From positions 1-46,153 of IMG/VR virus record IMGVR_UViG_3300024325_000001: a stretch of 46,153 nt of DNA, one strand, 5' to 3'. Under the pieces are notes generated by a model. The model had not been told where the DNA came from. It saw only the letters and a list, made by a program, of their open reading frames with translations, and did no database searches. Shown in pieces: positions 1 through 46,153 of this stretch. The first letter of the stretch is position 1; each line of letters starts with the position of its first letter. The DNA comes from a virus (Duplodnaviria > Caudoviricetes). The position numbers and the translations under genes are program-made.

Positions 1-127
1 GCATCAAGGTGATCGGCAACGTCGTCTATGGCATGATCGCGTCGTCGGTCTTCGCCGGCCATGACTATCCGTTCGCGTTCAATCTGGTCACCAACACCAA
101 TCTGGCCATCACGGGCATTACGGCGGC
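1..127. repeat. 127-bp direct repeat identical to 46027-46153 (circular assembly overlap)
   Basis: GCATCAAGGTGATCGGC...ATTACGGCGGC occurs at both ends and lies inside one continuous reading frame. Confidence 0.97.
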
Positions 128-1427
128 GAACACGCCGGTCAGTCCTGCCAGCACAGGAGACTGGACGCCGCCGACGATGGATCTGATCGGCGTGCGCCTC
201 GTCGTGACGCATCCGGGGTTCACTGGTGCCGGCAACGTCTTCTTCGGTTATTTCGATATCAGCGACCCGCTCAATCCCGTGTGGCACGGCGCCAATACGG
301 CCGGCGCGGTGGTGCTGACGACGGTGCCTACGGCGGTCAAGCAGTTCGGCCAGCGGGCTTATTTTGCAATCAATCCTGCTGTAGGTCAGCCCTCGATCGT
401 GGCGAGCAACGTGCTTGACGCCCTGACCGTAACCAATGCGGGACAGGTGCTGACCTTTGGCGACAACGAGCAGCTCACTGCACTTGGCGCATTGCCGCTG
501 GACAATCAGCTCGGCGGTGTCATCCAGGCACTGATCGTCTTCAAAGGCGTATCCAACATCTTCCAGGTCACCGGCGATTTCGCGCTGACGGCTGGCTGGT
601 CGATCAACTCGCTTAACGCCGCAACCGGCACGTTGTCGCCGCTCAGCGTGTGCTCGACGCCGCTTGGGCTTGCGTTCATCTCGCCGGAGGGGCTGCGCAT
701 CATCGACATGAACGCGCACGTCTCGCCGCCGATCGGCGACTCGGGCAAGGGCGTGACGTCAGCCTTCATCTATGCGCTCGAGCCGTCGCGCACCTGCGCC
801 GCGGCCAACGCCAACCTGATCCGCATCTCGGTGAAGAACGGCGGCGTGGCAGGCACACCGATCCAGGAGTATTGGTACCACATCAACCGGGAGTGCTGGA
901 GCGGGCCGCATACGTTCCCGGCATCCTCCATTCAGCCTTATCGAAACACGTTCATCGAGGCGGCCTACGGCGTCAATCACTTATTGTTTCAGAGTGATGC
1001 AGCGCTCTCGAGCACCAGCACATTCGTCGAGAACGGCACGCAGATGGCGTTTGCATGGCAGACCGCGATGCTGCCCGATACCCAGCAGATGTGCGAGAAC
1101 AACGTGCTGGAGTCGACCATCAACATGGCGCTCGCCGCCAACGTCTCGATGGGCATCTCGGCGCTCGACCAGAACGGCACGGTGCTCAACAGCACGGTCG
1201 TTACGCCCACCGGCGCGGCCACCCAATGGGGCAATTTCCAGTGGGGACAGGCCCAGTGGCTGGGTGCTGCGAACGCGCTTTATCCGCAGGAGATACAGTG
1301 GTCGGAGCCGCTGGTGTTTCGCCGCCTCGCATATCTGGTGACGGGGAATTGCGCCAGTGGCATTTTGATCGGCGATATGTTCCTGCGCTATGAGCAACTG
1401 GGCTACCTGCAACAACCGGCGGCATGA
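1..1427 (+). CDS. Tail tube/DNA-stabilisation (nozzle-like) protein, C-terminal part; gene begins at about 45765/45774 across the junction
   Basis: In frame with the ORF at the window end; beta-rich; follows the adaptor gene, as podovirus nozzle genes do. Confidence 0.7.
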   Translation, partial: IKVIGNVVYGMIASSVFAGHDYPFAFNLVTNTNLAITGITAANTPVSPASTGDWTPPTMDLIGVRLVVTHPGFTGAGNVFFGYFDISDPLNPVWHGANTAGAVVLTTVPTAVKQFGQRAYFAINPAVGQPSIVASNVLDALTVTNAGQVLTFGDNEQLTALGALPLDNQLGGVIQALIVFKGVSNIFQVTGDFALTAGWSINSLNAATGTLSPLSVCSTPLGLAFISPEGLRIIDMNAHVSPPIGDSGKGVTSAFIYALEPSRTCAAANANLIRISVKNGGVAGTPIQEYWYHINRECWSGPHTFPASSIQPYRNTFIEAAYGVNHLLFQSDAALSSTSTFVENGTQMAFAWQTAMLPDTQQMCENNVLESTINMALAANVSMGISALDQNGTVLNSTVVTPTGAATQWGNFQWGQAQWLGAANALYPQEIQWSEPLVFRRLAYLVTGNCASGILIGDMFLRYEQLGYLQQPAA

Positions 1428-1428
1428 C

Positions 1429-3030
1429 ATGAAACGACTTCTCGCGGTGCTTCTGTTCTGCCTGCTGCCTTCGCTGGCGCAGGCGGCGACATGCACGTCG
1501 TACCCTTTCACGCTGCAGAACAACACGACTGCGGATGCCACGCAGGTCATGTCCAACTTCAATACGGTGCGCAACTGCGTCGTCAACAACGCAGCTGGCA
1601 GTGGCGTCAACACCGATATCACGTCCATCCTTGGGCTCACGACGCCGCTCTCGCCTGCCCAGGGCGGCTCGTCTGTCTTTATTGGAGGCACGTCGACCGG
1701 CAGCGCCAACGCGCAGGTGGTGGCAGCGACCACGCCTGCCAATTTTTCTTTGACCTCCGGCTATCGGGTTACGTTCACGGTCGGCTTCACCAACAGCGGC
1801 GCCACGACGCTGAACATCAACTCGACCGGCGCCACGGCGGTCAATCGCGTCGGTAACGCCGGTCTCGAGGTGCTGACTGGCGGCGAGTTGGTGGCCGGCA
1901 ATATCGCGGAGGCGATCTACAACGGCTCGGTGTTGGTGCTGCTTACCAGCGACATGAGCGATATCGGGCAGCGCGTCAGCATAGGAGCGGCGGCTACTAC
2001 CGATCTCGGCACGGTGGCGACTCACAACGCGGCTATCACCGGCTCCGGCGCAGCTATCACCTCGTTCGGCTCTACGGCGGTCTCCACCAATCCGATCTAT
2101 CGCATCTCGTTCGCGGGCGCGAACACGCTGACCTACAACGCCAGCTCGCTGATTATTCCCGGCTCGGCCAATCTCACGACAGCCGCCAACGATACGGCCA
2201 CGGTCGAGTATCTGGGCAGTGGCAACTGGCAAGTCCTGAGCTACACCAGGGCGTCGGGCGCTCCGGTTATCCCGATCCTGCCGGTCCCTGCAGGCTTCAA
2301 GAACCTCTCGATAAAGGTCGCGACCAACACGACGGTCGCGGTCGCTGCCGATTTTGTCACGCTTTACGACGGCACCAACACGGTGACCGTCGCGCAGAGC
2401 TCGACCGTCGACCTTGGCTCGGCCGGTGCGGTCAACAAGCTCGACACCGGCACGATCGCCATTGATAGCTGGTACGCGATCTGGGTGATCTACAACGGCA
2501 CGACGGCTGGCGCCTTGGCGTCGCTCAGCGCCACGTCTCCGACGATGCCGGCGGGTTACACCTTCAAGGCGCGCGTGGGCTGGGTCCGCACCATCCATGC
2601 CACCGCGACGCTCTACGGGACATGGCAGTTCGGACGCATCGCGCAGTACGTGGTTGGGTTGGCGCAGACCACGCTTATCCCCAACATCGACAACGGGGTG
2701 AGAGGGACGTTCTCGCAGACGTCGCCGACGCTCACGTCGGTCTCGGTCGCCAACTTCGTGCCCTCTACGGCGTCCCGCATTATGGTGCTCGCTTCAAACG
2801 GCTGGGCGGCAGGAGGCACCGCGAACGTGCTGGTGGCGCCGAACACGTCCTACGGCGGGGCGAACAGGGGGCCGCTGGGCTCGGCCGGAAACGCCTACCC
2901 GCTATATCTCAATAACAACCTGTCGGTGGCGCAAAACGCGACTTTTGTGCTGGAGGGATCTACCATTGCCCTGGCGTCGGATGCGGGCGGCGGCGCCATC
3001 GGGTGCCTTGGCTGGGAGGATAACCTTTAA
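1429..3030 (+). CDS. Tail fibre-like protein with N-terminal Sec signal peptide (533 aa)
   Basis: ATG 1429 immediately after the upstream stop; MKRLLAVLLFCLLPSLAQA|ATC; Thr/Ser/Ala/Gly-rich modules typical of phage fibres (NSGATTLNIN, SLIIPGSANLTTAANDT, LDTGTIAIDSWYAIWVI). Confidence 0.75.
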   Translation: MKRLLAVLLFCLLPSLAQAATCTSYPFTLQNNTTADATQVMSNFNTVRNCVVNNAAGSGVNTDITSILGLTTPLSPAQGGSSVFIGGTSTGSANAQVVAATTPANFSLTSGYRVTFTVGFTNSGATTLNINSTGATAVNRVGNAGLEVLTGGELVAGNIAEAIYNGSVLVLLTSDMSDIGQRVSIGAAATTDLGTVATHNAAITGSGAAITSFGSTAVSTNPIYRISFAGANTLTYNASSLIIPGSANLTTAANDTATVEYLGSGNWQVLSYTRASGAPVIPILPVPAGFKNLSIKVATNTTVAVAADFVTLYDGTNTVTVAQSSTVDLGSAGAVNKLDTGTIAIDSWYAIWVIYNGTTAGALASLSATSPTMPAGYTFKARVGWVRTIHATATLYGTWQFGRIAQYVVGLAQTTLIPNIDNGVRGTFSQTSPTLTSVSVANFVPSTASRIMVLASNGWAAGGTANVLVAPNTSYGGANRGPLGSAGNAYPLYLNNNLSVAQNATFVLEGSTIALASDAGGGAIGCLGWEDNL

Positions 3031-3098
3031 GACTGGCAGAACAATGATTTGTCTGCTAGAGTTCAACCGGGCTGCGAACGCCCATTAGGAGATCGGCG

Positions 3099-3692
3099 AT
3101 GTTGAAGAAACTGCTCATGGGCACCGTGGCGCTGGTTTTCGCCGCTGGTCTCGCAACCGCTTCCAATCTTACCCTGCTCTCAGGCCCGCAGGATCCGAGC
3201 CAGATGCTGGCGACGATCAACAGCCTGATCCAGAGCATCAATTTTGGCGTCAACGGGCGGCTTACGGCGGTCGTCACGCCGGCCGGCAACACCACGACGG
3301 CCGAGCAGACGCTGGCCACCTACACGCTTCCGGCCAACCGCATCGCAGCCACTGGCGACGCGGTACGCATCCGCTGCTGGGGCACGTCGGCGGCGAACTC
3401 CGATCTCAAGACCCTCAAGATATACTTCGGCACCACCTCGTTCTCCTCGGCCACGGCGGGCGGCGCTCCGAACAACAAGGTGTTCGACGCCGAGATGTTC
3501 GTGGTTCGCTCCGGCGCGGCCACCCAGGATATCGTTGGCAGGATAGGCTTTGACGTGACCTCGCAGTCGCTTCAGACCAGCGTGGCCGGCACGGACGCCT
3601 GGACCGCCAATCAGACCATCAAATGCACCAGCACGTCGGCCGCATCCGGCGACCTGACCCTGCAGGGCATGTACGTCGAGCAGGTGAAATAA
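3099..3692 (+). CDS. Putative virion/decoration protein with Sec signal peptide
   Basis: AGGAG RBS; MLKKLLMGTVALVFAAGLATA|SN; Thr/Ser-rich beta protein with two Cys. Confidence 0.65.
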   Translation: MLKKLLMGTVALVFAAGLATASNLTLLSGPQDPSQMLATINSLIQSINFGVNGRLTAVVTPAGNTTTAEQTLATYTLPANRIAATGDAVRIRCWGTSAANSDLKTLKIYFGTTSFSSATAGGAPNNKVFDAEMFVVRSGAATQDIVGRIGFDVTSQSLQTSVAGTDAWTANQTIKCTSTSAASGDLTLQGMYVEQVK

Positions 3693-3850
3693 TGGCAAAA
3701 ATGGCGAACCGGAGTATGCTGAAGAAGGGGCTGAAAACCTCGATGCCAGCCGCTCCATCAGCAAAGGCCAAGGGTGCCAACATCAACAGCGATGCGATCC
3801 GCAAGGGTCCAGCCGCCACTCCCAAAAGCCTCGGCGGTCGTACCGCCTAG
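3692..3850 (+). CDS. Small basic protein (52 aa)
   Basis: TAATG coupling to the upstream gene; Lys/Ala-rich MAKMANRSMLKKG. Confidence 0.55.
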   Translation: MAKMANRSMLKKGLKTSMPAAPSAKAKGANINSDAIRKGPAATPKSLGGRTA

Positions 3851-4322
3851 GCCGCAGCCGACGCTCCAGTGGGAGCGCTTCGGCCTGATTGCCAAGGAGT
3901 TCCCGGTGCTGTTCCGGCAGCACTGGGCCGAGATTGCGCTGCACAAGGACGCCATCCCGCTCGACCCGCACTGGGACCGCTATTACGACTTCGACGTTGC
4001 CGATATCCTCAACGTCCTGACGGTGCGGGCGAACGGCGTGCTGGTCGGCTATATGTTCATCTTGGTCTACCCGCACCTGCACTACGCCTCCACGACCTGG
4101 GCGCAGACCGATATGTTCTGGCTGTCGCCAGCCTATCGGGAGGGCTGGACCGGCATCCGCATGTTCAAGGAGACCGAGCGCCACGTAAAAGCCCGCGGTG
4201 CCAAGATGATAAAGGTAATCATTAAACTGTTCTTTGAAGCAGATCGTGGTACACTCGGGCGGCTCTTGAAGCGGCTCGGGTACGTCAACGACGAGACCAT
4301 CTGGTCCAAGTTTTTAGGATAG
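3774..4322 (+). CDS. GNAT-family acetyltransferase (start uncertain)
   Basis: LVGYMF...DMFWLSPAYREGWTGIRMFKETE...RGAK...LKRLGY matches the GNAT pattern; this is the usual position before podovirus ejection genes. Confidence 0.8.
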   Translation: MPTSTAMRSARVQPPLPKASAVVPPRPQPTLQWERFGLIAKEFPVLFRQHWAEIALHKDAIPLDPHWDRYYDFDVADILNVLTVRANGVLVGYMFILVYPHLHYASTTWAQTDMFWLSPAYREGWTGIRMFKETERHVKARGAKMIKVIIKLFFEADRGTLGRLLKRLGYVNDETIWSKFLG

Positions 4323-4325
4323 CCA

Positions 4326-5336
4326 ATGGCTGGCGTGGCAGGACTGGTCAGTGCGGGTCTGGGTGCCTACGGCGCGCTCAGCGGCTCGAGCACGGCCAGC
4401 AAGGTTGCGCTGCCGCCCCAGTTCAACATGCCCAACATGGCGGGAGCCGCGCAGGGCGCCTACAACGGCATCCAGGGATTGGCAGGAGCTGGTATCCCGC
4501 AGCAGACCGTCCCGCTGTACCAGCAGACCGCACTGCAGCAGTACAACAACCCCTACGCCGATATGTTTTTGCAGGGCGCGCAGGGCGGCGCCGGCATGGG
4601 CATGGCGGCAGGGCAGACTGGCTTCAACGCAGGCGCAGGCGCGATCGGCACCGGGCAGCAGTTCCAGGGCGCCGGGATGAGCACCATCCCTTACGCCTCG
4701 GCCATCGCCAACACGGCGTTCGACCCGCAGAACGCGCTCTACCAGAAGACCCAGCAGGATCTGGTGGACCAGACCAGGGCGGCGCAGGCAGCTCGCGGCG
4801 TGGCGACGACGCCCTATGGAGCGGCCGGCGAAAGCGACGCGCTTCGCAAGTTCAATATCGACTGGCAGAACCAGCAGCTTGGTCGGCAGATCGCCGGTGG
4901 GCAAGGCGCGGCTGGGATACTGCAGAGTGGCGCCGGGACGTCGGGTGCAGGCACAGGCATCGTCGGGCAGGGCATCGGTCAGCAGACGCAGGGGGCGAGC
5001 ACGTTCGCCAACGCCGCCGGCTTGCCCTACTCCGCCTATGGTCAGATCGGTCAGGGCCAGTTCGGCGCGCTCAACAACCTGCAAAGCGGCGTGCAGGGCG
5101 CCCAGGCGATCGGCATGACGCCGGTGCAGGCGTATCTTAATTATCTCGGCGTGGGCAACCAGGCGGGGCAAGTGGCCAACAACCAGACCAAGATGGGGCT
5201 GGATCAGGCCAGCTTGGCGTTCAACCAGAACCAGACGTTGGGCTCCAACCTGGGCTCGAGTCTGGCTGGTCTGGGCAAGGCGTACAGCAGCGGCTTCCCC
5301 GGCGCGCAGAGCGGATGGAACTGGTTAAATGCCTAG
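4326..5336 (+). CDS. Internal virion/DNA ejection protein 1
   Basis: Gly/Ala/Gln-rich with a hydrophobic GA-rich N-terminus; synteny. Confidence 0.65.
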   Translation: MAGVAGLVSAGLGAYGALSGSSTASKVALPPQFNMPNMAGAAQGAYNGIQGLAGAGIPQQTVPLYQQTALQQYNNPYADMFLQGAQGGAGMGMAAGQTGFNAGAGAIGTGQQFQGAGMSTIPYASAIANTAFDPQNALYQKTQQDLVDQTRAAQAARGVATTPYGAAGESDALRKFNIDWQNQQLGRQIAGGQGAAGILQSGAGTSGAGTGIVGQGIGQQTQGASTFANAAGLPYSAYGQIGQGQFGALNNLQSGVQGAQAIGMTPVQAYLNYLGVGNQAGQVANNQTKMGLDQASLAFNQNQTLGSNLGSSLAGLGKAYSSGFPGAQSGWNWLNA

Positions 5337-7212
5337 CGCAGCAGGACTGTCAGCGGCCTACGGTGGGTATCAGCAGGCCCGCAAGGCCGACACTCAGATC
5401 GAGCAGGGCGATATCGCCAACCAAGAGGCTCGCGTTGCCCAGGAGGGCGAAGCGGCCTGGGGCAACACCATCCCTGTGCTCCAGCAGATGCTGCAGCCGG
5501 GGGCGACCCCTATGCCTGGACAGCCCAGCCAACCTATGCAGTTGGCTGCAGCACGTTCCCAAGGACCGCAGCCCCAGATGCTGGGTGCGCCACCGCCGCC
5601 CAGCGATCCTACGTGGTCTGTAGGGCCTTCCGCCGGGGCGCCCCCGCCTCCTCAACCCAGCGGCAGCGGCCCCGCGTCCTTTGGCGATCGGTTTGGCGCG
5701 TCAGCGCCTCCGCCTCCTCCCGCCGCCCCACCCCAACAGGCGCCCCCTTCGCAGCCGCCGATGCAACAACAGGGCGCGCAGGCACAGCAGCCTCAGCAAC
5801 AGGGTCGGCTGGATCTGCACACCATCATGGCCGCTGTCGTGAAGGCAAATCCTGGTGCGAAGCCCGCGGTGATCGCTGCTGCCGTAGCCAAGGCGTTGCC
5901 GCTGATGACCGCGCAGTCGCAGATGGACTATAAAAATCTGATGATCCAGCTCGGCAACACCCGCGAGCAGGGGCGCAACGAGCGACAAGGTGCTCAGCTT
6001 GAGTCGCAGGAGTACCGCAGCGACTCAACCAATCAAGTGCGACAAGGTATCGCGGAGGGCAACCAGCGCACCCGTCAAAATATCGCTACGGGTAATCAAG
6101 AGAGCCGGGAGCGCATCGCTACCGGGCGAAACGAAGCCGCGGGCCAGCGCGCCGAACTCTCGGCCCAGACCCGGCTCGCTGTCTCCACGCTCAGCAACGA
6201 GACCCGGCGAGATATTGCTGACGTGCTGGACAAAGGGCGCACTGGACGCGCCGAACTTTCGGCTAGATCTCGCCAGGAGATCGCCAAGCTTAACTCGGCC
6301 ACCCGCATGGAGATCATGGGGGCGTTGGAGGAAGGTCGGAACGCCCGCTTTGTCGCTGGTGAAGAGGGCAAAAGCAACCGGCAGATCGTTGGCGAGAAAA
6401 ATAAGAACGCTCGGTTTACCGAAGGCGAGATGCAGAAGAACGAGCGGCAAGCTGTTACTGAGCAGGGACGTGCAACCCGGCAAGGCGTAGCCGAAGAAGG
6501 ACGCATGGGAAGGGCTGAACTATCAGCCAATACACGCTCTGATATTGCTCGCATGTCGGTCGAAGCGCGTCGGGAGCTTCAGGATAATCTCGAGGCGGGT
6601 CGCATGGGCCGCGCTGAATTGTCGGCGCAGACTAGAGGTGAGATCGCCCGCTTAGGAGCGCAGAGCCGTCAAGAGATCGCGAGCCAGTTGGAAGCCGGCC
6701 GCAACGCGAGAACGGGTACACTCGAGGAAGGACGCAATACCCGAAACGCAGCCACCCTCGAGAGCCGCGGCACAATCGCCACAAACAAAGAAGCAGGGCT
6801 TAATGCGCGACAAGCTACTCGCAACGAGTTCTTGTCACAGCGCATTAAATTGCAGAACGCCAATCTGGAGCGCCAAATAACACGCGACGGCCGACTTGAA
6901 GACAACGCTCGCAATCGTCAGACACTGAAACTGATGGAAGACGATAACAACGCCGAGTTCAAGCGAGCGCAGCAGAAGATTGCGGCGCAGAACGTCTTCG
7001 CTCCCAACAAGAGCAAGCAGCAATTAACGCAGGATGCCGAGACCGCTTATCAGAACGCTAGGCAGCGGATTGAGCAGTATCGCACGTCGCTGGGCGGTCG
7101 CGGCAACGAGGGCACGCCGCCGCCCGAGACACTGAAAGAGGGCCATGTCACCACGTTCGACAACGGGCAGAAGTGGACCCTTCAAGGTGGTAAGCCCGTT
7201 CGGGTGCCGTAG
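5329..7212 (+). CDS. Internal virion/ejection protein 2 with Pro/Gln-rich region and 11-aa repeats
   Basis: Synteny; PQ-rich linker; repeated EEGRxxR and GRAELSA units. Confidence 0.65.
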   Translation: MPSAAGLSAAYGGYQQARKADTQIEQGDIANQEARVAQEGEAAWGNTIPVLQQMLQPGATPMPGQPSQPMQLAAARSQGPQPQMLGAPPPPSDPTWSVGPSAGAPPPPQPSGSGPASFGDRFGASAPPPPPAAPPQQAPPSQPPMQQQGAQAQQPQQQGRLDLHTIMAAVVKANPGAKPAVIAAAVAKALPLMTAQSQMDYKNLMIQLGNTREQGRNERQGAQLESQEYRSDSTNQVRQGIAEGNQRTRQNIATGNQESRERIATGRNEAAGQRAELSAQTRLAVSTLSNETRRDIADVLDKGRTGRAELSARSRQEIAKLNSATRMEIMGALEEGRNARFVAGEEGKSNRQIVGEKNKNARFTEGEMQKNERQAVTEQGRATRQGVAEEGRMGRAELSANTRSDIARMSVEARRELQDNLEAGRMGRAELSAQTRGEIARLGAQSRQEIASQLEAGRNARTGTLEEGRNTRNAATLESRGTIATNKEAGLNARQATRNEFLSQRIKLQNANLERQITRDGRLEDNARNRQTLKLMEDDNNAEFKRAQQKIAAQNVFAPNKSKQQLTQDAETAYQNARQRIEQYRTSLGGRGNEGTPPPETLKEGHVTTFDNGQKWTLQGGKPVRVP

Positions 7213-9860
7213 TGGCCGAGCCCCAACTCAAGATTACCGTTACTCCCGAGCCGAAGCCCGGTAACCCTTGGGGCGTGAAGTCTGTTGAACCGGTGCCGAC
7301 GCAGAGCAGCGCGTGGACACCGCTTGAGACGAAGCCGTTGGAGCAGCCCAACAATACTGCGCAACCTCCGTCCACGCCGTGGTACGTCAAGGCCATTGAA
7401 CCAATCACGTCTTATCCCGCCGAAGAATCGCGCATTGCCAACGAGGGCTATGAGCAGTCCAAACAGGGTTTCAAGGACCTGCGCCCTGAAGCGATGGGCG
7501 GCCCATCAGGCGGCACGGCTGGGGCGTTGTGGGATGCTGTCACCGGCGCAGCCAAGATGGCTACGGCTCCGATCGAGGCTGGACTGAACACAGTGGTCGG
7601 CAAGCCGATCGAGGAAAACTTTGGCATCCCTAAGGAATATCCTGCGTTCACTGCGTCGCTTGCAATTCCATATTACGGCCTACGCGGTGGCGCAGCTCAG
7701 ATTACTGGGAAGAAGATTTTTACGCCCGAGGCACTCCCCGGCGCCGAGCCTGCGGTCGCGTCAATTCGTCGCGAGGCAGGCGTCGCTGCGCGCGACACCG
7801 CTACCACGGCGCAAGCAATCGAGGAGCACTACCCGCTGGTCAACACCATGTCGGACCCCGAACGGTTCGACTTGATCCGTTACATGGAGGGACGATCTAG
7901 CGGTGCTCCTCCGCTCGCAAACCCGCAGACACAGAGACTCGCCGACACGCTGCGCACCCAGTTCGAGCAGCGAGCTTCCAAGATCGCGGCATTGCCCACG
8001 CACCAGCAAATGGCATTTGTGGAGGACTACTATCCGCACTTCTGGAAAGACCCGGCGGCTGCGACAAACTACGTGCAGAACTATGTCGGTGTTGGCAAAC
8101 AGGGCAGCGGCGCCAGCATGAAGGCTCGGTCGATGCCAACGATCGAGGATGGCATTCGTGCAGGGCTAGAGCCTGTGACCACCAATCCGCTCGAAGCAAC
8201 CATGCGCTATGTCACCAGCATGGACAAGTTCATTGCCCAGCAACGAGTATTTCAGGAAGGCGTGCGGGACGGCAACATTGTGTTTGCGCGGCCCAACGCA
8301 ATGGGCGCATCGGGTCATCCGGTGAGCGTGCAAAATATTCCATCAGGCTACGTGCCGTTGATGGGTCGCGGAGCGGTCGATGCTACTGGCAGGCAGGCGT
8401 TCGCGCCGGAGAACTGGGCACGCATCTATAACAATTTCATCGGCCAGGGCGTCGAGCGGTTTGGCCCTGAATATGGCGCGGCCTACAACGCAGCGCGCAA
8501 GACCAACAACGCGGTAACGGCGCTTGAACTCGCTTTCTCCGGCTATCACGCCCTGACGATGGGACAGGAGGCGATGGTCAACGAGGTGGCGCGTGCCATC
8601 CAGCAGGGCGGTCGGCGTAACCCGCTGCAGGCGATGTGGACAATACTGAAGGCCCCCGTGGCGCCGTTTACACTCGCACGCACCGGCGGCGAGGTCGAGC
8701 GTGGCGCGCTAGGTGGTGCGATGACGCCTGAGATGCGGCATATCGTTGATATCCTGACCGAAGGCGGTGCTCGCTTCAAAGGCCGCGAACACGCGGCCGA
8801 TATTGGCAACTCGGCTGCAGGATCGTTCTTTACAGCATGGAAACGCGGTTCGCTGAAAACTGAGATTTTATCGGACGTTTCGCAGTTTCGCGGCTCGCCT
8901 ATCACCGGGCAGGCGGGGCTTGTGGCGAAGAATGTTGGTCGCATCATGGATACCGTGATGCACCCGCTCTTTCAGACATACATTCCCAAACTAAAGAATG
9001 GGGCGGCCTACGAGAACATGGCCGACTGGATGCGCGCCAACCCCACAGCAACACGTCCAGAGCAAGTCGCAGCCGCGCGTAAGATCATCGACTCGGTGGA
9101 CAACCGTTTTGGCGAAATGATCCAGGACAATATCTTCTGGACCAAACTCTTGAAGCAATCGTCGATGCTGGCGATGCGATCGTACTCGTGGAACCTGGGA
9201 ACGGTGCGCGAGCTTGGCGGCGCCATGACTGACACGCTCGCAGGCACCAAGGGGATGACGCAGCGGCAAGCCTACGCCATCGCGCTGCCGATTGTGTACG
9301 GGATCACAGGAGCAACTTATCAATATCTGAAGACCGGCGAAGGCCCGCAGGACACCCAAGACTTGATGGCGCCGCGCACTGGCGGCACTGATGCCACAAC
9401 GGGCGAGCCAGAGCGCATCGTGCCGCCCGGTTACATGAAAGACGTGTTCGGCTGGACCAGCAATCCACGACAGGAGGCCATTAACAAGTTGTCGACAGCG
9501 CCGCGGCTCGCGGGCGAAATGCTGTTCACCGGCAAGGACTGGCGTGGCGATCCAATCGCGCCTCCACGAGAAGATGACACGTCGATGCCGGCCAACGTGC
9601 CGAACTGGTTGAAGGCGTACTTTACGCATGTCACCGAAGCGATGGGACCGATCTCAGTCAAAAACTTTGCCAAAGGTCCGAAGGAAGGGTCAAATCTGAC
9701 CGGGCTTGAGCGCATTCTGGGGCTGCAGCCTGCCGGCATGGAGAAGACAGCGCCAGAAGGCTTCGAGGTGATGATGCGTCGCAAGGAGTTCAAGGCGTGG
9801 CGTCTGAAGCAGATGCACGACGAGAACGAGAAAAACAAGTACGAGTATAAGGGACCATGA
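7212..9860 (+). CDS. Large internal virion/ejection protein 3 (882 aa)
   Basis: Largest late gene, last of the ejection trio, predicted helical. Confidence 0.6.
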   Translation: MAEPQLKITVTPEPKPGNPWGVKSVEPVPTQSSAWTPLETKPLEQPNNTAQPPSTPWYVKAIEPITSYPAEESRIANEGYEQSKQGFKDLRPEAMGGPSGGTAGALWDAVTGAAKMATAPIEAGLNTVVGKPIEENFGIPKEYPAFTASLAIPYYGLRGGAAQITGKKIFTPEALPGAEPAVASIRREAGVAARDTATTAQAIEEHYPLVNTMSDPERFDLIRYMEGRSSGAPPLANPQTQRLADTLRTQFEQRASKIAALPTHQQMAFVEDYYPHFWKDPAAATNYVQNYVGVGKQGSGASMKARSMPTIEDGIRAGLEPVTTNPLEATMRYVTSMDKFIAQQRVFQEGVRDGNIVFARPNAMGASGHPVSVQNIPSGYVPLMGRGAVDATGRQAFAPENWARIYNNFIGQGVERFGPEYGAAYNAARKTNNAVTALELAFSGYHALTMGQEAMVNEVARAIQQGGRRNPLQAMWTILKAPVAPFTLARTGGEVERGALGGAMTPEMRHIVDILTEGGARFKGREHAADIGNSAAGSFFTAWKRGSLKTEILSDVSQFRGSPITGQAGLVAKNVGRIMDTVMHPLFQTYIPKLKNGAAYENMADWMRANPTATRPEQVAAARKIIDSVDNRFGEMIQDNIFWTKLLKQSSMLAMRSYSWNLGTVRELGGAMTDTLAGTKGMTQRQAYAIALPIVYGITGATYQYLKTGEGPQDTQDLMAPRTGGTDATTGEPERIVPPGYMKDVFGWTSNPRQEAINKLSTAPRLAGEMLFTGKDWRGDPIAPPREDDTSMPANVPNWLKAYFTHVTEAMGPISVKNFAKGPKEGSNLTGLERILGLQPAGMEKTAPEGFEVMMRRKEFKAWRLKQMHDENEKNKYEYKGP

Positions 9861-10255
9861 AGCGCCTCCTCGACCACGCTGCGATCGACGAACCCACAAC
9901 CAAGATCGCGGTGCCTTCACTTGGCTCCCTGGACAGTCTTGACCTGCCCGTCACGGTCACGACGCCCAAGGTCGTGCGCGAGGAGGTGCTGGACCAGAGC
10001 GAGGGGCTGGACAACCTCACTCAGTTGGCGATCGACAAAGCGGAAGAAATCCTTCGGCTGAAGCTGATCCCAGGTGACGAGGACTTCAACGCCATCTTGA
10101 AAGCGCAAACGTCGCAGGTTGCCACGGTGCTTACGACGCAAGTGAGAGTGGATGAGGGGCGCTTCAAGAAGAAACAGGTCGACAAGCTCGGCGAGCTCTT
10201 AGACCTGATCCGCGGTGAGGAAGCCAAGCTTATCCCAGGAAGGGTATTGAACTGA
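9857..10255 (+). CDS. Hypothetical protein (possible displaced small terminase)
   Basis: ATGA overlap; 132 aa, helical; function speculative. Confidence 0.5.
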   Translation: MKRLLDHAAIDEPTTKIAVPSLGSLDSLDLPVTVTTPKVVREEVLDQSEGLDNLTQLAIDKAEEILRLKLIPGDEDFNAILKAQTSQVATVLTTQVRVDEGRFKKKQVDKLGELLDLIRGEEAKLIPGRVLN

Positions 10256-10479
10256 TGACCGCAGCAGAAGAAGCCGGCAAAGCCGTCAATGGGTTTCTCG
10301 ACTCGATGAAGACCCAGCCACTCAGTCTGGCGCTGGTGATCCTGAACGTCGCGCTGATGTTCCTACTCTATCAGGTCTACACCAAGGCCGATCAGGCGCG
10401 TGAGGCGCAGATGCAGTTGATCTTCAGCGCGCAGCGCGAGATGCAGGTGCTGCTGTCGAAGTGCGTGGTGCCGAACTAA
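10255..10479 (+). CDS. Small single-TM membrane protein
   Basis: TGATG coupling; hydrophobic segment PLSLALVILNVALMFLLY. Confidence 0.6.
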   Translation: MTAAEEAGKAVNGFLDSMKTQPLSLALVILNVALMFLLYQVYTKADQAREAQMQLIFSAQREMQVLLSKCVVPN

Positions 10480-13376
10480 CGGCCAAGCTCTTTCTCAAAC
10501 CGCGCAATGCGTTCCTCGCGCTGATTGATCGGCGGCGTTGCCTCCTCCACGATCCGCACACCGCCGCGCACCAGCGGGTTGGCGCCGTCGATCTCAAAGC
10601 ACGTCGACTGTCCTGATGCGTAGTCGGTCCCGGCGCCCAGCGTGATCCTCCGGCCATCCTTGAGCAGGACGTTCAGCTCCTTCATTCTTCTCAAGAACTC
10701 CCTGATCGACACGTTGTTCTCGACCAGCCACTTGCGCATGAAATATTCGTTCACGTAGACGCGTTTGGTGTCCTTCTCGTAGCGCACCTGCAACTCGCGA
10801 CGCGGCTCGATCAACGGACGCAGCTCGACCTTGGGCTTCCAGGCGCTCGCCACCACCAGCGTCGACGTCATGCTCTCGGCGAGGAACCGGGCAAATACGT
10901 CGCATGGATCGGCCTTGGATGCCGCAGCCGTCGCGCGCATCCCGCCGACGTTCTCCATCGCCCAGTCGACGATGCGATCCGTTGAGAAGTCGAGAATCCC
11001 AAGTTTGTTGACGACTACGCCCGCTGCCATCACCGATGCGATGGTGCGAACCCAGAACCGATGCTCGTTGTTCAGGTTGGTCTTCTTCCACACCTGCTCG
11101 GTCCACTTCGGCAGCGCCTCGATGATGAAACTTAAGACCGCGGGCTGCGTCAGCAGCCTTAAATACGCATCTCCCGCCAGCCCGCTGTTGTCCCGCAGCA
11201 GGCGCTTCATCTCGTCGCCCTTTTGCGCAATGCCCTTGGGGATCTCGGTCTGGAACTCCATGACGCGGAACGCCGGTGCGTCGCTGCCCGCGCCTGTGCT
11301 CAGTATGTCCACGATCGAGTTGTTGCTGGCGAGCACCAGGATGGTCTGCCAACTTGCCTTGTTATGTCTTAGTCCGCCGTCCTGCGTGCCGCGCATCTTA
11401 TCGCGGCCGTTGGTGAACATCAGGACGAACTCGCGGATTTTCTCGGGGTCTCGGTTGTAGAGCTCGTCCCAGGTAACGGGGAGGTTCGCGAGGACTCCAA
11501 GGATAAGAGACTTAGATACTCGCGTGTCGTCGTCTGTAAGCCGGAGCGCCTCTTTACGCCCCCAGACACTCTCGACGGCTTCGAGAGCCGTAGTCTTGCC
11601 TGTGCCACTTTGATCGTTGACAAGGCTGATGATAGAACCGCCCTCTCCCGTGCTGTGAAAGCGCATGAGGGGGGCAGCGAAGCCCGCAAGCAACGCGAAA
11701 GACTGAGGTTCGCAGCCCTTAGTAAATAGGCTGTTGGCCGCTCTTGACCATCTTCCAATTTCGCCTCCTTTGTTTGGACCTAGCCACTGGTTGCGTATCT
11801 TGACTTCATCGGCGCCCATGATCGGCTGCGTCTCGCCGCCGATGTACAGGCTCGGCCCAAACAAAAATGAGCCGTCGTCCTTCCAGCCGTACTGCTCGAA
11901 CCGCTTGTCGAGCTTGTTGTCCGCGTTGAACATATCCACTGCTTCTCTCACGTAGCGCTTGAACAAGTCGCTATCATGGATGATAGCCCCTTTTCCGCAG
12001 ATCTCGCTTATACCGCTCGATGCGAAGATAGTCTTGGCGCCGAGCACGATCTCCTTGGGCTTCTCGTTGGGCAGCTCGAGGCCAAAGCACAGCCCAAAAC
12101 TTTCGCCATTTATTTCGCCAGTCTGCACACTTTTCAAGTACAGCGGATAGGTGCTGACGACTTCGCACAGGTCTTCTCCGTCGCTGGTCTCGGTTACGAA
12201 GGCGAGGGAGCGCCCGTGCCAGCGGAAGTCTCCGGGCAACTTGGGGAGTCCTTGAAGCCCTTCGACCCCCACTTGTTCATCCAGTACGTCCGGTTGTCCT
12301 CGCAGTCCGTTCGCTTCGCCCTCATGATCCAACTGCCGTACCGCATCAACTCGGTCAGAGAGTTGAATTGGGGAAGTGACCTGTCCGAGGAAAGCGCACC
12401 CTTCACAGCCTTTCGCGTTGACTTGCGCGAACTTGGCGCAGGTGGTGGGACCGAATTGAAGGCTTCGCTGGAGCCGACCTTGTGTTTCCTGATGTGTGTA
12501 TCCGGGGTAGCCGCTCGACCACTGATGAGCGTAGCCCTCACCATCTGTACAGTGCGCCAGGACTCCAAGAGCTGCGTACCAGTGTGGCTCAGCAACTCGT
12601 CCAGCTCGAGTACGAACTTCTCGGATTTGAGCGCAGTGTTCAACGATGCGTTCGGCGTATTGGGGACGGTCTCCGTAGACGGTAAGGGCGTTGGCGATGA
12701 GGGATCGACGTGTTGCTCCCCCGGCAGCACTCCGCAAAGCAGGCAGGGGCTGCTGGTAAGATTGAACCCGTACAACGCTTTCATTCAGTTCTCCTAATTC
12801 TTCCAGCCGATAAGGTCCGACACTTCCACCCCAGCGGACGATCGTTTCGTTGTCGCCTTTGCGGTTGTGGGTGGAAGGGGGACGAAGTATCGACGCCAAA
12901 TCGCAAGCTCTAGCCCCATCCACCGCCACTCCGTCGAAATCAAGAAGTTGTTTGAATTGGCTTGCATAATTCCGCCAGACAGCCGGCTCCAACGCTTTGT
13001 CAAGAGGCCAATATGTATGTACACCGCTACCAGACGAGACGAAGCAAGGCGCGGGGAATCCCCGCCGGTGGCAGAACTGTAAAATCGCTTCAGCCGCTTC
13101 TTGCTGATCGGCGAAAGGCTTGCCCGGTCCGGCGTCAATATCGTGCCAGAAACTTTTAACGGCCAGAACATTGCTCGCCTTCCTGTTATCCGCCGTCGCG
13201 TAGCTCGCGCAAGCATGGTAGACGGTGTGTCCCGCCACGTCGGCGGTCTGAATGATCTGCGCCATCTCCTCGAACGACGGCGTGAACTTGTGGACTACAC
13301 GCTTACCCTGAAAAATTGCGACGCACTTGAGTCCCTCAACGGGCAGAACGAGCTTTAGGAACTCCAGCAGCGGCAT
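10476..13376 (-). CDS. Primase-helicase (RepB-type primase + Cys-rich domain + DUF927 AAA helicase)
   Basis: FWHDID and VSSGSGVHTYW primase motifs; LRPPSTHNRK; TTC/CEGC cysteines; Walker A QSGTGKTT; Walker B VTWDE. Confidence 0.9.
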   Translation of the reverse strand: MPLLEFLKLVLPVEGLKCVAIFQGKRVVHKFTPSFEEMAQIIQTADVAGHTVYHACASYATADNRKASNVLAVKSFWHDIDAGPGKPFADQQEAAEAILQFCHRRGFPAPCFVSSGSGVHTYWPLDKALEPAVWRNYASQFKQLLDFDGVAVDGARACDLASILRPPSTHNRKGDNETIVRWGGSVGPYRLEELGELNESVVRVQSYQQPLPALRSAAGGATRRSLIANALTVYGDRPQYAERIVEHCAQIREVRTRAGRVAEPHWYAALGVLAHCTDGEGYAHQWSSGYPGYTHQETQGRLQRSLQFGPTTCAKFAQVNAKGCEGCAFLGQVTSPIQLSDRVDAVRQLDHEGEANGLRGQPDVLDEQVGVEGLQGLPKLPGDFRWHGRSLAFVTETSDGEDLCEVVSTYPLYLKSVQTGEINGESFGLCFGLELPNEKPKEIVLGAKTIFASSGISEICGKGAIIHDSDLFKRYVREAVDMFNADNKLDKRFEQYGWKDDGSFLFGPSLYIGGETQPIMGADEVKIRNQWLGPNKGGEIGRWSRAANSLFTKGCEPQSFALLAGFAAPLMRFHSTGEGGSIISLVNDQSGTGKTTALEAVESVWGRKEALRLTDDDTRVSKSLILGVLANLPVTWDELYNRDPEKIREFVLMFTNGRDKMRGTQDGGLRHNKASWQTILVLASNNSIVDILSTGAGSDAPAFRVMEFQTEIPKGIAQKGDEMKRLLRDNSGLAGDAYLRLLTQPAVLSFIIEALPKWTEQVWKKTNLNNEHRFWVRTIASVMAAGVVVNKLGILDFSTDRIVDWAMENVGGMRATAAASKADPCDVFARFLAESMTSTLVVASAWKPKVELRPLIEPRRELQVRYEKDTKRVYVNEYFMRKWLVENNVSIREFLRRMKELNVLLKDGRRITLGAGTDYASGQSTCFEIDGANPLVRGGVRIVEEATPPINQREERIARFEKELGR

Positions 13377-13638
13377 CGTAGACCCCCTTCACGTAGCGCG
13401 GCCGGTGCAGATACCCGATGTAGGATGGTATGGGGAAGTGCTTCCCATTCGCCACGAGCTTCTCGAGAGTGGTTAGGTCCGCTTCGGCCCGGCGACCGTC
13501 CGGTCCGCGCGGCGCCCAGCCGGAGTGCGTCCAGCGCCACACCGTAGCGTAGGGCCGTTTGAACCAGTCGCGCAAGTCGGCGACCGTGAGATCGCCTTCT
13601 TGCAGGACTTTGGCTACGCGGGACTGGAAGGACTTCAT
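13336..13638 (-). CDS. Cro/HTH-like DNA-binding protein
   Basis: LTVADLRDWFKRPYATVWRW helix-turn-helix pattern. Confidence 0.6.
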   Translation of the reverse strand: MKSFQSRVAKVLQEGDLTVADLRDWFKRPYATVWRWTHSGWAPRGPDGRRAEADLTTLEKLVANGKHFPIPSYIGYLHRPRYVKGVYDAAAGVPKARSAR

Positions 13639-13814
13639 TCTTTTTCACCGCAAGTCGCGCAATAGTGCAGCCAATCGGCTCCTACCTTCCGAGACCTCCA
13701 GCCGTCGTCGATAAGCATTTGACGAGATTCGTAAAAGTCAGCCGTGTCGGTAATGAGCACTTCGGCGCACTTGTCGCACTCAAACACGATCTTGCCTCGC
13801 TGCCGGTCAAGCAT
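13635..13814 (-). CDS. Small zinc-finger protein (59 aa, not in ORF track)
   Basis: MLDRQRGKIVFECDKC...GW...WLHYCATCGEKE; fills the gap exactly with an ATGA overlap. Confidence 0.7.
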   Translation of the reverse strand: MLDRQRGKIVFECDKCAEVLITDTADFYESRQMLIDDGWRSRKVGADWLHYCATCGEKE

Positions 13815-13823
13815 GGAAACCCC

Positions 13824-14981
13824 TTAAGTTGGCAGCGCAAACGCCTTGGCGATGGCGTCCTGCATGGCCTGATCTGGCGCGGCCGGCGTCGCCATCCCGA
13901 AGCCTTGCGGGGCTACAGGCGCTGGCGTGGTCGGCTGCGCGCGTTGCAGGAACTGCGGGATCTCAAGGGTATCCGCCACCTGCGCAGGTGCGGGGGGCTG
14001 CACGCTCGGCTGGGTTGGCGTAGCCGTGGCAGGCGGCGGACTGGGTTGGCTCATGAACGGAGCCTGTTGGGGAGGAGCCTGAAAGCCGTTCTCGGCGGTG
14101 GCGCCCTTCTTGCGGCCACGCTTGGGAGCGGGCTGCGCGTTAGGGAACGGTGCTTCTGCCGTTGTGGCAACTCCTGACTGCGGCCATTGCTGCGGCGCTG
14201 GTGGCGCGAAAGCATTGGGCGGTAGCGGTGCTGGCTGGGCGACCTGCTGAGGCTGCGGAGGCGCGGCTAATGCAGGTTGCGCGACGGGTGCCGCGATCTG
14301 CGCCGAATAAGGCACGTCGTTCTGGCCGACGATATCGCCGCTCGTGCCCTTGTTCCACGCCGCTTCCCGTTGCGCCAGCAGCGCCTGGTTGCCGGGCACC
14401 GCCGCCACCGGGCTGAACTTGAGCACCCCCTGCGACTCGAACTCCAGGCGGGTCACAACATCTGAGAGATCAGGTGAAGAACCGTCCGTAAACTTCTGAG
14501 CTTTCAGGAAATTGATGTAGGTCTGCCAGTTCTTGAACGAGCCGGGCTTGACCGTCATCAGGAAGATCATGTTGTCGGGATCGCCGGGGACGATGAACGC
14601 CAGCTTCTTCATGTCGACGCAGGCTTTGATCTTGGCGCCGGTGAACTTGGAGATCGCAGAGCCGATGACGTTGTGCGGACAGCTCATGCACTGCGGCGAC
14701 TGCGGCGTAGCCGCCTGTGACGACGGCGCGACGCCGTTGTCCGACCAGCAGATCGGGATATCGCCTCCGGCTTCCTGCGGGTTGTACTCCTTGCCCCAGA
14801 ACATCTTGCTGACCTTGGGGTTCAAGTCGACGAAGCAAACGTCGAGATTGAGTGCGTTGATCGGCTTCTGGTTTCCTCCGCTGTCGACCAGCGTAAAGCG
14901 GTTGCTGTCGATCGACAGCCGGGGCGGCATGGTGCGGCCGAGATTATCGGCAGCATGGTCAAGCAGGCGTGGTCTAGCCAT
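13824..14981 (-). CDS. ssDNA-binding/recombination-type replication protein with Pro/Gln-rich tail
   Basis: PRLSI...CWSDNG..P...CMSCPHNVIGS...KAC motif seen in polA-phage replication modules; synteny. Confidence 0.6.
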   Translation of the reverse strand: MARPRLLDHAADNLGRTMPPRLSIDSNRFTLVDSGGNQKPINALNLDVCFVDLNPKVSKMFWGKEYNPQEAGGDIPICWSDNGVAPSSQAATPQSPQCMSCPHNVIGSAISKFTGAKIKACVDMKKLAFIVPGDPDNMIFLMTVKPGSFKNWQTYINFLKAQKFTDGSSPDLSDVVTRLEFESQGVLKFSPVAAVPGNQALLAQREAAWNKGTSGDIVGQNDVPYSAQIAAPVAQPALAAPPQPQQVAQPAPLPPNAFAPPAPQQWPQSGVATTAEAPFPNAQPAPKRGRKKGATAENGFQAPPQQAPFMSQPSPPPATATPTQPSVQPPAPAQVADTLEIPQFLQRAQPTTPAPVAPQGFGMATPAAPDQAMQDAIAKAFALPT

Positions 14982-15373
14982 CAAGAGCTCCTTGGGCGGT
15001 TGAATTGAACGTCTGTAACATAGCTAACATCGACACCGCTTGGAGCGCAACCATGCTCCTTAACGTAGTCGACAATTTTTTCCTTGGACACAGCATTCGT
15101 GAAATACTCCAAACCATTGGGCTGCTGCGCGACGAACTCGTTGAACGAGTTGCGATCGGCCACGCGGACGCGGGTGTTGGTCTTCTTGAACGCCGTCCCG
15201 AACTCGCTTTTCACATTGTCGAGGTTGTTGGCGTTGAGATGCTCCTGCATCGCGCCCTCGATAGCGGTCATGCCAGTCTTGTAGGGCTCCATCTCGGCGT
15301 CGAACGCCTTGGTGCGCGCTTCTACCGCATCGCGCAGTTTGATGTACTGCTGGATTAAGTCTGCCGGCGTCAT
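14981..15373 (-). CDS. Conserved phage replication-module protein (coiled coil; Gam/gp33-like)
   Basis: LIQQYIKLRD...KSEFGTAF...GCAPSGVDV. Confidence 0.55.
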   Translation of the reverse strand: MTPADLIQQYIKLRDAVEARTKAFDAEMEPYKTGMTAIEGAMQEHLNANNLDNVKSEFGTAFKKTNTRVRVADRNSFNEFVAQQPNGLEYFTNAVSKEKIVDYVKEHGCAPSGVDVSYVTDVQFNRPRSS

Positions 15374-16924
15374 CTATCCCTCCTGCACCAACTTCAGTAA
15401 GAGCCCTTGAAGCGTCTCGTTGCTCTCGAGCCTGCGATAAATCTCTCGCTCGATCGCCGTGGCCGCGAGCTGCACGACGACGCAGCTTTTGGTTTGTCCA
15501 GGTCGGTGGATGCGCTTGTTGGCCTGCAGATAGAGCTCGGTGCGGTCGATGGGCGCAAACCAGACAATCGTTGTCGCTGCGACAAGAGTGACGCCGTGCG
15601 CCATTGTGCCAGGGTCTGCAAGAATAATTCTTGGCTGCTCGTCCTGCTCGAACGACCGGAATATCTCGTTGCGTTCTTTGGGGCTAGTGTCGCCATGAAC
15701 CTGCACCGTTGCGTATTGGTCTTTCAATTCCTCATATAACATACCTAACACGGAACGCAAGGGGGCGAACACAATTATTTTCTCGTTGGACTGCTCGATT
15801 ACCTCATGAAGGGCAGCAAGACGCGGACGGCAATCCAGCTCATACACAGGGCGAGCACCACTACGATCAGCATGTCCATATACACGTCCGCAACTAATCT
15901 GAATAAGCTTGCTCCTGAGAACCGCCTCGTTAGCAGCCGTAATCGGGCCAGCCTTGGCCTGAAGGACCAGCTCATTTTTCATTTCCTTATAGGCGGCCTG
16001 CTGCTCGCTCGAGAGCTCGACCTCTCTTTGCTGGACCGTCATTGGCGGCAGGTCAATGCACTGGTCGATCGAGAAGCGCACGCTCGGCTGCAGTAGCGCC
16101 ATTGCCGCGGCGTGCGAGCCCGACTTCGGCACGCGCTTATAGAGTGATATCTTGGTGGTGACACGATCCTGGTAGGAGTAGAACGACTCGCCGTTGGCGT
16201 TGTTGACGAGCTTCGCCATGCCGTAGGCATCCTCCGGCCCGTTGGGGGTCGGTGTCCCGGTCATCATCCAGAGATAATCTTTGGTGGCTAGGAGCTTTCT
16301 GGCGAGTTTGTGTCTGTTAGTTGTTCTGTCGCGATATGCCGAAGCCTCGTCAACGATGGCCATACGAATGTCACTTCGATTAGCCAGTTCATTTGCAATA
16401 ACTGCGAGTCCATCGAAATTGATGATGTAGAAGTCAATACCCGAAGTGGCAAGAAGTTCGCGTCTTTTAGCTGCTGAACCATGTAGTACAACGCATCGAC
16501 GTCTTCCGAGGAAGTGGGTAAAGATTGCATCGGCCCAGACCCTTTGCATTGTGCTTAGAGGGCAAACAACGAGTACACGCACCCCAGAAAACTGACGAAG
16601 GATAAAGTCAGCAGCCCAAAGAGCAGCAAGTGTTTTTCCGGTCCCCATGTCGCTGAGCACAAAACCTCGCGGGTGAACAGCAAGGAAATTAGCAGTAACA
16701 CGCTGAGCGACAAAAGGTTGGTATCGACCCGGCCAATCATAATTCCCATCCATCGGTGCAGGGACTTCAAGCCCCAGCCAGCGGCAGAGCTGGATTGAGT
16801 AGAGATTATTGGGAACGCAGACATAGCCGTTCGACAGCCGCTTCGATCCAAGCACGGTTTTGCTGACACGATCGGCCAGCGGCGTGTCGTAGACGAGGAC
16901 GTTGTTGGTCTTATCGAGCCACAT
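15374..16924 (-). CDS. SNF2/DEAD-like superfamily 2 helicase
   Basis: DMGTGKT, IVDEAS, MTGTPTPN, HGVTL and QANKRIHRPGQ motifs. Confidence 0.92.
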   Translation of the reverse strand: MWLDKTNNVLVYDTPLADRVSKTVLGSKRLSNGYVCVPNNLYSIQLCRWLGLEVPAPMDGNYDWPGRYQPFVAQRVTANFLAVHPRGFVLSDMGTGKTLAALWAADFILRQFSGVRVLVVCPLSTMQRVWADAIFTHFLGRRRCVVLHGSAAKRRELLATSGIDFYIINFDGLAVIANELANRSDIRMAIVDEASAYRDRTTNRHKLARKLLATKDYLWMMTGTPTPNGPEDAYGMAKLVNNANGESFYSYQDRVTTKISLYKRVPKSGSHAAAMALLQPSVRFSIDQCIDLPPMTVQQREVELSSEQQAAYKEMKNELVLQAKAGPITAANEAVLRSKLIQISCGRVYGHADRSGARPVYELDCRPRLAALHEVIEQSNEKIIVFAPLRSVLGMLYEELKDQYATVQVHGDTSPKERNEIFRSFEQDEQPRIILADPGTMAHGVTLVAATTIVWFAPIDRTELYLQANKRIHRPGQTKSCVVVQLAATAIEREIYRRLESNETLQGLLLKLVQEG

Positions 16925-17228
16925 AGTAGTGCTTCTGTCCCCCTCGATTTTCTTTCAACAAGCGAAGGTCAAGGGCTTTCAGCGACGCTGCCATGTGGCA
17001 GAGCATTACCCTGATAAGCTCTATGCCTTTGTCTGGGCCGCCATCGGGATCATCGCCGTAGAGCAGGTCGAAGAGCTGTCCCAGCGTCAGACCCCCGCCT
17101 AGAATGAGATGCTGCATAAATTTGAACTGGATCAGCCTTCGGGTGTTGTTCTGCCAGCGGTACTGACGCACTCCATTCATGATGGTTCGACTATCTCGGC
17201 AAACAGTGATGTCGCCAAAACGGATCAT
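16911..17228 (-). CDS. Stand-alone OmpR/PhoB-type winged-helix domain protein
   Basis: IRFGDITV..DSRTI beta-strands followed by LFDLLYGDDPDGGPD..LIRVMLCHM..L..L. Confidence 0.6.
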   Translation of the reverse strand: MIRFGDITVCRDSRTIMNGVRQYRWQNNTRRLIQFKFMQHLILGGGLTLGQLFDLLYGDDPDGGPDKGIELIRVMLCHMAASLKALDLRLLKENRGGQKHYYVAR

Positions 17229-17536
17229 TCGCCTGTCTCCGGGTTATAAAGACCGAGCGCGTGATCCTGCAGCATTTTCACGGTACGATCCAAGCTGTCC
17301 GTAACGAAGGCTATCCCGCCCGCCCTGGTGATTGCCTTGATGACCTGGTTCTGCCGCGGCGTGCATTGATAGATGCCGGCGCGTTTGTACTCGACGGCGA
17401 CGAACTTGCCATTGATGCAGCACAGCCGATCGAGCGTGGTCGCACCCATCCCCATCTGGACTGGCTTGAAGATATAGGCTCCGAGTGACAGCAGATAGTC
17501 GTCGCTGGCTCTTGCCACGATCTTTTCGGGTTTCAT
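17225..17536 (-). CDS. VRR-NUC domain nuclease/resolvase
   Basis: PEK...DRLCCINGKFVAVEYKR...TPRQ...I..AGGIAFV. Confidence 0.85.
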   Translation of the reverse strand: MKPEKIVARASDDYLLSLGAYIFKPVQMGMGATTLDRLCCINGKFVAVEYKRAGIYQCTPRQNQVIKAITRAGGIAFVTDSLDRTVKMLQDHALGLYNPETGE

Positions 17537-17778
17537 CTTCGAGGCCCTCTGATGCAACGGTAGTTCTTGTGCATCCCGCCGCTCACAAACTCGACAGCAT
17601 AACCATACTTTGCGAAGTCTTCTGCAGCGCGCGAACCGATAAAGTCCGTCGCGGCATTCTGGCAGTCCGTCTTGGTTGGATAGTCAAAAATGATTGGTGT
17701 CGGCGTTCCGTCGCGCCACTCATTTTCTTGGCGCGAGAGTGTTGAAATCCAAACCATTAAAATCCACGTTTCCATCAT
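17533..17778 (-). CDS. Hypothetical protein
   Basis: Overlaps both neighbours in operon fashion; hydrophobic N-terminus and two Cys. Confidence 0.55.
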   Translation of the reverse strand: MMETWILMVWISTLSRQENEWRDGTPTPIIFDYPTKTDCQNAATDFIGSRAAEDFAKYGYAVEFVSGGMHKNYRCIRGPRR

Positions 17779-17996
17779 TGCACGAACCTCGGTTTGAACG
17801 TCTCGGCTTGCTCGACCGTGATGAGAGAGATATGAGCGATCTGGTCATACACGATGCAGAACTTGTCGGTCACCACCGCGCCGGCCAACGTGATGTTGTT
17901 CCAGAAATTAGGCAAGCTCACGTTCTCGGCTACCTCCAAATCAAAGAAGATGACGGGGTGCGGCCCCTTGAGCACGATGCGGAAGTATTTTTTCAT
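17775..17996 (-). CDS. Hypothetical protein
   Basis: 73-aa ORF in the operon. Confidence 0.55.
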   Translation of the reverse strand: MKKYFRIVLKGPHPVIFFDLEVAENVSLPNFWNNITLAGAVVTDKFCIVYDQIAHISLITVEQAETFKPRFVQ

Positions 17997-18060
17997 CGCA
18001 TTGCTGTAAGCGCCATGAGCATGGCGAGCTGAAAGATAATAAGCCAGCCTTGGAGCTCTG

Positions 18061-18711
18061 TCATTTCCTCACCCGATTAAAGTTGCAGCTCAAAACCGGA
18101 CAAAAACCACACAACGGCCCCGGCTTCGTCCTCCACTCCCCGGTCTTGTGGCAATGCTCGATCTCGTCGGCTTTTTCTTGGATGCACTCAAGCGTCTCGC
18201 CGGTGTTGGAGACGTCATGAGCGCGGCCGACCACGCCATCTTGCAGCCAGACGTAGTGGCCGGTAATCTTGTGGATGGACGGCTTCTGCGCCCACACCAG
18301 CAACGCTTGGACCTCCAGCTCATAAGGGTCTTCGCGTCGTTTCCCGGTCTTCCAGTCGAACAGCAGGGCCTTGTCGTCCTGCACAGCCACCACGTCGGCT
18401 TTGCCACGCAGCCATACGTCATCGTGGAAGAAGCCGATCGGTTCGCCGTCGCGCGTTATCCCTAGCTTCTGCTCGACCTTGGGCGCCAGTGGCTCAAGCG
18501 CCGCGGCGTAGAACTCATACTTGGCAACCTCTTTCGGCAACGGCGTCTTCTCGTCGAGGCGCTTCTCCATCGCCTTGTGAACCACGTCTCCCCACTTGCT
18601 CGCTTCCGTTCCGACGAACGGATGATCCTTCGCCACGTAACGATGATATGCCTGCTTGGGGCATATATCGTAGGTGTTGAGGAACGTGAAGGAGAGAACG
18701 GGGAGTTTCAT
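18061..18711 (-). CDS. Cas4/RecB-like PD-(D/E)XK exonuclease with probable Fe-S staple
   Basis: ICPKQ; GDVVHKAME; LRGKADVV..LFDWKTGK; C-terminal LCGFCPVLSC; start MKLPVLSF. Confidence 0.88.
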   Translation of the reverse strand: MKLPVLSFTFLNTYDICPKQAYHRYVAKDHPFVGTEASKWGDVVHKAMEKRLDEKTPLPKEVAKYEFYAAALEPLAPKVEQKLGITRDGEPIGFFHDDVWLRGKADVVAVQDDKALLFDWKTGKRREDPYELEVQALLVWAQKPSIHKITGHYVWLQDGVVGRAHDVSNTGETLECIQEKADEIEHCHKTGEWRTKPGPLCGFCPVLSCNFNRVRK

Positions 18712-18875
18712 CGGGAAAACCAAAATATCCAAAAGACGACTTCCACAGGAAGAATAGCCAGCGCACAAGCCAAAAATATGGGGATGTAAGTAAACGGCGC
18801 ATCAAAAGGCGAATAGTTGCCTGCTATCCCTATAGCAAGCAACAAAGCTGCTATCCACATCAAGAGAAGGGTCAT
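18708..18875 (-). CDS. Small two-TM membrane protein (55 aa, not in ORF track)
   Basis: MTLLLMWIAALLLAIGIAG...IPIFLACALAILPVEVVFWIFWFSR; ATGA overlaps on both sides. Confidence 0.6.
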   Translation of the reverse strand: MTLLLMWIAALLLAIGIAGNYSPFDAPFTYIPIFLACALAILPVEVVFWIFWFSR

Positions 18876-19033
18876 TTGCGCCGCTTCACAACCGCGTTAG
18901 CTTCTCTGATCGCTAAGGCGTCATCTCCGGTGCGCTTCAACACCGAGTTTGCGACCGCTGACCATTGCCTTTTAGCCTTTGGGCTCTTGGCCTTCTTGGT
19001 CTTGCGACTGGCGTCTTTTGCTGTCCAAGGCAT
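18872..19033 (-). CDS. Small basic protein (53 aa, not in ORF track)
   Basis: MPWTAKDASRKTKKAKSPKAKRQWSAVANSVLKRTGDDALAIREANAVVKRRK. Confidence 0.7.
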   Translation of the reverse strand: MPWTAKDASRKTKKAKSPKAKRQWSAVANSVLKRTGDDALAIREANAVVKRRK

Positions 19034-19037
19034 TCGT

Positions 19038-19196
19038 TTATCCTTTCTTCGTGAAAAGTTCGCACCACATTTGCGGCTTGATCTCCCCTTCTACCAGCGA
19101 ACAAGTGCCATTCGCGTGATAGTAGCGGCATAGGCCGCAATGCGCCTGCGGCTTGCCCTTGGAGTAGTCAACGTCACTTTTTGCTTCTTTGTTCAT
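19038..19196 (-). CDS. HiPIP-like [4Fe-4S] protein (52 aa, not in ORF track)
   Basis: MNKEAKSDVDYSKGKPQAHCGLCRYYHANGTCSLVEGEIKPQMWCELFTKKG: Tyr, then CxxC-x8-C-x11-WC; ATGA overlap with the polA stop. Confidence 0.75.
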   Translation of the reverse strand: MNKEAKSDVDYSKGKPQAHCGLCRYYHANGTCSLVEGEIKPQMWCELFTKKG

Positions 19197-21004
19197 TTCT
19201 CGTACCTGTCCGAGATTACACCATCAACTCCAAGAGGACAGCCGGGAAGCCAACCCGGTGTGAGCTTCATCTGGTCCTTTATGAACTGGTAGGTGTTATG
19301 TATATTATGATCGTCGGGAATGCAACAGACAATATCGTCGTGGGTCATGGTTGCTATCCTGATCCCCGCGGCCTTGATCCGGTTCATCGCCTGCGTCACG
19401 ACGACACGGGCCAGCGCCTGCACCACGTTCTCGACGAGCTTGGCGCCGTACAGCTTGGCGTGCTTGTTGCGCAGCTTGATGCGCCAGTATTGCTCCCCCG
19501 TTTCTTCGTCGGTGTACCACTCGAGCGTATCGTAGATCAGCGGGGCGCCGTTGGGCAGGATGATCCTGCGGGTCTCGGCCGCGATCCCGCACTGCACGCT
19601 CATCGGCCCCCACTCGAACGAGCAAAGGCTGTTCATCCGCTTCAGGTTGAGCTCGGCTTCTTTCCAGTAGTCGACGACTCGCGCGTGAGTATTTCGATAC
19701 GCATCACGCGCATCCAGAGCCTCGGCATCACTAAGCAGTATTCCAGCTCGAATCCGTAGCGTTTCCCTAATCTTCGGGCCGCCGCTTCCAAATCCGCACT
19801 GTAGTTCAAGGACCTTGCCAACTTGACGCTCGGTGGGATTTTCTTCCTTGGTGATTGGCCTTTTGTAGAACTCACTCGCGACGTTGACATAAGGGTCTTC
19901 TCCATTTCTGAACCGCTCAATGACGTCCTGCTGCCCGGCCAGGTAGTTGAGGATGCGGCACTCGATCTGACTGGCGTCCACGATCGCGAGCTTGTGACCG
20001 GGGGGCGCCATCAGCGTGCGCTTGATATCGGGCGGGGGATTTTGGAAGTTCAGTTTATCGCCACCGGCGAACCGCGTGGTATGGGCGCCGGCATAGGACA
20101 GATAGATGCACATTGGCCCGCGCTGGGCCATGTGCGCCATGCGAACAGCCCTGGTCTGCTTGATCGACGTCTTGTTGCCGACGCGAGCTGCGGCCAGCGC
20201 AGCCACTCGGTCGTTGTCGTGCTCCTCCAGGTCCTTCATGAACTTGTCGGACTTGGCGAAGGCATAAATGGGTCCGTTGGTGCCTGGCTTGGTGGCAGGC
20301 TCGACGCCTTCCGCGCGCAAGAGCTCGGCGAACTTGGCATCAGAGCGCAGATCCTTGACCGTGCAGCCTACCTCTACCAGCAGGGCGTCTTTTCGCACTG
20401 CCTCGTTTGCCCACACCTGCTTGAGCGCAGGCACGTCGGCGACTAGGCAGGGCTCGGTGAAAAAACGAACGGCGGTGTCGATCACGGCGTATTCTTCCGC
20501 AGGAAAGCCCTTCGCCAGCAAGCCGAATATATGCCAGGTCAGTTCCGCATCATGGCAAGCACCATCAGCAACAGCGCGCCGGACAGCAGGAGACAGATCG
20601 CCCCAGTGCTGACCCCTAAAATCATCATAGGGGACAGACTTGGCTGCGAGATTAAAATGCTGAGCAAGACTGCCCAGCCCAACGCTAACGTGATTGCCCA
20701 GCACAAGACGAGCCATCGAGAGGGTGTCGAGCCAAGCATGAGGTTTTATCCCGTAGTGGTGTGAGAGGATCAGCCCATCAAACTGAGCGTGATGACATAA
20801 GAGAGCAGTGCTACCCCAATCCACGCTGCTAAGAGCAGACCGAAGAACATCTGCGGAGTACCATCGGGCGTGTCCATTCTCTGTCCTTATCGCTGCACCT
20901 AGCGCCTCAAACCGCGGGTCGCGAATGTACCCCTCAGTCGTTTGTTTCTTCAGCGTGTAGTCGCTGTCGAAGTAAGTCTCGAAGTCGAGCGTAACGATAT
21001 TCAC
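19193..21004 (-). CDS. polA: Family A DNA polymerase with 3'-5' exonuclease
   Basis: TLDFETY (ExoI), HAQFDG (ExoII), DASQIECR (motif A), RQVGKVLEL (motif B), THDD (motif C); GTG 21004 with GGAG RBS. Confidence 0.95.
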   Translation of the reverse strand: MNIVTLDFETYFDSDYTLKKQTTEGYIRDPRFEALGAAIRTENGHARWYSADVLRSALSSVDWGSTALLCHHAQFDGLILSHHYGIKPHAWLDTLSMARLVLGNHVSVGLGSLAQHFNLAAKSVPYDDFRGQHWGDLSPAVRRAVADGACHDAELTWHIFGLLAKGFPAEEYAVIDTAVRFFTEPCLVADVPALKQVWANEAVRKDALLVEVGCTVKDLRSDAKFAELLRAEGVEPATKPGTNGPIYAFAKSDKFMKDLEEHDNDRVAALAAARVGNKTSIKQTRAVRMAHMAQRGPMCIYLSYAGAHTTRFAGGDKLNFQNPPPDIKRTLMAPPGHKLAIVDASQIECRILNYLAGQQDVIERFRNGEDPYVNVASEFYKRPITKEENPTERQVGKVLELQCGFGSGGPKIRETLRIRAGILLSDAEALDARDAYRNTHARVVDYWKEAELNLKRMNSLCSFEWGPMSVQCGIAAETRRIILPNGAPLIYDTLEWYTDEETGEQYWRIKLRNKHAKLYGAKLVENVVQALARVVVTQAMNRIKAAGIRIATMTHDDIVCCIPDDHNIHNTYQFIKDQMKLTPGWLPGCPLGVDGVISDRYEK

Positions 21005-21180
21005 TTTTTCTCCAGCGTTAAACTGCTGTCTATGCGGGCCAATACCGCCCGCGCCTGTTTCCGCGCCCATAGCCGGTACTGACGGCACCACCAACGGTCA
21101 CTGTAAGGCGCATCCTTCGGTGGGATGCGATATAGATGATTGAGCTTGCAAAGCTCCAAAATCTTTTCTTCGGTCGTCAT
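21001..21180 (-). CDS. Hypothetical protein (59 aa, not in ORF track)
   Basis: MTTEEKILELCKLNHLYRIPP...; AGAGGG RBS; GTGA overlap with the polA start. Confidence 0.55.
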   Translation of the reverse strand: MTTEEKILELCKLNHLYRIPPKDAPYSDRWWCRQYRLWARKQARAVLARIDSSLTLEKK

Positions 21181-21254
21181 TTCCCTCTCTTAGGCGAAGT
21201 TTGCACTTTTAGTCCTATCTGCTACCCTCCCGACGTCGAGAGGGAGAACCACCT

Positions 21255-21785
21255 ATGCGAGCAATCCTACTTGCGTGCGGTATCCTTGTGACTGCAGCTC
21301 AAACCGTCGAAGCCCGAACACCACGCTTTGCTGTCATAGACTGCGATATGCGAGGCTGCCTGCCGGTTGGTCCCGAAATACAACAGCCCAAACAGCATCA
21401 CCGTCAGGCCAAGCGCCAGCGCGATCGTGGCCACAAGATAAGCCCGGTTGTCAGCCGCGACGCGGGCGTGAAAGCCCGCACGGTAGGTATCGTGGAGCAT
21501 CCGCAAGGGTGCCCCCGTACCGCGTTCTGCGGTTGTGGCGTAGCAGTCAAGGTGTTCGGTAAACCCATCCGCGACTTGTGGCTTGCAGCCAACTGGTTCC
21601 GCTTCAAATCCGCGCAAGCTGCGGCGGGGATGGTTGCGGTGCGTCGTCATCATGTGTTCTTCATCCTTGAGGTTGTCGGGAACAATAAGGTTCTCGCATA
21701 CGATCCGAACAGCGGCCACCATCAAACCAGGATCCACTTACGATCCCTGGCCGGCTATAGGGTGGTTGATCCGAGAAGTGGTTAA
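21255..21785 (+). CDS. Secreted CHAP/NlpC-like Cys-His protein (moron, opposite strand)
   Basis: Signal-like MRAILLACGILVTAAQTVEA; FCGCG...LAANW...GMVAVRRHHVF...DPNSG; GGGAG RBS. Confidence 0.65.
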   Translation: MRAILLACGILVTAAQTVEARTPRFAVIDCDMRGCLPVGPEIQQPKQHHRQAKRQRDRGHKISPVVSRDAGVKARTVGIVEHPQGCPRTAFCGCGVAVKVFGKPIRDLWLAANWFRFKSAQAAAGMVAVRRHHVFFILEVVGNNKVLAYDPNSGHHQTRIHLRSLAGYRVVDPRSG

Positions 21786-22045
21786 CCTCCCAGCTCAGTA
21801 ATTTTGTCTTCGAGCTTGGCGATTTCTAAGTGGAGATCGTCAATCTCGCCTTTCAGGTCTTTTTCTGCTTCTTCGTAACCTGCCGCGTGCGCGGCTTCGA
21901 GCTCTTCTTCGTGGCTGGCTAGGTCGCCCAACTCTGCAAGCTCATCGAGCTTGTCAATGTAGGCTTGCCCTATGCCATGCTTGATCCAGCCGTCGCGAAG
22001 GTTCTGCAGGAACTCGTGCATCGGCTGATTGCTATAGACCCTCAT
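21782..22045 (-). CDS. Hypothetical acidic coiled-coil protein
   Basis: GGGAGG RBS before ATG 22045; C-terminal heptads. Confidence 0.55.
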   Translation of the reverse strand: MRVYSNQPMHEFLQNLRDGWIKHGIGQAYIDKLDELAELGDLASHEEELEAAHAAGYEEAEKDLKGEIDDLHLEIAKLEDKITELGG

Positions 22046-22232
22046 CCCTGCCTCCCTCACAATTCCAACACGTCTCGTTCTCTTCGTCGTTGCAGCTCTC
22101 ACAGCCGCGACACTCCCAGAGCCCCTCGGCCTTATGGGCTGGCGTGAGGCGACGATCCTGCGGATTGCGACGGTCCATTGCCAAGCCGGATTGAATGTCC
22201 ATCTGGCGTTGCTCCCATGACGAATATCTCAT
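22032..22232 (-). CDS. Small zinc-ribbon (RanBP2-like) protein
   Basis: WECRGCESCN....TCWNC. Confidence 0.6.
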   Translation of the reverse strand: MRYSSWEQRQMDIQSGLAMDRRNPQDRRLTPAHKAEGLWECRGCESCNDEENETCWNCEGGRDEGL

Positions 22233-22450
22233 AGTGCTTTCCTAACACACATAACAGCTTCGTCAAGCGTATGGAACGCTTTCATCTGCGGTATCCCCAT
22301 GTCGTCGGGAACCGTGACGTACCAGGCGGGCTCGCCGTCGATCCCGCATATCCCGAGATAAGCAATATCGACCTCGGGATGACTGGCGAGCTCGTAAAAG
22401 CTCGGGCTGATAACGTGGAAGGGGACGCCGTGAAGGGTGCGGGTTATCAT
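22229..22450 (-). CDS. Hypothetical protein
   Basis: ATGA-coupled ORF. Confidence 0.55.
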   Translation of the reverse strand: MITRTLHGVPFHVISPSFYELASHPEVDIAYLGICGIDGEPAWYVTVPDDMGIPQMKAFHTLDEAVMCVRKAL

Positions 22451-22830
22451 TTGGCTTTCCTTACGTTGATGCGAATGTCACAGTTCAACGCCAGTAACCA
22501 CTTACGCAGATGCTTGAACCTAGGACATACTTGTCCGTTTTCCCACCGCGCTAGTTGAGTTTCGTACTCTCCGATCGACCTCGCTAATTCTTTTCTCGTT
22601 AGACCGCGAAACTCACGAATGCGTCGAAGCTCTATAAAAATTGGATCAATCTCGTGCTTGTGTTTCGTATTTGCGTTCCGATTACGTTTGATCTCTCGAA
22701 AGCGAGCGTAACGACCAAGTGAGGCGCGTCCACGACCGGGGAACGCTTTTTCCAGTTCTTCCCACGACGCCGCAGGCCATAACTGGCGAAGACGAGTTTG
22801 TTCCGACTGTGACCATAGTTTATAGTCCAC
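22447..22830 (-). CDS. XRE-family HTH regulator with N-terminal Myb/GcrA-like helix bundle
   Basis: WSQSEQTRLRQLW; LRRIREFRGLTRKELARSIG...LARWENG...P. Confidence 0.8.
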   Translation of the reverse strand: MDYKLWSQSEQTRLRQLWPAASWEELEKAFPGRGRASLGRYARFREIKRNRNANTKHKHEIDPIFIELRRIREFRGLTRKELARSIGEYETQLARWENGQVCPRFKHLRKWLLALNCDIRINVRKAK

Positions 22831-23533
22831 GGTTTTGTGCCTCTAGTGCCTGTTCAAACCGCTTAGCTTCATGCCAACTGTTGGCGTCACGCCCTTGCTT
22901 GCGAGCTGCAAACGACCAAGCCATACTATCCGCGCTTTCTAAGAGCTCTCGCACAAGCGAACTGCTGAGAGCCGTTGTCTTGAGCCCAAAGCCGTGCAAT
23001 TTCAGCCACGGCGCCTTGGTTTTAATTGCGCTTAATATCTGCTCAACCTGCGTTATGTCGCCGTTGCGCTTGCACACCGAGCCGACCCCCACATAACTGC
23101 TAAACACAAGCCTAGAGCCGTACTGATCCAAGTGCGCGAGGTAGTCCTTAAGCGCGTAACCCTGCAAAACAGGCATGAGATAGACGTTAATCAGGGGCTT
23201 CAAAGCATCGTATCGCTCGATCGTGAGGCGTTGGTGATCTTGAATTGTAAGGCCGGTCTTATCCAGCATGATCTTTTCGCACATATAATCCTGCGACACC
23301 GCGGCTTTTAAGCCGGGATTGATTGCGGCCAAGCGGTTCACCTCTTGCGCGTATACAGCTGGCGCATGGCGATAACCGCCAAACTGCTCAATCTCTCGAA
23401 ACGCGCCGCTGTCCATGATCCAGTCCGCGCAAGGCACGGGCTTTTTGCGCCCGCGCACCCTGTTGATGTTTATAAACGCATGGTCGAAGTGGGAGCTGTC
23501 GGCCGGCTGATGCAAGCCGACGTAGAACTTCAT
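22820..23533 (-). CDS. dpdA: DpdA-like 7-deazaguanine DNA transglycosylase (TGT fold)
   Basis: IMDSGAF, SQDYMCE, MPVLQG, VGVGSVCKR, LHGFG and ADSMAWS motifs. Confidence 0.85.
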   Translation of the reverse strand: MKFYVGLHQPADSSHFDHAFININRVRGRKKPVPCADWIMDSGAFREIEQFGGYRHAPAVYAQEVNRLAAINPGLKAAVSQDYMCEKIMLDKTGLTIQDHQRLTIERYDALKPLINVYLMPVLQGYALKDYLAHLDQYGSRLVFSSYVGVGSVCKRNGDITQVEQILSAIKTKAPWLKLHGFGLKTTALSSSLVRELLESADSMAWSFAARKQGRDANSWHEAKRFEQALEAQNRGL

Positions 23534-23820
23534 TTCCCCCTCTGCTTTTCAAAGTCCTCTAAGCCCTCATACACCGCCCTTGCCGTCCTCACCGTAGCAT
23601 CCGGGTCCAAGGTGAGAAGGGCGCGGATGACGCGATCGTGGACCCATTCAGGCTCCGCAGGAAGCGTGAACCGCACGAACGGCCCTCGCACCTTTGTCGT
23701 GAGCCACACCGCGCCGTTCTGCATTGCCGCAGTCTTGATAGCGTAGTAGCGCCGATCATCCGGCGATACGGGCTCATAATCCATGCCTGCGCAAAAGGAC
23801 TTTGAAAACCTAATCTCCAT
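23530..23820 (-). CDS. Hypothetical protein
   Basis: AAGGGAG RBS; ATGA overlap with dpdA. Confidence 0.6.
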   Translation of the reverse strand: MEIRFSKSFCAGMDYEPVSPDDRRYYAIKTAAMQNGAVWLTTKVRGPFVRFTLPAEPEWVHDRVIRALLTLDPDATVRTARAVYEGLEDFEKQRGK

Positions 23821-23822
23821 TG

Positions 23823-24071
23823 TCAGGCTCCCTTAGCGAGAGTGAGGGCGGCATCAGCTTTGTCCAAAGCGGATTCAACGTCTTGGTCCGCCTCGTGTTC
23901 ATCCATGCAATAATACGTGTCGAGCTCGGCGCGAAGCGCAACCACCGCCTCCACCAAGGCGGCATGAGAGTTGACGGCGCGGACGATTTGCTCTGCGCGA
24001 TGCTCATATCGCAGATCGTGCACAAGAGTTTCGATTTGCTGATCCAAGTCGAGATTTGCTGTTTTCGTCAT
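23823..24071 (-). CDS. Hypothetical early protein
   Basis: Start follows the repeated motif; contains IVRAVNSHAALVEA. Confidence 0.6.
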   Translation of the reverse strand: MTKTANLDLDQQIETLVHDLRYEHRAEQIVRAVNSHAALVEAVVALRAELDTYYCMDEHEADQDVESALDKADAALTLAKGA

Positions 24072-24136
24072 TTTAGACCTCATGGGTTCAATTTTGTCTG
24101 CGAGAGATGAGGCTGGGTTGAGTTTGAGAGGGTCGC

Positions 24137-24358
24137 CTAGGGTGTAGTGACCCCCGAAATAATGCCGTACCGATCTCCGCCATCAATCAACGTCAATTGC
24201 TCACCGGGCTGCAGCGCAGGCTTGCCAACATGTATTTCGCCGTTGGCCAGCTTATCTGCCACCGCAACCATTGCATCGGAGTAGGACGACTCGCAATTAG
24301 CGTAGTAGTGCGCCGCGTGCGAGCGACTTACGAAATGGCTTGTGCCTATGATTACCAT
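24137..24358 (-). CDS. Hypothetical early protein
   Basis: MVIIGTSHF...; AAGGA RBS inside the degenerate repeat. Confidence 0.6.
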   Translation of the reverse strand: MVIIGTSHFVSRSHAAHYYANCESSYSDAMVAVADKLANGEIHVGKPALQPGEQLTLIDGGDRYGIISGVTTP

Positions 24359-24384
24359 TTGCCTTATCCTTCGGGTTTGGGGGG

Positions 24385-24612
24385 TTAAAAGTCGCGCCAA
24401 TCGCCAACGGTCTCAGTCTCGCCCTTGAAAGCGAGTAGCAGCGTCAAATCAAGGTCGCTTTCGTCGCTACCCCAACCTAGATCAGCTAGACGTTCCTTCG
24501 TGACAGCTTGCAGCACATCGGCGTGATTGGCAGGGTCTGCCACATCCACCACATAGATAAGAGGGTTCGGCGTGCCTTGGTAATTGTCGTTAACTAAGCA
24601 AGTGATTCGCAT
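24385..24612 (-). CDS. Hypothetical early protein
   Basis: MRITCLVND...; GGAGG in the repeat upstream. Confidence 0.65.
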   Translation of the reverse strand: MRITCLVNDNYQGTPNPLIYVVDVADPANHADVLQAVTKERLADLGWGSDESDLDLTLLLAFKGETETVGDWRDF

Positions 24613-24637
24613 GGCAAGACCTCCAGGGTTCAAGGGG

Positions 24638-24895
24638 TTAGATAACGTAGTCCGGTTCGCGCGTCTCATCGTCGGCGAACCAGCGCTTTTCCGCCAGCAA
24701 GTCTGTGGCCAACTCAATAGCCTCGTTAGCGTCGAGCCGACAATCCAGATAAGACCATACCGCCACGAACAACGGTTCAAAGCCGCATTGCCAGCCTACA
24801 AGGCGGGCATTGGCGGGCATGTCCGAAACGCTACGCTCTGAAAGCGCATCATCCACGCAAAAAGATATATAAGGGAGTGCTGCTATGCGATTCAT
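24638..24895 (-). CDS. Hypothetical acidic early protein
   Basis: MNRIAALPY...; flanked by repeats. Confidence 0.6.
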   Translation of the reverse strand: MNRIAALPYISFCVDDALSERSVSDMPANARLVGWQCGFEPLFVAVWSYLDCRLDANEAIELATDLLAEKRWFADDETREPDYVI

Positions 24896-24919
24896 GGTTG
24901 ACATCCAGGGTTCAAGGGG

Positions 24920-25186
24920 TTAGGATTTTTTGACGCCATACAACTGGCCTAGGAACATCCGCCAGTCTTTGTAAGTGTTCTTAATCTTGTATTGCTTCGC
25001 CAAGGCTTTGAAGCTGTACGAATTGATATTCACAGCGCCAATGCCAGCGGCCTTGATGCGAACGATCATTTTGGCCGCTACCACGTCCGCGCTAAGCCCA
25101 GTCATATACTCGCCCGGATGATCGGCCATCGCTTGCGCCAATGCGGCGGGATAGTCGGCGCTGAACCGTTCCATATTGGCGTTCAT
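24920..25186 (-). CDS. Hypothetical early protein
   Basis: ATGA overlap upstream; its stop abuts a repeat copy. Confidence 0.65.
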   Translation of the reverse strand: MNANMERFSADYPAALAQAMADHPGEYMTGLSADVVAAKMIVRIKAAGIGAVNINSYSFKALAKQYKIKNTYKDWRMFLGQLYGVKKS

Positions 25187-25623
25187 GCCAGCACCTTTGC
25201 CGCTTTCGCCGCGCGTTGTTCCTCGACCGCGAGCTTATAGAGCCGGCAGAGCTCGCCAATGTCATCCACGTCCGCGTGGATATTGTCGCCGTAACCGTCG
25301 CACGCTTGCGACCAAACGCCGTCGCAATCATCCGGCATAGCCTCGACGGCCATATGCAGCTTCCAGCGGTTTCCCATGCCAGCAAGAGAGTGCAGCGCCT
25401 TGCGATACGCTGCAGTGTGGGGGCGCTTAGCGAGCAACTCGTTTTGCAGCGCGACTTGCTTGGCGAAAGCCTCTTGCGGCGTTTCGCCAGCCTTCACCTT
25501 GGCGTGCAGCTTCCAGCCAAAGCCCTTGTTCTGCAGCACGTGGCCGTCGCTCATATAGCGCCGCGCGCTAGTGGTGAAATAGACCGTGCCAATCTCGGCG
25601 CCGTGGGCATTTAGTCTAGCCAT
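25183..25623 (-). CDS. Hypothetical early protein
   Basis: MARLNAHGAEIG...; first gene after the strong promoter and repeat. Confidence 0.7.
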   Translation of the reverse strand: MARLNAHGAEIGTVYFTTSARRYMSDGHVLQNKGFGWKLHAKVKAGETPQEAFAKQVALQNELLAKRPHTAAYRKALHSLAGMGNRWKLHMAVEAMPDDCDGVWSQACDGYGDNIHADVDDIGELCRLYKLAVEEQRAAKAAKVLA

Positions 25624-25663
25624 GTCTATAGACCTCCAGGGTTCAAGACGTTTCGATTTGGGC

Positions 25664-25692
25664 AAGATATATTAGGTGTGTTAGGTTGTCAA
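25664..25692 (-). promoter_or_regulatory. Sigma70-type early promoter
   Basis: TTGACA-17 bp-TATCTT on the - strand. Confidence 0.75.
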
Positions 25693-26225
25693 GCGTGGCT
25701 TTGAAAATAATTCTGCATGCGACGTTCTGTCTCATCATCATCCTGCCCCGTGGTCTCGTAGCGGCCTAGGCATTCATCCACGGTGGGGAATTGATATTGT
25801 GGCGCGGCAGTACGCGGAGTTGGCGCCTGTACAGGTTCGGGTATTTTCTTGCTATCCACATATTTCTGCCACATGACCCAATCGCGCCGCGCGTAAGCGT
25901 CTAGGTATTTGCGCTTGATGACGCCGCTGTGGCCCATCGGGTGCGAATCGTTCGGGACATAGACACCGCGCGAGCTGACCTTTTCGTACCAGCTCCGATG
26001 TGTGGCTGCACTCACATCAACCAGCTCCTCACCACGATCAAGTATCTCGGCGGCCTTCCCACCGAGTGCTGCGCCGGCGCGTGCCGCTAGATCGCCAGGT
26101 AGCTTTTTCGTCACACCGCTTTCCCACCGCATATAGGTGTGACGCGACACCCCAAGCCGTTCGGCCATCTCGGCTTGGCTAAGATGTAGCACTTTTCGTT
26201 GCGCTTCGAGCTCGCTAGGTAGCAT
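25689..26225 (-). CDS. XRE-family HTH DNA-binding protein
   Basis: LEAQRKVLHLSQAEMAERLGVSRHTYMRWESG; GGAGG RBS. Confidence 0.85.
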   Translation of the reverse strand: MLPSELEAQRKVLHLSQAEMAERLGVSRHTYMRWESGVTKKLPGDLAARAGAALGGKAAEILDRGEELVDVSAATHRSWYEKVSSRGVYVPNDSHPMGHSGVIKRKYLDAYARRDWVMWQKYVDSKKIPEPVQAPTPRTAAPQYQFPTVDECLGRYETTGQDDDETERRMQNYFQSHA

Positions 26226-26524
26226 TTTTAGCCTCCATGCTGTAGCATTGTGCTACTCGTGTAGCAGTTTTTCTGCTACATTGCAACACAAAAGTGCGAC
26301 ATTTGTAGCAGGTTTGTGCTACTTTTGTAGCAGTTTTTTGTAGCATGTAGCACGTTGTTTTTGCTACTTTTGGGCTGGTTTGTAGCACATTTGGGCGTTC
26401 GGGGTGCGAGGTGCCAAAATAGTAAAAACTAAAAGCGTAGGAATATCAGTAACTACAGTCTAGTGGTAGTTTTGGATGGCAGGCACAGATAACAGAGAGA
26501 GTGTGTAGCACATTTGTGCTACAC
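26185..26524. repeat. Dense array of GTAGCA/TGCTAC hexamers in both orientations
   Basis: About 15 exact copies counted by eye, plus variants; perfect inverted repeat GTGTAGCACA-TT-TGTGCTACAC at 26503-26524. Confidence 0.9.
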
Positions 26525-26697
26525 CAAACAAAAACCACTAGGGACTATCTTTTCTGGAATAATAAGATAATAATAATAGGCTGGAGACAACCTGTGTCTT
26601 TTCAATACCCTATGGCAATCTCCTCACAATTCCCCTTATTACCATCCTAGATGTTATTGTTTTCCTTATGGTCGCCTGGCGATAGGCTCGGCGCGTT

Positions 26698-26762
26698 TAG
26701 TTGCGTGCGCAATTAGAGGCGGATCGAGGCGCTTAATGCGTCGATAGTTGCACGCGCAATTA
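26698..26762. promoter_or_regulatory. Pair of quasi-palindromic operator-like sites TAGTTGCRYGCGCAATTA
   Basis: Copies at 26698-26715 and 26745-26762, upstream of the late arm. Confidence 0.6.
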
Positions 26763-26858
26763 ACTCGGGAGGAAAAGGGCCGGCGGACGGGGGAGATTTA
26801 ATTTTATCATGCTTCCCCCAAATTTGCGCCAATTTCAAAACCCTGCTAATAAACTGCC

Positions 26859-27065
26859 ATGCACGACTTCCCCACCATCCCCTTCCTCTGGGCCTTCCTA
26901 GCGGGCTACCTAGCGATTGCCGCGGCCGTGGCGGTCTCCACCTACACCCCTCGCAGCAAACGTCACCGGGCGCTCGTCTCCCTCATGTGGTTGCCCATCC
27001 TGATCGTCACCTGCATCTCGATCGTGCAGACCGTGGTCGTGCTTCGCCGCTACGACCTGGACTGA
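26859..27065 (+). CDS. Two-TM membrane protein
   Basis: Two hydrophobic segments separated by a basic loop. Confidence 0.55.
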   Translation: MHDFPTIPFLWAFLAGYLAIAAAVAVSTYTPRSKRHRALVSLMWLPILIVTCISIVQTVVVLRRYDLD

Positions 27066-27124
27066 ACTTATCCGCCGTGGCAGCGTTACCTCGTCATCCC
27101 CTCTTCTCGAAAAGGATCACGCCC

Positions 27125-27463
27125 ATGTATTTCTCCATTGCTGCTCCGCAGAACGTCACGCTTCCTGACGGAACGATTCTGAGCTTCCGCGTCAACGCCG
27201 CCAATTCCGCCTTGTGCGAAATCCATGTTGTTGGTGTGGACGGTCAGGACGTGGCCGGCACCCACATTCTCACCTTCAACCGCAACGGCACGCCGAGCGA
27301 CACGTCGTTCGTTCCGACGCCGGTGCAGCCTGCGCAGCCGGCTTACAAGTCGGTGGATGAGGATGCGGTGCGCGCTGATGCCTGGAAGCGGCCGGAAGAC
27401 AAACCGGCGCAACCAACGCCCCCGCCTTCCAAACCTCCGGTGGACACCAAGCCTGCGGCGTGA
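27125..27463 (+). CDS. Hypothetical protein with Pro-rich tail
   Basis: AAGGA RBS; MYFSIAAPQNV. Confidence 0.6.
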   Translation: MYFSIAAPQNVTLPDGTILSFRVNAANSALCEIHVVGVDGQDVAGTHILTFNRNGTPSDTSFVPTPVQPAQPAYKSVDEDAVRADAWKRPEDKPAQPTPPPSKPPVDTKPAA

Positions 27464-27466
27464 TAT

Positions 27467-27572
27467 GCAGGTGCTTCGTAAGCGTTGAGTTGAGCGTCCC
27501 CCGCTTAATCGCCGGGCTTCCTCCCCTCCAGGGTTAGCCCGGCGATCCTTTCCGCAACGCGGAGCACCTTGC
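27467..27572 (+). ncRNA. Putative structured intergenic RNA/leader
   Basis: Nested pairings GGTGCTTC/GGAGCACC, GCGTTG/CAACGC and ATCGCCGGGCT/AGCCCGGCGAT. Confidence 0.4.
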
Positions 27573-27782
27573 TTGCCCTTTGCCCGTCAGTCCTTCCCCG
27601 GCTCGAGCGCTCTTGCGGGCGCCGAGTACAACTCCGACAGTCGCGTATTGGTTATCACGTTCCGGGGCGGTGGGCAGCCCTACACCTACCTCGACGTCCC
27701 ACCCGACACCTGGGAGCAGCTCATCTCGGCCGACAGCCCCGGCACGTTCTGGCGCAACTCCATAAAGGACCAATTCGGATGA
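27573..27782 (+). CDS. KTSC domain protein
   Basis: SSALAGAEYN...LVITFRGG..YTYLDVP...LISADSPGTFWRNSIK. Confidence 0.85.
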   Translation: MPFARQSFPGSSALAGAEYNSDSRVLVITFRGGGQPYTYLDVPPDTWEQLISADSPGTFWRNSIKDQFG

Positions 27783-27991
27783 GCGAGTTTACACAGTATC
27801 GTCGTAAGCAGATCGCAGAACTTCGTCCGTATCAGCAAGGTGAGTCGATGGACGGCGTTAGTATTTCGGCACCGGACAAGGAAGCGGGCTCGCCCAAAGC
27901 AGGGGACATGATTGCGCGCAATCCGAAGAACCACGCCGATCAGTGGCTGGTGGCCGCTCAATACTTTGCTGACAACTTTGAACCTTGCTAA
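27779..27991 (+). CDS. Conserved small phage protein
   Basis: MSEFTQYRRKQIAELRPY...GSPKAGDMIARNPKNHADQWLVA; ATGA overlap. Confidence 0.65.
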   Translation: MSEFTQYRRKQIAELRPYQQGESMDGVSISAPDKEAGSPKAGDMIARNPKNHADQWLVAAQYFADNFEPC

Positions 27992-28000
27992 GGAGAACTC

Positions 28001-28159
28001 ATGGCTAAATCTCATCCAGGTTTCAAGGCAGTGCAGTCCAAGATCGAGGGCGAAGGCTATTCGGCGAAGTCGGCCGGCGCCATTCTCGCCTCCAAGACGC
28101 GCGGCGCCTCTGCCAAGGCGAAGAAGGCCAATCCGCGCTTGAAGCGTGTCCGTGGCTGA
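28001..28159 (+). CDS. Small basic protein (52 aa, not in ORF track)
   Basis: AAGGAG RBS; MAKSHPGFKAVQSKIEGEGYSAKSAGAILASKTRGASAKAKKANPRLKRVRG. Confidence 0.75.
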   Translation: MAKSHPGFKAVQSKIEGEGYSAKSAGAILASKTRGASAKAKKANPRLKRVRG

Positions 28160-28340
28160 CCCGCCGTTCAAGGTTGGCGATCAGGTCTGGGCCGAGTTCA
28201 CCCACGGCGAGGCCACGACGTCAGGGCTGGTGACGCGACATGCCGGGCCCATCGTTGCCCTGACACCCACTCACGCACAAGTACAGTGCGCTGGTTATCT
28301 GGTATGGTTGGACCTCGGTACCCTCAATAGGAGCTCGTGA
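28152..28340 (+). CDS. Small SH3/KOW-like protein
   Basis: FKVGDQVW...G.IVAL; overlaps its neighbours. Confidence 0.5.
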   Translation: MADPPFKVGDQVWAEFTHGEATTSGLVTRHAGPIVALTPTHAQVQCAGYLVWLDLGTLNRSS

Positions 28341-28516
28341 TGAGCAAAGGGCTGATGTTCTGGATCCTGATGCTGCTGTGGCTGGTGGTGTGGGGTGTCG
28401 GCACCTGGGGTGGGCCGTACTACGGCCACTACAGCACGGCGGTCTCTGGTCTCCTCCTGTTCGTCCTGTTCGCCCTTCTTGGGTGGACGGTGTTCGGCCC
28501 AGCCATCCGTGGCTGA
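28340..28516 (+). CDS. Two-TM membrane protein (58 aa, not in ORF track)
   Basis: AGGAG RBS; MSKGLMFWILMLLWLVVWG...LLLFVLFALLGWTVFGPAIRG. Confidence 0.7.
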   Translation: MSKGLMFWILMLLWLVVWGVGTWGGPYYGHYSTAVSGLLLFVLFALLGWTVFGPAIRG

Positions 28517-28543
28517 CGCGGCGGCTTTGTGCTACAAGCACGC

Positions 28544-28762
28544 ATGACCGGCGGCGAGGTTGCGCAGATCATTACTTCGATAGCGACATTGATCGCCGCC
28601 TGCGGTGCCATTCTCATCGGCTGGTGGAACGCCACCAAGATTGAGCAGGTGCACAAGGCCACCAACAGCATGAAGGATGAGCTGGTCGCGGCGACTGCCA
28701 AGTCGTCAAAGGCCGAAGGACTGAAGGAGGGCCGGGACGAGAGTCGGCCGCGGCCACCATGA
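28544..28762 (+). CDS. Single-TM membrane protein (holin-like)
   Basis: IITSIATLIAACGAILIGWW followed by KIEQVHKATNS. Confidence 0.55.
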   Translation: MTGGEVAQIITSIATLIAACGAILIGWWNATKIEQVHKATNSMKDELVAATAKSSKAEGLKEGRDESRPRPP

Positions 28763-30759
28763 CCACCCGCGACGATACCATCCGCAAGCTGGCGGCCAAC
28801 CCGCGCCTCGCTCATCAGGTGCTGTTCCGCCATCGTCATCCCGACGAGACGCCGGCCTTTCACGGCGAGATGGTCGACCTGTGGTACGGCCCGCATCCCC
28901 AGGTCTTGACGATGGCGTTCCGCGGCGGCGCCAAGTCGACGGTGGCCGAAGAAGCAATCGTTACAATGGCTTGCCTGAGGATGTTCAAGAACTGCATCAT
29001 CCTTGGCGAGAACGAGCCGCGGGCGATCGAGCGTCTGACCGCCATAAAACATGAACTGGAAAGTAATGAATATCTTTTTGACCTGTTCGGCCAGCAGGTC
29101 GGACACATCTGGCAGGAGAAGAAAATTGTCCTCAGCAACGGTACTGTCATTCAGGCGTTTGGGCGAGGTCAGTCTCTACGAGGAGCAAAGCACCTCGCCG
29201 CAAGACCCGACCTTGCCTTCGGTGACGACATGGAGGACGACGAGTGTGTGGCCACACCCGATGCTCGCGAGAAATTCAAGCAGTGGTTCCTCAAGGTCGT
29301 TATCCCGGCGCTCGCGCCTGGCTACCGCTTCCGCATCGCGGGTACTCCACTAGACCCCGAGTCGTGGCTGATGAAGCTGAAGGCGGCACCCGACTGGCAC
29401 ACCCGCACCTTCCCGATCGAGAGCAAGGATCCGGTCACCGGCGAGCGGGTGGCAAGCTGGCCCGCGAGGTTCCCGCTCGAAGCTATTGATATCAAACAAA
29501 AATCGTACCGCGATCTCGGCGCCGTGCAGGAGTACCAGCAGGAGTACATGTGCGAGGCGAGCGATCCCGCCAGCCGCACTTTCACCGCCGACCAGATCAA
29601 GATCGAGCCGATCGTGCGCACCTGGCATCCGGTCTACGCCATGTTCGATCCGGCGCGCTCGGTCGACAAGAACAAGTCGGCAACGACCGGGTGGGCAGCG
29701 TGGTCGTGGGTGGGCAACCGCTGCATCGTGTGGGACGCCGGTGGCGGTTATTGGAAGCCCGACGAGATTGTCAGACAAATTTTTCAGGTCGATGAGGACT
29801 TTCGGCCGATCAGCATCGGCGTCGAGCAGACCGGCCTGCACGAGTTCATCATGCAGCCGCTGCGCGCCGAGCAGATCAGGCGAGGGCACCTGATCCCTGT
29901 TCAGGCGCTGAACGCTCCGATGCTGGGACAGATCGGTGTCATCAAGGGGCTGCAGCCGTTCTTCAAGGCGGGCGAAGTGGTGTTCGCAAAAGAGTTGCCT
30001 GAACTCACCAAGCAGATGCTAAGCTTCCCGACCGGCCACCGGGACACCCTCAATGCTCTGGCTTATGCTCCTCGCCTGCGTCCTGGGCTTCCTGTCTATG
30101 ATGGCTTCCGCGCTGAACACGTGTCTGAGCAAGCTGTGCCTCGCGGCCGGGAGCCCGCTTACGTGGCCCTGGGCGCCACCGGACAGTACACCACCGCCAT
30201 CCTGTTCCAACTGATCCAGGGAGTTCTGCATGTCACGCACGACTGGTGTTGTGAAGGTGATCCTGGAGCTTCCCTTGGAGATATCGTTCGAGCCGCAGGC
30301 ATGGCCGCCAAGCGCGGTCTTCAGTTCCTCGCCGGAGCACAACACTTTGACCCTCACGATACCGTGGGTCTACGGGCCGCGGCACGTAAAGTCCCTATCG
30401 GAGTTGATCGAGGAGGTGCTGTATCGGCTGGCCGCGAGGCCCTCCGAGGCTTCCTCGCCAATTCCAAGCGAGGCAACCCAGGATTTGCCGTCCATCCCGA
30501 GGCCCGATGGACCATCAATGCTCTCGCCGGAGGCTACTGCCGGGACATTACCAAGGCCGGAGTTGTCACTGACTTCCCTGTTGAAGGACCATATCGCACG
30601 CTCATAGAGGGGCTGGAGAGCGCGGTCGGACTGATGCGCGCGGGCTTTATGTCCGAGAGTGACAACGACCGCCGGTTCGACTACGCTCCCGATGGTCGCA
30701 AGTACCTGACCGCCTTGGCGCAACCGAGGGCGGGAGGGTTGCAGCCAGTCAAGGGGTAG
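28759..30759 (+). CDS. terL: Terminase large subunit with C-terminal extension
   Basis: AFRGGAKST Walker A; GQSLRGAKH..RPDLAFGDDME Walker B; AGTPL motif; nuclease YAMFDPA, IGVE, HRDTLNALAYA. Confidence 0.93.
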   Translation: MTTRDDTIRKLAANPRLAHQVLFRHRHPDETPAFHGEMVDLWYGPHPQVLTMAFRGGAKSTVAEEAIVTMACLRMFKNCIILGENEPRAIERLTAIKHELESNEYLFDLFGQQVGHIWQEKKIVLSNGTVIQAFGRGQSLRGAKHLAARPDLAFGDDMEDDECVATPDAREKFKQWFLKVVIPALAPGYRFRIAGTPLDPESWLMKLKAAPDWHTRTFPIESKDPVTGERVASWPARFPLEAIDIKQKSYRDLGAVQEYQQEYMCEASDPASRTFTADQIKIEPIVRTWHPVYAMFDPARSVDKNKSATTGWAAWSWVGNRCIVWDAGGGYWKPDEIVRQIFQVDEDFRPISIGVEQTGLHEFIMQPLRAEQIRRGHLIPVQALNAPMLGQIGVIKGLQPFFKAGEVVFAKELPELTKQMLSFPTGHRDTLNALAYAPRLRPGLPVYDGFRAEHVSEQAVPRGREPAYVALGATGQYTTAILFQLIQGVLHVTHDWCCEGDPGASLGDIVRAAGMAAKRGLQFLAGAQHFDPHDTVGLRAAARKVPIGVDRGGAVSAGREALRGFLANSKRGNPGFAVHPEARWTINALAGGYCRDITKAGVVTDFPVEGPYRTLIEGLESAVGLMRAGFMSESDNDRRFDYAPDGRKYLTALAQPRAGGLQPVKG

Positions 30760-30762
30760 CAC

Positions 30763-31014
30763 ATGCCTTCAGACCGCAGACTATCAGTAATCGAGCAGGC
30801 GCGCAGAGAAAGCTACGATCACAGCGCACCGAAGGACAGCAACTTCAATCCGTTGTCACGAGCCGCAGAGAATGCTCGGACTATGGCTGCAGTGACGACA
30901 AATCGCTCCGTTATGAAACCAGGAGCGATGGACGAGTATCGTCGGCCACGCGGCAAGACGGATATGCTGAACGAGATTCGGCGATCTTCCGTCATGCAGG
31001 AAGAAGAGGATTAA
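30763..31014 (+). CDS. Hypothetical protein
   Basis: Fills the terL-portal gap. Confidence 0.55.
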   Translation: MPSDRRLSVIEQARRESYDHSAPKDSNFNPLSRAAENARTMAAVTTNRSVMKPGAMDEYRRPRGKTDMLNEIRRSSVMQEEED

Positions 31015-33198
31015 GTGGCCGACGACGAGCTCGACGACCTGACGCCAGACCCGGAGGAGGTCGACGAGGAGCCGCAGCCGCTTGGCCGCGACGACGAGCT
31101 CTCCACGAGAAAGTCAGTGGAGACGCAACTCCTTGATCTCTATCAGGAAGTGGAGAAGGGCTTCGTCAACCAGTACCAGCGTTCCAACGACCAGATGGAC
31201 TTCTGGGATATCTACAACTGCCAGCTCGGCGGCAAACAGTTCTACTCGGGTAATTCCAAGATATTTGTTCCGCTGGTGAAGGACGCGGTAGACGCGCGCA
31301 AGACCCGGTTCGCCAACCAGGTGTTTCCGCCTTCCGGCCGCTATGTCGACGCCATCAGCGAGGACGGCACTGAGCCGTTCGCCACCTTGTCGCTGCTCGA
31401 CCATTACGTTCGCAAAGCCAAGGTGCGGACGGAAGTGATGCCGGCGTTGCTGGTCAATGGCGACGTCGAGGGGCAGTACACCATCTGCGTATCGTGGTGC
31501 GAGGACGAGCGCTACGTCGTCGAGCGCGTCAAGGCGCCGGTCATGGCCGAGGGGCTGGACACCGGCGAGGAGACCGACGACCTGCGCGAGAGCGAGGTCA
31601 AGGGCGGTTATCCCCAGGTCGAGGTGATTGCCGACAGCGACCTGTGCATCCTGCCTGCCACCTGCGACAGCCCCTGCGAAGCGATCCGGGTCGGCGGCTC
31701 GGTTACGGTGCTGCGCCGCTGGAGCAAGGCGCAGATCAAGCAGATGGCGCGCGAAGGGTGCATCAGCAAGGCCGGCGCCAAGGCCTTGATCGAGGAGATG
31801 ACCGATGGCAAGTCGGGCCAACCTAAGACTGATAAAGCCGAGCACATGGTCGACGCCGCCGGCATCAAGAATGTGCGAGGTTCCAAGCACGCCCTCGTCT
31901 ACGAGACTTGGAGCGTCGTCACAATTCGTAAGGGAGAGCGGCGTCTTTGCCGTACTTATTTCGGGGGCAGTGATAACATTCTTTCTTGCAAACGTAATCC
32001 TCTTTGGTGTGATCTTCTTCCCATTCTGAGCGCGCCGGTGAAGAAAATACAGGGCTCGGTCAAGGGCCGCAGCCAGATCGAGCCGGTGGCGCCGATCCAG
32101 TACATGGCCAATGATGCCTGCAACGAAGCGATGGACAGCGCGGCCTATGCGCTGATGCCGATCGTGATGACCGATCCCAACAGCAACCCGCGGATAGGCA
32201 GCATGATCCTGTCGCTTGCTGCCATCTGGGAGACGTCGCCGAAGGACACCCAGTTCGCCAACTTTCCGCCGCTGTGGAAGGAGGGCATGGAGATCGTCAG
32301 CCAGGCCAAGGCGCAGATCAAGGAGAGCCTTGCGGTCAACTCGTCGATGGTGACGCAGCAAGGCACGTCCAAGCTCAATCAGGCCGAGATCGCGCAGGAG
32401 CAGCAGGTTGATCTCTTGACGACGGCTGACGCCGTGACCGTGCTCGAGCAGGCCATCCTGACGCCGATGCTGGCGCTGATGCTGGCGCTCGACCACCAGT
32501 ATCGCGACAAGGATATCATGGTGAAGCAGTACGGCCCGATGGGCACGCGGGCGCAGATGGAGTACGTCAAGCCGATCACCTTCGACAAGAAGTACGAGTT
32601 CATCTGGTTCGGCGTCGAGCAGGCGCGAAGTCAGCAGCAAATCCAGATGCAGATCGCCATGCTCAACGTGTTTCGCGGCATCCCGCCCGAGCAGTACGCG
32701 CCCTACACGCTCAACCTGCGGCCGCTCATGGTTCACATGGCCGGCAGCGCGTTCGGCCCGCAGCTCGCTCCGCTCACCTTCGAGGGACCGGAGGAGCAGA
32801 TGCCGGTCAGCGTCGATCAGGAGAACGAGATGCTGGAGAACGGGTTCGAGATCAAGACCCACGAGCTCGACGACGACAACGCCCATATCCAGTCGCACAT
32901 GCAGATGCTGCAGCAGGACCCGCAGTCCGACTACGCGAAGAAAATTCAGGCGCACATCTTCACCCATATTCAGCAGATGAACCGCAAGGCGATGATGGTC
33001 GGGATGGCGGGAGGTCCGATGGCGGGTGGGATGCCGTCCGGTCAGCCGGGCGTGCCGGGAGGCGCGGGACCAGGCGTTGCCGGTTCGCCGCGGCCAGGCG
33101 CTGTGCCTGCGCCGCCGAAGGGCGTGCAGCAGCCGCCGGGCGCAATCCACCAAGACCAGCTTCACGATCCCAGCCAGATGCCGAGGAGAACAGCATGA
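31015..33198 (+). CDS. Portal protein
   Basis: 727 aa after terL; helical with a Pro/Gly-rich C-tail; DDDNAHIQSH motif typical of podovirus-type portals. Confidence 0.85.
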   Translation: MADDELDDLTPDPEEVDEEPQPLGRDDELSTRKSVETQLLDLYQEVEKGFVNQYQRSNDQMDFWDIYNCQLGGKQFYSGNSKIFVPLVKDAVDARKTRFANQVFPPSGRYVDAISEDGTEPFATLSLLDHYVRKAKVRTEVMPALLVNGDVEGQYTICVSWCEDERYVVERVKAPVMAEGLDTGEETDDLRESEVKGGYPQVEVIADSDLCILPATCDSPCEAIRVGGSVTVLRRWSKAQIKQMAREGCISKAGAKALIEEMTDGKSGQPKTDKAEHMVDAAGIKNVRGSKHALVYETWSVVTIRKGERRLCRTYFGGSDNILSCKRNPLWCDLLPILSAPVKKIQGSVKGRSQIEPVAPIQYMANDACNEAMDSAAYALMPIVMTDPNSNPRIGSMILSLAAIWETSPKDTQFANFPPLWKEGMEIVSQAKAQIKESLAVNSSMVTQQGTSKLNQAEIAQEQQVDLLTTADAVTVLEQAILTPMLALMLALDHQYRDKDIMVKQYGPMGTRAQMEYVKPITFDKKYEFIWFGVEQARSQQQIQMQIAMLNVFRGIPPEQYAPYTLNLRPLMVHMAGSAFGPQLAPLTFEGPEEQMPVSVDQENEMLENGFEIKTHELDDDNAHIQSHMQMLQQDPQSDYAKKIQAHIFTHIQQMNRKAMMVGMAGGPMAGGMPSGQPGVPGGAGPGVAGSPRPGAVPAPPKGVQQPPGAIHQDQLHDPSQMPRRTA

Positions 33199-33401
33199 CA
33201 AACACGCAGGCCGTTATTATCGCATTTGGCATCGCGCTCGCAGGTGTTGGCTTTGCATGGGGGCAAGGAGCATCGGTTCGCTCGCCGGCCGTCGTGACCG
33301 GCTGCATTTTCTACACGACCCCGCCGACGCTTAGCGACGGCCAGCAGCAAAGTCTGACCTGCGACTCGACGGGCAAACTTCGCGTCACCACAACCTTCTA
33401 G
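33195..33401 (+). CDS. Small secreted protein with two Cys
   Basis: MTNTQAVIIAFGIALAGVGFAWG|Q; GCIFYTTPPTLSDGQQQSLTCDSTGKLRV. Confidence 0.65.
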   Translation: MTNTQAVIIAFGIALAGVGFAWGQGASVRSPAVVTGCIFYTTPPTLSDGQQQSLTCDSTGKLRVTTTF

Positions 33402-33409
33402 GAGCGATC

Positions 33410-33889
33410 ATGGACGACACATCAGGCATCAGGCTCTTGGCGGGACTGGTCGACATTCTCCGCGACAAGGACGGATCGGCAAAACTTCTGACCAAACTGC
33501 AGGCGCACGAGGATGCGGCGGCGGCATCGCTGAAGGAGGCCGGTGACAAGCAGGCCAAGGCGGCTGAGACTTTGGCTGAAGCACAGGCGCACCATGCCGA
33601 GAGTTCGCGGCTGCGCAACGAGATGCTGCATAAGCTCACACCGCGCGAGGAGGAGGTTGCCAAGGGTGCCCAGTTCGTTCAGAAGATGCGAAGCGACCTG
33701 GATGCTCGCGACAAGTCCATCACCACGCGCGAGACCGAGATGACGCGACGGGAGAATGCGGCGGCAGCGCGAGAGAACAAGATCGCCGAGGACGAGAAGG
33801 TGTTGAAGCTCGAGAAGGATCGCGTCGCGGCGCTGAAGGCGGCGTACCAGTCCAAGATTGACAACATCAAGAAGGCGGCGAGCGGATGA
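33410..33889 (+). CDS. Coiled-coil protein
   Basis: Ala/Glu/Lys/Arg heptads; AGGAG RBS. Confidence 0.65.
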   Translation: MDDTSGIRLLAGLVDILRDKDGSAKLLTKLQAHEDAAAASLKEAGDKQAKAAETLAEAQAHHAESSRLRNEMLHKLTPREEEVAKGAQFVQKMRSDLDARDKSITTRETEMTRRENAAAARENKIAEDEKVLKLEKDRVAALKAAYQSKIDNIKKAASG

Positions 33890-34200
33890 GCAACCGGCTT
33901 GCCCGCGGGCTTCAGCTTGCGTTCGGCACGCTTACGTCCTACGGCGGCGCGGGCACGGGAGCCTATGTCAAGATCATCCCGGCGAACGCCAACCGGCTTG
34001 GCTTCCTAATCGAGAACTACTCTGCGGTGTCGCTCAACACCAACGGCGACAATCTTCTGGTGCGGCTTGGCTTGACGGGTGCTGTTTGGGAAGTGATCCC
34101 CGGTGGTTGTTTTCCGCCGCCGCAACTCGAGGGCTGGATGGGCGACGTCTACGTGAACGCCACAGCGACGACGCAGTTCGCAGCAGCGGAGATGACGTGA
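33886..34200 (+). CDS. Small beta-rich putative virion protein
   Basis: IIPANANRLGFLIEN...IPGG pattern; ATGA overlap. Confidence 0.6.
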   Translation: MSNRLARGLQLAFGTLTSYGGAGTGAYVKIIPANANRLGFLIENYSAVSLNTNGDNLLVRLGLTGAVWEVIPGGCFPPPQLEGWMGDVYVNATATTQFAAAEMT

Positions 34201-36029
34201 TAAATCCAGGCGTCATCACGCAGGGCGCAGTGACGCCGGGCAACGCTGCGGTCTTCGTCAACCGCAACATGATCAAGGATGGTGGCGTTGCCCCTACGGT
34301 CGCTGGGCTGCTGGGCTGGATTGACGTTTATTCGTATCTGACGCCAGCACAGCAGGCTTCTGTATCTTTGTGGACTGGTACAGATGTAACAGCGGGGGTT
34401 ACGGCGGCTATCGCAGCAATTCCATCTACCGGGGGCGTTCTCTATTTTCGTCCTGGGAAATGGGTCACGACTGGGGGCTTTACTCTTGCTAATCCTACTT
34501 TTGTTATAGGATGCACGGGGGGTGACTACAGCAATACAGGTGCCGTTACCCAGATCGTTGATACTGTGACTAACAATGTACTTTTTAACGTTACGGCGAT
34601 TGCGGCGAAATTCGAGGATATTTCTCTCGTCTGTTCTGGAGTGGGAGCGGCGGGATCGACAGCGGTTAAGGTTGTCAATGCTAGTGCGCTGAATGTCTGC
34701 AACTTCGATCAAGTTACGTTCGACGGCTTCTATGATACTGTTGACGTGCAGACCGGATATGGCTGGCAGATTGATAATTGTGAAATTGTCCGTTCGGTCC
34801 ATTGGGCGTTGCGAATAAGAAACACTGTCAACGCCGATGCGGGCGGCTGGCATGTTACCAATTCGCAATTCGCTCCACTCGCCAACGCCGCAGCAGGTAT
34901 TCGCATTGAAAGCGGCGGCGGTGGAGTAATCGCCAACAACAAAATAGTTTCTGACAGCGGCCTCATTGTCGATGGTATCAGCATGGACGTGGGTGCTGCG
35001 CCCACTGTTCAACTTTCGATTTGCGACAACAACATCGAGAGTGTTTCGGGGAGCTGCATCAACATCGTTTCCGGCTGGCCACGAATATCCATCAACTCGA
35101 ATTTGCTCGACTGCTCGCTGGGGACTGGACCTGGCATTACTGCGTCCGCAGTTGTGCAACTTAACGTCCAAGCAAATACTTTGAACGGGCCGAGTGCGGG
35201 GACCGCGATTAGCTTGACGAGTTGTACGCAGCCACTTGTCGGCCCAAACAACATTAGAAACTTCACAGATAAAACGGCGTTTGTCGCCTGCACGTTGATT
35301 TTGGATATCGACGACGATCTCGTTCTTACCAACGTCGCCAACACTTTCACTGTAACACAGACGATTACACCAGCACTGGACACGCAGGCGCTAATCGTAT
35401 CTGGCTTCTCCGCAGATACGGCCGACACGCACTCGATCATCGACATATCCGGCACATGGAATGTCGGCGGTGGAAACAACGCTGGGGATGCGTTTAGACT
35501 AAACATTACAAATACCAGTAGCGCGGGCGCTTCAAACCTCCTTAATTTGTTGGTCGGTGGCGTCAGCTTTTTCAGCGTCAACCGGCTTGGCTTCATGCAA
35601 TGCGGCCAGATGGCCACCATCGGTGGTAACATCTTTGGCTACTCAATGGCCGCGTCGAATATCTACATCAAAGAGACGACCGGGACTGTTCCAACTATTT
35701 TAATGTGGGGAAACGGTGCAAACTTTGGTGCTATGGGCATCAACGCTGGAGAAGGCTTCTGGCTTGGCTCAAGTTCAAATGCAGTAGCGATTACAAACCA
35801 AGCGGTTTACTGGGACAGCTTTGCAAACGTGGCACTTGGACTTACGGGTGCTTTAGCAACTACAGCTACAGATGGAGATATGTATATCCCGACCTGTGCA
35901 GGGCCACCTACGGGCGTTCCTAGAGGCGTCACCGGCAAGGTTGCCGTGCGTTACGACACGACAAATAACAAACTCTACATTTATAACGGCGGCTGGAAGG
36001 GCGGCACGAACCCAGGAGTGTTTACCTAA
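34197..36029 (+). CDS. Tailspike with right-handed beta-helix (pectin-lyase-like)
   Basis: GTGA-coupled start; DVTAGVTAAIAA..GGVLYFRPGKW followed by Asn-ladder repeats. Confidence 0.8.
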   Translation: MINPGVITQGAVTPGNAAVFVNRNMIKDGGVAPTVAGLLGWIDVYSYLTPAQQASVSLWTGTDVTAGVTAAIAAIPSTGGVLYFRPGKWVTTGGFTLANPTFVIGCTGGDYSNTGAVTQIVDTVTNNVLFNVTAIAAKFEDISLVCSGVGAAGSTAVKVVNASALNVCNFDQVTFDGFYDTVDVQTGYGWQIDNCEIVRSVHWALRIRNTVNADAGGWHVTNSQFAPLANAAAGIRIESGGGGVIANNKIVSDSGLIVDGISMDVGAAPTVQLSICDNNIESVSGSCINIVSGWPRISINSNLLDCSLGTGPGITASAVVQLNVQANTLNGPSAGTAISLTSCTQPLVGPNNIRNFTDKTAFVACTLILDIDDDLVLTNVANTFTVTQTITPALDTQALIVSGFSADTADTHSIIDISGTWNVGGGNNAGDAFRLNITNTSSAGASNLLNLLVGGVSFFSVNRLGFMQCGQMATIGGNIFGYSMAASNIYIKETTGTVPTILMWGNGANFGAMGINAGEGFWLGSSSNAVAITNQAVYWDSFANVALGLTGALATTATDGDMYIPTCAGPPTGVPRGVTGKVAVRYDTTNNKLYIYNGGWKGGTNPGVFT

Positions 36030-36256
36030 TGGCAACGCTTACTATCACTATTGATCCTGGCACAGGTCCTGTGTCTGAGACGCTTACCTTCTCTGGGGCC
36101 GACGCTACGCGAATCATCAATGCATTCCGAAAGGATCATCCCAGCGGCACTGTGGCACAGCTTGTGGATTACTTTGCTATGATTATCAAGACCCAGATAT
36201 CTAAGATGGTTATCAGTGCCGAAGCTGTAACTCCTATTCCACCTGTAATGTCGTAA
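36029..36256 (+). CDS. Small protein after tailspike (chaperone/tip candidate)
   Basis: TAATG coupling. Confidence 0.55.
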   Translation: MATLTITIDPGTGPVSETLTFSGADATRIINAFRKDHPSGTVAQLVDYFAMIIKTQISKMVISAEAVTPIPPVMS

Positions 36257-36339
36257 GATGATGCTATGCTTCGCTGTTTGGTCTTTCGGTTTCGCGATCC
36301 TGCTGGAGATTGTCGTCAGAGCACCGGAGCTTGAATGGC

Positions 36340-37254
36340 ATGATTAGATTTGTTCTCGTCGCTCTCGCGCTGCTTCTGGCGTCGCCTGCATTTGCGCAAT
36401 CGTCGAAAGTCACGCTTGACGCTGAGATCGACACCAACTGGCCCGACAACACTTCCGGCGCAATCACGCCCGCGCTGCTTCGCAACACGGTCAAAGATAT
36501 TGTCGCGTCCTACGTCGATTGGCTGGTCTGCACCGCTCAAGGTGGCATCGTCTACTGGAACTCGACGGCAACGCCGACGTGTCTGCTGGCGGGGACGAGC
36601 GGGCAGTTTCTCAAGACACTGGGACCGGGAGCGAACCCGCTTTGGGCGACGCCTTCACTGCCCGCATCAAATCTTACGGTCTCCAGTAACAATGTCGTCA
36701 TCGGCAACAAGGCAGGCACCAATCAGCCGGCGCAGGAGCTGACGGCAACCTCGATCCTCGACTTCATCGGCACGACAGTCGGTCAAATTTTAAACCGCGG
36801 TGCCAGCATCTGGTCGGCCACGTCACAGCTTGTGCTCGGCGCTTCCGGTACGCTTGGCAATGTGACGATGGGCAACGCCACGTCGGGCACAATCACGGTG
36901 CAGCCAGTCGCGGGCGCACTGACTGTCGGCGACACGCTAAGCTTCCCATCTCTGACCAAGACGCTCACGGCAACGATCGCCAGCGGCGCCAAGGCACTCA
37001 ACACGACGCCGATCGCGTCGACCGCGTGCAACACGTCTGCGGCCGGAGCTGCCGGCGTCGTCTCGACCGACGCCATTGTGGCGGCGTTCAACGCGAGCAC
37101 TGCGGCGGTTGCCGGGTATATCCCAGTGACGGCGGGCGGCCTGTCCATCCGACTTTATCCCACCAATGGCACTGTCAATTTTGAAGTTTGCAATGGGACG
37201 GCTGCGACGATCACGCCGGGGGCGATCACGCTGAACTGGGCGGTGTATCGGTGA
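36340..37254 (+). CDS. Fibre-like Thr/Ser/Ala-rich protein with Sec signal peptide (304 aa)
   Basis: MIRFVLVALALLLASPAFA|QSS; WPDNTSGAITPALLR; GTSGQFLKTLGPGANPLW fibre repeat; four Cys. Confidence 0.72.
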   Translation: MIRFVLVALALLLASPAFAQSSKVTLDAEIDTNWPDNTSGAITPALLRNTVKDIVASYVDWLVCTAQGGIVYWNSTATPTCLLAGTSGQFLKTLGPGANPLWATPSLPASNLTVSSNNVVIGNKAGTNQPAQELTATSILDFIGTTVGQILNRGASIWSATSQLVLGASGTLGNVTMGNATSGTITVQPVAGALTVGDTLSFPSLTKTLTATIASGAKALNTTPIASTACNTSAAGAAGVVSTDAIVAAFNASTAAVAGYIPVTAGGLSIRLYPTNGTVNFEVCNGTAATITPGAITLNWAVYR

Positions 37255-38165
37255 AGCGCCCGCTGCTTGTTCTGCTGGGCTTGCTGCTCGCAAGCTCGGC
37301 CCTTCCGCAAAGCTTACCGTTCCCCGGTCCTGGCGGCATCGCCGGCTTTGCCTGCACCGGCGGGACGATCACCACCAATGGCACCAAGACGATCCACACC
37401 TTCACCGGCAGCAGCACGCTGACCTGCGCGGGTGGATCCAAGACCACGGCGTCGCTTCTGGTGGTCGCTGGCGGCGCTTCGGGCGGCGGCGGCACGGCAG
37501 GCGGCGGTACAGGTGGCGGCGGGGGCGCAGGCGGCGTTTGCGAGAACACCAACACATACACGCTCACCTCCACGAGCTACACGATCACGGTCGGCGCGGG
37601 CGGCGTCCATCCGACAGGCGCAAACGTCCGCGGCAACCCCGGCACGGACAGCGTTTTTGACGTCTCCGGCACGCCGGTTACGGCCAAGGGTGGTGGCGGG
37701 GGCGCGGCCAACACCAACACCACCGGCGCAGCCGGCGGCTCGTCGGGCGGCGGTGCTTTCAACGGCGGCGGATCGTCGGCGATCACGCAAGTCTCGCCAT
37801 CGGGCGGCGTCAACTGCTTCGGCAACATTGGCGGCACAGGCTCGACGGCGACCACGACGTCGCAGGCAGGCGGCGGTGGCGCAGGCGGTGTGGGCGCCAA
37901 CGGTGTCAACGGTGTGGGTGGCGGCAACGGCGGCGCACCGCGCGCATCCTCGATCACCGGCTCGGCAATCAACTATGCGGCCGGCGGCGGGGGATCGTCA
38001 GAGAGCTCGCCTGCGGGCAGCGGTGGCGATGCTTGCGCGGGAGCGGGCGAACGGCGCACTGTCAGCAACGCAACCAGCGCTACGGCAGCAGGATGCGGCG
38101 GCGGAGGCGGGTACGACAACGCGCCCGGCGACGGTTTCCGCGGCGTCGTGATCGTCTCCTACTGA
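37251..38165 (+). CDS. Glycine-rich domain (tail-associated) protein with Sec signal peptide (304 aa)
   Basis: GTGA-coupled; MKRPLLVLLGLLLASSA; TIHTFTGS, LVVAGGASGG, GGGGAGG, YTITVGAGG and GVVIVSY signatures; six Cys. Confidence 0.8.
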   Translation: MKRPLLVLLGLLLASSALPQSLPFPGPGGIAGFACTGGTITTNGTKTIHTFTGSSTLTCAGGSKTTASLLVVAGGASGGGGTAGGGTGGGGGAGGVCENTNTYTLTSTSYTITVGAGGVHPTGANVRGNPGTDSVFDVSGTPVTAKGGGGGAANTNTTGAAGGSSGGGAFNGGGSSAITQVSPSGGVNCFGNIGGTGSTATTTSQAGGGGAGGVGANGVNGVGGGNGGAPRASSITGSAINYAAGGGGSSESSPAGSGGDACAGAGERRTVSNATSATAAGCGGGGGYDNAPGDGFRGVVIVSY

Positions 38166-39361
38166 TGAAGTATCTCGCCTTCTTCGTTACGGTTTTGTTC
38201 GTTCAGGGCATCCCAGGACCGGCCACAACGCCTCGCTGGGCGCTCCTGATGCTGGTCATGCCTATCCTTTGGTATAGGCATCCTAACCGTTTGACGGTGG
38301 CCCACCTGCTGGGCGCTTGTTTTCTCGCGTGGGCAGCGTTCTCGCTAAGCTGGACCTTCAATTTCTACGACGGCTTGCGCGCGATGCTGCTGTTTGGCCT
38401 TTTGTCGCTGGTGTTTTGCGCCGCGCCGTCGTCACTTCGGTCCGTCTACGGCGCAATGGCGATTGGGCTCGCGGTCAACAGCGCGGTCTCCGTCGCCCAG
38501 GTTTACGGGTGGGACGTTTTGTCGCAGGCTGCGATCCCCGGAGGGCTGTTTTTCAATAAGAATTTTGCCGGCGAACTGGCAGCGATGGTGCTCGTCGGTG
38601 TGATCGCCTCGCGGCTATGGTGGGCGATCCCCGGTATCCTGCCAACGCTGTGGCTAAGCTATTGCCGCGGTGCATTTTTCGCTTTAGCAGTTCTTTCTAT
38701 CTGGTTGATATATAAGAAAAATCGCTTCATAGCGGTGGCGCTTGCCGGAGTAGGACTGGAGCTGATTGCCTATCTCGTTCTCAGGCATGACACCGGGCTT
38801 TGGACGCCTAGCTTTAACCAGCGGATCGACCTCTGGCTCGACGCCTGGGACGGCTCTACCTTTTGGGGGCATGGTCTTGGCTCGTTCTACACGACATTCC
38901 CCGAACACGCGACGCGGCTCGACTCGCTGCTGTTTCGGCCGAGCTCGGCGCACGCCGATCTGTTCAATCTGACCTATGAACTTGGTCCCGGCGTGCTTTT
39001 GGTGTTAGGTCTGTTACTGTACGCATGGCTTGCGCGGCCGCTGCGCGCCGAGCACTACGTTCTGATCGTGTTTTTGTCGGAGGGTCTCGTTGCTTTCCCG
39101 CTGTATATGCCTGCTACGTCGTTTCTCGCGGTTCTTGTTCTTGGTAGTCTTTGCCGCGATCGGCCTGGACTGCACAGTTCGCTCGCTTGGAGCCGAGCTC
39201 GAGTTTTATTGGGCCAAGCGCTCCGATACGGTTGGGCAAGCCCTGTTTCACCTGCATCGCGCCTCGATCATGTGGCCGCTGGACTACCCGATGCGGGCGG
39301 CTCCGGCGTACTTCTGGGTGGCGACACGGCTTTACGTGGCTCGGGAGTTCGCCATTCCTGA
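38165..39361 (+). CDS. O-antigen ligase/O-oligosaccharyltransferase-like (Wzy_C) polytopic membrane protein
   Basis: Many TM segments; GLFFNKN, SYCRGAF, RIDLW, FWGHGLGSF, AHADLFNLTYELG and FPLYMP motifs; TGATG coupling. Confidence 0.85.
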   Translation: MKYLAFFVTVLFVQGIPGPATTPRWALLMLVMPILWYRHPNRLTVAHLLGACFLAWAAFSLSWTFNFYDGLRAMLLFGLLSLVFCAAPSSLRSVYGAMAIGLAVNSAVSVAQVYGWDVLSQAAIPGGLFFNKNFAGELAAMVLVGVIASRLWWAIPGILPTLWLSYCRGAFFALAVLSIWLIYKKNRFIAVALAGVGLELIAYLVLRHDTGLWTPSFNQRIDLWLDAWDGSTFWGHGLGSFYTTFPEHATRLDSLLFRPSSAHADLFNLTYELGPGVLLVLGLLLYAWLARPLRAEHYVLIVFLSEGLVAFPLYMPATSFLAVLVLGSLCRDRPGLHSSLAWSRARVLLGQALRYGWASPVSPASRLDHVAAGLPDAGGSGVLLGGDTALRGSGVRHS

Positions 39362-39503
39362 TATCAAGGCTGCGCTTGTGCGCAACCCGAACGCCGCTGA
39401 TTTGTGGTACGCTTTGGCCGAATACGAGGAAGCTGGCGGCGAGGATGCGACGGAGGCCCGCAAGCATCTACGCGCACTTTGGATGAACTACGATCGGAGA
39501 TAA
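39090..39503 (+). CDS. Overprinted membrane-anchored TPR-like protein (+1 frame)
   Basis: GGAGG at 39079-83 before TTG 39090; basic plus hydrophobic N-terminus; IKAALVRNPNAADLWYALAEYE TPR-like motif; fills the gap up to the endolysin. Confidence 0.6.
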   Translation: MLSRCICLLRRFSRFLFLVVFAAIGLDCTVRSLGAELEFYWAKRSDTVGQALFHLHRASIMWPLDYPMRAAPAYFWVATRLYVAREFAIPDIKAALVRNPNAADLWYALAEYEEAGGEDATEARKHLRALWMNYDRR

Positions 39504-39505
39504 CG

Positions 39506-40021
39506 ATGAAGTGCCCAGATAATGCTCCCAAGTGGCTTCAGGCAGCGTGGAAAGAAATTGGCACGCACGAGGTAGGAAATAATGGCGGCCCTTCAGTTCA
39601 GCGCTACTGCAACCTTGCTCATTGCGGCGAACAAGGCCAGCCGTGGTGTGCAATTTTTGCCAATGCGATGCTGGAAAGCAGCGGCATTGCGGGAACGCGC
39701 TCGCCAGCATCGCAATCCTTTCGTCATGATACTGATTTTGTTCAGCTATCTGGACCTGCGTTGGGCGCTATCGCAGTCTTTTGGCGAACGTCGCGCGCAT
39801 CTGGTCTCGGGCACGTCGGTTTTTATTGCGGTGAGCGGAATGGTTTTGTGTGGACGCTAGGTGGGAATGAATCGGACATGGTGCAAATCGAGATGCTGGC
39901 AAAACAAGCAAGCACTTTCGGCCTCATTGGTTACTTCTGGCCAAAAGCGGTCAAACTACCAATTGTAGGGCCGATAATGGTTGCAGCTAATATTCCGAGC
40001 CATCAGGTGTCGGTGGTCTAG
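39506..40021 (+). CDS. Endolysin, TIGR02594/CHAP-like amidase
   Basis: PKWLQAAWKEIG, PWCAIFAN, GAIAVFWR, GHVGF and LGGNESD motifs. Confidence 0.85.
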   Translation: MKCPDNAPKWLQAAWKEIGTHEVGNNGGPSVQRYCNLAHCGEQGQPWCAIFANAMLESSGIAGTRSPASQSFRHDTDFVQLSGPALGAIAVFWRTSRASGLGHVGFYCGERNGFVWTLGGNESDMVQIEMLAKQASTFGLIGYFWPKAVKLPIVGPIMVAANIPSHQVSVV

Positions 40022-40074
40022 ATTGTGTCCACACGAGGACTATGATACAACCCGTTTAGCGGCAAGGGGATTTT

Positions 40075-40371
40075 ATGAACAACGCCCAATTTCTCAGTCT
40101 CCTTCGTACCCTCCTTCAGATCGCCGGGACTGCTGTCGTTGCTCACGGCACGCTGGGCATCAACGGCGCAATGTGGGAGCAAATCTCTGGTGCGATCATC
40201 ATGCTTGCTCCTATCATCTGGTCGATGTTTGCTCACACTGATACTGCTCAGCTCAAGGCCGTTGAGGCGATGCCCGACGTCAAGAAAATTGTTGTCGACA
40301 CGACGGCGCCCCCCGATGGAGCCGCAGCCGCGCTTGCTGATCCAACACGACCGAAAGTGGTGAGCCAATGA
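40075..40371 (+). CDS. Putative holin
   Basis: Two TM segments; directly follows the endolysin. Confidence 0.7.
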   Translation: MNNAQFLSLLRTLLQIAGTAVVAHGTLGINGAMWEQISGAIIMLAPIIWSMFAHTDTAQLKAVEAMPDVKKIVVDTTAPPDGAAAALADPTRPKVVSQ

Positions 40372-40712
40372 GACGTTTGATCCCCGTTCTACTGGCGTTT
40401 GCACTTGCGGGTTGCGCGAGCATCGCTAATCCGCTCACGTCGTCGCGTCTCGACACGATCAACGCCTCCTGGGGCGCGACGCTTGCGATCAGCGCCAACT
40501 ACCGCGATGCCTGCGCTCAGCGCTTGATCCCGCCGTCCTGCCGCCCGATCGTCGTCCGCATTCAGCAGGCTGCGATCCCGGTACAGGCGGCCGTACAGGC
40601 GGCCAACAGGGCTTCGGTCGGCGGCCAGCTAAACGCCGTCGCACTGGTCGAAAGCGCCAGCCAGATCATCAATGACTACAAGCTTCTCCAGATGCAATAT
40701 GGGATCAAGTGA
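40368..40712 (+). CDS. Lipoprotein (spanin-like)
   Basis: Lipobox LAGC after MRRLIPVLLAFA. Confidence 0.7.
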   Translation: MRRLIPVLLAFALAGCASIANPLTSSRLDTINASWGATLAISANYRDACAQRLIPPSCRPIVVRIQQAAIPVQAAVQAANRASVGGQLNAVALVESASQIINDYKLLQMQYGIK

Positions 40713-40960
40713 TGGACCCGTCAGCAATCGCCAGCATCGTTCTCACTGCGGTCTCAACTTTGATTAAGGTCGCTCCACAAGTCGTTCAAACCGTTAAGGA
40801 TTTCAAGCCTTACGCTGAGGCTTTGTACGGCGAGTTGACGGGGCAGGCTCCAAACGACGATCAGCGGGCGACGCTGGCGGCCGGTATCGACGCCCTATTC
40901 GCGCGGCTCGAGACACCTCTCCCTCCTGCGCAACCAGGTGACCCTGACTACGTTGCCTGA
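40709..40960 (+). CDS. Hypothetical lysis-cassette protein
   Basis: Amphipathic N-terminus; overlaps the upstream stop. Confidence 0.55.
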   Translation: MMDPSAIASIVLTAVSTLIKVAPQVVQTVKDFKPYAEALYGELTGQAPNDDQRATLAAGIDALFARLETPLPPAQPGDPDYVA

Positions 40961-40962
40961 GT

Positions 40963-41379
40963 ATGGCAAAGCGTGCGCGAATGAAAGCTCGGCATACCCA
41001 CTACGACGTGGATGCGACGATCACGCCTGAGACCAAGTTCAAGGTCTCTATGGTGCAGATGTTCAGCATTGCCGCAGGCATCTTCTTTGTGGCGATCGGC
41101 TACGCCTACCTCACCTACAACGTGGTGGATATCAAGGCTGTCCAGACTGATGCGCTAACCAAGACTGCAGCGGCCATCAAAGAGCAGGACGAGAAGCGCA
41201 ACACGCTCGGCAAGCAGTTCCTCGACAGCAACGAGAAGATCGCGGCTGCTGTGACCACGCTCGCCACGCAGATGGCGGTACAGCAGGAACGGCAGAAGTC
41301 GACCGACGAGAAGCTGGAGAAGGTTTTGACCCAGATCAGCTCTACTCTATCGCCACAGTCAGTCGGGCCTCGCCGATAA
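40963..41379 (+). CDS. TM + coiled-coil protein (i-spanin-like)
   Basis: FSIAAGIFFVAIGYAYL followed by a long coiled coil. Confidence 0.55.
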   Translation: MAKRARMKARHTHYDVDATITPETKFKVSMVQMFSIAAGIFFVAIGYAYLTYNVVDIKAVQTDALTKTAAAIKEQDEKRNTLGKQFLDSNEKIAAAVTTLATQMAVQQERQKSTDEKLEKVLTQISSTLSPQSVGPRR

Positions 41380-41460
41380 GTGCAATACCCCAGTTCGACG
41401 TCCATTGGTCTGGCGCTCATTGTGATGGGGTTTGTCCTGCTCGCGTGGTCGTTCCGGTGA
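41380..41460 (+). CDS. 26-aa single-TM peptide (not in ORF track)
   Basis: MQYPSSTSIGLALIVMGFVLLAWSFR, starting right after the upstream stop. Confidence 0.4.
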   Translation: MQYPSSTSIGLALIVMGFVLLAWSFR

Positions 41461-41475
41461 CCTTCACACGCCGCA

Positions 41476-41504
41476 TTGACATTTTGGCGCAAGACGTTGA
41501 AAAT
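41476..41504 (+). promoter_or_regulatory. Sigma70-like promoter for the scaffold/capsid genes
   Basis: TTGACA-17 bp-GAAAAT. Confidence 0.55.
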
Positions 41505-41513
41505 GCAGTCTTC

Positions 41514-41586
41514 CGACTGGTGGCCGTAAGTCACCGCACCGCGTCGCTCCCGTAAGGAGCCCCACGACTGGCGGCCGTAAGCCCGC
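41514..41586 (+). promoter_or_regulatory. Three tandem hairpins with CGTAA loops in the scaffold 5' leader
   Basis: GGTGGC-CGTAA-GTCACC, GCTCC-CGTAA-GGAGC and GCGGC-CGTAA-GCCCGC. Confidence 0.7.
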
Positions 41587-41601
41587 TGCAGGAGAAGTGA
41601 A

Positions 41602-42381
41602 ATGGCAGGCGAGGAAGACGATCTCCCGACCGAAGAAGGAACACCGAATGAAGGGCTCGAAGCCGAAGCGGATGCCACAGATCCCGATAGCGAAAACCCA
41701 GAAGATGGGGTCGATCCTGAAGGGGCCGCCGAAGGTGACGGGGCGAGTGCTGGCGAAGGTCAGCAAGTAGACGGCGAACCGGCGCGACGCCAACCTTCAC
41801 GCGGCGAAGTCCGGTTCCAGAAGCTCTCGCAGACCGCCAAGGAGGCGACCGAGCGAGCGACACGCGCCGAGAACGCAGCACGCGAATTGCAGGAGCGGAT
41901 CGCTCGGCTTGAGCGGCCCGCGCAGGCGACACCACAGGGGCCAACCCCAGAGCAGATTGCTCTGATGACCCCAGACGAGCTTATCAACTACCGGCTCAGC
42001 GAGTCGGACAAGCGGTTCCAAGCGACACTAGGACAAATTCAGTGGCAGACCTACGAGACAGGCGACAAGGCGGCCTTCAACGCTCTGAAGGCGACCGACC
42101 CGCTTGCCGCGAAGTACGCCGATGAGGTCGAAACGCGCCTTCAGCAGATGCGCGCAGCAGGACAGAACGTCGATCGTGAGCGTCTTCTGACGTACATCAT
42201 CGGCGAAAAGGCAAGGGCCGGAAGGAGCGTCGCAAAGCAGCGGCAGCAGGCACAGGGTCAGCAGCGCATCGCGCGACAGACCGTGCGCCCCGGAGCGGCG
42301 AGAAGCGATACCGCGGGCAACCGCGGCAAGGTGTCGGAGCAGGAGGCGCGCGATAAGCGCCTGGAGAATATAACTTTCTGA
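41602..42381 (+). CDS. Scaffolding protein
   Basis: Acidic disordered N-terminus, RFQKL coiled coil, directly upstream of the capsid gene. Confidence 0.8.
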   Translation: MAGEEDDLPTEEGTPNEGLEAEADATDPDSENPEDGVDPEGAAEGDGASAGEGQQVDGEPARRQPSRGEVRFQKLSQTAKEATERATRAENAARELQERIARLERPAQATPQGPTPEQIALMTPDELINYRLSESDKRFQATLGQIQWQTYETGDKAAFNALKATDPLAAKYADEVETRLQQMRAAGQNVDRERLLTYIIGEKARAGRSVAKQRQQAQGQQRIARQTVRPGAARSDTAGNRGKVSEQEARDKRLENITF

Positions 42382-42419
42382 ACCCCGCCATGCGGCGTGG
42401 TTCGTTCTAGGAGCGAGAA

Positions 42420-43772
42420 ATGGCCACGAACGCAGCCTCTCAGTTTTCTTCGGATATTGAAAACTACATCGCCGACAAAACCCTCCCTCTCGCTCGCCGC
42501 ACCCTTGTCGCCTACCAGTTTGGCGACCCAGCCACGCTCCCTAAAGGACGCGGCACGACCTACACGGCGACACGGTTCAACCGCATTCCGCTGCCGTTCT
42601 CGCCCCTGAGTGAAGGCGTCCCGCCGATCGGCGAGACGATGACCATCTCCCAGGTCAGCGCGACTGCCCAGCAGTGGGGCGATAAGGTCACGATCACCGA
42701 CGTAGCCGAGCTCACCATCAAGCATCCGCTGGTGCAGAAGGCGCAGGAGCTGATTGGCCTGCAGATCGGCGAAACGCTGGATCGCAATACCTTCAACAGC
42801 ATTCTGGCCGGCACGACCCAGATCAACTACGTCAATACCCGCGGCTCGCGGGCATCCCTCGTCGCCGGCGACGTTCTCAACCCTCACGAGATCAACCGCG
42901 CAGTTGGCGCCTTGTCGACGATCGGCTCGCCCCGCTACATGGGCGACGAACAGACCGATATCAAAGTCCAGGCCGACTCCGGCGGCGCCAAGGCGTCAAG
43001 CAATCCGCGCCAGATGGCGCATTATCCGTCCATTCTCCATCCGCTGGTCGTGCAGGATCTGCGCGAGAACTCCACCATCGTCACCGCCTGGTCCTACAGC
43101 GATATCAATCGGCTCTACAACGCCGAAGTGGGCGAGTGGGGCGGGGTGCGGTTCTGCTCATCGAACCTCGTGCCGACGTTCCTTGGTGCGACCGCAGTGC
43201 AGGGCGTGGCTTCCACGCAAGGCTCGCTGGCGACCGGCAACTATGTCATCCAGGTCACCGGCTCCGACACCCAGAACCAGTACGAGTCGATCATCAGTGC
43301 CGTATCGAACGCGGTCGCGGTGGTCGGCCCGAACGGCTCGATCGACGTCACGCTGCCGAGCACGGCTGGCTATACGTGGAACGTCTACATCAGCGGTCTC
43401 GGCCTCACGAGCCTGCTCAATCTCGGCCTGACCACCTCCGGTCCGACCATCGGCCCGCAAGCCGGGCAGGCGACGCAGCTCACCGGCGGTACCACTGTTA
43501 CGATCACCGGCCTGGGCACGGCCCAGACGCCGCCGGCGGTGCCTGGGGTTGGCATTACGGTCTATCCGACCTTCATCTTCGGTCGGGGAAGCTATGCCCA
43601 GGTCAGTCTGGATGAAGTGAAGATCACGGCGTTGTTTGGTGCGGACAAGTCAGACCCCTTAAATCAACTTCGAGTTGTGGGGTGGAAAGTGTTCTACGGC
43701 ACGTTGATATCTAACGCCGCTTTTATGATGAGAATTGAAAGCACTAGCGCCTTCTCCTCATCCTTCGGTTAA
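42420..43772 (+). CDS. Major capsid protein, N4-gp56 family, with inserted beta domain
   Basis: LPKGRGTT, PLSEGVPP, QWGDKVTITD, EVGEWGGVRF and DKSDPLNQLRVVGWK motifs. Confidence 0.9.
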   Translation: MATNAASQFSSDIENYIADKTLPLARRTLVAYQFGDPATLPKGRGTTYTATRFNRIPLPFSPLSEGVPPIGETMTISQVSATAQQWGDKVTITDVAELTIKHPLVQKAQELIGLQIGETLDRNTFNSILAGTTQINYVNTRGSRASLVAGDVLNPHEINRAVGALSTIGSPRYMGDEQTDIKVQADSGGAKASSNPRQMAHYPSILHPLVVQDLRENSTIVTAWSYSDINRLYNAEVGEWGGVRFCSSNLVPTFLGATAVQGVASTQGSLATGNYVIQVTGSDTQNQYESIISAVSNAVAVVGPNGSIDVTLPSTAGYTWNVYISGLGLTSLLNLGLTTSGPTIGPQAGQATQLTGGTTVTITGLGTAQTPPAVPGVGITVYPTFIFGRGSYAQVSLDEVKITALFGADKSDPLNQLRVVGWKVFYGTLISNAAFMMRIESTSAFSSSFG

Positions 43773-43793
43773 GTAACAGTCAGGGGTAATACT

Positions 43794-44138
43794 ATGGCTT
43801 TACTTACGCTAGGATCGAACGCCACAACCACTCTGGCGGCCCTTCGCTTCGTTCAGAGCATGAACGCTACGGACCTGGCGGCACTTGCCGCCAGGATCCT
43901 CGACGATCGCTCCAACGACAGCGGGCAGCTTGCCCAGACCGCGCCTTCTGCCAAGCCCATCTGGCCGGGCGCGTTCAACTCGGGTGGTCAGCTCTATATT
44001 CCGAACCGGGGCGTGCTTCAGTGTCTCCCCGGTGATTACGTCGCCGTCGACGCCAATGGCTGGCCGATCCTGTTGTCGGCCAACGCCATTGCCGGCGGCG
44101 CCGCTCCTTCCGCCGCAACCTCATGGACGCACACCTGA
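43794..44138 (+). CDS. Putative head-associated protein
   Basis: Follows the capsid gene; LYIPNRGVL..LPGDYVAVD..GWPIL. Confidence 0.6.
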   Translation: MALLTLGSNATTTLAALRFVQSMNATDLAALAARILDDRSNDSGQLAQTAPSAKPIWPGAFNSGGQLYIPNRGVLQCLPGDYVAVDANGWPILLSANAIAGGAAPSAATSWTHT

Positions 44139-44566
44139 TGGCTCCCTCCCGTCGTATTGACCGCTCCAAAGTCCCGCCCGAGATGCTTGCCAAGGCGCGC
44201 GAGCAGGCGTTGCTCAAGCAAGCTCGCATCATGGCCGAGCAGGAGCTTGGCATCAGCAGCGAGGACGTCCCGGTGCAAAAAGGACCGTTGGGCGATGAGG
44301 GTGAATTGGAGGCGGTCTACATCAATTTCGCCGATTATATCGACCGCATCACGCTGGATGGCGTGACCTACATGCACGGCCGCACCTACGACCTGCCGAA
44401 GGCCAAGGCCGACGTCGTGCGCGAGCAGATGGCTCGGTCGTGGCGGCATCAGGCCGAGATCGAAGGCAAAGACGAGCCCAACTTCTACCAGAAGCAGCAG
44501 CTCGCCAACACCGCCGTTCGCCTGTCTCCCAAGAAGGGCACTGCCCGCGTTCAACTTGCTTCCTAG
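44138..44566 (+). CDS. Hypothetical protein
   Basis: TGATG coupling; ITLDGVTYMHGRTY. Confidence 0.6.
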   Translation: MAPSRRIDRSKVPPEMLAKAREQALLKQARIMAEQELGISSEDVPVQKGPLGDEGELEAVYINFADYIDRITLDGVTYMHGRTYDLPKAKADVVREQMARSWRHQAEIEGKDEPNFYQKQQLANTAVRLSPKKGTARVQLAS

Positions 44567-44577
44567 AAGGATCATAC

Positions 44578-45006
44578 ATGCCCGACGATACTCCTGCCGG
44601 CACTGCACCTGCGCTTGGCTTCTCCATCACATTCAATATCCACGACCGAAGCCAGATCATCGCCCAGTCATTCGTTCCGTTCGAGGCTTCCGACGATCAG
44701 GTCAACGCCGCACTCGACAAGGTAATGCGGGCGCTGGACCGGCAGGCGGCGAAATATCAGGTCAAGGACTTGCGGAAGAAGCTGGAGTTTGAGGAGATCG
44801 CGCTCAAGAACCAGGTCGAGAAGGTGGCCGACTTCCAGAATGCAGCTGCGGCCGAGCACGCCAGCAGCGGGCGCCGCGGCGAGTTCAAGCTGAACAAGCA
44901 GCAAGAGGTCGGCTTGGAGAACCATCGCAAGACGATCGAGGGCATGAAGTACAACGTCGAGCGGTACAGGGTGAATATCGCCGAGCTCGAGGCGATGATA
45001 AGGTGA
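44578..45006 (+). CDS. Hypothetical coiled-coil protein
   Basis: AAGGA RBS; start MPDDTPAG. Confidence 0.6.
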   Translation: MPDDTPAGTAPALGFSITFNIHDRSQIIAQSFVPFEASDDQVNAALDKVMRALDRQAAKYQVKDLRKKLEFEEIALKNQVEKVADFQNAAAAEHASSGRRGEFKLNKQQEVGLENHRKTIEGMKYNVERYRVNIAELEAMIR

Positions 45007-45012
45007 GGCAGG

Positions 45013-45768
45013 ATGGCGCAGACAGCGGCTCAAATCTGTTCGCTCGCGCGCCAGATCGCGAAGTGCCCTAACTACCTGACCCAATCGGGCCAGCTTCTCA
45101 ACGTCATTTTGGAGGAGCTGGCGCAGGACTATGACTTCGAGGTCGCGCGCAAGACCGCGACCGGCAACTTCAACACCACGACGATCTCCGGTCCCGGCAA
45201 CCAATATATCCCTGGCACCGGGCCGAACGCGCTTCCGGCCGACTTCCTGCGCGCGGAGCGTAACGAGATCATCTGGTATCTGAATGGTGTGCGCTACGTC
45301 CTGATTAACTTCGATCAGGCGCAGTTCGACATGCAGGTGCAGACGCCGGGCTTCAGCTCCTATCCGGTGAATTATTACGTCGACATGGCTGACACGCCGG
45401 CCTCGCCGCCCAATTTCTACGTGTGGCCGCCAGCCTCGGGGCAGTATCCGTGGACGTGTCGCTATTTCCCGCAGAAGGCTGATATCGCCACGCCGGAGAC
45501 CAGCGCGGTCTCGCCGTGGTTTCCCAACCAGATGTACCTGATTACGCGGCTGGCCGGCGAACTGATGCGGATCACCAACGATGACCGGGCGTCGCTGTTT
45601 CTCGGCGATAACGAGGATCAGGGCGTCATCGGCGCCGGTGCGATCCTTCGCAAATACCTGCGGATGAAGGACAACCCGGAAGACCGGGTGAACACGGTCA
45701 AGCTCGATCGCCGCCGGTTCGGCAAGAGCTTCTACAATCTCCCGAACACAAAACTCGTCGGCTGGTGA
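45013..45768 (+). CDS. Head-tail adaptor protein
   Basis: AAQICSLARQ..., LPADFLR, YPVNYY and FYVWPP motifs; precedes the nozzle-like gene. Confidence 0.75.
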   Translation: MAQTAAQICSLARQIAKCPNYLTQSGQLLNVILEELAQDYDFEVARKTATGNFNTTTISGPGNQYIPGTGPNALPADFLRAERNEIIWYLNGVRYVLINFDQAQFDMQVQTPGFSSYPVNYYVDMADTPASPPNFYVWPPASGQYPWTCRYFPQKADIATPETSAVSPWFPNQMYLITRLAGELMRITNDDRASLFLGDNEDQGVIGAGAILRKYLRMKDNPEDRVNTVKLDRRRFGKSFYNLPNTKLVGW

Positions 45769-46153
45769 CACCTGTGACACTTAGCCGCACCCAACCTTAT
45801 CCGTTCTCGCCTGCGGGCGTCTCGGACGCGCTCGACTCGTCGAACGTGATGAAGGGCGCGATGGCGGCGCTGCAGAACCTGATCCCGTATCCCGGCACCA
45901 AAAATCTCTGGAGCTGCCGCCCGGCCGCGATCTCGCGAGTGGACTACTCGCTGATCGGCGGTCCGTTCTCGTCGGGCTTCTCCAGCGGCTTTCAGTTCGG
46001 CCTGCCGGGCGCGGGCTTCATCTCCTGCATCAAGGTGATCGGCAACGTCGTCTATGGCATGATCGCGTCGTCGGTCTTCGCCGGCCATGACTATCCGTTC
46101 GCGTTCAATCTGGTCACCAACACCAATCTGGCCATCACGGGCATTACGGCGGC
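45765..46153 (+). CDS. N-terminal part of the tail/stabilisation protein (continues at 128-1427)
   Basis: GTG at 45765 or 45774; MTLSRTQPYPFSPAGVSDALDS... in frame with ORF 9-1427. Confidence 0.8.
   Translation, partial: MTPVTLSRTQPYPFSPAGVSDALDSSNVMKGAMAALQNLIPYPGTKNLWSCRPAAISRVDYSLIGGPFSSGFSSGFQFGLPGAGFISCIKVIGNVVYGMIASSVFAGHDYPFAFNLVTNTNLAITGITA
46027..46153. repeat. Second copy of the 127-bp terminal overlap
   Basis: Identical to bases 1-127. Confidence 0.97.

Follow-up and report, generated by a model that had tools for sequence, protein, structure and literature searches.

In the usual view, the assembly of tailed phages takes place entirely in the cytoplasm. In filamentous phages, pIII is exported by the Sec pathway, acquires its disulfides in the periplasm and joins the particle during extrusion, without lysis. 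The virions of mycobacteriophages are glycosylated with the use of cytoplasmic glycosyltransferases, whilst the spikes of archaeal viruses are glycosylated via the host AglB. To our knowledge none of these examples is a tailed phage with a periplasmic en-bloc transferase of its own. Enzymes of the Wzy_C fold include lipid A ligases and polymerases. Among the periplasmic O-glycosylation enzymes treated in PMC9829042, TfpO, TfpM and PglS are described as Wzy_C proteins with a catalytic His and dedicated pilin acceptors, and Table 2 of that source gives the general O-OTase PglL a size of 550-600 aa. PglS is described as having a periplasmic C-terminal domain (PMC12800693). Phage-borne Wzy_C membrane proteins near lysis genes occur in Pseudomonas phage D3 and in VarioGold; for the latter, a temperate phage, PMC9658991 places VG_p25 among neighbours with signal sequences, on the other strand from the late genes.

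The window analysed here, a stretch of 46,153 nucleotides, comes from an uncultured short-tailed phage. Genes are named by their first position and all features lie on the + strand. The lysis cassette (39506..41379) comprises a TIGR02594-family endolysin-like gene, a Pam3 gp28-type holin, a lipobox protein and spanin-like genes, a make-up that indicates a host with two membranes. A scan for promoters and terminators gave hits at chance level only. The preliminary description proposed that five late genes encode exported, Cys-paired appendage proteins that are glycosylated by a phage Wzy_C-type enzyme, and the positions of these five ORFs (1429, 3099, 33195, 36340 and 37251) are confirmed.

Gene 1429 (1429..3030) encodes a 533-aa tail fibre and lies directly after the tail nozzle gene; the protein is described here with a predicted leader at residues 1-19 and an N-terminal Cys22/Cys50 pair. 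The fibre has a motif in common with the solved virion fibres 7Z47 (E 1.6e-6) and 8VBX gp47 (3.7e-5) and also matches PHROG tail families; position and homology are thus those of a podovirus tail fibre. The solved fibres are presumably made in the cytoplasm, and in the related Nobby fibre a leader is absent and there is a single Cys. The same fibre position is taken elsewhere by leaderless orthologues with the same anchor domain. The short spike-tip protein 3099 (3099..3692; 197 aa, predicted leader 1-21, Cys93/Cys176) is modelled as an N-terminal helix followed by a beta-sandwich, and the model matches spike domains of phages KP34 (E 1.4e-7, TMq 0.64) and phi15. Its predicted homotrimer scores 0.87 compared with 0.00 for the best control, with pLDDT of at least 83 and agreement between runs on at least 70% of contacts; the mark used was reached by 20/30 solved homo-pairs and 1/23 single chains. 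The nearest PDB folds are generic beta-sandwiches only (Z<=9.2), and the Atlas returned unnamed viral clusters, with a lead to T4 gp9/10 below 0.9. Of the tail motifs claimed for three of the five proteins, that of 1429 is solid and that of 37251 is present, whilst the matches of 36340 are short and weak (E 5e-3 or worse).

Leaders were called with a purpose-built rule-based predictor and are predictions only. The rule demands the Sec/SPase I pattern (small residues at -3/-1 behind a basic N-region and a hydrophobic core), with cleavage predicted; its A-x-A tally is partly circular. False positives amounted to 7/450 early-strand genes, and leaders were called in 0/369 core head, tail and packaging proteins of the clade, a control set that was not de-duplicated. 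Under this rule four of the five late genes carry a leader (1429, 3099, 36340 and 37251); the fifth, 33195, is uncalled in this copy. Leader-bearing fibres are nearly clade-wide. In the 1429 family 28/38 members have a leader by rule and 6 more by eye, and in the 3099 family 20/22 by rule and 2 more by eye, leaving across the two families 4 truly leaderless genes, two of them identical. Among further homologues of the 1429 fibre, 118 of the best 120 of 303 contain the anchor motif, and of these 113 bear a leader, 110 called by rule and 3 by eye, and 5 do not. Where an orthologue lacks the leader, which is rare, its first residue corresponds to the predicted mature N-terminus of the leader-bearing forms, and in the three checked the start of the leaderless fibre abuts the nozzle stop. 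In the complete genomes G003, G011 and G016, all Ser/Thr-rich late ORFs of at least 180 aa, the nozzle excepted, are leader-bearing, which leaves no candidate for a cytoplasmic fibre there.

The same signature can be found in cultured phages. Bcep781 gp49, BcepC6B gp19 and WAX24263 and WAX24264 of Bradyrhizobium phage ppBdUSDA122-1 each have a predicted leader, with 14, 4, 18 and 6 mature Cys respectively, but no Wzy_C-like gene was found in these three phages. BcepC6B and Bcep781 also retain leaderless fibres in addition to the one that bears a leader.

Cysteine numbers follow the leaders. Mature Cys counts are 3 in 1429, 2 in 3099, 2 in 33195, 4 in 36340 and 6 in 37251, such that the pairing proposed for all five fits the last four and is incomplete in 1429. 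Across genomes, even counts occur in 146/158 Cys-bearing leader proteins compared with 229/553 others, and with at least 2 Cys in 146/153 compared with 229/370. In 118/118 fibre homologues the number of Cys in the anchor domain is either 0 or 2, never 1, and the pair is missing in leaderless copies; the median for whole fibres is 6 with a leader compared with 0-3 in the five without (p=0.003). Taken together, predicted leaders and even Cys numbers suggest that fibres and spikes likely fold outside the cytoplasm. Comparison between genomes therefore gives good support to the view that the appendage proteins of this phage and most of its relatives are very probably exported and folded with disulfides, and leader cleavage and disulfide formation are highly probable on the same comparative grounds.

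A second set of candidate appendage genes lies upstream of the lysis cassette. The 68-aa protein 33195 (33195..33401; Cys37/Cys56) has a hydrophobic N-terminus with no basic residue, whilst its relatives in L001, L005, L007 and L058 do receive a leader call. It is followed by two leaderless proteins, a charged helical one of 159 aa (33410..33889) and one of 104 aa (33886..34200), and then by the largest appendage-like gene of the interval, missed in the preliminary description: 34197 (34197..36029), a 610-aa spike-like protein with 11 Cys, lower GC and no leader. No Pfam, PHROG or PDB match was found for it. In L001 the corresponding gene bears a leader, and the N-terminal motif common to both contains a Cys pair there that is missing in 34197. 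Relative G022 has no leader-bearing gene whatever; this, with the lack of a leader on 34197, makes export dispensable. A 75-aa leaderless protein (36029..36256), conserved in L001, comes after the spike-like gene. Next are 36340 (36340..37254), an appendage-like protein of 304 aa with a predicted leader at 1-19 and 4 Cys, and 37251 (37251..38165), a glycine-rich protein also of 304 aa with a predicted leader and 6 Cys, which matches Gly_rich_2 (1e-13) and phrog_863 (5e-5). The chaining of 36340, 37251 and 38165 by overlaps is borne out: the GTG start of 37251 overlaps the preceding stop (GTGA at 37251-37254) and TGATG spans 38163-38167.

The enzyme gene 38165 (38165..39361) encodes a predicted WaaL-fold, Wzy_C-like membrane transferase whose folded core extends from residue 1 to about 335; the final 60 residues, where the gene overlaps with the next one, lack conservation. 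Its closest structural match is WaaL of Cupriavidus metallidurans (7TPJ: Z 18.6, rmsd 4.1, 318 aligned; 7TPG: E 2.2e-3, TM 0.49), the next family reaching Z 10.8, and identity to WaaL is 14-17% (14% for the 7TPJ match). Wzy_C (PF04932) is matched by 26/32 relatives at E<=1, at best 1e-11; the window's own protein matches neither PF04932 nor any other Pfam model. The Wzy_C-type assignment is thus carried by the fold and by relatives. The proposed AHAD motif is present at A262-H263-A264-D265. Among 190 homologues R168 is conserved in 169, R220 in 189 and H263 in 188, and a GxGxG motif is also near-invariant. WaaL likewise has conserved Arg/Arg/His, the putative equivalents here being assigned by motif position as opposed to residue-level superposition. 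Such a set of Arg, Arg, GxGxG and His would be expected of an enzyme that uses a pyrophosphate-lipid donor and of its catalysis, the predicted activity. The family forms a divergent branch made up mostly of viral members (1,140 clusters at E<=1e-30, viral wherever the context could be seen). No NCBIfam model fits it, a PDB sequence search with the enzyme profile gave nothing useful, and tblastn with two family members matched no INPHARED phage, so that no cultured phage with the enzyme was found. A search for cellular relatives gave one weak match among 54 candidates from a single pattern, which is a poor test.

The preliminary description set 38165 directly before the lysis genes, having overlooked a gene that intervenes. 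This is an overlapping +1-frame gene (39090..39503; 137 aa) with a basic N-region, one membrane helix and a TPR-like helical domain; its TTG start is preceded, 6 nt upstream, by a GGAGG ribosome-binding site (39079..39083), and it is conserved as a TPR-like partner of the enzyme. In most phages this membrane and TPR-like C-terminal part is a separate overlapping gene, whilst in L045 the domain is fused in frame to the enzyme (E 7e-4). O-OTases of the PglL/PglS type have a periplasmic helical domain C-terminal to the Wzy_C core, to which the TPR-like part is a candidate counterpart. A programmed +1 frameshift at the end of the last helix was considered and rejected: stops in the +1 frame are gone already 3 codons before the FPL motif, and from that point 0 are observed compared with 21.5 +/- 3.6 expected (0/500 shuffles as low; up to 37 loci). 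A frame free of stops that early fits an earlier start of its own. A start falls at the same codon in only 19/37 loci, so a shift further upstream keeps a small probability. Nor is assembly error responsible, the +1 frame being open for at least 70 codons in 35/37 loci compared with 5/37 for +2.

The enzyme is not confined to one neighbourhood of one phage. Its upstream neighbour is leader-bearing in 23/40 non-redundant loci compared with 5.8 expected (maximum 14 in 20,000 shuffles). Clustering of the 58 leader-bearing neighbours yields 39 clusters, and at least 5 capsid families are represented among the phages. In G023 the enzyme has been relocated beside a 1429-like fibre and the small leader-bearing neighbour of that fibre. 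Sequence comparison thus points to a WaaL-fold transferase that is linked by position to predicted exported proteins in many unrelated phages. Strict co-occurrence fails: of 17 complete clade genomes 6 carry the enzyme (4 among the 14 that were selected solely by their capsid), and 10/11 genomes without it still have leader-bearing genes. With the enzyme there is a slight excess of leader genes (median 5 per genome compared with 3; p=0.04, among related genomes). The idea of one fixed system therefore gives way to an accessory enzyme added to exported fibres that are nearly clade-wide.

Ser/Thr richness, offered as a sign of glycosylation, does not distinguish exported from leaderless fibres (median 24.1% compared with 21.8-25.9% in five leaderless ones), nor differ between genomes with and without the enzyme (23.0% and 21.6%, p=0.13). 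A C-terminal acceptor of the TfpO/TfpM kind was discarded as a candidate, with a Ser/Thr end in only 5/58 neighbours and no pilin among them. In further distinction from PglL, PglS, TfpO and TfpM, PglL_A and Wzy_C_2 domains were absent from 32 family members, and neither was found in the genome.

We propose that the tail fibre and the spike tip, together with three further late proteins of appendage-like character, would enter the host Sec pathway, lose their leaders and form disulfides outside the cytoplasm, and that the mature appendages would bind the cytoplasm-built particle once the inner membrane breaks at lysis. Attachment of the exported fibres and spikes to virions by docking at lysis is probable. 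The enzyme, with its overlapping TPR-like partner, would move a host lipid-linked glycan onto some of the appendages; it would be an optional add-on, and in phages that lack it the appendages would stay unmodified or a host enzyme would be used. To the scheme as a whole we give about an even chance. Glycosylation of the exported proteins by the enzyme is likewise evenly poised, as is, overall, the question of whether the acceptor is a protein rather than a lipid.

Were the acceptor a lipid, the fibres would still be exported and join the virion, and the enzyme would work on the host surface late in infection, altering or masking the receptor through O-antigen ligase or polymerase activity, which would spare progeny from loss on debris or else block other phages. 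The nearest solved structure is indeed WaaL, the gene is optional and no acceptor signature was found, and phage Wzy_C genes that act in this way are known from D3 serotype conversion and VarioGold VG_p25 (the latter as described in PMC9658991). However, VG_p25 and the late genes of its temperate phage are on opposite strands, whereas 38165 is start-stop coupled within the late operon, unlike a D3-type serotype-conversion moron, which is separate from that operon in a temperate phage, and no tyrosine or serine recombinase was found in 8/8 enzyme-bearing clade genomes. The neighbours of WaaL are LPS genes whilst those of 38165 are exported proteins, and a lipid acceptor leaves unexplained both the adjacency to 39 exported-protein clusters and the conserved TPR-like partner. 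We regard this explanation as possible but unlikely. A transferase for a glycan not of O-antigen type, or one whose main effect is to deplete the pool of lipid carrier or to retain exported proteins at the membrane up to lysis, would sit well with a divergent and largely viral branch that has no NCBIfam model and 14% identity to WaaL. The near-invariant Arg, Arg, GxGxG and His argue against it, the His being required in TfpM according to PMC9829042, and we consider it distinctly improbable.

Alternatively, the exported proteins may never join the particle, and act as free decoys or cell-surface proteins that bind receptors at lysis, the enzyme glycosylating or anchoring the exported proteins themselves. 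Particles of tailed phages assemble in the cytoplasm, and leaderless fibre candidates exist in the window, in BcepC6B and in Bcep781. Of 51 leader-bearing neighbours of the enzyme, 46 have no PHROG match and 2 match unknown families only; a tail or decoration match is seen in only 3, so most are at best candidate virion parts. Yet this explanation suits the small proteins of the cassette more than it does 1429 and 3099: 1429 sits in the canonical fibre position that is held also by leaderless orthologues sharing its anchor domain, and a leaderless fibre candidate is lacking in G003, G011 and G016. We therefore think it quite unlikely. As the leader calls come from a rule-based prediction, the N-terminal segments might instead be uncleaved tethers that keep fibres at the inner membrane during assembly. 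Against this, even Cys counts follow the leaders, the anchor pair is all-or-none and missing from leaderless copies, and leaderless orthologues begin at the predicted cut. Moreover, a basic N-region ahead of a hydrophobic stretch orients the following protein to the outside. Tethering is accordingly very improbable.

If periplasmic glycosylation with docking at lysis holds, no earlier case of a protein O-glycosylation system that a phage encodes and that works in the periplasm would precede it, and every virion would bear a sugar imprint of its last host. More broadly, a large group of tailed phages may have a periplasmic branch of morphogenesis in which host-recognition fibres are secreted, disulfide-bonded and, in those phages with a two-gene transferase of their own, coated with host lipid-linked glycan before they attach to particles at lysis, a tentative generalisation to which we give a little less than an even chance. 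Periplasmic maturation of receptor-binding fibres, with attachment at lysis, would extend the assembly scheme by one step and could account for the difficulty of annotating or expressing such fibres. For glycoengineering, en-bloc transferases that belong to phages would offer a new and compact set of enzymes, and they would open a way to virions imprinted by their host. The export half is testable in the cultured phages ppBdUSDA122-1, BcepC6B and Bcep781. We found no description of the export pattern in the literature searched, and an earlier published comment on the Bcep781 leader may exist; the GenBank record of Bcep781 does carry the remark 'possible tail fiber; possible signal peptide domain'.

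The window corresponds to a complete phage genome with a direct terminal repeat of 127 nt. Its podovirus-type late arm occupies the + strand and carries the terminase (28759), portal (31015), scaffold (41602), capsid (42420) and adaptor (45013) genes, a nozzle gene that spans the window end and internal protein genes after 4326; the - strand encodes the DNA polymerase, helicase, primase and DpdA. A search of this genome for an integrase gave none. One protein of the lysis cassette has a lipobox, which points to a host with two membranes. Segments of the tail fibre 1429 (window genes are named by start coordinate) also occur in Rhizobium and Bradyrhizobium phage fibres.

Leaders, that is, predicted Sec signal peptides, were called with a purpose-written rule-based predictor, whose false positives amounted to 7 of 450 early-strand genes. 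The preliminary description had placed the ORFs, the overlaps and the AHAD motif correctly. It had also assigned leaders to five late proteins: the rule recovers those of 1429, the spike-tip protein 3099, 36340 and 37251, and leaves 33195 itself uncalled, with four of its relatives called. The largest appendage-like gene of the interval, 34197, lacks a leader and had been overlooked. Relatives were picked via the capsid, blind to the enzyme discussed below (best 80 of 376 loci). Among the 38 members of the 1429 family, 28 have a leader by rule, 6 more are plain by eye and 4 are leaderless, two of these being identical to each other; for the 3099 family the figure is 20/22. The capsid, portal, nozzle, adaptor, scaffold, terminase, acetyltransferase and internal proteins gave 0/369, duplicates included. 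Another 303 fibre homologues were found, of which the best 120 were taken; two without the anchor motif were dropped, and 113 of the 118 kept carry a leader (5/118 do not). On sequence evidence, the leader is a real and widespread feature and a property of the clade.

One relative, G022, has no leader genes at all; a split nozzle gene is present there (L059:17508-22086), with the C-terminal part repeated at the ends of two fibre-like genes. In close relatives the spike-like slot (window 34197-36029; L001:3550-4800; L004:8330-9991) alternates between leader-bearing and leaderless genes, and the lower GC of the window gene at 34197-36029 (0.51-0.54) suggests a recent swap. Gln is the first residue of the predicted mature N-terminus in 53 of 105 scored leader-bearing fibres and could cyclise to pyroglutamate.

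Cysteines were counted on de-duplicated proteins, excluding membrane proteins and short lipoproteins. An even number was found in 146/158 Cys-bearing leader proteins compared with 229/553 leaderless ones, and in 146/153 against 229/370 when proteins with at least two Cys are considered. Every one of the 118 homologues has either no Cys or two in the fibre anchor domain. The L001 counterpart of 34197 combines a leader with a Cys pair in a shared N-terminal motif, both of which are missing in the window copy. The simplest reading of this parity is that disulfides would form in the periplasm, and the predicted route of export and disulfide formation for the fibres has strong support from comparison.

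The product of 38165, a WaaL-fold, Wzy_C-like enzyme, has no Pfam match of its own, and 26 of 32 members of its family match Wzy_C. Its model aligns with WaaL over 318 residues (Z 18.6; Foldseek E 2.2e-3), with the RodA/FtsW group far lower (10.2-10.8), and R168, R220, a GxGxG motif and H263 are near-invariant across 190 homologues. The family comprises 1,140 clusters at E<=1e-30; it was not found among cultured phages and was barely detected in cellular genomes, the latter being a weak test. Published work covers Wzy_C genes of VarioGold and D3 phages (PMC9658991), O-OTase classes and His286 (PMC9829042) and a PglS model (PMC12800693).

A second gene overlapping the enzyme (39090-39503) had likewise been overlooked. 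Conservation of the enzyme stops near residue 335 and then shifts into the +1 frame, which is open for at least 70 codons in 35/37 loci (+2 frame, 5/37) and contains 0 stops within the overlap where 21.5 +/- 3.6 are expected. In the window the gene starts at TTG 39090, preceded by GGAGG; a start at the equivalent codon is seen in 19 of 37 loci, 10 of them with a GGAGG-type site. The product combines a basic N-region with a single membrane helix and a TPR-like domain (weak matches only), and at one locus, L045, it is fused in frame to the enzyme (E 7e-4). We read it as a separately translated, putatively periplasmic partner whose position resembles that of the PglS C-terminal domain.

Linkage was assessed on 54 viral loci, 47 with a called enzyme gene and 42 after de-duplication. 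The gene immediately upstream of the enzyme has a leader in 23/40 loci, whereas shuffling within loci predicts 5.8 (maximum 14 in 20,000 shuffles) and genes at least 8 places away have one in 10/233. The 58 leader-bearing neighbours fall into 39 clusters and the enzyme-bearing phages span at least 5 capsid families, so the linkage is not one inherited block. Three positions of the enzyme are seen within the window's clade, one adjoining a 1429-like fibre (G023). Strict co-occurrence of enzyme and signal-peptide fibres across relatives does not hold: the enzyme is present in 10 of 50 records searched, 6 of 17 complete genomes and 4 of 14 capsid-picked genomes, and 10 of the 11 complete genomes without it retain leader genes. 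As far as gene content can tell, the link is one-way and the enzyme is a real, linked, optional add-on. Porin-like leader-bearing proteins lie near the lysis genes of two enzyme-bearing phages (L006:12680-13417; G014, L192:12939-13685); we take their motif to resemble alphaproteobacterial-type outer-membrane porins.

Several observations bear on whether the exported proteins belong to the virion. Gene 1429 directly follows the nozzle gene, its product has PHROG tail-family matches and a short motif that also occurs in the solved fibre structures 7Z47 and 8VBX, and many homologues contain a Collar domain. The predicted fold of 3099 is a helix and beta-sandwich (pLDDT 80.6) that matches KP34 and phi15 spike domains, the best rows being Clandestinovirus. 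Its predicted trimer scores 0.87 against 0.00 for the best control, with at least 70% contact agreement between runs and pLDDT of at least 83; in the benchmark, 20/30 solved homo-pairs and 1/23 single chains reached the mark. In three genomes (G003, G011, G016) no leaderless fibre candidates are left. Against a virion role counts the finding that only 3/51 of the enzyme's leader-bearing neighbours match a tail or decoration family, as does the lack of any leader gene in G022. That the exported proteins are free decoys is, on balance, decidedly unlikely. It is highly improbable that the N-terminal segments are uncleaved tethers; leaderless 1429-family copies start at the predicted mature N-terminus of the leader-bearing ones, abutting the nozzle stop in all three copies checked. 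In the cultured phages Bcep781, BcepC6B and ppBdUSDA122-1, fibres with a leader and an even Cys count occur without the enzyme. Such genes, in genomes without a Wzy_C-like gene, lie at L082:7635-11716 (Bradyrhizobium phage ppBdUSDA122-1), L220:20959-22032 and L221:13609-15687, and these phages could serve directly to test the export claim.

The case for glycosylation of the exported proteins is about evenly poised. Ser/Thr richness, previously taken as a sign of it, fails as a marker, since its level is the same whether or not the fibres have a leader and whether or not the enzyme is present; a Ser/Thr C-terminal end occurs in 5 of 58 enzyme neighbours. No glycan acceptor was identified. The TM-TPR partner favours, and does not prove, a protein acceptor, and modification of the host surface by this WaaL-fold enzyme is unlikely. 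PglL_A and Wzy_C_2 domains are absent. A different chemistry altogether we regard as very unlikely. If host glycan is transferred to exported proteins, the donor would be the host's, since no glycan synthesis genes are recognisable in the phage genome.

We therefore propose the following sequence of events. Late transcription would yield appendage precursors, which very probably undergo Sec export, signal peptidase I cleavage, Dsb oxidation and trimer folding. The holin would then open the inner membrane and particles probably encounter the fibres on the inner side of the outer membrane or once that has ruptured; the P22 tailspike attaches late and spontaneously. Whether the enzyme and its partner would move host Und-PP glycan onto some of the exported proteins is, overall, an even call. 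The literature covered, mostly the starts of abstracts, describes no exported tail fibres or phage oligosaccharyltransferase. The passages covered of PMC13001222, PMC12656738 and PMC10975493 do not mention exported fibres, the last reporting a signal peptide on a tail-hydrolase-like esterase, and a text search of PMC10127595 gave no match. The Bcep781 GenBank record annotates one product as a possible tail fibre with a possible signal peptide domain.

Lastly, the DpdA gene (22820-23533, -; PF23859, 2e-41) suggests 7-deazaguanine modification of the phage DNA, and no precursor synthesis genes were recognised in the window. Several short TGCTAC/GTAGCA-based inverted repeats (26251-26332), possibly operators or an origin, lie in the AT-richer stretch that separates the divergent arms. 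Tiny Lys/Ala-rich basic proteins are encoded clade-wide before the terminase (28001-28159) and after the 3099-family gene (3692-3850). At the endolysin-like slot, the gene at L001:8415-8897 is unrelated to that at 39506-40021 in the window, and the flanking genes are 94-96% identical.
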